Shown here piece by piece: positions 1-64,000 of a stretch of 64,000 nt of DNA. Numbering within the stretch: the stretch's first letter is position 1; every line of letters begins with the position of its first letter. The notes under the pieces were generated by a model, which saw nothing but the letters and a program-made list of their open reading frames with translations, was not told the DNA's origin and did no database searches. A program made the translations under genes and the position numbers. Source of the stretch: Salpingoeca rosetta (lineage: Eukaryota; Protista; Choanoflagellata); assembly GCA_033442325.1 (NCBI GenBank), contig JAWQFM010000026.1, positions 656,170 through 720,169 of the forward strand, written 5' to 3'.

Positions 1-9
1 ACACGCACA

Positions 10-65
<56 letters not shown>
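1..65. repeat. (CA)n microsatellite, representative of dozens of (CA)n/(TG)n tracts in introns and UTRs across the window
   Basis: Directly visible. Other long tracts at e.g. 3410-3497, 3858-3972, 7476-7575, 24424-24494, 34556-34645, 41782-41874, 45957-46047, 63109-63187. Confidence 0.95.
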
Positions 66-70
<5 letters not shown>

Positions 71-117
71 GACATGCACCTTACACGCAGCGTTGCGCCA
101 CCACTGCTCGGTGACGT

Positions 118-691
118 TCACGCGCTCCTGACGGGGATGACTATGGAGCAGCAGGTGAGAGCACCATCCGCCTTCTGCGCTTCAAAGTTCTCAACAAAGA
201 TGGGCCGCACTTCCCCCGACGGGCCTTTGCACAACCGTGAGAGGCTATCGTCGCCACGCTGTGTGTGATACAAACAATCGCCTATGCGGAGAATGTTCGC
301 GGCATTCAAAGCCGTGAAGACCACGGGTGGGACCGCCAGCCCACGCTCTTCCAGCGATGCGGTGATGGATGCCCACGCACTGCGCCCGTCGTCCGTGTCC
401 GCGGCAACAAACCCGAGATCAGGGCCCGCCCACGTCACGACCGACTTGAGGTGCAACGAGTTTGCACCTAGGTGGATGGGGACGACCCGGAAACTCCCAG
501 TACCATGCACGCCAGTCTCTCGCTCAAAGGCCGCCTGCAATGCGCGGTGGCCCAGCTCGTTGGTTCGTGTGGACACGCCGACGTACATGGCGTTGTCCGT
601 GGTGAGGACGTCCCCGCCGTCGCAGGTAGCATCTGGCCACCGCTCACGCATTACGTGAATCGTATGCAGATCCGCGACCTCACTGTGCTGC

Positions 692-723
<32 letters not shown>

Positions 724-1107
724 TTGCTGCTGCTGTTGTTGTTGTGCCTTTGTCTCTTCCAATAGTTTGGTGACGGCGGCCAGCGTGGCCGCCTCCTCGC
801 CCTTTCTCGAATCCGCCCCAGGGTTGGTGATGACGCAGGTGCCGTTGGCGACCACGGCCGTGTCCTCGATGAACATGCAGTCTGGAAACCGCTCGTCTGC
901 GTCCAGCTCAACGACGCGCGCCACGTGTGGGTTGAGCCGCAGCTGCTCCACATACGCTGCATGCTCCGTCACTGCCCTGTCCACATCAATCCTCAATGCC
1001 TCCGCCGCATCCTCGTCGTTCGTGGCGTTGCTGCTCGCGTAGTGCTGCAACGCCTCTGTAAATGACCTTGGCACGCGCCGCGTCAAGCACACCACCCGTC
1101 TCATCAT
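118..1107 (-). CDS. DDAH: Dimethylarginine dimethylaminohydrolase (amidinotransferase superfamily), single exon, with an internal polyQ insertion
   Basis: Motifs 'EHAAYVEQLR', 'DERFPDCMFIEDTAVV', 'ITNPGADSRKGE', 'DGGDVL', 'VGVSTRTN', 'LHLKS' (catalytic His) and 'KADGALTCCSI' (catalytic Cys). Start placed at ATG 1107 (MMRRVV); the further upstream part of the ORF is CA-repeat translation. Confidence 0.9.
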
Positions 1108-1423
1108 TGTGTGTGTGTGTGTGTGTGTGTTTGGAGGGGGGGATCGACTGATCGAGTGAGTGAGCAGCAACACAGACGGACGTGTGTGATGTGTGTGATG
1201 ATTGTTGCTTCACTTCTTTGAGTCCTTTCCCACCAAAGTTTGGACGATCTGTTGGCATCGTTCATAATTATCGCACCAGCAGCCGCAACCAACAACAACT
1301 TTTTTTTGACGAGGCAACAGCACAGCCTGCGCTCGCACCACAAACACAAACATAACCCCCCGCCCCCCCCCCCTCCTCATCTCATCTCATCTCAGCTCAG
1401 CTCACCTCGCCTATCGTGCAAGC

Positions 1424-6903
<5,480 letters not shown>

Positions 6904-7474
6904 GCTGAGCAGCACAAGTGAACAGTCGCCTGATCTCTTATCATGTGCATGTGAGTGCAAGCGTTTTCACAGCGTAAGATGTGTTGTGTGGTGTGTCAAC
7001 ATAACTTAATGTCATGTCACACAAGGTTGGTGCATATGTATGGTTTTTTTCATGTTGGTCTGCACATGAATGGCGGCGTTGTAACGTGCAAGGGTGTCGT
7101 TGTGCCGGGAATTTGCATTCCACAACAACGTGTCTGCTGCTGTTTCAACAATGTGTGCTTGCACGTGGTGTTGTTCTCATGCAATATGCTGCGTGGAAGG
7201 TTTTATTTGATTCCTTTCCCCCTCTCTTGTTTTGCTGAAGTGAACATAAAAGGGACGCACTGGGGGCAGTGCTTTGAACGCAAAGATGACATATGTGCAA
7301 CATAAAAGTAAGCAAGGTTAAGAGCTCCTTGATGTCACATTGAATTCTCGAAAGAGTGAAGTTGCGCAACCGACATGAAGTCACGGCTGCATGCCAACGA
7401 GCGGCCAAGCATGAGGAACGGGCGAAAGTGGGGATGGGGGACAGGAAAAGAAACAAAACGAGGCAAACCAACGC

Positions 7475-7579
<105 letters not shown>

Positions 7580-10500
7580 TCAGGCGCACCAGGAATCGGT
7601 GCAGCGTGGAGGACAATTCACCGTGGTGACGCCAGTGTTTGATGGAGGGCATAAACAAGAGCCCAGTCCTTGGCAGTCAATGTTGAATAGCTGATCATTC
7701 CACCGCAGGTCAATTTCGCCATTAATGGCCGTCACGCCACTGAAGTCAATTGACGTCAACAGGTTCATGCTAACGTTCACCATGCCATCGACAGCCGTCA
7801 CCATCTGCAAGTCGAAACGTGTGAGCATATTGTCGCTCAGATCGAGGGGCCCGTCGATGCTCGACACGCGTCCAAGGTCCACCGACGTCAGGGCCGCATG
7901 CACGCTCAACATTGTCAGCGAGCCGAGGTCGCCAAAGTTGAGGTCGCTGAGATTCGGGTTGTTGCTCAGGTCAAGCTCGCTGACGCTTGTCACCGCACCC
8001 ATGTGCAGCGCTATGAGCTGGTTGTCGCTCAGATAGACGGCGCCAATGCTTGTGAGCGAGGGGTACTGGCTCAAATCAAGGGCAGTCAAGTTGTTGAATC
8101 TGAGGTCGAGTTCCTCGGGGATGCTCTCAAGTCCAGCAAAGTCGACAGATAGGAGCTGGTTGTGGCGCAGCTCAACAGAACGGGTCACCGCAGTCACGTC
8201 CCCAAAGGACACAGCTGTCACCGGGCTGTACGATACAAACAGGCTGTAGATGGAGGTCATGTGCCCAAGGTCCACGCTGGTGAGGTCCGTGTGCGACAGA
8301 ATAATGTTTGAGGAAATGCTGGCCGAACCGAAATTAATGTACTTGAGGGCGCAAAACCGCACGAGAAGACTGCTCTGCATTCGCCCGAGCCCGCCAAGGT
8401 CCACTGACGTCAGCCCTGGGTTGTATTCGATGGTCAGGTACCCCATTCTCGAAACACCAGACACGTTCACAAATCTCAGGTCGTTGCTGCTGAAGTCCAG
8501 GGGCCGGAGGATGGTGGGTGGGCCAACAATGTGCAGGCCCTTGAGGTCTCGCTCGGAGAAATCAAGAATGTCATAGCTGTCCACCGCTCCAAGCGCACCA
8601 AAATCAAACGTTGTTAGGAGGGGATTGTCGTCAAGCTGGAGGAAAGGAAGGTACGCGTCAACAACGTTGCCAAAGTTGATGGAGGTGAGCTGATTGCTGT
8701 ACAAAACAAAGTTGTTGGAAATCTTGGTTAGCCGGCCAAAGTCAAAGCGGGTGAGTCGGTTCCGGCTCAAGTACACGGAGGAACCAATGCTGGTGATTTC
8801 ACCAAAGTCGATGGAGCTGAGCTGGTTGTAGCGCAAGTCGAGGAAACCAGGTATTGTGGTCAGTCGCCCAAAGTTGATGTGCGTCAGCTTGCTGCGCACG
8901 GTGACGCTGAAGCTGTAGGACGTGAGTTGTCCAAAGTCCAGCACGGCCAGGTTGGGGCAATCGTCGACTTTGAATCTGTGCAGACTCGTGATCGCGCCAA
9001 AGTTCAAGGACGTCAGGTTCTCGTTGTCCGATATGTACAGGTCGGTGAGGTCGACTGTTGTGTTTTCAAACGAGACGGTTGTGAAGGAGTTGCCGCTAAG
9101 ATCGAGGGATGACATAACGTTCAGGTTGCCCAACTCAATCGCCGTCAAGCGGTTACCGCGTAGGTTAACGTACCCCTCGACGGAGCGAATGTTACCGAAG
9201 TTTAGCCTGGGCAAGCTGTTGTCTCTCAAGTCGAGGTTGCCCGAAACCGTTTCAAGCTGCCGAAAGTCCACGTGCGTCAAGCTGTTGCCGCCCAGGTTCA
9301 CACTGCTAAGTGCAGTCAACAACCCAAAGTTCATTGTCCGCAGCCGCGTGTTGTCGGTGACTGTGACCGATAGCGCAGAAGACAGTTGCCGCAGGTCGAG
9401 TGACGTGAGCTTGGTCTCGGAGACGCGGAAGTACCCAGTCTCAGTCACGTTGCGCAGGTTCAGGTATGCCAAGGAGGGTAGCACGAGCGATATGGGGATG
9501 TTTGTCAAGGCACCCATGTCCAGAGCAATCAGGGATGGGGCCGAGAATGTCAAGCGCTCAATCTTCGTCACGCCCCCAAACGTCAGCGTTGTCAGGTTGT
9601 TGTTTGACAGGTCAGCTTCGTAAATGTATCCAACGTTGTTGAAGTCGAGCGATGTGATTTCATTGTTGTCAATGTTGAGAGTCCTGATGTACGTTGTTTC
9701 GTTGGCAAAGCGCAGGGAGCGCAGCATGTTCCCTGATAGTTCGATGGTGAGAGAGCCGGCTCTGGGAAGATGAAGCGACGCCAGCTTGTTGTTGGACAGG
9801 TCGAGTGTCAGCGACCGCGACGCGCCCCGCACAGAGCTCAAGTCCACGAAAGTGAGGTTGTTGTTGGGAGCACGAAGCATGGAGATGGAAGTGAGGGACC
9901 CAAACTCGAGGGAGGTGAGCATGTTGTCCGAGAAATCAATGCTCAGCGCAGACCGGAGGCCGCGAAGGTTGACGCGTGTGAGGCTCGCGTGCACTTCAAA
10001 GTGGCGCTTGAACGCCAGCAGCTGACCAAAGTCGAGCACGGCCAGGTCGGGGTTGTCTGTCAAGTCGATCGTTCCCGCAATCGAGGTGACATTGCCCAAG
10101 GAAACCGAGGCGAGGCTGTTGCCCTTGACCAGGAAGTCATCAGGCAGCGACGTGACACCGCGCAGATCAACGGTCGTGAGGCGATTGTAGCTCAGATCCA
10201 CAACCCCCGCCACAGAAACGAGGCTGCCAAAGTTGATGCGCGTGAGGTACTGCTTAGAAAAGGCGAGGGTTTCCAGGCTTGTCACATGCCCAAGATCGAG
10301 TAGCTGCAGCGAGTGCTCGCTGAGGCGGAGGGAGCCCCCCAGCTCGATCAGGGCGCCAAGCCGGAGCTCTCTGATGGGGGTATGTCTCAGGTCAATGTCC
10401 CTACCAACGTGCGTGAGCGAGCCAAAGGAAAGGGCACCAATCTGGTTGTAAGCAAGCAAAAGGTTACGGCCAATGCTCTTCAGCTTGCCCAGATCAAGGT

Positions 10501-13430
10501 ATGTGAGGTCGTTCCCGGCCAGGTTGAGGTCTTCTGCGATGTGGGTCAGGTTTACGAATGAGATGGAGGGGAGGTGGTCGAATGTCAGCGTCAGGTGACG
10601 ATCGACGCGTTCCAGGCCGCCAAGGTCAAGGGAGTTGAGCTCGTTGCCCGTCAGGTACAAGAAGCCAGCAACATGCTTGACACCCTCCATGTGGAAGGTG
10701 GAGCCGGTGGAGATTTCGATGGAGGCCTGCATGGTGGGGCTACCAGACGTCACATACGTCACGACGTTGTTGGAGAGTGTAATCTTGTCGCCCACAAAGG
10801 ACAGCTGGCCAAAGTGAACGGTGTGAATGTTGTTGTCAGCCATGTTCAGGTACCCGTCGATGCTGGTGAGGCTCTCAAAGGTGACCATCGTGAGGAAGTT
10901 GCGGGACAACCGAATGCCACCTCCGGTAACCCTCTGCAGACGAGGAAAGTGGATGGCGCGCAGTTTGTTGTAATCGAAATACAGGCCACCGCCATCCACA
11001 GCGGTGAGTCGCTCGAGGGTCAGCTCCACCAGCCGCCGCCCGCCCACGATGGCCAAGTCGTCATGCAGCTTCGTGATGTTTCCAAGGTTTACAGTGAGCG
11101 GGGTTTGGGAATAGCTGAGGAGCAGCTGTCCCCGAAAATCGCGTACGGACCCAAAGTCGATGCTGGCCAGGTCGGAATTGTACGTGAGGTCGAGGTCACC
11201 GGTGATAGACTCCAAGCCGGCGCACACAAACTCAGTCAGCTGGTTGTGGCTCATATCGAGGGTGCCCTCAATTTTGGTCAGGTCACCAAAGTCAATGCTG
11301 GAAGTGAGGGCGTTGTAGGCCAGGGACAGACCGCCGTTAAGAACAGCGACAAGCCCAACCAGGTGAAGCGCCGTGAGATCGCTCTGTTCCAGCTGAAAGC
11401 CCGAGGACAGGACTTGACCTTGTGCAAACTGGATTGTGGTGAGCGGGTTGCCGGAGAGGTCAATTGCGCCACCCAAGTAGCCTGCAGCAGCAAAGTCAAC
11501 CAAGGTGATGTCGTTGTTCCTCAGATAGACGGTTCCACCAATGTGAGCGATGTTGCCAAATGACAAGGATGTGAGCTTGTTCGACGACAGGAAGATGCTG
11601 CCCTCAACTGTTGTCAATTTGCCAAAGTTGATGCTCGTTAGCTGGCCACTCCCGCCCGTGACCGTTCTCACGGATGTCAGCTGGCCGTAGTCGATGGAGG
11701 CGAGGGATGGGTTGTGGCCCCAGAACATGTCGCCGTCAACAAGGGACACACTGCCCAGGTCAATTGTCGTGAGGTCGTTGTCGCGTAGGTCAAGGTCACC
11801 ACCAATGCTGAGGAGATTCTCCAGCGTCAGCGACCGCAGGTTGTTGTTGTGCAGATCAAGCTCACCACCCACAGTCTCCAGCGAGCCGAGGTCGATGGAC
11901 TTGAGGTTGTTGCAACCGGAGACGCTGAATGCGCTTGTGACGCTGTGCAAGCCGTCGATACGGAGCGAGGTGGCGCGGTTGCCGTTTGCCGCGAAGTTCG
12001 CAATGCTAACCTGCCCACCAAAGCGAATGGATGTGAGGGCATTACCGCTGAGTGAAACGGAGCCCGTCACGGAAGTGACCCCGCGCAAGTCGAGCTCGGT
12101 GAGCTGGTTGTGGCTCAGGTGGATCCCCCCTGCAATGCTGGTAACACCACCAAAGTCAACGGTCGTGAGCACGTTGTTGTTGAGCAGCAAATTGCCGCCA
12201 ATGCTGGTGAGGGCCTGAAGGTCAAGCTCAGATAGCCTGTTTCCTTGCAGGTCGACGCTGCCTTCAATGCTCACGAGGTGGGGCAGCAGCACGCGCACGA
12301 GGCGGCCGTTTGCGGTCAGGGAGCCGTTCAGCGATGTCAACGCGTTCAAGTTGAGCGTGACGAGGTTGGGGTTGCCCTGCAGGTGCAAGTGGCCCTGGAG
12401 CTGCGTCAGTGGGCCCAAGTCGACGATGGTCAGCGCGTTGTCGCGCAGATCGAGGTCTCCACGGATGAGAGCAAGGTTCCCGCCAGGAGAGTTTGTGAAC
12501 GACGCAAGGCGGTTGTTTTTGAGGGAGAAGCTGCCACCAACTGCGGTGAGATCCGTACTCCAGGCGTAGGTCAACAGGCGATTGTTGTCGACGTTGATGC
12601 TGCCGTCGATCGTGGTGATGGTGTTGAGGTTGAGGTGGGTGAGGCGGTTGTTCCTGACGAACACGTCCCCAGCAACATGGGTAAGGGCGGAAAAGTCCAG
12701 GGTAGTGATGGCGTTGTTGTCGAGGAAGATACCGCCGATGGACGCGATGTCCAGAAAGTCGACAACGGTCAGGCGATTGTTGGTCAGGTTGAGGATGCCT
12801 CGGATGGCTGTGAGGCGACCAAAATCCACGAGCTCGACAACGCCGTCTGGCCCTACGACGTCTTCTTCGATAAGCCGAACGTGCCCAAAGTGAAGGTTTG
12901 GCTGCTGCCACGTGATGAGCACGGAGCCGGTGACTTTGCGCAAGTCGTAAAACTCCGTGCAGCAGCAGTTGTCCACCTCAGACGCCTTGGTCAAGTTGTT
13001 CTTTCGAAACTGGTTGCGTGTGTACGGGTCCAGGCAATCGAGCCGCATGCCGCTGGGCGATGACGGGGATGAAGAGGAGGACGAGGCCACGGTGGTGACG
13101 GCGACAGGCACGCCAACGATGATGGCAAGGCCCAAAACGGCAATCAAAACAGCGAGCAAGAAGCGGCGCTTGCACAGGGGTTGCTCTTTGCCCACAAGCA
13201 GGTACTCCATCTCACTTGAATGGTCGTTGTTCACCTCGCTTCCACGATGTGAAGGGGTGGCAGAGGCAGCGGAGGTGCGAGAGGTGGCCGTGATGGCTTG
13301 GGCTTGAGCTGGCGTCGCAGTGTTACCGCTCCTCGTCTTCTGGTGCATTTGGTGCATTGACAAGGGAGTTGTGAGAATGTTGTTGGGTTGGGCCCCCGGG
13401 GGGAGGGGTTTTGTGCCTTGTGCTTTGTGC

Positions 13431-13464
<34 letters not shown>

Positions 13465-13477
13465 TTGTGCTTTGTGC

Positions 13478-13508
<31 letters not shown>

Positions 13509-14576
13509 TTTGTGCTTTGTGCTTTGTGCTTTGTGTGTGTGTGTGTGTGTGTGCTTTGTGCTTTGTGCTTTGTGTGTGTGTGTGTGTGTGTGCGTGTGTG
13601 CGTGTGTGTATGCAGCCGTTTCTGACCTGTGCTTGTTGCTCCGCAGTGTGCACGTGAGTGGTTGTGCCAGGATGGCTTTCGGCATCGGCTGTGCTGAGGT
13701 AGCGCAATGCTTGGTCGACTGTGCGGCATGGCACTGGCAATAAAGCACCATCAACCAAGAATTGGTCGTTGTCCTCGCTCCACTGCACAGCGTGCTGCTG
13801 CATGACCCCGTGCTTGTCCGGGACTCCCTGCATTCATGGAGATGCGCACAGACCCAAGCCATGTGTGTGTGTGTGTGTGTGTGTGCAGGTGTGTGTAGGT
13901 GTAGGTGTGTGTGTGTGTGTGAGTGCTCTGGTCATTCGGGAACATGACCGCAGTTACTCGCACACAGAGGCAGGCGTGGCAGGTAGTATGTGCATGGTGG
14001 TTGTGCGTGCTTGTGTTGTGCCTCGTTTGTGAGCGGCTTGTGCGAAGGCGAACAAACACGAACAAACGAACAAACAGGACAGACCAAATTGATGACAGGG
14101 GCGCTTGCACCGCTTGCAGCACTGGGTTGCTGTTGTTGTTGGTCTGCGTCTGCAGTCAAGGGTACAGACGAAGAGGGAGTTTGTGTCATGCGCTGTGGTT
14201 GCTCTTGCATTTCCACCTCACTAGTTTCCTGTCCATCCTCCAAGTCCCCAGCTTGGACGTATTGGTGTTGGAGGAACTCCGCCATGTTTGGGATCGTTGC
14301 ATGTGTACGGGCATCAGGTGATGCGTTGGTGTTGTTTGCATTGGTGGCCACGCTGGAAAGGCTGGAAGGTTGCCGTGAGGCGGGTCCTACTCCTTCTGCT
14401 GGTTGTGCTGGGGAGTGTGCGGCACGCTGAACGCTAAACGGGGTTTCGGCTGTCTGTGTAGGCGTGTTGTCTGTGTCCTGCAGAGGTGTGTCCGCTGCTG
14501 TCCTATCATCGGCAGAACAGGAGCGGTCTGCCGGGCGACGTGGTCCGCCACCGCGTTCATCAGTTCCGTCGTTCAT
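7580..14576 (-). CDS. Giant (~2150 aa) type II membrane protein: cytoplasmic N-terminus, one TM helix, about 80 tandem 21-22 aa LRR/receptor-L-domain-like repeats with Cys-rich caps
   Basis: Three phase-0 exons: 14576-14085, 13827-13627, 13339-7580. TM 'FLLAVLIAVLGLAIIVGVPVAVTTVA' follows basic KRR. Repeat consensus about LxxIxGxLxLxxNxLxxLDFG. N-cap 'DCLD...NCCC' and C-cap 'CQGLGSCLCPP...CPPRCTDSWCA'. Confidence 0.85.
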
Positions 14577-14669
14577 GTTGACTCGCTGCCTGCCGCGAAT
14601 GAATCGAGGGAGGCGGGCTGCGTGAGCGTGCTGGGGAGTTCTGGCACGTCAATGCAGGCAGTGGCAAGA

Positions 14670-14731
14670 AGCACAGCAAGGTGTTGTATGAGTTAGGGTG
14701 AGCACAGCAAGGTGTTGTATGAGTTAGGGTG
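14670..14731. repeat. Perfect 31-bp tandem duplication (agcacagcaaggtgttgtatgagttagggtg x2) upstream of the giant LRR gene
   Basis: Two identical adjacent copies at 14670-14700 and 14701-14731, read directly from the sequence. Confidence 0.9.
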
Positions 14732-15222
14732 AGCGGTGGCAGGGTGGCGGCAGCGAAAAGGCGAGGTTGTTTGTTGGCGCACGGCGTGCCTGATTGGCGC
14801 GAAATTTATTGGAAAATTTACACAGCGGTCGACAATTCCCACCATTGCCTGCACGCATGCACGACCCAAGAAAGGGAAAGTGCGTGACATGACATGACAT
14901 GACTGGATGACTGTTGGGCCAGCCGCGAAAGAAGAAGAGCAAAACGACAGGGCTTGCTTGAGGGAAGAAGCAAAAGCACTTAAGATTTGAGCTTGGGGTG
15001 CTTGGTATGATGTTGATGTGAGAAGAAAAGGGAACAGCCGAGCTTGCGTGGACAAGAGGTCTTCGTTGCCTATGCAGTTATGACACAAACATTCGCACAC
15101 ACACACGCGCAATCACGCGTACACGTACACACGCACGCACACACACACACGCAATCACGCGTACACGTACACACGCACACACACGTACACACGTACACAC
15201 GCACACACACACACACACGCAC

Positions 15223-15273
<51 letters not shown>

Positions 15274-15309
15274 CTCTCTCTCTCTCTCTCTCTCCTCTTG
15301 GGCTTGGTG

Positions 15310-15524
15310 CTACCAAGAACACCTTGAGGTCGCTCTCTGACCGCAGCAAGGGCGTCCACCTCTGCCCTGGAACGCGGGGCTTGTCGGTGAAACTTGTTGC
15401 TGCCGAGGCTGATGCACGACAGCGNNNNNNNNNNNNNNNNNNNNNNNNNNNNNNNNNNNNNNNNNNNNNNNNNNNNNNNNNNNNNNNNNNNNNNNNNNNN
15501 NNNNNNNNNNNNNNNNNNNNNNNN

Positions 15525-15561
<37 letters not shown>

Positions 15562-15562
15562 C

Positions 15563-15614
<52 letters not shown>

Positions 15615-16267
15615 CGCAAGCACACACACACACACTCACACAGACACACACACACACAGATACGCTTTACTCTTGTGAGAGGCCGTAACCGCCAAGATCA
15701 AGGTCTTCCAGATGTGCGCATGTTGCGTCAAGCAGTGCATTCACATCATCATCGCTGGTATCGATAATGGCGTTGCCAAAGAGGCGACATTTTCGCGTGC
15801 TTGCAGGCAACGCTTGGATGATGGCTGCAGCCTGACCTGGGGAGAGGCCGCACTGTCCCAGATCAAGGCACTCTGCATGTACCACCTTCGTCACAATGTG
15901 TACAAGGTCGACGTCCTTGACCCTGGCGGTATCGAGCGACAGAGCAGGGGGGGGGGTGTGAGTGCACAAGTGTGCGTGCGCGCGCGCATGTGTGTGTGTC
16001 TGATGATGTGTGAGCGCGTGCACACACACACACACATGAAGCCGAAGCCATATACGTGCACACACACACACACTTACACACACACTCTCTCTTTACACAC
16101 CACGCACCCGTCGTTTGCAGCCAAGCTAAAGACGGCGAGGCGAGCCGGAGATTCGAGACGGGCAGCGGTGAGCGGGCTGAGGGCGGCGCGTGTGAGGCCG
16201 CAGCTTTCCAACTTGAGCACCTGCACCACGGGAAGCGACGCGACGATGATGTTTTGTGTGTGTGTGT

Positions 16268-16337
<70 letters not shown>

Positions 16338-18008
16338 CTGGACGGTGGAAGAGGGTTGAGGCGGGCAGGCGGTACCCTCTACACACGCAGACATACACAC
16401 ACACGCACACACGCGCGCGCAGACACACACACGCACACAGACAGACACAGCCATACAGACACAGACATACAGACACACATACACACACAAACACACACAC
16501 ACACACACACAAACACATACAAATGACATCCGCCAGGTGCCTGACCTTGAGCTGCGAGTTCGGGGATGAGAATGCATCCAGAAGAGCAGCACCAACGCCG
16601 CTAACATCATCACTGTCAACACCACCACCACCACCACTGCCGCCCATGCCTGTGGATGAGAGGTCGAGCGTGGTCACGTGTGAGGAGGCAGCCGCTGCGC
16701 GCAGCACATCGCACGCCGCAGCACCAAGCATGGCGTTGTTGGAGAGGTCGAGGGTGGTGAGCGACGGCAGGTGCCCTGCTGAGATGGCAGCAGCGAGTGC
16801 ACGTCCGTCATGCGCGGTAAGGCTTGTGCTGCTCAGGTTCAGCTCTTCAAGCCCGGACACACGCGCGGCACCGCCATTCTCCTGCCGCTGTGACAGCGCA
16901 GCTGCCAACGCGCCGGTCCTGTGTTGTGTTGTGTTGTGTTGTGTGTTGTGTGTTGTGTGTGTGTGTGTTTGAGTTTGTTGGGTGAATGGGGGGGGGGAGT
17001 GATCAAATAGTCAAGTGGTGAATGGCACATGAACATACAGACATGTATTACAATCGCGAACCAGTGGAATCATGCCAGCAAAACACGGATCAGCGGATAC
17101 GCACACAGACAAATGGACAAAGGCAAACAACGCATAATCACGCACACACGCACACGCACACACACACGCACACATAATCACGCACACACGCACACGCGCA
17201 CACACTCGTACAATGTGTTGCTGGCGAGGTTGAGGTGACGAAGGTGAGACTGAAAGAAGCACGCGCGAATGGCGCTGGCGGATTCAGGTGTCAAGCCCCG
17301 ATGCTCCATGTTCAGTGATTGCAGGGATTTGGAGGCCACAATGCCTGCGCAACAGTACATCACGTGGCGGCGGTGAGCGCAGCCAGATGCACAGCGCTGA
17401 TGACTAAGCAATACCGGAGTGTAACATGACATAAGCACAGAGAAACACACACACACACACACAGACAAACAGACAGACAAACCAACACACATACTCAGAC
17501 AGAGACACACACACAGACAAACAGACAGACAAACCAACACACATACACAGGCAGAGACAGACAGACAGACACACACACACACGCAAACAGACATACAGAC
17601 ACACACGCAAGCAGACACACACACACACACACACACTTACGGACCGTTGAGGAGGGCAGCAAAGCCGGCGTCGCCGAGGGAAGAGTTGCCGGGTGACAGC
17701 GTGGTCAGTGTCGCATTCTCAGCCAGCATGTCAGCAAAGCCACGCAGCAAGTCTGATGGTTGAGTCGTGCCATGCATGCATCGCAGAAGCAGCTGTGAGC
17801 AACCAAGGCAGTCACACATCCAACAAGCACCATCCGCGTGATGATGCTTCCTTTGATTCAAGCACGCATCGCACAGCCCATCCACCCACATCCACACGCA
17901 CCGTCGTTAAACGCGCGAGAGATGGAAAAGTCCTTGACATGTGTGTTGCCTTTCAACGCCGTCAGCAGCTGCTTGCACTGGTCATCTGTGATACGGCGCA
18001 TGCTGGCG

Positions 18009-18074
<66 letters not shown>

Positions 18075-18327
18075 CGTGGTGAGGGATCACGCCTACACGG
18101 TGACAGCCTCACAGGCCATGCAGTGATTTGATGTGATCTCACACGCGGCTTCCACAGCACACCACCCATCACACAACAGCACAACCACCCATCACACGAC
18201 ACACCAGCCATCACACAACAACACAACCACCACCTCACCTCATGACGGAGACGGTGGTCAGCTTGTCATCGTTGGCCTCTACCCGCTCAATCACCTCAAA
18301 CTTCCGCTGCACACCCCAAGCCATCAT
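15310..18327 (-). CDS. Ribonuclease-inhibitor-like (RI/NLRC3/tropomodulin-type) leucine-rich repeat protein, multi-exon; 3' end uncertain because of the adjacent gap
   Basis: Exon peptides '[19 protein letters not shown]', '[30 protein letters not shown]', '[19 protein letters not shown]', '[23 protein letters not shown]', '[13 protein letters not shown]', '[17 protein letters not shown]' fit ~28-aa RI-type LRRs. Start ATG 18327 (MMAWGVQRK). Confidence 0.75.
15425..15524. other. Assembly gap (N run)
   Basis: Run of n characters. Confidence 0.99.
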
Positions 18328-18698
18328 TCCCTTGCTTGCTTGCGTTGTGCGTGCGCTTGCTGCCGTGAGTTGTGACGATTCACGAACATCTTCACTCAAC
18401 TTTCCACAATCACAGCACTCAAACGCTGCTGCTGACGGTTTCTCTGCTCTGCACACCCACCCCCCCTTTAGAACTGTGGTGTTGCTCGCATCCCTCCCTC
18501 TCTCCCTCATCTGCGCCCTCACACGCGGCCCACACCCTCGCCGTGCCGCGTTGGTTGCTTGGTCATTCGTTGTCTCTCTCTATCTCCTGGCCTGCTTGTT
18601 CTCGACTCGTCGGCGTCTTTGACTTATCATCCCACGGCGCAGCCTGCCCAGCCACACTTTTTCTTTGCAGCTCCCCCCCCCTCACACACAACGCCGCG

Positions 18699-20119
18699 AT
18701 GAGCTCGTCTCCTCCAAGACTGCGCAGCTTCAGGCCGCACGCCTTCTGGAAGCATGTGCAAGACGTGTCCGCTGCTGCGCTGAAATCGGGGGCGCTTGTG
18801 CCTCTTACAACTCGTGTACGTTCAACACCAACAAAAGATGTGGTTTCCTGCTTTGGTTCCGTCCTCCCTTTGTCCTCCTCTCCGCTTGCGTTCATACATA
18901 TTCCGTGGAGTGCAGCCCCCTTCCCCAGTTTCTCCCTGACCATACACACTCACGCACATGTACAGCACAGGCATACGTACCACGTGCATTCACATCGCAC
19001 ACATACACACGTCTGCACATGCCACTTCACCACATCCACCCACGATACTACACCACGCTGTGCACGACACCATCCTCATAATGCTCATCCCTATCTTTGC
19101 TCTCTCTTTTCCCCCTCTTCCCATCGCCACCGTGTGGCATTTACACCATCAGGCCACGACCGTGGAGTGCCATGGCGTGGAGTTTCAGGTGCGCGTGTTG
19201 GAGCACATTGAGAAGAAGGACAAGGCCAAGACCGACAAGCCGAAACACTTCAACCCGTTTCTGCCGCCGGAACCTGAGCTGACCGTGTGCAAGGTGGAGC
19301 CACACCACCTGTGCCTGCTGAACAAGTTCAACGTGTTTGACAACCACCTCCTGCTTGTGACGCAAGAGTACCAGCCGCAGATGCGCCGCCTCGACCACGC
19401 GGACATGACGGCCCTGTGTGCGCTGATGGAGCAGCGCCACTTCCTCGCCTTTTTCAACGGCGGGCCAAAGGCCGGCGCGTCGCAGCACCACAAGCACATG
19501 CAGGTCATCCCGCTCCCGTTTCTGCCGGACGAGACGGAGCCCAGGGTGCCGATTGAGGCTGTGATGGCGCCGGAGGACGGGCTGGTGCAGCAGAGTCTGC
19601 CCTTCATCCACCGCGTGCACTGGTTCGACAGCGGCGACGACGACGATGACAACGGCAACAGCAACGGCAATGGCGGCAGTGGTGGGCATGGAACGAACAA
19701 CGCAAGCAGCAACATGCAACAGCAGCAACAACAACAACAGCCGCAGCAGCAGCAGCAGGAGAACACGGAGGAGGCGCGACGACCATCGCGACCACAGACG
19801 CAGCAGTGGCGGGACCCTGATGTTGTGCACAGCGCGTACCTGTCGCTGATGGAGCAGCTTGACCGCTTTCACCACGCGGACGAGTACATGACCAAGCCAT
19901 ACAACTTCATCATGACGCGGCGCTGGATGATGGTGGTGCCGCGGTCTGAGGATGGCATGAACGGCGTGGAGTGCAACGGCATTGCCTTTACCGGCGGTAT
20001 GCTTGTGCGCACGCCAGAGCACGTGCAGTGGCTCAAGGAGTACGGGATTTTCCGGCTGATGGCCAAGCTGTGCAACGAGCCCATTGTCAGCAGTGACGAA
20101 GATGAGGAGGAGGAGGATG

Positions 20120-20192
<73 letters not shown>

Positions 20193-20523
20193 CGGTGGCG
20201 ATGGTGAGGTTCAGGGTGGAGTTGCGGGTGAGCACAGCAGCGGGACAAGCAGCGGTGGGGTCGGCAGTGATTGCGGGGCCGGTGTTGATGGCGCTGTTGA
20301 TGACGGGATGGATGAGTTTGATGAGGATGCTGTTGAGGCGCGGGAAGTGGCGCGGGAGGAGGTGCAGGGCTCGCTGGACAAATACGACGCAGTGCAGGGA
20401 CAGAGCAACACCAACGGCGCTGATGGGAGTGGTGATGTTGGTGTTGGTGGTGGGGATGATCTTACGGATGCAACGCCAACCATGAGCATGAGCGTCAGCA
20501 ACAGCAGCAACACAAGCAACTAA
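18699..20523 (+). CDS. Ap4A phosphorylase / ATP adenylyltransferase (yeast Apa1/Apa2 family, HIT-like) with polyQ insertion and acidic tail; 2 exons
   Basis: Exons 18699-18815 and 19153-20523, phase 0. Motifs 'ALKSGALVPLTT', 'NPFLPPEPEL', 'HLCLLNKFNVFDNHLLLVT', 'LAFFNGGPKAGASQHHKHMQ' (HxHxQ), 'PYNFIMTRRWMMVVPRS', 'NGIAFTGGMLV'. Confidence 0.9.
20120..20193 (+). repeat. Coding (GAT)n trinucleotide tract giving a poly-Asp run in the Ap4A phosphorylase tail
   Basis: Perfect gat repeats in frame with ORF 18958-20523. Confidence 0.9.
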
Positions 20524-20791
20524 GTGGGCGTTGGGCGAGGGTTGGAGTGAGAGCAGCACGGACAGCCTGTCCGTGCAGTTCACACCGTGCGAGGTGATGT
20601 GTGTGATGTTTGTGATGCGTGTGAACAAGCCTTGCCTCACTCCCCTTGCTCGTGTTGTTCTGAGACGAACGCCCAACAAGCAATAAAGGAAACACACAAA
20701 AAGGGAGGCGGAGAACAGAGACCGCGTTGGCTGGCGGTGTTGGGAGGCGAGCGTGTGTCGTCAGCAAAACTTCACAAACAACAACAACAAA

Positions 20792-20827
<36 letters not shown>

Positions 20828-20862
20828 GACAAACACACACACACACATACGCACACAAAGCC

Positions 20863-21969
20863 ATGTCGCGCTCGTTCAAGGTTGACGACGTGTGGGCTGT
20901 GACGACCAACAAGCAGCACATGCTGGAGTCACGCTGCCACTTCCAGTGCGCCTCCAAGCAATCGAGTGGCAGCAACGATGAACACCAGCAACAACACCAG
21001 CAGCAACAGGCACCTGCAAGTTCAACGGCCTCCCTAGCGTCCGCTGACGTCCTCGATCACGGCTCCTCCGCACAGCGCCCAGAAGCACAAGCAACGGAAG
21101 CACAAGCAACGGAAGCACAAGCAGCGCAAACACAGCACAAGGTGTTTCGTGTTGGCGGGCCACAGCAAGGGAGCAAAGGAGAGCAAGGCCCCGTGGAGAA
21201 GCGAGGCAAGCGCATGGACCTCCTGACACAGCTGGTGCAGCAGCCGGAGGCGGGGCAGCTGTGCGACTTTTGCCAGTTTGAGCAGGCAGTGCCCTTCCCA
21301 TTGCCGGAGGAGGTGTATTCGCGCAACCACGTGACGCTGTGGGCGGGGAAAGATCACAGCGTGCGCTTTGACGCGCTCGGTGCGCTGCAGGGCGTGCAGG
21401 ATGTGCAGGGCGAGCACGAGCTGCCGCAGGTGTCCTACGCCAAGGAGTGGAAGCACGCGCGGCGCGGCCGCGCAGACAAGCTGACGCCGGTCAAGCCGTA
21501 CGACTGGACATACAACACCAGGTTTGCAGGCTCGCTGCACGGCTCGTGGCTGGTGGAGCCGACGGAGGAAGGCATCGACTTCAACCTCCTCCGACAGCCG
21601 GAAAAGATCCTGTTCCAGGAGCACGTGTTCCTGCTTGCCGACGACTACAGCGACAACGGCATCATGCACATGGATGTGCGCCTGCGCGCCATGCCCTCGT
21701 GCTTGTATCTCCTGCAGCGGCAGTTTATTCGGGTGGACCACGTCATGGTGCGCATCCACGACACGCGCGTGTTCAAGCGCACGGGCTGCAACCACCTCAT
21801 TCGGGAGTGCTCCACACACGAGGTGGACATCCCACACCTGGACCGCACCGCCCCCGCGCTGCCGGATGGCCGGCCGCTGCACGTGCTCTGCACTCCGACC
21901 GACGTTGGCCGTGCCATGCAGCACTTTCGCCGCACCCGCTTCGAACGCTCCAAACTCACCCCTCAATGA
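20863..21969 (+). CDS. TIPRL: TIP41-like protein (PP2A/TOR pathway regulator), single exon
   Basis: Motifs 'PLPEEVYSRNHVTL', 'FDALGAL', 'VSYAKEWK', 'VKPYDWTYNT', 'IDFNLLRQPEKILF', 'DDYSDNGIMHMDVRLRAMP', 'FIRVDHVMVRIHDTRVF'. Confidence 0.9.
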   Translation: MSRSFKVDDVWAVTTNKQHMLESRCHFQCASKQSSGSNDEHQQQHQQQQAPASSTASLASADVLDHGSSAQRPEAQATEAQATEAQAAQTQHKVFRVGGPQQGSKGEQGPVEKRGKRMDLLTQLVQQPEAGQLCDFCQFEQAVPFPLPEEVYSRNHVTLWAGKDHSVRFDALGALQGVQDVQGEHELPQVSYAKEWKHARRGRADKLTPVKPYDWTYNTRFAGSLHGSWLVEPTEEGIDFNLLRQPEKILFQEHVFLLADDYSDNGIMHMDVRLRAMPSCLYLLQRQFIRVDHVMVRIHDTRVFKRTGCNHLIRECSTHEVDIPHLDRTAPALPDGRPLHVLCTPTDVGRAMQHFRRTRFERSKLTPQ

Positions 21970-22432
21970 GCCAGCTTGATGTGTGTGTGTGTGTGTGTTG
22001 GGGGGGGGGGTTGTGGTTGTGGTTGTGGTTGTGTGTGTGTGCGTGTGCGCGCGCGTGCGAATGTGTGTGTATGTGTGTGTGTCTGTCTGTCTGTCTGAAT
22101 CACTGACTACCACGCATGCACACGCACACATGCACACACACACATACTGCCCTGGTGCTTTGTGTTTGTGTGTACACTCCCTTTCTGGGTCTCCGTCTGG
22201 TCTATCAGTGCGTATTTGTATGCACACGTGTGTATCTGTGTAGCAACGTGTAGCGCCCCGTTTCTTTCCCATGTTGTGAACTACTAATCAAGCCTGTACC
22301 CTTGCTGATTCTCACCCTGCAATACACGCAAGGGGATGATTGGATGATTGGTGGCCGCTGCTGCATCCCGGCAGTTTTGACAGGGGACACACACAGATGC
22401 GGGAGACAGACAGATGGGAGACAGACACGTAC

Positions 22433-22463
<31 letters not shown>

Positions 22464-22513
22464 CAGACAGACACACAGACACAGACACAGACAGACACAC
22501 ACACACAGACACA

Positions 22514-22554
<41 letters not shown>

Positions 22555-23249
22555 ACACACACGCCTCCCCAAACAAACCGTCCACGAAGATTGGTTGATG
22601 ATGTTAGCCAATATTCCGCAACGCCACTGCGAGTGACGCGATTGCGGTCATCAAATCAAGCAACAGCCAAAACCACCAACCTGAACACAACCTGCCTGCT
22701 GCTCGCTCTCGTGCTTGCATGGCCCCACATGGGTTGGTTGTCACGCACGCGCGTTGTTCTTCTTCTTGTTCTTGTTGAGTCGGGTTGCAAGTCTGCCGCC
22801 AGCTCACTACTTATTAGCAAACTAGCTCGTCGCAAGCAAGTAGCTTGAGAGTTGTCAAGTGTTTGTGGAGTGGTGTGCTAGTCGACACACAGCCTAGCAA
22901 GCTAGCTTGGCCTCAGTTATTGTTTGTTCGTCTTGCACCATCATCAACGCCACCCTTCCTCCCTGCAAACTGCCCAAGTATTTATCCCCCCCCCTTGTCT
23001 CCTCCATCCACCCGCCTACAACGCTTGCACCACAACCGCACCGAGCCTTTGTCGGTGGAGAACACCTGTCGTTCCTAGCGCATTTGTCTCGGTTGTTGCG
23101 CTTGTCCCTGCTTGTTTGCGCGCCTCGTGTCTTCTTTGTCCGGCCTGTCAACTCGCAAACACGAGCAGCTGCGTCAACCACGCAAACGCACGCAACCAGC
23201 AACCTTGTCGTGACGCTGTGGCGACACAGGTGATCGCGTGCGACCCGCC

Positions 23250-24422
23250 ATGGCACCACAATTCCGTGTGCGCATAGCGTGGCTGATAGCCTTCATTATC
23301 CTCAGTGATGGGCTGCAATGTCTCGCGTCCTGCGCCGATCCACAAGGTACGCTGTGCCGGTATGCACCGTTCCAGCTTGTAAATGCGCGCTTGTGCGTGC
23401 GTGCGTGCGTGTCTTTGGAGTGTTCGTGCGTCTGTTAGTCGGTTCGTTCGCTGTTCGTTGCTTCATGTACTTGTTTGTTTGCTTGTCAGCGGCCCGAATG
23501 TGCAGCTGCGGGCTCTGTGATGCTGCACCTTGTAATCAAAGATGGCTTGGGCACCCTCGACAGCACAGCCAATCCTACTCACACGTGTGCATTACGTTCT
23601 GGCATGTTTTCCTTCAAGTGGAAGCGGTGCACAACAGTGACGGCATGTTCGTCCTCATGGATCCGTGCATCGCCTACGCGCAGCCTTTGGACAGAACCGA
23701 CTTTCGCGCAGCCTTGTACGTTGAAGCACCCGCAGTGGGGAGGGTGCGTGTGTGTGTGCGTAGGAGGGGAGTTGAGTCGTGGGGTAGAGGATGAGGAAGG
23801 GAAATGCCCATGCTTTCAGGGTTTTGTGACATGAACTCGCCAGGAAACGTTCCGTGCACACACACACACACACACAGACACACACACAGACACACAGACA
23901 CCACACACAGACACCACACACAAACTATTCGCTGGTGTTGATTCACCTTGCTCCGGCCTGCGCTGCTTCTGTTCCTGCTTACAGAGCACAGATAACCACG
24001 ACGCCAACAGTAGCGCTGTACAAGCAGGATGTCAACGCCACCTTCTCCAGTGTGACTGCTCTCTATGAAAGCCCACAGCCCATCAACGAAACCATTCCAG
24101 GTGTGACGCACGCTGTGACTCAACATTGCAGCTCAGCACATACATATACATGCATACAGTCGACGTACCGAATGTCGACACACACACACACACACTCACA
24201 CTCGCACACTCGCGCTCACACTCGCACTCACATGCAATCACACACTCACACACACACACACACTCACTCACGCTTGTGCTGCGTGGTGGTTGTGCAGTGT
24301 GCACGCGTGCACACGTAAGCGGGTGTCTTGTGCGCGGGGTTGCATACGAGCTCATGCTCAGCAACTTGACCGTCGTCGCAGCTTACACCGTCCCGGACGT
24401 CGCCTTCCCGCTCAACCTCTCC

Positions 24423-24498
<76 letters not shown>

Positions 24499-25919
24499 TG
24501 GGTGTGGGTGTGTGTGTTTGGATCAAACATACATTCGAGCGTACGCGTGTATGCGTATGTGCGCAGTGCTTTCCCCACACCTCATTTGTGTTGGCGGTGT
24601 TTTGTTTCTCGTGCCAGTGGTTGAGACTGCGGCAACGCACGCCACTTTCCACCTTCCCGTCAAACAGCTTCCGTCCCAATTCACAAAAGCACAGGTGTGT
24701 ACGCCGTGTTTGCGTGCGCGCGCGCGTGCGTGTGTACGTGTGTGTACGTGTGTGTGTTCGTGCGTTTGCATGTGTTCCGCTTGTCTTGAAGATGCTCTGT
24801 GCGAATTGTGCGCCCGCGAGTGCTTCATGCCTGCGCGTTACCACTTGTGTACACCAGTGTCCTGCACATGTCATCTCCCTCTCTCCCTCCCTCTCCTTGC
24901 ACTGCTCAGCTGCTCATGACGTTTACCACCACCACCGTCACCACCACACATCACTGCCACCACCACCACCACTACCGCCACCACCACCACCACCACTACC
25001 ACCGTCACCACCACCACCGCCTCAACTGCGTGTGCTGCTGTACCAGATCCGCGTGTGTTCTGCCCAGCACGGCTCTGTCGAGTCCGCCCCCGACTGCGAA
25101 GGCGACGTGGTAGGGCCGCGCATGTGTACGTGTGTGTGTGTACTTTCGTGTGTGGGTTGAAGATGGAGAAACATACACATACTCAAATACACACATACAC
25201 ACAGAGAGATGCACATGTATTCATTCACCTTGGTTGTGCTGCCATCATTTCAGGCAAGCGTGATGAACAGTGGGGTTGGGTGCATTGACGTTGAGCACAA
25301 CGTGACCACGTCGACCACCGTCACCATCGCCGGGCTCAGGCCGTGGACAACCTTCTGTGCGTATCGCACTTGCTCTCATGCTGGGTTGGCAGAGGGGGAG
25401 GGTTGTTAGAGTGGGGAGAGGAGGAATGTTTGGTGATTGTTCACAAATTCTACGCGTCCTGTTGCATGTCGTTCGTGTCTGTGTTTGCTTGTGGGTATGT
25501 AAATGTGGATGTGTGTCACTGTGGTACCCAACCTTTCCACCCACTCCCCCTTAGTTTTCTCTCACTTCCACCACCCTTGGCTTTCTTGCGTTGTTGGGAT
25601 TTATGGCAGGTGCGTCGGTGCTGTATGTGAGCGCCAACTACGACGTGCACCACTGCATGACGTTCACGACAAAGCAGGCTGCGTTCACATTTCCGCCCAA
25701 GGAGGTTATCCGCCTGCAACGCGACACGCACCTCATCCTCCGCCTCAAGGCCCATCCGCAGGTGGGCTGCTGTCACGATGAGACGCTGTGTGTGTGTGTG
25801 TGTGTGTGTCATGTGAGTGGGGGGAGTGGGTGAGGTTGTAAGGGCAGCTGAGACACACGAGTGACGACAATGAAAACAACCCCAGCAGCAACGCTGTCAC
25901 AAACTCCTCCACATCCTCA

Positions 25920-26012
<93 letters not shown>

Positions 26013-28066
26013 CACACACACACACACACATATGCACACCCACACACACCACAGGACGTGCCGTGGCCGAGCTTGGTACAGACCTTCCGCGTGTCTGTTG
26101 TGTCGGAGTATGGCGATCAAATCCTTGACAACGAGCGCTTCAACGTGTACGAGAAGCTTGGCTCTGACACAACCGGTGTGGAGCAGTTTGCCATCGAGCC
26201 CACCAGCGCGGAGATTGTATTCACTGTGCGCACTGCGTCGCTGATGCCGTACACGTGCTACTCCATCACGGTTGCGTTTGACTCTGGCGAGTACGGCACC
26301 AGCCCCCCTGCGCGCATCACGTGCCTGCGCACGCTGCCCGGGGCGCCGCTGCAACCGGACCCGCCCGTCATTGACATGCTGGACAGCAATGGCATGTTAC
26401 ACGTGTCGTGGACGCTGCCGTCTCGCACGCAGGCGCCCATTGACGCGTTTGAGCTGGTGGCGAACGTGGACGAGGAAGCAGAGGTGCTTGGCGCCATTGT
26501 GTCGCGCTCCAAGCCCGCAGACACCGCCGTGCTGGTGGCGGTATCGCGCGTGGACGTGCTGCACAGCAACGCCACGTTCAACCTGCGGCTGCGCATTGTC
26601 AATTCGCAGGGCGTCAGTCCGCTCTCTGCACTCGCCCTCGACCCGAACCAAACGCACGCCATCCTCGCAGGTGCAGTGGTGGCCGTGGTAGCCGTGGTGG
26701 CCGTGGTGGCCGTGGTGCGAGGTGGGGGAATGTGGCGAGAGAACGGGTCGTGTCATGGGGCGTCCTTGCGATTGTTCCGTTGTCTGCACCGTTCTTGTTC
26801 ATCCCGCACTGACAACACACACACACACACATAAACACTCGTGCACTTCACGTCATGCCCTTTATTCAGCCCCAACCTCGGCGCCCTCCAGTGCATCGTA
26901 CACACCGGGCGCTGTCCTCGGCCCCGCTGCCGTTGTCCTTGTGTGCGCACTGCTGGGCATTGCGCTGCTTACGTTTACGCAGCGGCGGCGCGAGCGAGAG
27001 AACGTGCTTGAGCTGCCAGTCCCAGACGAGTGGGAGCGTCCGCGACAGGATGTCATGATTGGCGGCACGATTGGCTACGACGGCTTTGGCGAGGAGTTTG
27101 ACGGCACTCTCAAGCAGAAGGACGGGCCGAGCGTGGGGTTGGTTGATGCCCGTGTGCGTGTGTGCGCGTGTGCGCGTGTGTACGTATGTTTGCCGGTGGG
27201 TGGGTGGGTGTGGATGCGTGGTGATAATGCTTGTGTGCTTGTGTGGCGCGCCATGTGTCTGTTTTCACGTCTCACCTCACTTCATTCGCCACCACTGCTA
27301 CCACCACTGCCGCCACCAGCATCACGGTGCGCAAGTGCAGCCTGCACAAGCGCCTGCGGGAGAAGCGGGAGTTTCTGCTTGAGGCGGAGCTGCTCAAGTC
27401 GCTGGCGCGCGACCGGCACCCGAACATCATCAACCTCGTCGGCTGCTGTCTGCAGGACGAGCCTCTCCTCATCCTCGCAGAGCAGGCCTCCCTAGGGTAG
27501 GGACCAGGGGTTGCAAGGAAAGGGGAGGGGGATTGAGGGGTGTTGGTGTTATAATGGTGTTTGTGCTGTCTTGCGAGGTGGTGAGGCTGTATCATGGCTG
27601 TCTGCGACGTTGACAATGCTGGTGTCCTGACTCACTGACCGATCGAAAACGCACAGTGCTCGTTCAAACCAATACCCCTCACCACCACCATCATTATCAC
27701 CACCATCACCATCATCATCACCACCACCACCTTCGCCACATATTATCGCCGCCCGCAGGGATCTCCGCAAGTACCTGCATCAGTTTTCGCCGCTGCTGAC
27801 CGAGAACACGCTGCCCTTGACGGACCGCCTGCGCATGATGCACAACATTGCCGACGGCATGGCCTACCTCCACTCGCACGGGATCATGCACAGGGACCTC
27901 GCTGCACGGTGCGCAACTCTCCACCGCCACATGCTCGCTCCTGCATCGTGACAGTCATTTGGGGGTCGATGGATTGAAGGAAGAAACATGTTGACATGTT
28001 GACATGTTGACACGCTGACACGTGTTTGTGTCTTCTGTGTGTGTGTGTCTTCTGTGTGTGTGTGTC

Positions 28067-28109
<43 letters not shown>

Positions 28110-29799
28110 ATGTGTGTGTGTGCATGTGCGTGTATGTGGAGTCTCTCATCTTCGCCATGTTGCAATGTGTTTGCACCGGTCAGAAACTGCTATGTGACGA
28201 CGACCGGAACCGTCAAGCTCGCAGCATTTGCCCGCCGCAAACACACCCCCATTGGTGCGCTCGCTGGCATGTCGTGAATGTTCGCCATATTTGTTGCTCT
28301 TGGTTATCGTTGTTACTGTGATGTGGACGCAGTGGTCAGCTGCTGGTTCTATGATCGGTCTTGTGTGCAAAACACACAATCAGCAAGCAAATCGACCGCC
28401 CTGCGCCTCACTCTTGAATCTGTCCGTGCGTGTCGGTGTGCGTGCGTGTCAGGTGACGGTGACAGCAGCGATCTCGCCACCCTGCCTGTCCGCTGGCTCG
28501 GCCCAGAGGTGCGCACATGTGGATGGGTGTGTGTCACGTTGTGGTGTTTGTTTGTGCGCTGTGTTGGTGGGTGTGCGCATACACACATGCGTCCACGCGT
28601 CTGCAGCATGAGTTCACTCCATTCACTGCAACTGCTTGGTCCAACATTCCCAAACTTCTCAACTTCAGGCGTTTGTGCTTCCGTCGCACACGTTTGGAAT
28701 GGATGTGTGGGCGTTTGGAGTGACGGCGTGGGAGATTGAAACCTACGGCCGCCTGCCGTACACCACACTCACAAACGAACAGGTGCGCGCGCAATGCTTG
28801 TATGTGTATGTACATGTGTGTCTGAGTTTCTGTGTATGTGTGTTTGTGTTTGTGTGCGTGTGTGTGTATGAACATGTGAGTGTGTATGAACATGTGAGTG
28901 TGTGTGTGTGTGTACGTCATTATCTGTTCATCTGTTTAGGAGTGCGCTCGCTGCTCGCCTCGTGGTCACGGTGCTTTTGGCTCTGCCCATCATCCTCACT
29001 ATCGGCCACGCCACTTTTGATAAACTCGACCATCCCCTGCCGTCCCCTTTCTGTCTGTCTGTCTCTCTCTCTCTCTGTCTCTCTCTCTCTGTCTCCCTCT
29101 CTCTCTCCCATCACTGCGCCACAGGTGTGCTCGTATGTCGTGCGCGGGCAGCGCCTTGACCGGCCAGCCGAATGCCCCTTCATCATCTACGAGGTACGGC
29201 CAGCGGCACGTTTGAAGGTCGCACACGTCTGTATGTGTCGTGTGTGTGCATATTTGTGCATGTGTGCGCAATTGCAGACATCTGCGTATGTGTGTGTGTG
29301 TGTGTGCTGTGTGCGTCCTTGCTGGTGGTGGAGTAGCGGTACATGTTACACCGCATCACCACCGCTCATTCTGGCTCTTGCGCCTACTGCTGCTGCTGCT
29401 GCTGTTGCTGCTGTTGCTGTTGCTGCTGTGCAGATGATGCTGTGCTGCTGGTCAAGCATGCGGCCGTCCTTCCAGAGCATCTCATCCTTCCTTGAAACCG
29501 TCAGTATGGTACACAGTCTGTGTGCGTGTGGTTTAGCGAGGGTGACACAGCTCACGTCACGTTGTTAGTGACACACATTTACATGGTGGCACTCGCGCTC
29601 TCACGCACGCACGATGCTGTTGTGCACAGGTCTGCGCAATTACTCCGACGGCCGAGGAACAGCGCTTCATTCCATTGTACGAGTGATTGCTCTTGGGATC
29701 GTGTGTGTTATGCGTGTGTATGTTGTGTGTGTATGTGTTTTGCATGTTCGGGGTTATGAAGCTGCTGTTGCTGTGCGTTTGAGTTGCCACGAGCAGCGC

Positions 29800-29839
<40 letters not shown>

Positions 29840-31837
29840 GCGCGCAATTACACACACACACACACACGCAATGGCACACACATTCACACAATTGCACGCA
29901 CACACACACACACTCTCTCTCTCATTCAGGGACTTTGTGGACGACTACACGGCGAGCCTTGTTCTTGGTGCGGTCGCAATTGCAACCTGCAGCACTCGTG
30001 CACGTACTTACAAGTTTGGTTCTGTTCAATGCGACGTGATAGCATGCCGTTTCGTTCGTTGTCTGTCTCGACCGCTTTCCTCACTCCTTTGTCCCGTTCT
30101 CCTTCGTTACTCCTCAACAGATGCGTTGCAGAGTCAGACGGTCGAGGAGCCACACGCCAGCCCTCCATCATCAGAGGTATTGCACATACACACACATACA
30201 TATGACGGCATTAGATATAGGTGAACAAACTGTAGTGTTCATGCTTGCAGACGCCACGCCTCTGGTCCTCATCTACGGTGCACATACCTCCTCATCTGTA
30301 TTATTGTGTTGTGGCCCTCCCAGACAACGATGCTCGAGCTTCCTCGACAGCGTGGTATATCAGGTACCGCAACACGCATAAGCACGCACTCGCGCGCACA
30401 CACACACACACACATACACATACATACACACGGAAACGCACACACACACACACTGATACACATGCATACACACGTGCATTCACACACAGACACGCACAGA
30501 CACCCCCCCCCCCCACACACTAACATCCTTCTCACTTTCCACTCACACCCTCATACCCCCGCCTCTCCACAACACGCGCACACGTGTACGTTTCATCTCC
30601 ATGTGCAGTTGACACGGCGTCGCGGTCGCTGCTGAGCACGACGGGCGTGTCGCCCCAGCGCCTGGACACCCCGCAGAGCGGCCACCGCGTCCCGTACTCA
30701 GACCTTGATCGCCCGCGCTCCCGTGAGCAGCACATGCCGGGCCCGGCCCTCGGTGCTGGCCCACGCGCCAACGCATCGTACCCGCTCATGCAACGGCAAC
30801 AAGAGCAGCACCAACAGCACCAACAGCACCAGCAACAACAGCAGCACCAGCAGCACCAGCGGCCGCTGAATCCGACATCGAGCTTGAGCAGTCAGGCGAG
30901 CACAGACTCACTGCTGCACAAGCAGCGACGACGGTCGCGGGCAAAGACGCTGGTGAGCCAGGACGGCGTGACAATTGAGGTGCCGCAGCAGCCCAAGCAA
31001 CGCCGGCGCAGTCGCAGCTTGCTGCCATCCAGCCCCGCCGTCATTCAGCAGCGCATGATGCTGCAGAGGCACCTGTTGCAGGGCCAGAGTCAGGGCCAGG
31101 GCCAGCCTGTTGGTGCAGCCGTGGTGCCTTCGCCACCGACAACGCCCGTGCACAGCAGGGGTGCACTCGCGACAGCAGCACCTGCGGCACCATCGCAACT
31201 ACAGCACACGTCAGCAACAGCACCAATCGCACCAGCAACGGCAGCATCGACCCCACTTGACGAGCACGAGCATTTGTGTGCTGATGGGAATGCGGGCCAG
31301 CGTGCTGAGGGGCTGCCTGTGGGACCGGGAATGGTAGAGGTTGAGTTGGACGCTGTGCTGACTCGTGGCAGTCGCTCTGGCAACACCGCAGCAACAACAC
31401 CATCACCATCGCCATCGCCGCGGCATGACGGGACTGGCTACGAGCAACGTGGCAGTGCCAACAGTGCTGGCGGTGGTGGTGATGCCGGTGATGCTCGTGG
31501 TGTCAGGAACCGCAACGGTGCCGTGGGTGATGGCTGTGATGTTGGTGGTGATGGTGGTGGTGGTGGTGATGGTGGTGATGTTGGCTCCCTTGCTGATTCT
31601 GATGGTGAGCCACTCCTTCGACCACCGCAGCGGCAGCCGTCCCCAGCCACCAATCTCACTGGCAACAACGCAACTTGCAGCAATGCTACTGGTACCAACG
31701 CTACTGGTAACAACGCTACTTGCAACGGCTCTCAACAGTCCCAGGCACAACAACAGCCGCAACAGCAACAGCCACAACAGCAAAAGTCACAGCCACACAA
31801 GTCGCTTGACTTCACACCGGCCTCCTCTGTTCTCTGA
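23250..31837 (+). CDS. Receptor tyrosine kinase with FN3-like ectodomain; kinase domain predicted to be catalytically impaired; many exons
   Basis: Signal peptide '[26 protein letters not shown]'. FN3 cues '[11 protein letters not shown]', '[12 protein letters not shown]', 'RTLPGAP', 'LHVSWTLP'. TM '[23 protein letters not shown]' then QRRRERE. Kinase: 'DEWERPR', '[11 protein letters not shown]', 'HRDLAARNC', 'LPVRWLGPE', '[20 protein letters not shown]', 'RLDRPAECP'. Long low-complexity tail ending ASSVL-stop. Confidence 0.85.
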
Positions 31838-32790
31838 GTCATGATTGATGCTTTTTGTGCGTATATGTGCGTATATGTGTGTATGTATGTATGTGTGTGC
31901 TTCCTTGTGTCTGGTGCACTCTGTGTATGTGCGCAGCTGCTGCACTGCTGCTGTTGTATGCAGCCAGTGCATCCAAAGAAAGAACATCCACGATGCCCAC
32001 CAGCCAACCACATCAAATCATCCAACCACGCCAACGTTGGTGTATATCGACAGTTGCATGAACTAATGCGCACTAGCCCTATGGTGTCCTTCTGCAATCG
32101 TATATTTTTCATATTAACAAAATATTTGGCTGTGTGTTTGTGTTTGTTTTGGCGCTACCAACCAACCAACGAAACAAGCAAGCAAGCAAGGCAAGGCAAG
32201 CAAGCGCGACGAAACCAAAAAAACGGACCAACCCCCACATACGCACGCAAACGCTTGCAACACCCATCAACCACACACACAGCAACAGCAACAACAGCGA
32301 CAGCAACGCACGAACCAACCACCGTCTGTCTCTCTCTGCCTGATCCACACAGCCACACGTCCATCGTCCATCCACCTGTGCGTGATCAGCTTCACAGCCT
32401 TCTTCTTTCAGACTTGCTCGCTGGCTGGCCAGCTGCCCTGCTGCCCTGCTGCTGTTTTTCTTCTCGTCTGTTTCCTCTGAGCAAGCACGGACACCAACAC
32501 CCACCAACGCACACGCCGTCCACACCAAGACCCACGCAAACCACAGCCACCGTTCCGTACATACCACGGCAACAACAGCTTTTTGCTGTTGTTAAGTTTA
32601 CTGCTTCCTTCTTGTGACACCAAGTCTTACGGGCAACGTAACGGCTCACCGGTTGAGAAAGGGAAGCACACTTGGGCGCTGCGAGCATCCGCGTTCCTCC
32701 TCTTGCACTGCCAGCTCGTTTGTCGCCCCGTCTCGTGCCTCTGTTTCTGCAAACCGTTGCTGCGACACCGTTGTCGCGTAGACGTCCACC

Positions 32791-34553
32791 ATGACAGAGC
32801 CAAAGGTGCGTGCGAAGCAGCGGCCGTGGCTGTTGTTTGTTTGTTGTTGAGCTGGTGCCAAGTGTGTGTTGTGCGGTCACCTGGCGCAGCACTCGTTTGC
32901 TCGCTTGCCTGCCTGTCTACCTGTTTGTCTGTCTGTCTGTCTGCCTGTTGTTGTTGCTTGGTTGTTGTTGCTTCTCGCTTGCTCTGCGGCTCGTGCGACG
33001 ATGACTTCCCTTTCCAATATTCACACACACGCACACACATACACATGCACATACACATGCACATCGCACACACACACACGCACGCGCGCACAGATCCAAC
33101 AACTGTATGATGACATTTCGGTGTCTGCTGTGAACCTGTCTCGTGATGGAACGACCACCGTCACCAGCACAACCGCAGGGGCAAACTCGGCGTCATCTGC
33201 GACGCTGGCGCCGGCGTCGGCCGTTGCACCCGCGCTGCCACGCATCAACGAGCGCCCAAACTCCGCCGCGCGCGGCTCGCACATCACCTCCGCGCCCATT
33301 GGCCGGCTGTCGCGCATTGACTCTGCCAAGGCCAAGGTGAAGCAGGAGCTGCCACTCACGCCGCTGCAGGCGATTGAGAAGTACAGCCGCCACCTCACCC
33401 CTTACGAGCAGGACGAGATTATGACATACCCGCAGGTGTGGTTTGTCGGGCACCGCGCGAAGAAGATCAACGCAAACGCGTCCAAGCCAAACAACTGCGG
33501 CTACGACGACGACAAGGGCCGCTACAAGTGCGTGAAGCACGACCACATTGGGTACCGCTACGAAATCATGCGCGGGCTGGGCAAGGGCTCCTTTGGCGAC
33601 GTGGTGGAGACGTACGACCACAAGAACAAGCAGCCACAGGCCGTCAAGATTATTCGCAACGAGCGCAGGTTCCACCGGCAGGCGCAGATTGAGGTGAAGA
33701 TTCTTGAGCAGCTGAAGCGCAGCGACCGCCGGCGTAACCACCATGTCGTGCACATCAACGAGTACTTTATGTTCCGCAACCACCTGTGCATCACGTTTGA
33801 CCTGATGCACCAGGACCTGTACACGGCGCTGAAGAAGGACGGCTTCAAGGGGTTCACGCTCACGCAGGTCAACAAGTTCTGCCGCTCGCTGCTGTCGTGC
33901 CTGCGGCTGCTGCGCCGACAGAAGGTGATCCACTGCGACCTCAAGCCCGAGAACATACTGCTCACGGAGCGGAACAACGACGACATCACCGTCATCGACT
34001 TTGGGTCGGCGTGCCTGGAGCACCAGAAGATACACTCGTACATCCAGAGTCGCTTCTACCGTGCGCCCGAGATCATATTGGGTACCGGGTACTCGATTGC
34101 CATTGACATGTGGTCGCTCGGCTGCATCCTCGCCGAACTGTACACGGGGCAGCCCATCTTCCCTGGAAGGGACGAGAAGGAGCAGCTCATGTACCAGATG
34201 GAGGTACTCGGTACCCCGCCAGCGCACGTGCTGCGCGTGGCCAAACGCACAAGCGTGTTCTTCCACAGCGATGGTTCACCGCGCGTCACGCGCGACCGCA
34301 AGGGGCGTGTCCACGTTCCCGGTGGACGCCCGCTCCACAAGGCCGTGCGCACAGACAACCAGGACTTTCTCGATTTCCTCCAGCGTGAGTGAACCTTGTT
34401 CTTCGTGTGTGTTCTCTTGTGTGTGTGTGTGCTTGTGTGTGTGTGTGTGTGTGTGTGTGTTCTCGTGTGTGCTTGTGTGTGCTTGTGTGTGTGTGTGTGT
34501 GTCACAAGTGCGCGTCTTTTGTGTACCCGTGTACTCTCAATCGAACCACTTCC

Positions 34554-34652
<99 letters not shown>

Positions 34653-35424
34653 CACACACACAGGGTGCTTCGAGTGGGATCCGCACACGCGCATTTCGCC
34701 CAAGGAGGCGTCTCGCCACCCGTGGATCAGCACAGATGCAGGCAGCCGGCTGATGGTCGAGGCTGCGTTGTCGGAGAGCCAGCGCAGCAACAGCTCGGTG
34801 TCGCGCCTGGCAGACAACCTCTCGCGTGTCAAGGCCGTGCCCAACCCAGACGAATACCACGAAGTGACTGTTGCGGTTGACGGCAACTCCAGCAAGCCCG
34901 CGCCAACACAACAACAACAGCAACAGCAGCAGCAGCAGCAGCAAGTGTCGGCTGGCGTGGCGTCTGCACCAAACGCACCATCGTCATCGTCATCATCAAT
35001 AGCAACAGCAAAGACGGCGGGGTCAACACGCAGCAGTGGCGGTGGCAGTGGCGTGTCGAGCTCGGGGCTGCACCGATCACAGAGTATGCGCACACAGCCA
35101 CCACCAGTATCATCGGCAGCAACGGGGCCAACCTCGATGAGCAAGCCAGGCCGCACTGCCAGCTCTGGACCAAAGATGACATCCCGCAGCAGCAGCATGA
35201 AGCAGCAGCAGCAGCAGAGCACGCCAGGTGGTATGTCGTCGTCGTTGGGGAGCAGCCTGTCACGAACATCCTCAAATGCACGGCCAATGCCGCCCTCGTC
35301 CGCAAGCACACGCTCCACGCGTCTCCGTGGTCGCCAGGCGTGGGGGTCTGTGAAACTTGACCCCATCAACCCGCAGCCAGATAAGGTGCGCACCGCTAGC
35401 GAAACCAAGAGCTCCAACGTCTAG
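32791..35424 (+). CDS. Class 2 DYRK dual-specificity kinase (DYRK2/3/4-like); 3 exons
   Basis: Exons 32791-32805 (MTEPK), 33094-34384, 34664-35424. NAPA-like 'LTPYEQDEIMTYPQVWFVG', DH-box 'GYDDDKGRY', 'GKGSFG', 'AVKIIRN', 'HCDLKPEN', 'DFGSAC', 'YIQSRFYRAPE'. Confidence 0.9.
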
Positions 35425-36233
35425 CACCTTGCTGCAGGACGTGGTGTTGGCGCACGATGCACGCTGCAGGGCTCTGTTCCTTCGCGATCCTTGCAGTTCG
35501 TGTGTGTGCGTGCGCGGGTGCACGTATTTGTCGTGTGTTTTGCGTGCGTGTGTGTGCGTGAATTAGCGTGGCAGTCGAGGGTGTATGTAGGAGTTGAGCA
35601 GACACTAGTGTGTTAAGCCATTCTTGTTTGTTTGTGTGTGTGCGTGTGTGTGTATGTGTGTTGTGAGCAGGCTGTACAATGGTGTCTGTCCATGTGCGGT
35701 CGCATGCCGTTGCTGTTACTCTTTTCCCTTTTTTGCTCCTTTCCTTTTGCGTTCTCTCGTGGCTTTTGTGCCTTTTTATTGGCGTTATCTTCATTGACAT
35801 CATCGTTCGTTGTTGACAATCACACATCATCTTTGTATTGGTACGCGCTATTCATCATCCCTTCGTTCATTCCTTTGTATTGCTTTGTCCATTTTGTCGC
35901 TTTGTATTGCGTTGTCCAAGTTCACTCTCTGTAATCGACCTGACTGTTGTGCATACCCTTTTCCCTAACATACAGCATTGTTGAGCCCATGGATGGTGGG
36001 AGAGATAGAAGGAGAGAGTGAGGGAGGGAGAGGAGAGTACACTTGACGCTCAACGTCGACACCCACAGCGTTCACAGCTACCCTGATCATTTCGTGCAAA
36101 TTTTGCAAACCTGCTGGTTTCCAAGCGAAGTGCACACACAACAGCCAATACAGCAGCCAACAAGCACTCAGCAGCTTTGCTTGTTGCAAGTGAGCATTGG
36201 GTTGGCGACGCGCAGTGCCTGCTGAGGGACACC

Positions 36234-36971
36234 ATGGAAGATGGCCAGCTCCACAATGCCGAGCAGGCAATGCACGCTGAGCTTCCATCGCAGGCACGGG
36301 CACAGCGAGTGAGGGAGCGGTTGAACGAGATGTTCGCTGCGCTCTTCACCTCATCCTCAGCGTCGCTGCAAGCATCGTCCAGATCGTCCATGGTTGCCGC
36401 GCCCACCACGGGCACTGCTGGCGGCGGTACTGGCGGTGCAGCAAATAGAGCCTCGCGACAGACGGGCTCCGCAAAGGAGAGCGAACGCAACCCGTACAGG
36501 CAGCGTTTGCGTGAGGTGCGTGTTTGTACGTGTGTGAGGTGTGGGCGCGTTTGTGTTTGTGCGTGCGTGCGTGTGGATGATGTGTATGTTTGTGTATGTG
36601 TGATGTGGATGATGTGTGTGTGTGTGTACGTATGTGACTTGCACATGTGTGTGCGTGTATCGCCGCTGCTGTCAAACACCACACATCAGCGACGAACGAC
36701 ATCAGTGCTCATCTCGTCCTCCTGCATGTGTACAGATTTATCGGGAGCGAGATGTGGTTGTGGCCCAGACACAGGAGTTGCTGCAACAATTGGACGATGC
36801 AAAGGTGATGATGCGTCATTGTGCGAGCAAGCGCATTCCCAGCACAAAGCCACGCCATCATGAACAACAACACCATTCCACCCGTCATGATGTTCCATGA
36901 GCTCACCCACTCAATCAAACACTCCAAGTCTCTCTGCCCCACCAGCTAAGTCTCTGCCACACACACACACG

Positions 36972-37020
<49 letters not shown>

Positions 37021-38160
37021 ACAAACACACACAAACACACACAAACACACACGTTTACACTCCCTTACACACACGTACGCTGTTTGTCTGTGCAGAGCCA
37101 TATCTCCGAGGCCATTGAACAGCAGGAACAAGAGCGGACAGAGGCATTCACAGATAACGCCACTGTCGCCCCAATCGGTGCGCTGAGCAGTGCTCATATG
37201 CGTGATCATGTGTTACCCTTGTGTTTGTGTGTGCTGACATGTGTGCTGACGTGTGGGAGGCGAGGGCCGATGCGTGCAGCTTTTCGCTTTCCCACCCGCT
37301 GGAGCGCTTATGCTCACCAGCAGCCACTTCGACTGCACATGGCACGCTGCTACATGCCATACACCACCTCGACCACCAGTGATTGACCTCAAGAGCATCT
37401 TGCGGGACCGCGATGTGGACACGGCGTCACTGCCGCTGCTCTCGGCCTTTGACTATCTCCCGCGTCCAAAGAACAACCCGGCCCCGCAGCGCGCCAACCG
37501 CCCGCCCTCATACGCCCGCGCAACAAAGGTCTGTCGTGTGTGTGTGTGTGTGTCGTGTGTGTCGTGTGTGTATGTGTGTGTGTCGTGTGTGTCGTGTGCA
37601 TGACTGTATTGCACGCGGTTGTTCGCACCGCATCTTCCTCAACTCATGCTCATCATCTTGTCCGCGTGCGTACGTGTATGTACAGACGTCTACGATGCGC
37701 CTGCGGGCACAGGCGCGGAAGTTCCCCGATCAAGTGCACGAGTTAACAGAGTGTAAGCGTTTTTCTTGAATGCCGATGCGTGCGTGCGTGTGTGTGTGTG
37801 TGCGAGTGAATGTGTACACGACACAGCACACTGCGCTTCTGGTTGCGTTGTTTCGCACTGTGTCTCACCTCTCAACCCACACACACACACACACTCTCTC
37901 TCTCGCACACACACATACACACACATACATACACGTGACAGCTGAGGCGGCTGAGAAGTGGCGCAAGGAGGTGGTGGAGCCGCCCAGCTCAAAGCGGCAG
38001 TGGAAGGGCAAGATGAGCAAGGAAACCGAAAAGGTGTGGTGCTTGTGTGTTTGTGTGTGTGTGTGTGTGCGTGTGGTGATACGACTGTCCTCACAGCACC
38101 TTATTTTTGCACATGCCTGCTGCAGCAACTCCAGCTTCATTCATTCACACGCAAACACAC

Positions 38161-38242
<82 letters not shown>

Positions 38243-38638
38243 TGCATCCCATCTCTCACCCACGCATGCATTCACACACACACACACACATTGCATCACC
38301 CACGCATACATTCGCACATATCACGCGTCACGCGCAGTCGCTGAAGAAGGAACTGTCCATGTTCAAGACAAAGACGGAAGGGTTTCTGCGTAATCCACGC
38401 GACACGGCACAGCAGCCGGCACAAGACACAGAGCTCACAGCGATGGCCATGGTGCGTTGGTTGCTGATGTGCTTGTGGTTGCGGTTGCGGTGGCGTGCTG
38501 AACGCTCTGGCCATCACACTCTTCACCGCTGTTGCAAGAAGCAGCAGCAGCACCGCCACCACCTTTCATCCTAACAACCACACTCATTGCCATCATTACC
38601 ATGACCATCACCATCACAACTACCATCGTCACAACTAC

Positions 38639-38717
<79 letters not shown>

Positions 38718-39049
38718 TCGTGGTTCAGACGGGTACGCGACAGCGGCAGGCGGCAGCGGAGGACGCGCGTGTGTTCCGGCCCATTCCTCCGGTTGTTGCG
38801 TTCAACACATTTGAGCGAAATGCAAAGTTGCAGCAGACACTCACGCTGGTCAACACCTCCCGCGTCTCGCGCGTTCTTCGCATCCGCCCCCTCAAATCGG
38901 ACCACTTTGCCGTGACCGGCACCAAGTTCCCCACAGGTCTAATCACACACAACACACACGCATACACATACACGTGCACACACATACACACACATGCACA
39001 TGCACACACATGCACATACACATACACGCACGCATGCACACGCACGCAC

Positions 39050-39125
<76 letters not shown>

Positions 39126-41779
39126 GTACATGCACAAACGCACACACGTACACTTCGTGGGCTCGGGATCTCTGTGTCGCCCGTGTTCGTGTGTCCTCAA
39201 CAGCTCATCCCCACAACATACATCCTCGCCCCGCACCGTGCCTGCAGGCAACGCACAGGATGCGGTTGCTCCCGGTCTGTCTGTGGAGGTGACGATTGCG
39301 TTCACACCAGACCACCTCGGCACCTACAAGGAAGAGCTGGAGATTCTCCCAGAGGTGAGCCGCATGCCGGCAGCCATTGGTGTGCGTGGCGCTGACGTTG
39401 GGCGGTATTGACTAGTGATTGCTGGTGGTCACGCGGTGAAAATGCCTGCACAGCACCTTATACAGTCGTCGTAGTAGCTCGCCATTTTTCCCACATGCAC
39501 ACACACTCACATAACACAATGACAACACACTCACACTCACACATACAACACACGCATACCACTCACTCACAACACACTCACACGCGCTCGACAACACACT
39601 CACAACACACATAACACTTGCTGCACCCGTGGTTTTGTCACTCCGCTCTGTCACGGCAACAGAACGGTGCACCGTTCATGGTGGATCTGATTGGGGAGCG
39701 CAACCCGCCTGGCCTGACGCTTGAACCCACTGTGGACCTTGGCGTGCACCTCAAAGGGTCACGCACGCATCACTCCATCGACTTCACCAACACGGGTGGT
39801 GACACCCGCTTCAGGATCATCCCTTTCTCGCACGTGCGTGAATGTTTGTGTCGCGTTGTGTACATGTGTATGTGCGCATGTGTATGGTTAATGCTGCTGT
39901 TATTCTGAGCACACCAGCTTCACAATCACTTCGCACCTCCGCACACGCACACACTTTTGTACCGCCACACATTACTCGACCCAACTCAACACGCTAACAC
40001 AATTCGCACACACCCACACATGTGCGCATCAGGTGAAGAGCAGCACACGCGCGAGTGCAAAGTCCTCAGCGGCCGCCAGCGACGCGGGCACTGATTCAAT
40101 TGATTTGCAGAACCTGGAGGCCCTGCCCGAAACGTTTTGGAGCTGCAACAGCAAGGACAGTGCACGTGAGGGCGGAGACGACCAGCATGATGCAAGAAGC
40201 ATGGACACTGTTGCAAGCGGGCGGTTCTTCCAGATCACAAACGCATGTCAGATGGTGGCGGAGAACGCACAGTCACAACTGCATGTGGAAGCCACGCTTT
40301 CCCAAGAAGGAAGGTGTCGTGAGCGCTTTGTGATCATCTTCGACAACTGCCTCTTTCGCATGTTGGACATTGAGGCTGAGGCTGAACTGCCAAATGTGTC
40401 TGTGAGCGGACGCCACATTCTTCAAGATGATGACACACTCAGGTCCGTGCTGCTGCTGGCATATGTTTTCTTGCGCGAGTGCATGCACTTATGTGTGTGT
40501 GTGTATGTGTGTGTGTGTGTGTGTGTGCTTGCACATTGTATTCGCTGGCTGTACATGTGTGATTGTGGCATGAACACATTCAACACTGGCATGGTTGTCT
40601 CTTTTCCAGACTCATTTCTCTTTCCTCCATCACCACCGCTGCCTTCACCACCGCCACCAATCATCTCATCTCGTCTACGTCCACCACGTCGACAGGCTCC
40701 TCATGCAGCCGTGCATGTGGAACTTTGGTGCAGAGCGCACTGTCACACTCACAAACAATGGCGCAGTCCCAGTCACATTCAGCGCTTCCATCCAACCAAA
40801 GAGGAAGTTGCAACAGCACCCGCAGCGTGATGAGAGCAAGGAAATATTGCCGGCGACCGCCACCCTGTTTTCTTGCGAGGAAGGGGAGGAAAGTCGGTCC
40901 TCCATTCCCTCCTCGGAGGCGTGCGGCATGTTTTCTGTGCATCCACCCGCGACCACCATCGAGGCTGGCAGTGATGTCACGCTGACCATCACCTGCTCGC
41001 CGCAGACAACCTTGCGTCATGCGCACCCTGTGTGCGCAGAGGCGTGGCTGGTGGTTGAAGCCCAGGACCTGCCGGGCGATTTGGCCGATGCACACGCAGT
41101 GCTGTTGGAATCATGCCTGCAGGCAACCATCTCGTCGTGCCAGGTGGGTTTACGCTGCTGCGCCGTACAACCACCAAATGCAAGCCACTGCCCTGTGTAC
41201 ACATGCGCGCCTACTTCATTCACCCACAATAACAACAACAATGCCACCACCACCACCACCACCACCACCACTGCCGTTGGCATTGACAGGCGAGTGTGCA
41301 TCCACCAGCGTTGGCGTGGGCAGCAGCTGTGGAGCCGTCCGTGCCTGCAAGCATCCCCATTGTCATACGCAACGAGTCGGACGCAACGCTGCAGTTTTCC
41401 TGCGCCGCCGTCGTGCTTCCCACCGCTGTTCTCCACCTCCAACACCAACAAGGTGCGCCCACAACTCCGCAACTGTTGTGTGTACATGTGTGTGTGGACG
41501 CATTTATGAGCGTACATGGCTTGGTGGTCGTGGGTTTTGTGTACTTGCTCTCCTCGCCAAGTGCTATTCTCACCTAAGCTCACAAACACACACACACATA
41601 TGTACGCCCATATTGTCCTTCACACATTGCCTTTTTCACCGCATACCAGGCTCCATCCCTCCGCGCGGAACACAGCACACATCTGTGATTATTGCTGGTC
41701 GCAGCGAGGGCGACGTGAACACGACCATGAAGATTGAGTTTGACAGGGCCCCACCCATCCTCCTTCCAGTCACAGCTTC

Positions 41780-41877
<98 letters not shown>

Positions 41878-42308
41878 TACACAAGCTCATTACGCTCGAT
41901 ACCTTCGCGTTCTTGCACGTTGTTGTTCCAACACTCATACTCACCTCCGCTCTCTCAACCCCCACCCTGCCACCGTGCGCTGCAGCTGTCTGTGCGCCCA
42001 ACAGTGCTCGGCCGCTACTCGGCCACGCTGCACGTGCACATTGGCGGGCGCAGCGCTCCCGAGCTCATTGCCGTGTCGGCCACGGTGCAGGAGCCCCTGT
42101 GCTGCTTCACATCCTCCTCCATCCTGTACGTTCGTGATGTCGGTGTAACTGCTAGCGGCGGTGGTGATAATGATGTAGCTTGTGCGTGCATGGCTCTGAT
42201 GCGTCCTGTTCACGTCAACATCATGCAAGCCAGCATCTCACAGTCTATGCTTGTGACATACACACACACGCACGCGCGCATACACACACACACATACACA
42301 CACATCAC

Positions 42309-42398
<90 letters not shown>

Positions 42399-45300
42399 CG
42401 TTGCCACAGCTTCCCGCGTGTGTATGCCGGAGTGCCTGCGATGGTGATGGCGCACTTGCGCAACTTATCAGCGCTGGACACGTCTTTCAGCCACCGCGCC
42501 AACATCGCCCTGCTCCCCATCACTTCCCGTGCTGTCATTGCGCGCACCGCACAAAGCGCCAGACGCCACCGCCACCACGCAGACGGTAGCGGCGATGGTG
42601 GTGAAGCCGATGAAGTGATTTCGCATGGTGTCAAGCAGCAGCAGCAACAGCACCAGCAGCACAAGAAGCATCAGCAAGGCCTTCACCCCCTGACGAGCGA
42701 CGACGTGATTGTGTCGGTGACGCCGGAATCTGGGGTGCTCAAGGCTGGCGAGACGCTTGAACTGGCCGTTGCATTTACTGCCCGGCGACCCGGCCCGCTC
42801 GCCCCGCACATGCTCGTGTTTGACATTGATGGCGTGAAGCAGCCGCTGCCGCTGGCTGTCATGGCGGACGTGCGCGGTGTGTCGCTGTCGTACGAGGTTG
42901 GCGCGCACATGTACACGGAGCTGAACGGACCGCCGGATGATGTGGACGTCAACACGGCACCAGGCGCCCTCAGCATTGCCCATCCATCCCACGCCACCCT
43001 CGCCTCCACCTCCACCACCCTCAGGCGCACACGAGATGCCGCCGCCATTGATGCTGCTGCTGCTGCTTCTGACTCTGCAGCGCAGCCACTGGACCCGCAC
43101 CACCTGTATCTGCCTGTTGTGCGGCCGGCCAAGAGCTCGGCTGTTGCGTTTTCCCGGCGAAGGCGACAGGCGCGCCGCGTGGGCACAATGTCCTCTGTGC
43201 CCAGCATTGTGGTGACGCTGCCTGATGGCCAGGACCACGCCAAGCACAGCAGCGACACTGACACCGGCACCGACACTGACACTGACACTGACGACAATAA
43301 CAGCCAAGCTGGTGATGGCGATGGTGGTGGTGCGCAAGGGGGTGATGGCGCAGAGAGTGAGCAGCCGCCCGTGTCTCAGTCGTCCTCGTCCACCTCCGTG
43401 ACCTCACGGTCGAAGAAGAAGAAGAAGAAGAAGCGTAAGAAGCGTGGTGCAGCGGTACCATCACGATCACCGCGACAACAGCCGCTGGAGGTGCGTGGCC
43501 TCGTGTTTGAGCAGGTGCAGGCACACGTGCCGACATACAAGCTGCTGCGACTGACCAACCACTCTGGTATTGCTGCCACGCTGCATGCCAGCGTGACATT
43601 CTTCCCCGCGCGGGAGAATGTGCGTCTGCAAGTGCACGGCATTGGAGGTGATGCTGCAACGACAGTTTGCGGTGACGCAGACGCTGCAAATGGCAGGACA
43701 GCACCGCGTGCACGCACCCAGCGGCACACGGCAGCACAACAGGCCACGCAACGGACACATGCAACAGCCACAGCAGCGAGAGCAACTGGCAAGAGCAGCA
43801 TGCGAACGGGGCAGAAAACGCGGCAGCTACCCCGGGCACCGGACATGGCCCGCAAGACGGCGGTTGGCACGTTCAAGCGGTCTGTGAAGAGCATCAAGGC
43901 AAGCATCAAGGCAGCCGTGCAGCCGGTTGAGCCTGCAGTCGCACTCAAGTCGACGGCAACCACATTTGGCGCATGCTTCATGCCGGAAGAGGCAGTGGTT
44001 TCCGTGCCGCCCCATGGCAGCTGCACACTGCGTGTGTGGTGCTACGCCGATGTGTGGGGTGACTATTCAGACCACCTCGTGCTGCGCGGGGAGCACCTGG
44101 ACACGGTGCACGTGCCACTGCGGGCCAGCGTAACGGGCTGCTCCCTTGTGCCGCTCGTGACTGGAGCGAGCGACCTCAGCCCCCTCCTCCGCCTGCCCTC
44201 TCTGGCGCTGCGCAGCAACACCGAGCACCATGGCAGTGGTGTCGATGCTGTTGATGGTGTCGGTGCAGGTGATGGTGGCAGTGCTGTTGATGCAGGTGAT
44301 GCTAGCCACGATGAGGTTGAGGGCCGGGCCACGATTCGAAAGTTGAGCGTGAAGAACCCCACCAGCCAGCCGCTGGCGCTGGTGTGGGAGACGTACGACG
44401 TTCTTGCAGACGACAAGCAGCTTGTGGATGTGTTTGCGCGCACGATCAATGACGACCCCGTGCTGAATCCGCCGCACACCCACGACAATGGCAGTGGTGG
44501 CGATGGCGGTGTTGATGGTGATGAACCGTTGCTGAAATTGCGGGTGCGTGCGCATGAAGGCAAGCGCTCGCACGTCTTCTCCGTGTGGCCGCCCGTGGCG
44601 GTGATCACCCCAGACCAGACAACGGTGTTCAAGGTGCGGTTTGCACCGAATACGCTGGGCACATTCAACGGCTTTGTGCGCGCAGTTGTGTTCACGCCTG
44701 CGCAGGCGAGTCTGTCTCTCGCGCCGATGCCTGCAAGCAAAGACGTGATTGCGTTTCTGCATGGCCACGAGGAGCGGCTGCCACCGTTCCCCGTGCAGAC
44801 ACTGATGCTCGACAGAGAGACGGCCACACTGCGTGCACCGACGGCCTCTGAAGCGAAGCAGCTAGTCAAGGAGGTGGACGTTGTCGATGACGTTGCTGGC
44901 GGTGACCGTGATCGCGGCGATGGTGATCGCGACGATGACGTTCAGCAGCCACAACAACTTTTGCAGTCGCAGGAGTCACAACAGCAAGAGCAAGAGCAAG
45001 AGCAAGAGCGGGCAACTGCAAAGGTGACGAGGAAGCAGAGGCAGCTGCGATTTATTGCTGGGTTGGTGCGACGCAGCACGCTGCGTACGGAGTCCACGGC
45101 GCTGACGATTCAGGTGACGGCCCGGGCCGAACATCCGCTGCTGCAGGTGGTTGGGGCGCCTGACACTGGCGTTTTGTTCCAGTTGAGTAGCGATGACGTA
45201 CAAGAGGGACGCAAGGCGCATTCAACAAGCTTCACGCTGTACAACCCCACGTCCAGCCGCATCACATTCCGGCTGCACGCAACGCCCGAGTTCCAGGTTG

Positions 45301-45765
45301 GCCTGGTTGGCGCGCCGTCAACAACAGGCAGCTCAACGCGCGCAACAACAGCAGTGACGACCACGACAGGCACGGCCGCAACAGCCGCAATGGTGCGTGC
45401 AGGCACGGGCTCAACACAGCAGCGCAGCGGGAGAATACGGGGTCGCAGTCCAAAGTACGCCGTGTCCATGCGAGGCACCAGTGCTGTTGGCGGTGATGGT
45501 GATGGTGCAGTGACTGCGCAGCGACAGGCGACGGCGCAGCTTGGGCGGGCAGACATCAAGTCGATGGTCAAGCCCATCGTGCTTGAGCCAGCGCAGTCGT
45601 GCTCGGTTGGCGTGCGGTGGAGCGTGCCGTCTGTCCGCGCGCTCGTCTCGCGTGCGTGGAATGCGGCGTCGCCTCGCAAGTCGCTGCGGGAACGGCCGTC
45701 CACAGTGCTGAGTCAGCAGTTTTTGGGCGATGCGGAGAGCGATCGGAAGGGACGACAAAGCCGTG

Positions 45766-45796
<31 letters not shown>

Positions 45797-45954
45797 AGAG
45801 GAGGAAGAGGGTGAGGAGGAGGTGGTGCAGTACCGACCAACCGCTGTGACGATTGCCGATGGTGTTGAGTTTGAGATTGAAGGGTCCCCTGATGTCCTTC
45901 GTGTTCCAATCAAGGCCCTGCTGCATCTGCCGCACCTGCAGCTGCAAGAAGACA

Positions 45955-46051
<97 letters not shown>

Positions 46052-46302
46052 CGCGCTTGTTGGAGCGTGTGTGGGTGTTCACTTGTGAGTTTTCTGTTGC
46101 ATCTCTCATGCCGCCGTATTTCCCCATTTCGTGTGCGATATCTGTTGTGTGCTGCACTGCTGCCAGCTTGACTTTGGGCGGTGTGTGCTCGGAGAACCGC
46201 AGGTGAAGACCGTCACCCTCATCAATTTAGGTGCGGTCGAGCGTACATGTTATGTGCAGCGTCGATGTCATGTTGTTTTGTTTGTTGTGTTGGATGCCCT
46301 GC

Positions 46303-46339
<37 letters not shown>

Positions 46340-46340
46340 C

Positions 46341-46387
<47 letters not shown>

Positions 46388-46828
46388 NNNNNNNNNNNNN
46401 NNNNNNNNNNNNNNNNNNNNNNNNNNNNNNNNNNNNNNNNNNNNNNNNNNNNNNNNNNNNNNNNNNNNNNNNNNNNNNNNNNNNNNNNNNNNNNNNNNNN
46501 NNNNNNNNNNNNNNNNNNNNNNNNNNNNNNNNNNNNNNNNNNNNNNNNNNNNNNNNNNNNNNNNNNNNNNNNNNNNNNNNNNNNNNNNNNNNNCGTGCGC
46601 CTGCGTGGTCGTGCGCCTGCGTTTTTGTGTATCTGCACGTATGTGCGTGCGCGTTGCGTGTTGCGCGCGTAGCATCCATTGTCTCACGCCCGGGTGATGT
46701 TTTTCTATGTCATGTGAACGTTTCTCCACAGCCAACCAGCGCTCAATTGAGCGTCACGCCACAATTGGTGAGCAACACTCACCATTTGTGTGTGTGTGTG
46801 TGTATGTATGCCTTCTGTGTGTGTCTGT

Positions 46829-46918
<90 letters not shown>

Positions 46919-47093
46919 GCCTACTGCATCCCTGTGCGTGCGTCTGTCTCCACTACAAGAACCAATCGCCAACCCTCATCACCTTCTCATCCCTGGTGTG
47001 TGGTTGTCTTTGCGTTTGGTGCAGCCGCTTGTGATTCCAGTTGTCGGCGACGGCTGGCAGGACCAGGCTGAAAACGACCCACTCACCATCTGA
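36234..47093 (+). CDS. DLEC1: DLEC1/CFAP81-like flagellar central-apparatus protein with tandem ASH/MSP-like Ig domains; many exons, one probably hidden in a gap
   Basis: 'FLRNPR' followed by 'VFRPIPPVVAFNTF...LVNTSRVSRVLRIRP...VAPGLSVEVTIAFTPDHLGTYKEEL...IGERNPPGLTLEPTVDLG...FTNTGG', then 'YADVWGDYSDHL' and 'LDFGRCVLGEPQVKTVTLINLG'. These match the DLEC1 pattern as recalled. Confidence 0.8.
38638..38716. repeat. Intronic (CAT)n tract in the DLEC1-like gene; an intronic (CAA)n tract also lies at 42310-42397
   Basis: Directly visible; both lie upstream of AG acceptors (about 38728 and 42409). Confidence 0.85.
46388..46593. other. Assembly gap (N run) inside the DLEC1-like gene
   Basis: Run of n characters. 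Confidence 0.99.
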
Positions 47094-47350
47094 TGCAGTC
47101 TTGATGTTGATAATGATGATGGTGGTGATGGGTTTGGCAGTGTGTGTGTGTGTGTGTGAGTGTGTGTGTGTGTGCATTGTCTTCAACCACTTGGCTTGTT
47201 GTGTGTGTGTGTGTGTTGTGGTGATTGTACATAAACACAGAAAGCTCAGCCGCCCACTTCGTTGATCGTACACACACACGCACGCACGCACCATCCGCCG
47301 TTGCTGTGTGCTGTCGAATTTGTATTTCACTCAGAAGCCAAAAAAGGTAA

Positions 47351-47450
47351 NNNNNNNNNNNNNNNNNNNNNNNNNNNNNNNNNNNNNNNNNNNNNNNNNN
47401 NNNNNNNNNNNNNNNNNNNNNNNNNNNNNNNNNNNNNNNNNNNNNNNNNN
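47351..47450. other. Assembly gap (N run), intergenic
   Basis: Run of n characters. Confidence 0.99.
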
Positions 47451-47475
47451 CGAGATATAATCGTCTGCGCGGCCG

Positions 47476-47523
<48 letters not shown>

Positions 47524-47783
47524 CGTGTCACTCCTTGTCTGACACCAAAGCACCACTGCACGCTGGGTTGTCACACATGATGTGGCCTGCCTATGTGGTA
47601 CAGGATGAAGACGGCGCAGTAGTCACGTGTGCGGGAAGGCGAGTGTGCAAGCCAAGCACACGCTCAAACTGCACAACACACACACACGCACACACGTCAT
47701 ACACGCCACTCCAATCTGCCTTGATCAGTCAATCCCTCGCCACATTGCATCGGGGAAGGGGTTGCTGCGGGTTGCGGGTGCGT

Positions 47784-48196
47784 TTAAAGGTACTGCGAGA
47801 GCCAGCGGAAGGCGTCGCCATAGCCCTGCTTCTTGATGACAGTGCACATGAACAGCTCGAGCGGGCGACTGGCCAGGCTGGACTTGGGCACCGTGCCCTT
47901 GCCCGTCGTCTGGCCAATGAGACCAAGCGCAGCCCGCAACTCCTCCTCGCCGGCGGCGCCGGGGATGTCAATCTTGTTGCCGAGCACAACAATTGGGATG
48001 TTCGAGATGGCCTCGTCCCCCAGCAGCGCCTGCACAAATATATTTGGGAAGGGGGTGTGAGTGAGTGAGTGAGTGAGTGAGTGAGTGAGTGAGTGAGTGA
48101 GTGAGTGAGTGAGTGAGTGAGTGAGTGAGTGAGTGAGTGAGTGAGTGAGTGAGTGAGTGAGTGAGTGAGTGAGTGAGTGAGTGTGTGTGTGAGTGA

Positions 48197-48231
<35 letters not shown>

Positions 48232-49144
48232 TGAGTGAGCGAGAGTGTGTGTGTGTTCTTGCGCAGAGCAAACGCGTTTTCCGTGTGTGCATTGTGACAT
48301 GCGGCAGCGTACGCACGTCGAGTTCTGCCTTTGATTCCTTGAAGCGGTCGCGGTCCGACGCATCCACCATAAACACAATCGCATTCACAGCAGGAAAGTA
48401 CGTCTTCCACACGCGGCGCGCTGGTTGTATGTAATATGGCGTGTTGTGTATTGTGTGTGTGTGTTGGAAGGTGAGCTTGTGTGATGGCGCAGAAGAGCAC
48501 TTGAACTTGAAGGATGGAGGTGAGGCCTTGAGTGCAAGCACGCACGCACGGACGGACGCACGCACGCACACACGGGCGGCGTACAACAACAGCAGGAGCA
48601 TTTGGTGTGAAGGCAGTGCTGTTGGGTGTGCCCACCTTGCTTGTGACCACCAAGATCGTGTGTTGTGAATGTGATGCCTGCAATGGAGAGCTCCTCCGCA
48701 GCTGTGCGCAACAAGCAATGGTCACGCAAACACAACAAAAGTGGTGATGGTGGGGTGCATGAGAAGGGGGATACCTGGAAGACAGAGCGGTGATGCACGT
48801 ACATGGGATTCGTACACACACACACACACACACACACAAGAATAGACGCGCACATGCACACATGCACAACCACGCACATGCACACATGCACACATGCACA
48901 GCTGCGCACACACAAGCGCAGTCACGTACGCTCACGCACGCAAACACACAAACACACACGCACACACGCAGATGCACTTACTTGGATAGAGGGTGGGCGG
49001 TGCTGCTTGCACGCGACCGTCCCTGAGCATGTTGAGGAGGGTGGTTTTGCCTGCGGCGTCAAGGCCAAGGAACACGAGCTTGCCGCTCTTGTTGGCCAGG
49101 CCAAGCGAGGACAGCAGCCCCCAGAACCAGTCCACCAAAAACAT
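47784..49144 (-). CDS. SAR1: SAR1 small GTPase (COPII); 4 exons
   Basis: Exons about 49144-48982, 48701-48636, 48421-48317, 48030-47784. '[37 protein letters not shown]', 'PTLYPTAEELSI', '[16 protein letters not shown]', 'LGNKID', 'GQTTGKG', '[27 protein letters not shown]'. Confidence 0.95.
48056..48182. repeat. (GAGT)n tetranucleotide microsatellite in the last SAR1 intron
   Basis: About 30 perfect gtga/gagt units read directly. Confidence 0.95.
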
Positions 49145-50445
49145 GACGCTGTCGTGGTAGTTGTCCAAGCCAGCAGCGAGCGCGGGCGCAGCAGAGTCCG
49201 CAGATGAGCCAAACATGCGAATCAAGTCCATCACGAAACGTCAGGTGAGCGTGTGGAGGAGGGACGTGAAATGAGAGAGGAAGACGTGGGAGATGAAGAC
49301 GTGGGATATGCGACACAGTGTTGATGTGGAGGGAGGGTTTTGAGAGAATCATCGAAGAAGCAAACATGGATGCAGATACACACTCAAGGTATACACACAC
49401 ACACAACACACACACACACAGATGCACGTACCGCTGTTTCCGCTGTGTCTGAAATATGGGGAGGGAAAGCTGTGCGTGTGTGCGTGTGTGTGTGGCACAG
49501 AGGAGAAGCGAGTCGTGAGTTGGCACACACAGCGAGAACAAACTCGACAACCACGCTGATAGATAGAAGAAGAAGAAGCGAAGGGAAAGAAGGCGGTGTC
49601 ACGACAACGCGAAATGTCCACGCGTGCACAACGACAAAGAGAGAGAGAGAGGGAAGCGACACAACCCGTGCTTCTGTGTCTCCGCGCAATGATGGGGGGT
49701 GGCAAACAATGCAACAAAGCACGCACACACGAAGCAACAGCAGAGGAAAGCGAAGGAAACCCAGACACACACATACACGACACACATGTGGTGTTCCCGC
49801 TGTCCGTGTTCGATGCACACTCAGGCACAGAGCAACGTCACAGCAAGCAAGCAAGCAAGCAAGACAAACACTCACATCACACACAATGACAAGGCACGCA
49901 CCCCAAAGTCGTCGTCAGCCAACGAATGAGGACGTGGACTCGAAACACGAAAAGCGAAGGAAATGAAGGGAGGTCGAGCAACCAAATGGGATATAAATAG
50001 GACATACCATGGGCACGCACAGCATACAAATAGTACATCATAAAAGACTTGAATCAGTCTCACATCTCACACGCGCCAAATCAGCACCAGTGCAGATATC
50101 AAAAGGAGCAGCACAGCGACACCGCGACGCGAACTTCGAAGGCGCAAAGACACTCAGGACACTGCCTCTGCGCTCGCACTCCTGCACAAGCACTCACCAC
50201 GACCACCAAGCAAGCAAGCGCAAGCAAGCGCAAGAGAAGCGACGGCACCCGACACGACAGGCACGGTGGCCAGTTAGTGAAGTCAAGTACTTTCTTACTT
50301 TCAAATCAGCAGTTCCATTCGCCTATTCGCCTTCATAGACCAGCTCCTCAGCTCACCGAAGGCTCGAAGCCGACCACCACAGCACCAGACCACCCCACTC
50401 TACTCCAGCCTACTACGAGTACTACGACCATAACAGCCAGCCAAC

Positions 50446-53196
50446 ATGAACCCTGAGTACGACTACTTGTTCAAACTCTTGCTTGTTGGCAAGAGCGGGG
50501 CTGGGAAGTCGTGCTTACTGCTTCGCTTCGCAGAGGATACGTTTACTCAGTGCCACTTCACATCGTCCGGAGGTGGGGTCGACTTTAAGAACCACACAGT
50601 GGAATTGGATGGCAAAGTCATCAAGCTCCAGATATGGGACATGGATGGTGATGAATCCCGGTTTCGGACTATCACATCATCGTACTATCGAAGCGCGCAC
50701 GGGATCATTGTCTGCTATGACGTCACCGACAAGGATTCTTTCGACAATGTCAACTACTGGCTCCAAGAAATTGACCGCTACGCTCACGAGAACGTCAACA
50801 GGCTTCTCCTCGGCAACAAAATCGATCTGGAAGCAAAGAAGCAAGTGGACCATGCCACTGCCAAGGAGTTCGCAGACAATGTTGGCATGCCTTTTCTTGA
50901 GGTTAGTGCAAAAAACAACATTAACGTGGAGGAGGCCTTCATGACGGTCGCTGCAGACATCAAGGCCCGCATGGGACCGACGATTATGAAGAAGAAGGAC
51001 CCACTCGTCCTCGAGTTCAAAGCCAAACCGTCCGTCAAGGCCCGACGACGCGTGCGCCGGGGCGTCGCTGATACCATGTGCGACTGGATTGAGAAGAAGC
51101 AAGGCAACTTTCCACACATGTGGCAGCGCCGCTGGCTCGTCCTGAGCGACACACAACTCACATACACCAAGACGGAATGGCAAGGCGAGAAGCCACGCGG
51201 CACCATCCCCCTCACCGACATCTTTGAGGTGGAGGTCCCCGACCTCACCAAGCCCCTCTTCAACCTGCACACGCCCAGCCGCACCTACTTCATGAGCGCA
51301 AGCTCGATGGATGCCCGCGACAAATGGTTCTCCAAGATTAACCATGCCATGAAAGCGGTTTCGTTTGAGGAAGTCTCGCTTACGCACGAGTTCCTGGACA
51401 AGCCGCGTGGACAACACGGCCGCGTGCAGGTGGCAAAGGTGTCGTGTGAGCATATCACCGCATCCGTGGCCGCCTTCAAGTGTCTGCACTTGCGCAACAT
51501 TGTCCTTGACGTGGGCATGGTGGATGCCTTCACTGCGGAAATCAACCTTCTGCGCCAGGTCAGGATCAACCACGAAAACGTTGTGGCGTTCCTGGGCCAC
51601 GGCCAGATGCCCATCACCGCGCTTGAGGAGCACGAGAGCACAGACACCATTCGTGACCTGAAGCAGGAGCTGCCGCTTGTGCCTTTCTACCTGATGGAGG
51701 CGATGGACATGTCGCTGCACAGCTTCCTGTTTGACCCCTGCTGCCCGCTCACCGCCGCGCAGGCCCTGCACTGCATGCGAGCAGCCATCAGCGCCGTGCA
51801 CTACCTGCACTCCCGCACGCCCTCCATCATCCACGCCGACATCAACACGCCAAACTTTCTCGTCAACGCAAACTTTCACGTCAAGCTGGCAGACTTTGGC
51901 TGCGCGCGCGCCGAGGAGAGGGCAGACACCAAGTTCACGGACGTCGTGTCCACCCCTGGCTACGCCGCCCCGGAGGTGTTCAGCACGGAAGGGTGGACGA
52001 AGGCCATTGACGTGTTCAGCCTGGGCGTGGTGCTGTTTGAGCTGTTGCACCAGCGAAAGGCGTACCACTACGATGGGTCTGGCTGTACGACGCTGGAAGA
52101 GTACAAGCGGCGCGTGAGCGCGTTTGAGCTGCCGCAGGTGGAGGAGCCAACCACGGACCTGGCCAGGCGGGACGCAGCAAACGAGGACCTGCTGCAGACC
52201 GCAATCCACTCATGTCTTGGCAAGGCCGGCACCCGCCCGTCGCCAGTCCACCTGCTTGACCCCTTGAAGAAGTCCCGTGAGCTGTATGACGCGCGCCCGG
52301 TTGCCACGCCCGCGTGGCTGGGCGCCAAGATCACACAGGTGCAGTCCCATACGGAAGACACGCCTGTGCCGTCGCTGAGCACGGTGGACCGGGCATGGCT
52401 GCCCAAGCCGCGAGGAAGCAGCGAGGAGGGGGAGGAGGAAGGAGATAAAAGTGGCAACAGCGATCACCTTGCAGATGGTGGCAGTGACGGCAACGCGCGC
52501 ACGCAGGCCGCTCACGAGGAAGCACAGGCAGAGGGAAGCAGCAGCGGCGGCAGCAGTGGAGAGGAAGGGAAGCAAGACAAACAAGAGAAGGAGAAGGAGA
52601 AGGATGAGAATGGGGAGGAGTGGCCCGAGTACGAGTATGACGTGTTTATCAGTTATCGCAAAGAGTGCGACCGTGTGGCTGCCGAGGGCGTTGCAGACCA
52701 GCTGCAGCACGCGCAGCTCCGGGTGTTCCTGGATGCAGACTCCATCTTGCCGTCACACGACTGGCAGCAGACGTTCCAAGATGCCCTGCGCCGCTCGCGC
52801 CTCTTCCTCCCGCTCATGTCCCACCGCTCGCTCTGTGAGACGGGCCCGTGCAATGGCTTGCACAACGTGACGCCGACCTCGCCCGTCGACAACGTGCTGC
52901 TGGAGTATGAGATGGCCGTGATGCTTGCAAGCAAAGGGCGCATGTCCATCTTTCCTGTTGGCCTGGCAGAGGGTGTTGATGTGCCTGGCCGCGGACGGGC
53001 CATCTTGCCGTTTGGCGATTTTGACTTCCCCTCGCGCTGCCCGGAAACAGGGACACCCACGGCGCCGGACGGCAGTGTCAGGGCGACGATGGAGGCGGTG
53101 TTTTCGCGCCAATTCCACCGCTTGGACCCAGAGGACCGCGCAGCCAAGCACGTGCTCGCCCGCGATGTCGCCGCAGCCGTCAGGCGCCTGCAATAG
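50446..53196 (+). CDS. Intronless 916-aa fusion protein: Rab1-like GTPase - PH domain - TKL-type protein kinase - acidic linker - TIR domain
   Basis: Rab1 (about 50446-50973): '[15 protein letters not shown]', 'IKLQIWD', '[11 protein letters not shown]', 'GIIVCYDVT', 'LLGNKID', 'FLEVSAK'. PH (about 51076-51354): 'WIEKKQG...WQRRWLVL...PRGTIPL...RTYFMSA...DKWFSKI'. Kinase (about 51364-52270): 'HENVVAFLG', '[13 protein letters not shown]', 'VKLADFG', 'TPGYAAPE', '[12 protein letters not shown]'. TIR (52636-53193): 'YDVFISYR', 'RVFLD', '[13 protein letters not shown]', '[10 protein letters not shown]', 'IFPV'. Confidence 0.92.
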
Positions 53197-53826
53197 TGTC
53201 TTTTGGGGCGCCTTGTTTGTGTGTGTGTGTGTGTGTGTGTGGATGTGTGATTGGTTGTGTTCGTGTTTGTTTATTTGGTTGATTGCTTGCTTGCTTGCAT
53301 CATGGTTGTTTGCAAACATTACTTTGTGACATGACCACTTTTACATTTTCTTTTCTTCTTTACCTTTGTGTACAACGTAGTATTCGACTTAGTGATACAC
53401 CATAAGACCATGGGCCATGCAGGTTTTATCGTCAGCGCTGAATGACACTTTGAAGCGTCACAAGTACCATGGGGCTGCGAGCCCATAATTGCCATGTGCA
53501 CAACAGTCATGTTCACCTATTCTCTGCTATTGCTTCGTCATAAGCAAGTACAACCTCTGCTTCCTCACAGCAGCAATGTAGGATCACTGGCTGGCTTGAA
53601 TTCGTTTATGGTACATACACCATGCTTCGGAACAAACAGACAAGCAGCACAGCATGTGAACCACCCAACATAGTTTCTTTTCTCAGTACAAATTGGGAAG
53701 GGCACAAAGTGCGAGCTCACAGACAAACAGACAATTCAACTTCTCGACCATTTCCACCCTCTCTCGTCCCTCCCCGCACATTGGTGCAGTCGTGTGTTGC
53801 GCTGCTGCTGATGTCACCACCATCTA

Positions 53827-54032
53827 TCAACGCCTGCGCTCTTGCTTCTGTGTCTTTTTCCTCCTCTCCTCCTTTGCCTTTTCTTTTCGCTGCTTATCTG
53901 CCGCCAAAGCAGCCTTGTTGCGCGCAGTCTGGGATGGATGGATGGGTGTACGCACGGGTGTGCGTGTATGAGGTTGTGAGTTCAAAAAAGGATTGGAAGG
54001 GGCACATCAGGTGCCAACAACTCCTGTGTGCA

Positions 54033-54076
<44 letters not shown>

Positions 54077-54136
54077 CAGACACACACACATGCAGACACA
54101 CGCACACACAAAACAGACACACACACACACATGCAG

Positions 54137-54168
<32 letters not shown>

Positions 54169-55007
54169 CAGACACACACATGCAGACACACACAAACAAA
54201 CAAACACAGACACAGACACAGACACACACACACACGCACACACATGCAGACACACAAACAAAACTCACGCGGGCCTTTGATTCTGCCTGGTGCGCTTCTC
54301 GCTTCTGCTGCTCCACTGCCGCCACCGCACTGCGGTTTGTGTTGACAAAGTTGACTGCAACGCACACGGGAAAATGCAATGCATTCGCCTCACGCGTGAG
54401 GACTAGGGCACCGCAAGTACAGACAACGGGGATCAATGCCACGCACCACATCCTTTCACACACATGCAGACCTGCGAGGTCGTTGGCGTTGGCCTGCTTT
54501 CGCTGCTTGCGGATCTTCTTTTCGCTGACGGGTCTCGTTCGCGGGTGTCCTTCGCTCTTGTTGTCACCATCTTCCCCCTCCTCATCCTCGTCATCATCTT
54601 CGCCCAGGTCCCCTGCGATACAAACACGTGTGAACAAAATCACCATGTTCAACGAGCGCAAGCAGGACGATTTCCACACAAGAGAAGAGAAGAGAAGACA
54701 AGACAAGACAAAGTAACACAGCACAGCGCAGCACAGTACAGCACAGCGCAGCACACACAACCCAAGCATCGACCGGCTCCTCACCGCATGCCTTGAGTAC
54801 CGCCTTGCGAACATCGTCCGAGACGACTGCGCGTGCTTCTGCTTCCCTGACGCGCTTCTCTTCTTCCTTCAACTTGGCGGAGTGCTGCGCGGCAATCTCT
54901 GTGTGGCGCGTTGCGTGCAGGTGTGAACACGTGAACAGGCAGGTGGCTATGCAGCGCGTGAACAAGCACGTGGTCATTCAGCACGTAAACAGGCAGGTCA
55001 CACAGAA

Positions 55008-55040
<33 letters not shown>

Positions 55041-55352
55041 AAGCTTGGCAATGCACTTGCCTGCCAGGGTTGGTTTGGCTGGCTCTTTGTCTGCCAGTGT
55101 TGCGGGCACAGTGGAAGCCTGTTGCTTGGCATCCTTCCACATTTGCACAATGGCCTGAGTCACGCTGTCCACCAGCGCTTCATCCTCGGCTGCGTCCTCC
55201 AGGAACTCCTTTAGGCCCTCCACTGCTTCCTGCTCCTCACTCTCGTCTTGCTCTTCGTCCACTTCCAGCATGGACACGACGTACGATGCCGTCGTCTCAT
55301 CGTCCAGCCCCAGCCGCTCCAGCTCAGCCAGCACCTTTGCCTCGTCCATCAT
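53827..55352 (-). CDS. CCDC43: CCDC43-like protein (PWI-like N-terminus, coiled-coil C-terminus); multi-exon
   Basis: N-terminal '[19 protein letters not shown]...LKEFLEDA...IVQMWK', middle 'RKAVLKA', '[17 protein letters not shown]', and last exon '...[23 protein letters not shown]-stop' resemble CCDC43 as recalled. Confidence 0.8.
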
Positions 55353-55710
55353 GCACTTTCCTTCTTTCTCCTCTCTTCTTTTTGCTCTGTCAGAATTGCC
55401 TTGGCTTTAAAGGCAATTTTGCCTTTGGCCGTGCGCTTTTGTGTGTTCCGTGTGCGAGGCAAACGAAGTGAGAGGCAAACAGCAACAGCAACGACGAAGC
55501 AGCTGAACGGAGCAAACCCAAGCACTTGGCGCAGCAGGATCGCCGTGCCAGTCGAGTCCGTCAACAAAGGGGGGTGATCTGTGCTGTGCTGCGCTCTGTC
55601 AGGCCACAGCAGACCAAGTGTCGAGCAGGAGATACGTTTTGCCGTTTGGTTCCTCGCCACATCCACGCGGGTGACAGCCAACCGTTGTGTGTGCAACAGC
55701 ACCCTGCACC

Positions 55711-57177
55711 ATGTCGTCCTCATCGTCAACAACATCGCCCAAGTTCAAGCCAGAGGCGCTCAAAGTACGTGCGTGGTGTGTGTGTGTGTATGTGTGTGCG
55801 TGGTGTGTGTGTGTGTATGTGTGTGCGTGTTGTGTGTGTGTGTGCGTGTGTGTGTGTGTGTTCTAGCACCAGTTACTCATGCGCTTTTCCTCCATGCTTA
55901 TCAAACAGTTCAAGGAGCGGGGCAATGAGTTCTACAAGAAGCGCAACTTCAAGAATGCCATCCTCTACTATTCCATGGTTCGCCATTGAGTGGTTGTGTG
56001 TGTGTGCGTGGGGGGGGGGGGTGGGGGCGGGAATGCAAACAGGCTTGCTTGAGCAAGTGTGCGTGCGTGTGCGTGTGTGTGCGTGTGTGCGTGTACCAGG
56101 TGAATAACAACAGCAAGACCAAAGTGCCTTGTCGAGCTCACACATGCGTCTGCATCACATGCTCTATCACCCGTTAGGCCATCCGCCTGGACCACACAAA
56201 CCCATCATTCTTCGCCAACCGTGCCGCAGCCTTTTATGAGACAGGTCAATATGCAGGTGCAGCCGCAGACTGCAAGACGGCTCTCGACATGATGCAGCCA
56301 GGCGACAAGCTCACTGCAAAGGTGTGTTGTCTGTGTGTGTTGTCTGTGTTGTCTGTGTGTTGTGCGCGCGCGTGTTGTGTGGGTGTGTATGTCTGTGTGT
56401 TGTGTGGGGTGTCCGCGGGTCTAGGCATAACACAAGTCAAACATCAGGGTCATGCAAAGAACGTTGCGTCATCTACATACGTTGGTCTACCACCATTCAT
56501 CTGCTTTTGCTGTTGTTGGTGTTTGCAACGTGAACGCACTTTGATAGGTCACCCACCGCATGGCAAAGTGCCTGTATTTTACCGATCAACTGGCAGAGTG
56601 CCGCTGTAAGTGCACACTGCCCTGATACTCAATGCTAAACTTGCATATTGCCACTGAACCCCAAGTTTTCTTCATCGACAAGCCTCGTCTTCCATGTGTC
56701 ACGTGCCTCATGATCACCGCCACCATCACCATCGTCAGCGCTCTTGCGGGACACGGAGGGCCAGACGGCGGAGACGCAGCGGTTCATGGCTGCTGCTGAT
56801 CACTATCTGCGCATGCGGGTGCGTGGCCTGCATGGGGAGCATGTGGGCAAATGTGTGGGCGTGTATTTGGTTGCGCATGTTCCTGCATGCGTGTGCGCTG
56901 GAAGGGGGGGGGGTTGCCTCGTTTGCCTCGTGTTTATGTGCGTGTCTTGGTAGCATTCGCATTTGTTCATAGTGTTGCTGTTGTCACATGTACACGTGTG
57001 TACATCTGTGCATGTGTACACATGTGTGTGTGATCCTGCGACTGTCTGGTTCAGTCTGTGCGTTCGGCGCGCGATCCAATCCCAGAGCACGACAAGGTCG
57101 TCGCCGTCGCTCCAGCAAAGGTTCGCGTCCGTGCTGCTTGAAGAGAAGCACCATTCATGCTGTTGTTGGACCCATGT

Positions 57178-57246
<69 letters not shown>

Positions 57247-58260
57247 ACACACCTGTATGTACCGCCGCTCACATGTCACCGCCACCACCACCATCGCCAC
57301 CACCACCACGATGATGGCCACGGTTTACTTCGGCCCTCAGGTGCAGCGGACTTTGCGGCGGCGGCGGGCGACAATCCAGCCGTACGAGCCGTATCAGATC
57401 TTCACCGACGACACCCCAATGTCCGTCCTCGAACCAATGCCAGGTACAACTGCACCGCGGTGGCGATGGTGGCGATGGTGACGGCGATCGTGGTGGTGTC
57501 TGTGGCAGCTGGGGTGGTTGTTGAGGGACTTGCATTGCGGGAAGTGAGAATCTATCGAACGCTTGTGCACGTGCTTGTCGACCGTCGACAACGCTGACAT
57601 TGTGTTTCATGGTGCAATTGGACTGCGGTGTACAGACAAAGTGACTGACAAGGCGTCCGATGCGGAGTACATCAAGCAGCGTGCAGATAACAAGGTGCCA
57701 CTGACTCACATACACCTGCACGCAAAGACATGCACATGAGTGCACGCAACGCTCATGACCGCACACGAATGCGCGCATACACACATCACGATACCCCTCA
57801 CACCACCCCTCTCTACACCTGCCCTCTCACACCACCACCGCCACCACCACCACCACCACCACCACCACGACTCATGACCACAATTCCGTCATCGCGCCAG
57901 GATCCCATCCGGGTTGTGCTGGCCGGCGCCGGGGACCCGCGGCACATCTTCGCCACGCTGTCGCACTTTGACATGCTGCTGTCCAAGGTGTGCGACATGC
58001 AAGTGGCGGGCGACACGGCCTTGGAGCTGATTGTCTGCGACCAGAACCCGGCAGTCATCGCCCGCACCATGCTCATCTTCGACAGCATCCTCGCATTCTG
58101 CAAGCGCCTCGTCATGAAGAGTGAGTGCATGTTGCGCGCATCTATTATATTGATGGTGGTGGTGATGGCGGTGGCGGCGGCGGCGCAATGGGTGTTGTGC
58201 ACGGGAGGAAAGTCACCGGTGCAGATGGTTTTGCGTTGTCTTGAAACACACGCATTGGCC

Positions 58261-58319
<59 letters not shown>

Positions 58320-59099
58320 TGCATGCGTGCGTCGGCTTTGCTCTTGTTTCCCTTTTCTCTTGTCCTCACACATACACCCCATGCCCTCACGATCCCCTGT
58401 GCTGCAGACGAGCTGTCCCTGGCGCGGAACGAGACGACGGCGTGCATGTCGAGCGAGACGCTTGTGGAGGCCACCTATCTGTCCCACCTCTTTTTTGGGT
58501 ACAAGCTGCCCAAGAAGTTTGCCTGCAGCTTGAGCGAGAGCCTGAAGACTGCCGTGTCGCGCAACCGCACGCGCACCGACCTCCTCTCATGGGTCGACAT
58601 TCAACCAAAGTGCTGGAAGAAGGTCCAGGTGTGTATTCGCATGCGTTACGCACGTGCGCGTGCATTACGTGTATGTGCCTTGCGTGGTTGTTCATATGTG
58701 CATGCCCCTGTCTTCCATTCTCGCTCGAGCACCCGCACGTTCTCACCTTCCTTCTGCCACCACCACGACTAGCGTGTGATGAACACGTGGGCACTGCGGG
58801 ACCGGTTCCCCGAGGAGGTGCTGGACCGGCAGATTGGCGACGTCCTCGACCGCCGCAAGCTCGGCCACCCGCTCAAGAACCAGGAGATGCACATGCGCAA
58901 ACGCAAAGGTGTGTGACGTTGTCGTGTGACGATGGTCGTGTGAACGAGCGATGTTTGGGGGGGGGGGAGGTTTGCTTCCGTACGGGCGGGTTGAACAGCT
59001 TGTTGCCAACAATCTTACGTGGCCATTCGTTAACCGTACTTGTTTACAAACTCGACCCGCGCGCCCACACACACACATTCATACACACACACTCTCTCT

Positions 59100-59159
<60 letters not shown>

Positions 59160-59716
59160 CTCTCACTCACGCACACACACATACACACATTCATACGCAT
59201 ACGCGCTCGTGCCGCCAGCTGTGATGGACGAGCTGCGTGAGATTTCGGAGGCGGACGAGTGGCTGCGCTTATTCTTCAGCCGCCACAAACAGAAGGGCGT
59301 CGTGCCAGAGGTGCGCGCGTGTGTATGTGTGTATGTGTGTATGTGTGTGCGTGCTTGTGCGTACTTGTGTGTGTGTGCTTGTGTGTGCTTGTGCGTACTT
59401 GTGTATGTGTGTGTGTGCGTGGCGTATGTGTCTGTGCGTCGGCGTGTGATATGCGGCCGTGATATGTACCACCGATGCATATTTTGTTCCCGCTTGCTCT
59501 TTCACGTGCAGCTCATGACGGTTTCGCCATTGTCCTCCCTGCCATTTGTTTCAGGGGATGGATCCGACGACGTACATTGAGCACCTCATGTCGCGGGTAA
59601 GTGCTCGCATCATTTCGGGGAAGGGGGTAGGTGGTGGATGGCTGTGTTGAAGCGGTTGATGCCTGCCTCCTCTCCATTGTCTTGTGTAAACCCTTGTCTG
59701 GAGTATGCAAGCACAG

Positions 59717-59761
<45 letters not shown>

Positions 59762-60393
59762 GACAGACACACACACACGTAACCACCACTGACCATGCTG
59801 ATTTGCCTCTGTGTGCTAGATGGAGGACCGGACAGAGGTGATTGAGCCGCTGTGCTGGCCGCTGCGACACACGTACGACGACAAGGAGCAGTTTGATCGC
59901 AGCAAGAAGCTGTCCATCCCCAACAGCATCCGCGACCAAGTCTTCTCCGGCGGAGGTGGGGCCACGCATGGATGGAAGGATGATGTGGTGGTGGTGATGG
60001 TGATGATGATTGTATACCGCTGCTCCTTTCTGTGGTGCTGCTTGTAATGGTGGGGGTGGCCCCTTGAACACACAAGGGCGTGAGGCGTGACTTGATGCCA
60101 GACATAGCTGGAATTGTGCACAAAGCTGTGTCCTTCTTGCTTCCCTCGCTTGCTATTTACTGCACTGCCTGTACCGGCCGCATTGCCTGCACATTGACTG
60201 CGCCGACCTTTACCACCACTCACTCATGTCGCCCGTCCCCACAGATGCGTACGATGTGAACCCTACGATGATGGATCCCATGAACGCTTCCCTTGGTGAG
60301 CGCCCATTCTGCATTGCACACATGTACCCCTGTTACGTGCTATCCTCGCATTTTGCCCACTTCCCTCTTCTACTCCAACATCCTTGCTCGTCA

Positions 60394-60438
<45 letters not shown>

Positions 60439-60450
60439 ACACACACACAC

Positions 60451-60484
<34 letters not shown>

Positions 60485-63079
60485 CAAACAAACAAACAAA
60501 CACACACACACACACGCACGCATGCACGCACACGCACACGCACAATTCATTGCTCTTCCTCCACAACTCAACCATCCGAATCACCCTTCCCTCTCCTCTC
60601 TCCTTCTGCCTTGACCCTACCCTCCCTCTGCACGTGTATCCCAGCGCTGCTTGGCGGGTACAAGAGTCCCTGGCGCGTTGCGGAGCAGCTGACGACGGTT
60701 GATCCTCTCAAGTACGACTACTATGAGAGCTGCATGAGTGCAACGGGGCCCCTCCTTAACCACATTGGCGCCGGCGGCCACCCGGTCACGCTGTGCGAGG
60801 ACCTGTATCACTTTTGGCGGTTTCTCTCCGTGCGTACGCAGCGCTGCCTGGCCACCAAGCGCGTGCAGCTCAAGTTTGTTGTGGATGACCCCGTGACGCA
60901 CTTTCGCAACCCGGTGTCCAACGACCCGCACAAGGTGCAGCGCATTGACCGCGTGGTGATGTCGAGTGTGCTCTCCTCGTCAGACTACCTGGAGATTCTC
61001 AGCACGTTTGAGCCGCTTGTGCGCAACAGCGCGCTTGGCGGGGTGTTCTGCGTGGCGGACCTCAACAGCGTGGCCTTCTTCAGCAGCGTGCGGCAGATGC
61101 TGCAGGGGTTTCTGTGCGTGGACGACAACCACCTCGATGTTGTGTTGCAGAAGCTGTTCAATGTGCGCCTCGTCACGACGCAGGTGCAGGCGCCGCACGT
61201 GTTCATCCCCACTGACCGCCGGCGCCAGTGGAACCAGCTGAGCGACTGGCCCGACGCCATCAAGGAGACGCTGCGTGTGTTTGACCGCACGGGGGCGAGT
61301 GCCGGGCGCAATGCTGTCACATCTGCACTGGCCGCAGACAGCCGCAAGGCAAAGCAGCAGCAGCAGCAGCAGCAGCAGAAGGATAAGGGGCAGGGCGTCA
61401 AGGACAAGAGTGGTGGCGCAAAGGCAAAGGGAAACAGTGACGGCGGTGGTGGTGGTAGTGGTGATGAGAGCGGTAAAGGGAAGGACAAGGTGAAGGAGAA
61501 CGGGGTGGCTTCCAACGGAAATAAGAAGAAGGCTGGTGGGAATGGGGGTGCAGATGGCAGCAGCGAAAATGGTAGCGGTGGTGGTGATGGGAGTGGTGGT
61601 GCAAAGTCAAAGAAGAAGGGAAAGAAGGGGAAGCAAAACGGGGCATCTACAGGGGTGACTGGTGATGACGGTGCTGGTGTTGCTGGTGGTGATGTCGATG
61701 ATCCTCGTGTGAATGAAAAGGGGAAGAAGAAGGCGAAGAAGCAGTCAGATGGCGCAAAGAAGGACAGCGCCACCACCGCCCCATCAACATCATCATCATC
61801 AGCATCAGCATCATCATCAGCGCCCACCACTGCAGACATGTCGACGCCGCCGCTGCCGGCTGCGTTTGACCAAGCGAGTGCAGCAGAGCTGGCGGAGACG
61901 GTTGGCAAAGCTGTGGAGGCGCTGCGGCTTCCCGGCGTGCATCCATTCTTCTCCCAGCAGACCACCACCAACTTCCTGCTGCACATTCTCCTCAACTGCA
62001 CGGCGCCGTCCTCTTTTATCCTGTCGTGCAACCTGGCGAGCTGGTTCCACTTTGTTGCCAAGCTGTGCGTGGAGGGCACGGTGTCGCGGCACTGGGTTGC
62101 CACGCTCATTGACAACATTGTGACATACCCGCACGTGATCAACACGACTGCGCTGCCCTTCAACGGCAGCACGCTCGGCGTTGGCCCCACCAACAAGCTC
62201 TCGCTGCGCCCAATTGTGACCGAGTTCCGCGCGCTGCTGCTGCTGTGGCTGGGCAAGGTGCCGTGCGTGTCTGTGCTGCCATCTGTCTCCTCTGAGCGGC
62301 TGGTGCGCGTGTTTGTGCGCTTCGATGACCTGGGCAACCTCTCTGTTGAAGACCACCGCGCTGCGCTCGCCCTTGTCATCTGCAAGGGCGCAAAGGCGGA
62401 CACTGCCGAGGACCTGTCGGAGAAGATCAAGGCAGCGGTTGTGGATGCGTTTGAGGACGTGCACGCGGAGGAGGTGCCGCTGCCACCGGGCGCGGACGGC
62501 GCTGCGGACACGAAGGGAGGCAAGGGCGATGGCAGACAGGAGGAGGGCGGTGCTGGTAAAGGCGACAGTAGTGGCGGCAGCACGAAGACAACGTCAACAA
62601 AGACCACCACGAGCAAGGACGGGGCCACGAAGAAAACCACCACGACGACAACGACAACGACGACGACAACAACCACCTCGAAGGGCGGTGCTGGTGTTGG
62701 CCCAGCAACGGCGGCATCAGCAGCGCAGTCGTGGGCGCTCAACCGTGCGAGGGGCTTCCCTGTCAGTTTGCAGGAGTACAGCAACATGTGGGGTGGCGAC
62801 TGGGTGCGTGGTACGCTGCAATCGCAAACGGTTGCTCTGCCCGTTGGTGCGAGCGACACGCCCATCCACCTGTTCTCGTGTTTGACGTACTGGGACCACG
62901 TGGTGAGCTGTCTCATGACCTTCAGTGCGTATCGTGACTTTGCGGGCAACGATGCGTATGAGCTTTGTCTGGCGCGTGCGGATGATCTGATGGTGTTGGG
63001 TCGTGGCGGCACGTTTGAGGACCGCAACTCTCGCATGCCATATCTGGACGAAGACCCGCTCCTGACGCCGCACCACTAG
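55711..63079 (+). CDS. TPR + DUF4470-like domain protein; many exons
   Basis: TPR: '[59 protein letters not shown]'. DUF4470-like: '[18 protein letters not shown]...[18 protein letters not shown]', later 'VNPTMMD' and '[16 protein letters not shown]'. Large terminal exon about 60644-63079 with Lys/Gly-rich insertions. Confidence 0.7.
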
Positions 63080-63106
63080 TTCACGCTGCCGGGGTTGCTT
63101 TGGGAA

Positions 63107-63188
<82 letters not shown>

Positions 63189-63688
63189 TGACCTCGCAGT
63201 GATTGTGGTGGCCGTGGCAGTGGTGTTCGTGCCTGTGTTTCATCTCTCCTTTGTCCCTTCTTGTGTTGTTTCTCAAGCTTTGTGGGTATGTACGGACCGT
63301 TTCTTATCATGTGTGCGTGTGTACGTCACCTGTCCCAAACAGTAGACGATGCTGCTCTCTTTCCGTTGCCACACACTCGCTGGGTTGGAGCGTATATGCG
63401 GTTGGGTTGGTCAAATGTACACGGTGGTGGATGTTGAGGAGGGGAGGAAGAGAGAGAGAGAGCGAGCGATAGAACGGGAGACGGATGAGAGAGAGAGAGG
63501 GGGGGGGGGAGAAGGGCAGACAGACACAGAGACACATAATGACACACACACACACAGACACACACTACGCACACACACACACACACACTACACACACACA
63601 CACCACGCACACACACACACACACACTACACACACACACACACTACACACACACACACACACACACACACTACGCACACACACACACT

Positions 63689-63735
<47 letters not shown>

Positions 63736-63738
<3 letters not shown>

Positions 63739-64000
63739 CACGTTAACAACAGATACGGTTCTGGTGGGGAGGTGAACGTCTTTGGGGCCGGACGGCAACC
63801 TGACAAACACTTCCCCTTGCACTGTCACGGCGGCATATGCCTTGTCTGCAAGCCACGTAATGCCTGATATGTTGCCGTCGAACGGGCCTTCTGTTGGCGT
63901 CGTTGGTGACAGGGACGCCGGGTCAAGTGCAAAGGCATACTTCTTCTCGCACCCGGCCAGCACGGTGCTGTCGAGGGGCGAGATGGCAAGTGCTGTGATG
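63736..64000 (-). CDS. 3' end of a gene running off the window; WD40/beta-propeller-like sequence
   Basis: Open frame from the window edge: 'ITALAISPLDSTVLAGCEKKYAFALD...GNISGITWLADKAYAAVTVQGEVFV', stop at 63736. Confidence 0.55.

Follow-up and report, generated by a model that had tools for sequence, protein, structure and literature searches.

The window analyzed here is a 64,000-nt stretch of the choanoflagellate Salpingoeca rosetta (GenBank assembly GCA_033442325.1, contig JAWQFM010000026.1, positions 656,170 to 720,169 of the forward strand), and the locus of interest is a complete single-exon gene on its plus strand (50446..53196) that ends with a TAG stop codon at 53194-53196. The deduced protein of 916 aa consists of a Rab-like GTPase, a PH domain, a protein kinase, an acidic linker, and a TIR domain, and a Pfam scan retrieved only the families Ras, PH, Pkinase, and TIR_2. 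The GTPase domain (residues 10-173; 50473..50964, plus strand) is Rab1-like (PF00071, 178 bits, E 1.1e-52) and has an intact P-loop (GKSGAGKS) and the switch II sequence WDMDGDE. The corresponding switch II of Rab1 is WDTAGQE. It is followed on the same strand by the PH domain (residues 211-302; 51076..51351; PF00169, E 1.1e-12) and by the protein kinase, which was matched over residues 333-577 (51442..52176; PF00069, E 1.5e-29) and contains the expected motifs, i.e., the catalytic-loop motif with HAD in place of HRD, DFG, and APE. A low-complexity, acidic linker rich in Ser, Gly, Glu, and Lys (about residues 637-730; 52354..52635, plus strand), to which no Pfam family was assigned, connects the kinase with the C-terminal TIR domain. 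The highest 19-residue Kyte-Doolittle mean of the protein is 1.35 and lies inside the kinase domain; by this sole check, with the usual threshold of 1.6, no transmembrane segment is predicted.

Stranded RNA reads from three runs covered the whole open reading frame including the TIR domain in sense orientation and without splice joints, at a low depth of about 1-8x in the reads sampled (roughly a quarter of each run). Zero letters differed between the DNA contigs and the open reading frame. A peak of RNA depth at 50320-50607 was not accepted as expression of the gene; the respective reads carry a T>C exchange at 50454 and continue into a canonical Rab1 sequence.

Class and fold of the TIR domain

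Residues 731-916 (52636..53193, plus strand) represent a complete TIR domain of the TIR_2 class, here of an extended type characterized by the motif 'DNVLLE', and the SARM1 TIR is its nearest solved relative. The Pfam family PF13676 (TIR_2) matched residues 733-841 with 49.2 bits when the entire protein was scanned and with 51.3 bits (E 2e-13) for the domain alone, well above the gathering cut-off of 28, whereas the classical TIR family PF01582 reached 16.5 bits and thus stayed under its cut-off of 21.3. A profile built from 26 sequences, comprising the TIR of the window and 25 relatives, had its best match in the human SARM1 TIR (E 1.3e-16), which was aligned through alphaC and betaD. The same profile matched bacterial and plant TIRs with E values of 1e-10 or worse and only in the N-terminal half, while the single sequence yielded marginal phmmer matches in the PDB (L6, E 0.057). 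The strings quoted in the first-pass annotation are all present, i.e., 'YDVFISYR' (731-738), 'VFLD' (760-763), 'MSHRSL' (791-796), and the alphaC motif (815-824), and the annotation had described the domain as resembling SARM1 and TIR_2 rather than the TIRs of TLR adaptors. The class assignment holds, since SARM1 by far surpasses MAL (E 0.004) and TLR2/15 (E 0.05) in the profile comparison, but the spacing on which it had been founded is approximate, given a loop that is longer by 8 residues.

Structural comparisons are in agreement with this placement and with the flavodoxin-like beta/alpha fold of TIR domains. The AlphaFold (AF2) model of the TIR domain has a core with a pLDDT of 83-92 and a C-terminal half of low confidence. 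A Foldseek search with this model returned enzymatic TIRs first (RUN1, L7, and AbTir-3AD at rmsd 2.2 Å), and the probability was 1.00 for RUN1, L7, AbTir, and SARM1. With VIA-align, SARM1 was the top match (Z 11.4, rmsd 3.0-3.3 Å over 106-108 residues, model residues 7-129 on SARM1 561-691). The sole support for the C-terminal half came from the ESM Atlas, whose structural matches to TIRs extend across residues 730-916 with TM scores of 0.58-0.68. A homodimer of residues 726-916 predicted together with NAD scored 0.05 and was counted neither for nor against self-association.

Catalytic glutamate and neighboring positions

The profile alignment sets 'DNVLLE' of the window TIR opposite 'DWVHKE' of SARM1, and E820 (codon GAG, 52903..52905, plus strand) therefore corresponds to the catalytic E642 of SARM1. 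The AF2 model places E820 in the first turn of alphaC (helix 94-106, which begins three residues earlier) with a local pLDDT of about 90. Judged by alignment and model, E820 is the homologue of the catalytic glutamate of SARM1, plant, and bacterial TIRs, just as the first-pass annotation had proposed. The nearby E822 was rejected as the catalytic residue; this position is occupied by Arg or Met in the relatives and lies opposite V644 of SARM1.

Further positions of SARM1 have identical or conservative counterparts in the protein. The betaA motif (52636..52662, plus strand) contains Y737, R738, and K739, which correspond to Y568, R569, and R570 of SARM1, and the BB loop from D763 to W773 (52732..52764, plus strand) starts and ends with the equivalents of D594 and F603. 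The loop between betaC and alphaC (S792 to V814; 52819..52887, plus strand) corresponds to the SS loop of SARM1 (PMC8266388), a long loop ahead of alphaC in both proteins with S792 as the equivalent of S622. It is 8 residues longer than in SARM1, i.e., 29 residues from S792 to E820 versus 21 residues from S622 to E642, and was modelled at low confidence (pLDDT below 50, model residues 77-89).

The domain also deviates from SARM1 at several sites. In the alphaC motif (52888..52917, plus strand), Asn816 (52891-52893) is found at the Trp position of WxxxE, which is W638 in SARM1, so that the aromatic residue at Glu-4 is missing; furthermore, H640 is replaced by Leu818, conservation does not extend to D627, K628, and C629 of the SS loop, and the C-terminal half of the window TIR is longer. 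Manik et al. reported an aromatic residue at Glu-4 in all 12 of 12 cyclase TIRs, and mutation of the Trp lowers the activity of SARM1 and abolishes the NADase activity of L6 and ROQ1. In the BB loop, the conserved glycine (G601 of SARM1), which catalytic TIRs require to assemble their composite active site, is replaced by S770 (TCA, 52753-52755), for which neither reads nor contigs contain a variant. Among the 26 aligned sequences, 25 have Gly at this site and the window protein alone has Ser. The exchanges G601P in SARM1 and G174A in AbTir led to a loss of activity, and the Gly-to-Ser change may weaken catalysis, oligomerization, and regulation of the window protein. The first-pass annotation had mentioned neither Asn816 nor Ser770, nor that a retained glutamate does not suffice for activity.

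Relatives and known systems

The relatives of the 'DNVLLE' type are the group of F2UB80, one TLR-like LRR-TIR, one furin-repeat-TIR, and three kinase-TIRs of environmental origin. All 18 sequences of this type, to which the count is confined, have the Glu of E820 and the Asn of N816; because 12 of them are near-identical paralogues, only about 7 are truly divergent. A MAFFT alignment of all 26 TIRs misaligned the distant groups of the S. rosetta genome around alphaC, and its count of 24/26 for the glutamate was set aside. The closest TIR of the own genome (39% identity, E 6e-17) is the C-terminal domain of a 1,199-aa protein with nine stretches matching LRR_8, i.e., a TLR-like architecture, and a furin-repeat receptor-like protein also contains a TIR of the 'DNVLLE' type. 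A word-based homologue search retrieved three kinase-TIRs with the full-length query and one short protein with the domain alone; the kinase-TIR proteins that share the TIR motif were found on environmental eukaryote contigs. Since a Ras-PH-kinase paralogue without a detected TIR is encoded on another contig (C2), the Ras-PH-kinase module can stand alone.

Kinase TIRs were defined by Richter et al. (eLife 2018, PMC6040629) as proteins of uncharacterized function in which Pkinase is followed by TIR. The window protein conforms to this definition with Pkinase (333-577) ahead of TIR_2 (733-841) in one choanoflagellate-encoded chain that lacks a predicted transmembrane segment, and it differs by the additional N-terminal Rab-like GTPase and PH domain. 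In the same study, the catalytic glutamate was examined in the SARM1 homologues only and not in the Kinase TIRs. The protein is not an orthologue of SARM1, because the ARM-SAM-SAM-TIR architecture is absent and Pfam found neither ARM nor SAM domains. By joining a kinase to a GTPase of the Ras superfamily, the protein recalls ROCO proteins (LRRK-like, with Roc GTPase, COR, and kinase), and Roc/COR is listed among the architectures of active TIR proteins in the abbreviations of Figure 3 of a recent preprint (Hurieva et al. 2026, bioRxiv 10.64898/2026.04.20.719644). Classification as a ROCO protein was rejected nevertheless: the Pfam scan (E up to 1) revealed no COR domain, the GTPase is Rab1-like and not Roc, and between it and the kinase lies a PH domain. 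The enzymatic TIRs of AbTir, ThsB, RUN1, L6/L7, RPP1, and SPARTA TIR-APAZ share the fold (rmsd 2.0-3.5 Å over about 96-113 positions), the alphaC glutamate, and a TIR_2-type sequence, but these bacterial and plant domains have the BB-loop Gly and, at Glu-4, Trp or a different aromatic residue, and they are less similar in sequence to the window TIR than SARM1 is.

A relative with demonstrated enzymatic activity is encoded in the S. rosetta genome itself. According to Table S4 (row 33) of the preprint by Hurieva et al., the TIR domain of UniProt entry F2UB80 made cADPR in Escherichia coli, and its catalytic residue was assigned as E1118. All seven tested fragments of F2UB80 are encoded in one frame at a single locus of the genome (L020), and E1118 is the Glu of its 'DNVLLE' motif and hence occupies the same position as E820. 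In a BLASTP comparison with this locus, the two TIRs were 21% identical (E 2e-7), with DNVLLE aligned on DNVLLE. Both are extended TIRs from S. rosetta in which Asn stands in for the Trp and the C-terminal half is conserved. Unlike the window protein with its Ser770, F2UB80 has kept the BB-loop Gly ('LETGVNF'); moreover, this protein of 1,352 aa has another architecture (TIR at residues 1034-1255), and its family consists of at least 12 paralogues that are nearly identical. The presence of Asn in an active paralogue softens the objection raised by Asn816, as the Trp is thus no absolute requirement. The preprint states that production was lost in every case when the catalytic glutamate was point-mutated, and among the TIRs with this residue it reports activity for 4 of 29 from protists and for 12 of 61 from animals (about 15-20% of the eukaryotic ones). 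Since most Glu-bearing TIRs of this screen were inactive, e.g., an Aphanomyces TIR with the similar motif 'DNLLLEYEVA', a retained glutamate is necessary but insufficient.

Function of the TIR domain

An enzymatic output of the window TIR is plausible, albeit with a probability that stays somewhat under one half. Its glutamate at the catalytic position fits what has been found for other S. rosetta TIR domains, which makes it a plausible further example. The explanation that we tentatively prefer, at slightly less than even probability, is that the E820-bearing, SARM1-like TIR of this Kinase TIR acts as an NAD+-processing enzyme. Self-association of the TIR domains of several molecules would be mediated by the BB loop and would create a composite pocket for NAD+ out of betaA (S736, Y737, and R738), alphaC, and the BB loop (D763 to W773), and E820 would cleave the nicotinamide-ribose bond. 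By analogy with F2UB80 and its identical motif, the product would be cADPR as a signal and not a bulk depletion of NAD+, while the Rab-like GTPase, the PH domain, and the kinase might set the place and time of catalysis or provide a second output by phosphorylation. The first-pass annotation had left the choice between NAD+ depletion and cADPR-type messengers open. Signalling of the cADPR type appears likelier, again by analogy, and depletion is less likely because none is recorded for the active paralogue F2UB80 in Table S4. In a very improbable elaboration of the preferred enzymatic reading, S770 would be a phospho-switch: the cis-fused kinase, under membrane-located control of the PH domain and the Rab-like GTPase, would permit or block TIR assembly by phosphorylating the BB loop, thus gating a Glu820-dependent synthesis of cADPR.

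A purely structural role has to be weighed against catalysis and is quite possible, if somewhat doubtful. Here, the TIR would be a scaffold or adaptor that docks, by TIR-TIR contacts, on receptor TIRs of its own subfamily, the TLR-like LRR-TIR among them, and thereby brings the kinase to these; E820 would be structural or ancestral and unused. Richter et al. (2018, PMC6040629) proposed such a role in a 'streamlined' Kinase-TIR pathway, and the closest own-genome TIR in a TLR-like LRR protein and the shared TIR type of the furin-repeat receptor-like protein point in this direction. So does the screen in the preprint of Hurieva et al., in which most Glu-bearing TIRs were inactive and the human TLR2 TIR, with Glu at the listed catalytic position, produced zero cADPR isomer. 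A domain that only docks could tolerate the loss of the BB-loop Gly; however, S770 gives this reading no advantage over catalysis, because the BB loop drives scaffold assembly as well. The invariance of Glu and the neighboring Asn across divergent architectures and the reported enzymatic activity of one member of the subfamily, F2UB80, speak against a function restricted to docking, and the two roles are compatible, as the TLR4 TIR has been reported to do both.

It is unlikely that the domain is decaying, i.e., that its BB-loop assembly was lost by the Gly-to-Ser exchange after fusion to Rab-PH-kinase, so that it would serve neither in catalysis nor effectively as an adaptor and the protein would work through its kinase. 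Such a course would be in line with the uniqueness of S770 among the 26 relatives, the Ras-PH-kinase paralogue without a detected TIR, the longer and poorly modelled betaC-alphaC loop, and the low expression, but the frame is open to the C terminus, betaA, D763, W773, S792, N816, and E820 have all been kept, the whole of residues 731-916 still matches TIR models, and the replacement of Gly by Ser is a mild one. Finally, E820 might serve another substrate or chemistry, such as 2',3'-cNMP synthesis from RNA or DNA, base exchange, or hydrolysis of cADPR, with Asn816 altering the stacking of the ligand. The invariant Asn at a site that is aromatic in 12 of 12 cyclase TIRs, the second activity reported for plant TIRs (2',3'-cNMP synthesis), and a TIR-fold cADPR hydrolase described in Drosophila are consistent with this idea. 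However, an Asn at this site does not preclude the standard reaction, because the Asn-bearing F2UB80 makes ordinary cADPR from NAD+ according to the preprint; we consider such a departure very improbable.

Significance

It has already been published that most non-TLR eukaryotic TIRs keep the glutamate and that one S. rosetta TIR makes cADPR, and the locus described here is therefore a single testable case in which the BB loop is unusual, rather than a new principle. If the TIR domain is active, a GTPase, a lipid-binding domain, a kinase, and a synthase of an NAD+-derived second messenger would be joined in one chain. As choanoflagellates are the sister group of animals, the protein bears on the question of whether TIR enzymology preceded scaffolding in the lineage leading to TLR signalling.

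Gene structure and expression

The gene is a single ORF of 916 aa (50446..53196, plus strand) with the TIR at its 3' end. A Ras/Rab domain (residues 10-173; E 1e-52), a PH domain (residues 211-302), a protein kinase domain (residues 333-577; E 1.5e-29), and a TIR_2 match (residues 733-841) were assigned by Pfam, and an acidic low-complexity linker lies between kinase and TIR (residues about 637-730). TIR_2 scored 49 bits in the whole-protein context and 51 bits for the domain alone (E 2e-13; cut-off, 28 bits), and the classical animal TIR model PF01582 scored below its own cut-off in the scan of this protein. No membrane span was found in the protein, the top 19-residue hydrophobicity window being 1.35. 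The stretch 52636-53193, annotated as TIR in the first pass, corresponds to residues 731-916; all strings quoted there were found in the ORF, and the codon of E820 is indeed GAG at 52903-52905.

RNA evidence shows a genuine, transcribed gene. In three stranded runs, the ORF is read from end to end at about 1-8x as expected for a plus-strand mRNA, the neighboring minus-strand gene showing the reverse orientation, and no splice joints were present in these reads over the ORF. Within the TIR, no sequence differences were seen in RNA reads and DNA contigs. A depth peak at 50320-50607 was rejected as expression of this gene, since the reads are cross-mapped from a canonical Rab1 mRNA: they match ORF bases 1-32 (50446-50477) with T>C at 50454 and diverge on both sides (CCCCCCTCGTTAGGACACACCAACCGCAAC upstream, sequence coding LLIGDSGVGK downstream). 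At the DNA level, the Rab-like part of the fusion thus differs very little from the Rab1 gene at its 5' end, and the N-terminus of the protein resembles what we take to be a typical Rab1 start. Elsewhere in the window, a SAR1-type small GTPase-like gene, well expressed in the RNA runs and interrupted by several (CA)n/(TG)n-rich introns, is located at 47784-49234 on the minus strand; consecutive X residues in the translation, corresponding to N in the DNA, mark an assembly gap at about 47350-47450.

Position of E820

The alphaC glutamate is conserved. Three environmental kinase-TIR proteins carry 'YDVFISYR' and 'DNVLLE[HWY]R', and the alphaC motifs of paralogues in the S. rosetta genome include 'DNFLTEMELA' and 'CDNVLLEWMAM'. 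E820 and N816 are invariant in all 18 motif-bearing sequences, 12 of which are near-identical paralogues, so that the effective divergent number is about seven; E822 is variable. A profile of 26 aligned TIR sequences, searched against all PDB chains, had the human SARM1 TIR as its top match (E 1.3e-16, 64 bits), with an alignment extending through betaD and 'dnvllE' opposite 'DWVHKE'. Bacterial and plant enzymatic TIRs followed at about 1e-10, whereas the adaptor and receptor TIRs MAL (0.004) and TLR2/15 (0.05) were far behind, which bears out the earlier assignment to a SARM1/TIR_2-like rather than an adaptor-like type. Numbered by the full-length SARM1 matches (profile 15-134, residues 563-673), E820 is aligned with the catalytic E642, N816 with W638, S770 with G601, Y737 with Y568, R738 with R569, K739 with R570, D763 with D594, W773 with F603, and S792 with S622.

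In an AlphaFold2 model built on the same alignment, helix 94-106 contains E820 (model residue 97) in its first turn. The core pLDDT was 83-92 (model residues 1-70) and about 90 (model residues 101-110), and confidence was low for the loop leading into alphaC and for the C-terminal half. Enzymatic TIRs led the Foldseek search, i.e., RUN1 (6.7e-6), L7, and AbTir with 3AD (rmsd 2.2 A). The best VIA-align match was the SARM1 TIR, with Z 11.4 and an rmsd of 3.0-3.3 A over 106-108 residues (model 7-129 against SARM1 561-691); SPARTA TIR-APAZ, C. elegans TIR-1, and AbTir were tied with it within 1 Z. The ESM Atlas model of the protein fits bacterial TIR_2 models over residues 730-916 (TM 0.58-0.68).

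Activity of the paralogue F2UB80

The S. rosetta (ATCC 50818) paralogue F2UB80, whose TIR sequence was taken from Table S4 of Hurieva et al. 2026 (bioRxiv 10.64898/2026.04.20.719644), was marked in that screen as active and cADPR producing. Its catalytic residue, assigned by TM-align to ThsB E85, is 1118, which by count along the ordered sequence is the Glu of 'DNVLLE'. Seven of eight tested F2UB80 TIR fragments are encoded in one frame at a single locus of the same genome as the window, L020, and the eighth, KYDAFISY, lies directly upstream in another frame; this identifies the window as DNA of S. rosetta. BLASTP of the window TIR against L020 aligned DNVLLE on DNVLLE (21% identity, E 2e-7). 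Conservation, profile alignment, structure model, and paralogue experiment thus agree with the original proposal of a SARM1-type catalytic position, and we are highly confident that E820 and the catalytic glutamate are homologous.

In the same screen (Hurieva et al. 2026), point mutation of the catalytic Glu ended cADPR production in all cases. Among Glu-bearing TIRs, a detectable product was obtained for 4 of 29 from protists and 12 of 61 from animals, and an Aphanomyces TIR with 'DNLLLEYEVA' was not marked active. The retained Glu is hence necessary but not sufficient for TIR activity. Most active TIRs did not deplete NAD+, and no depletion was recorded for F2UB80 (Hurieva et al. 2026).

L020 is a member of a family of at least 12 closely similar, mostly near-identical TIR exons ('RQRGNRGL...CDNVLLEWMAMLEL') that are spread over many contigs (L015, L016, L020, L021, L024-L027, and L030-L032). 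A short 'KYDAFISY' stretch is present just upstream in seven of these loci, in a different frame in four of the seven.

Departures from canonical domains

Four residues before E820, the protein has Asn (N816) instead of Trp. SARM1 activity is lowered by W638A (PMC8266388), NADase activity is lost in L6 W131A and ROQ1 W82A, and cyclase TIRs have an aromatic residue here in 12 of 12 cases (Manik et al. preprint). Since active F2UB80 also has Asn, N816 does not disqualify the window TIR; the exchange shows that the pocket of the 'DNVLLE' subfamily differs. The BB-loop Gly is kept in 25 of the 26 aligned sequences, and Ser770 (TCA) is found in the window protein only. This residue is free of variants in DNA contigs and RNA reads and is therefore not a sequencing error. 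The corresponding mutants SARM1 G601P (PMC8266388) and AbTir G174A (Manik et al. preprint) are inactive or nearly so.

The kinase keeps VAAFK, DFG, and APE and reads HADINTPN, not HRD..K..N (51832-51855, residues 463-470). Switch II of the Rab-like domain is WDMDGDE (50635-50655, residues 64-70), which, compared with the presumed canonical Rab1 motif WDTAGQE, would place Asp at the catalytic Gln position. Judged by these motifs, both domains may have atypical activity.

Function and family context

At least 38 TIR_2 matches were found in the S. rosetta genome (55.4 Mb, 68 contigs; introns present). The nearest TIR (39% identity, E 6e-17) belongs to a 1,199-aa protein on contig C17 (L033:2613-6209, plus strand), whose nine LRR_8-matching stretches and C-terminal TIR make it TLR-like; a 1,069-aa protein on C20 (L034:1770-4976, minus strand) combines furin-like repeats with a TIR. 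A multiexon Ras-PH-kinase paralogue on C2 (about 2001400-2003550, minus strand; L039:2916-5052) shares 30% identity with the window protein over residues 53-442 of the latter. No TIR_2 match was detected near it, so a pre-existing Ras-PH-kinase module appears to have acquired a TIR in the window gene. 'DNVLLE' kinase-TIRs also occur as single long ORFs on environmental eukaryotic contigs (L036, L037, and L038; one JGI metagenome, Logan runs), one of them with N-terminal ankyrin repeats, so this domain arrangement may extend beyond choanoflagellates.

That the window TIR is an NAD+-processing enzyme once oligomerized is a reasonable if tentative reading, and the output of such a predicted enzyme would more likely be cADPR-type signaling than NAD+ depletion. 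Almost as likely is a scaffold-only role beside TLR-like receptors. Choanoflagellate "Kinase TIRs" (Pkinase plus TIR, without a membrane span) have been proposed to work with TLRs in a streamlined pathway, and the catalytic Glu was checked in SARM1 homologues only (Richter et al. 2018, PMC6040629). S770 in place of the BB-loop Gly also makes a partial decay of the TIR possible, at a clearly lower probability. With respect to the enzyme reading, the 'DN[VF]L[LT]E' type with its Glu is retained in both the LRR-TIR and the furin-repeat-TIR protein, and choanoflagellate TLR-like TIRs are thus also candidates for catalysis. The kind of protein is known; within it, the window protein, a candidate enzyme, stands out by its BB loop and its N-terminal module, both of them unusual.
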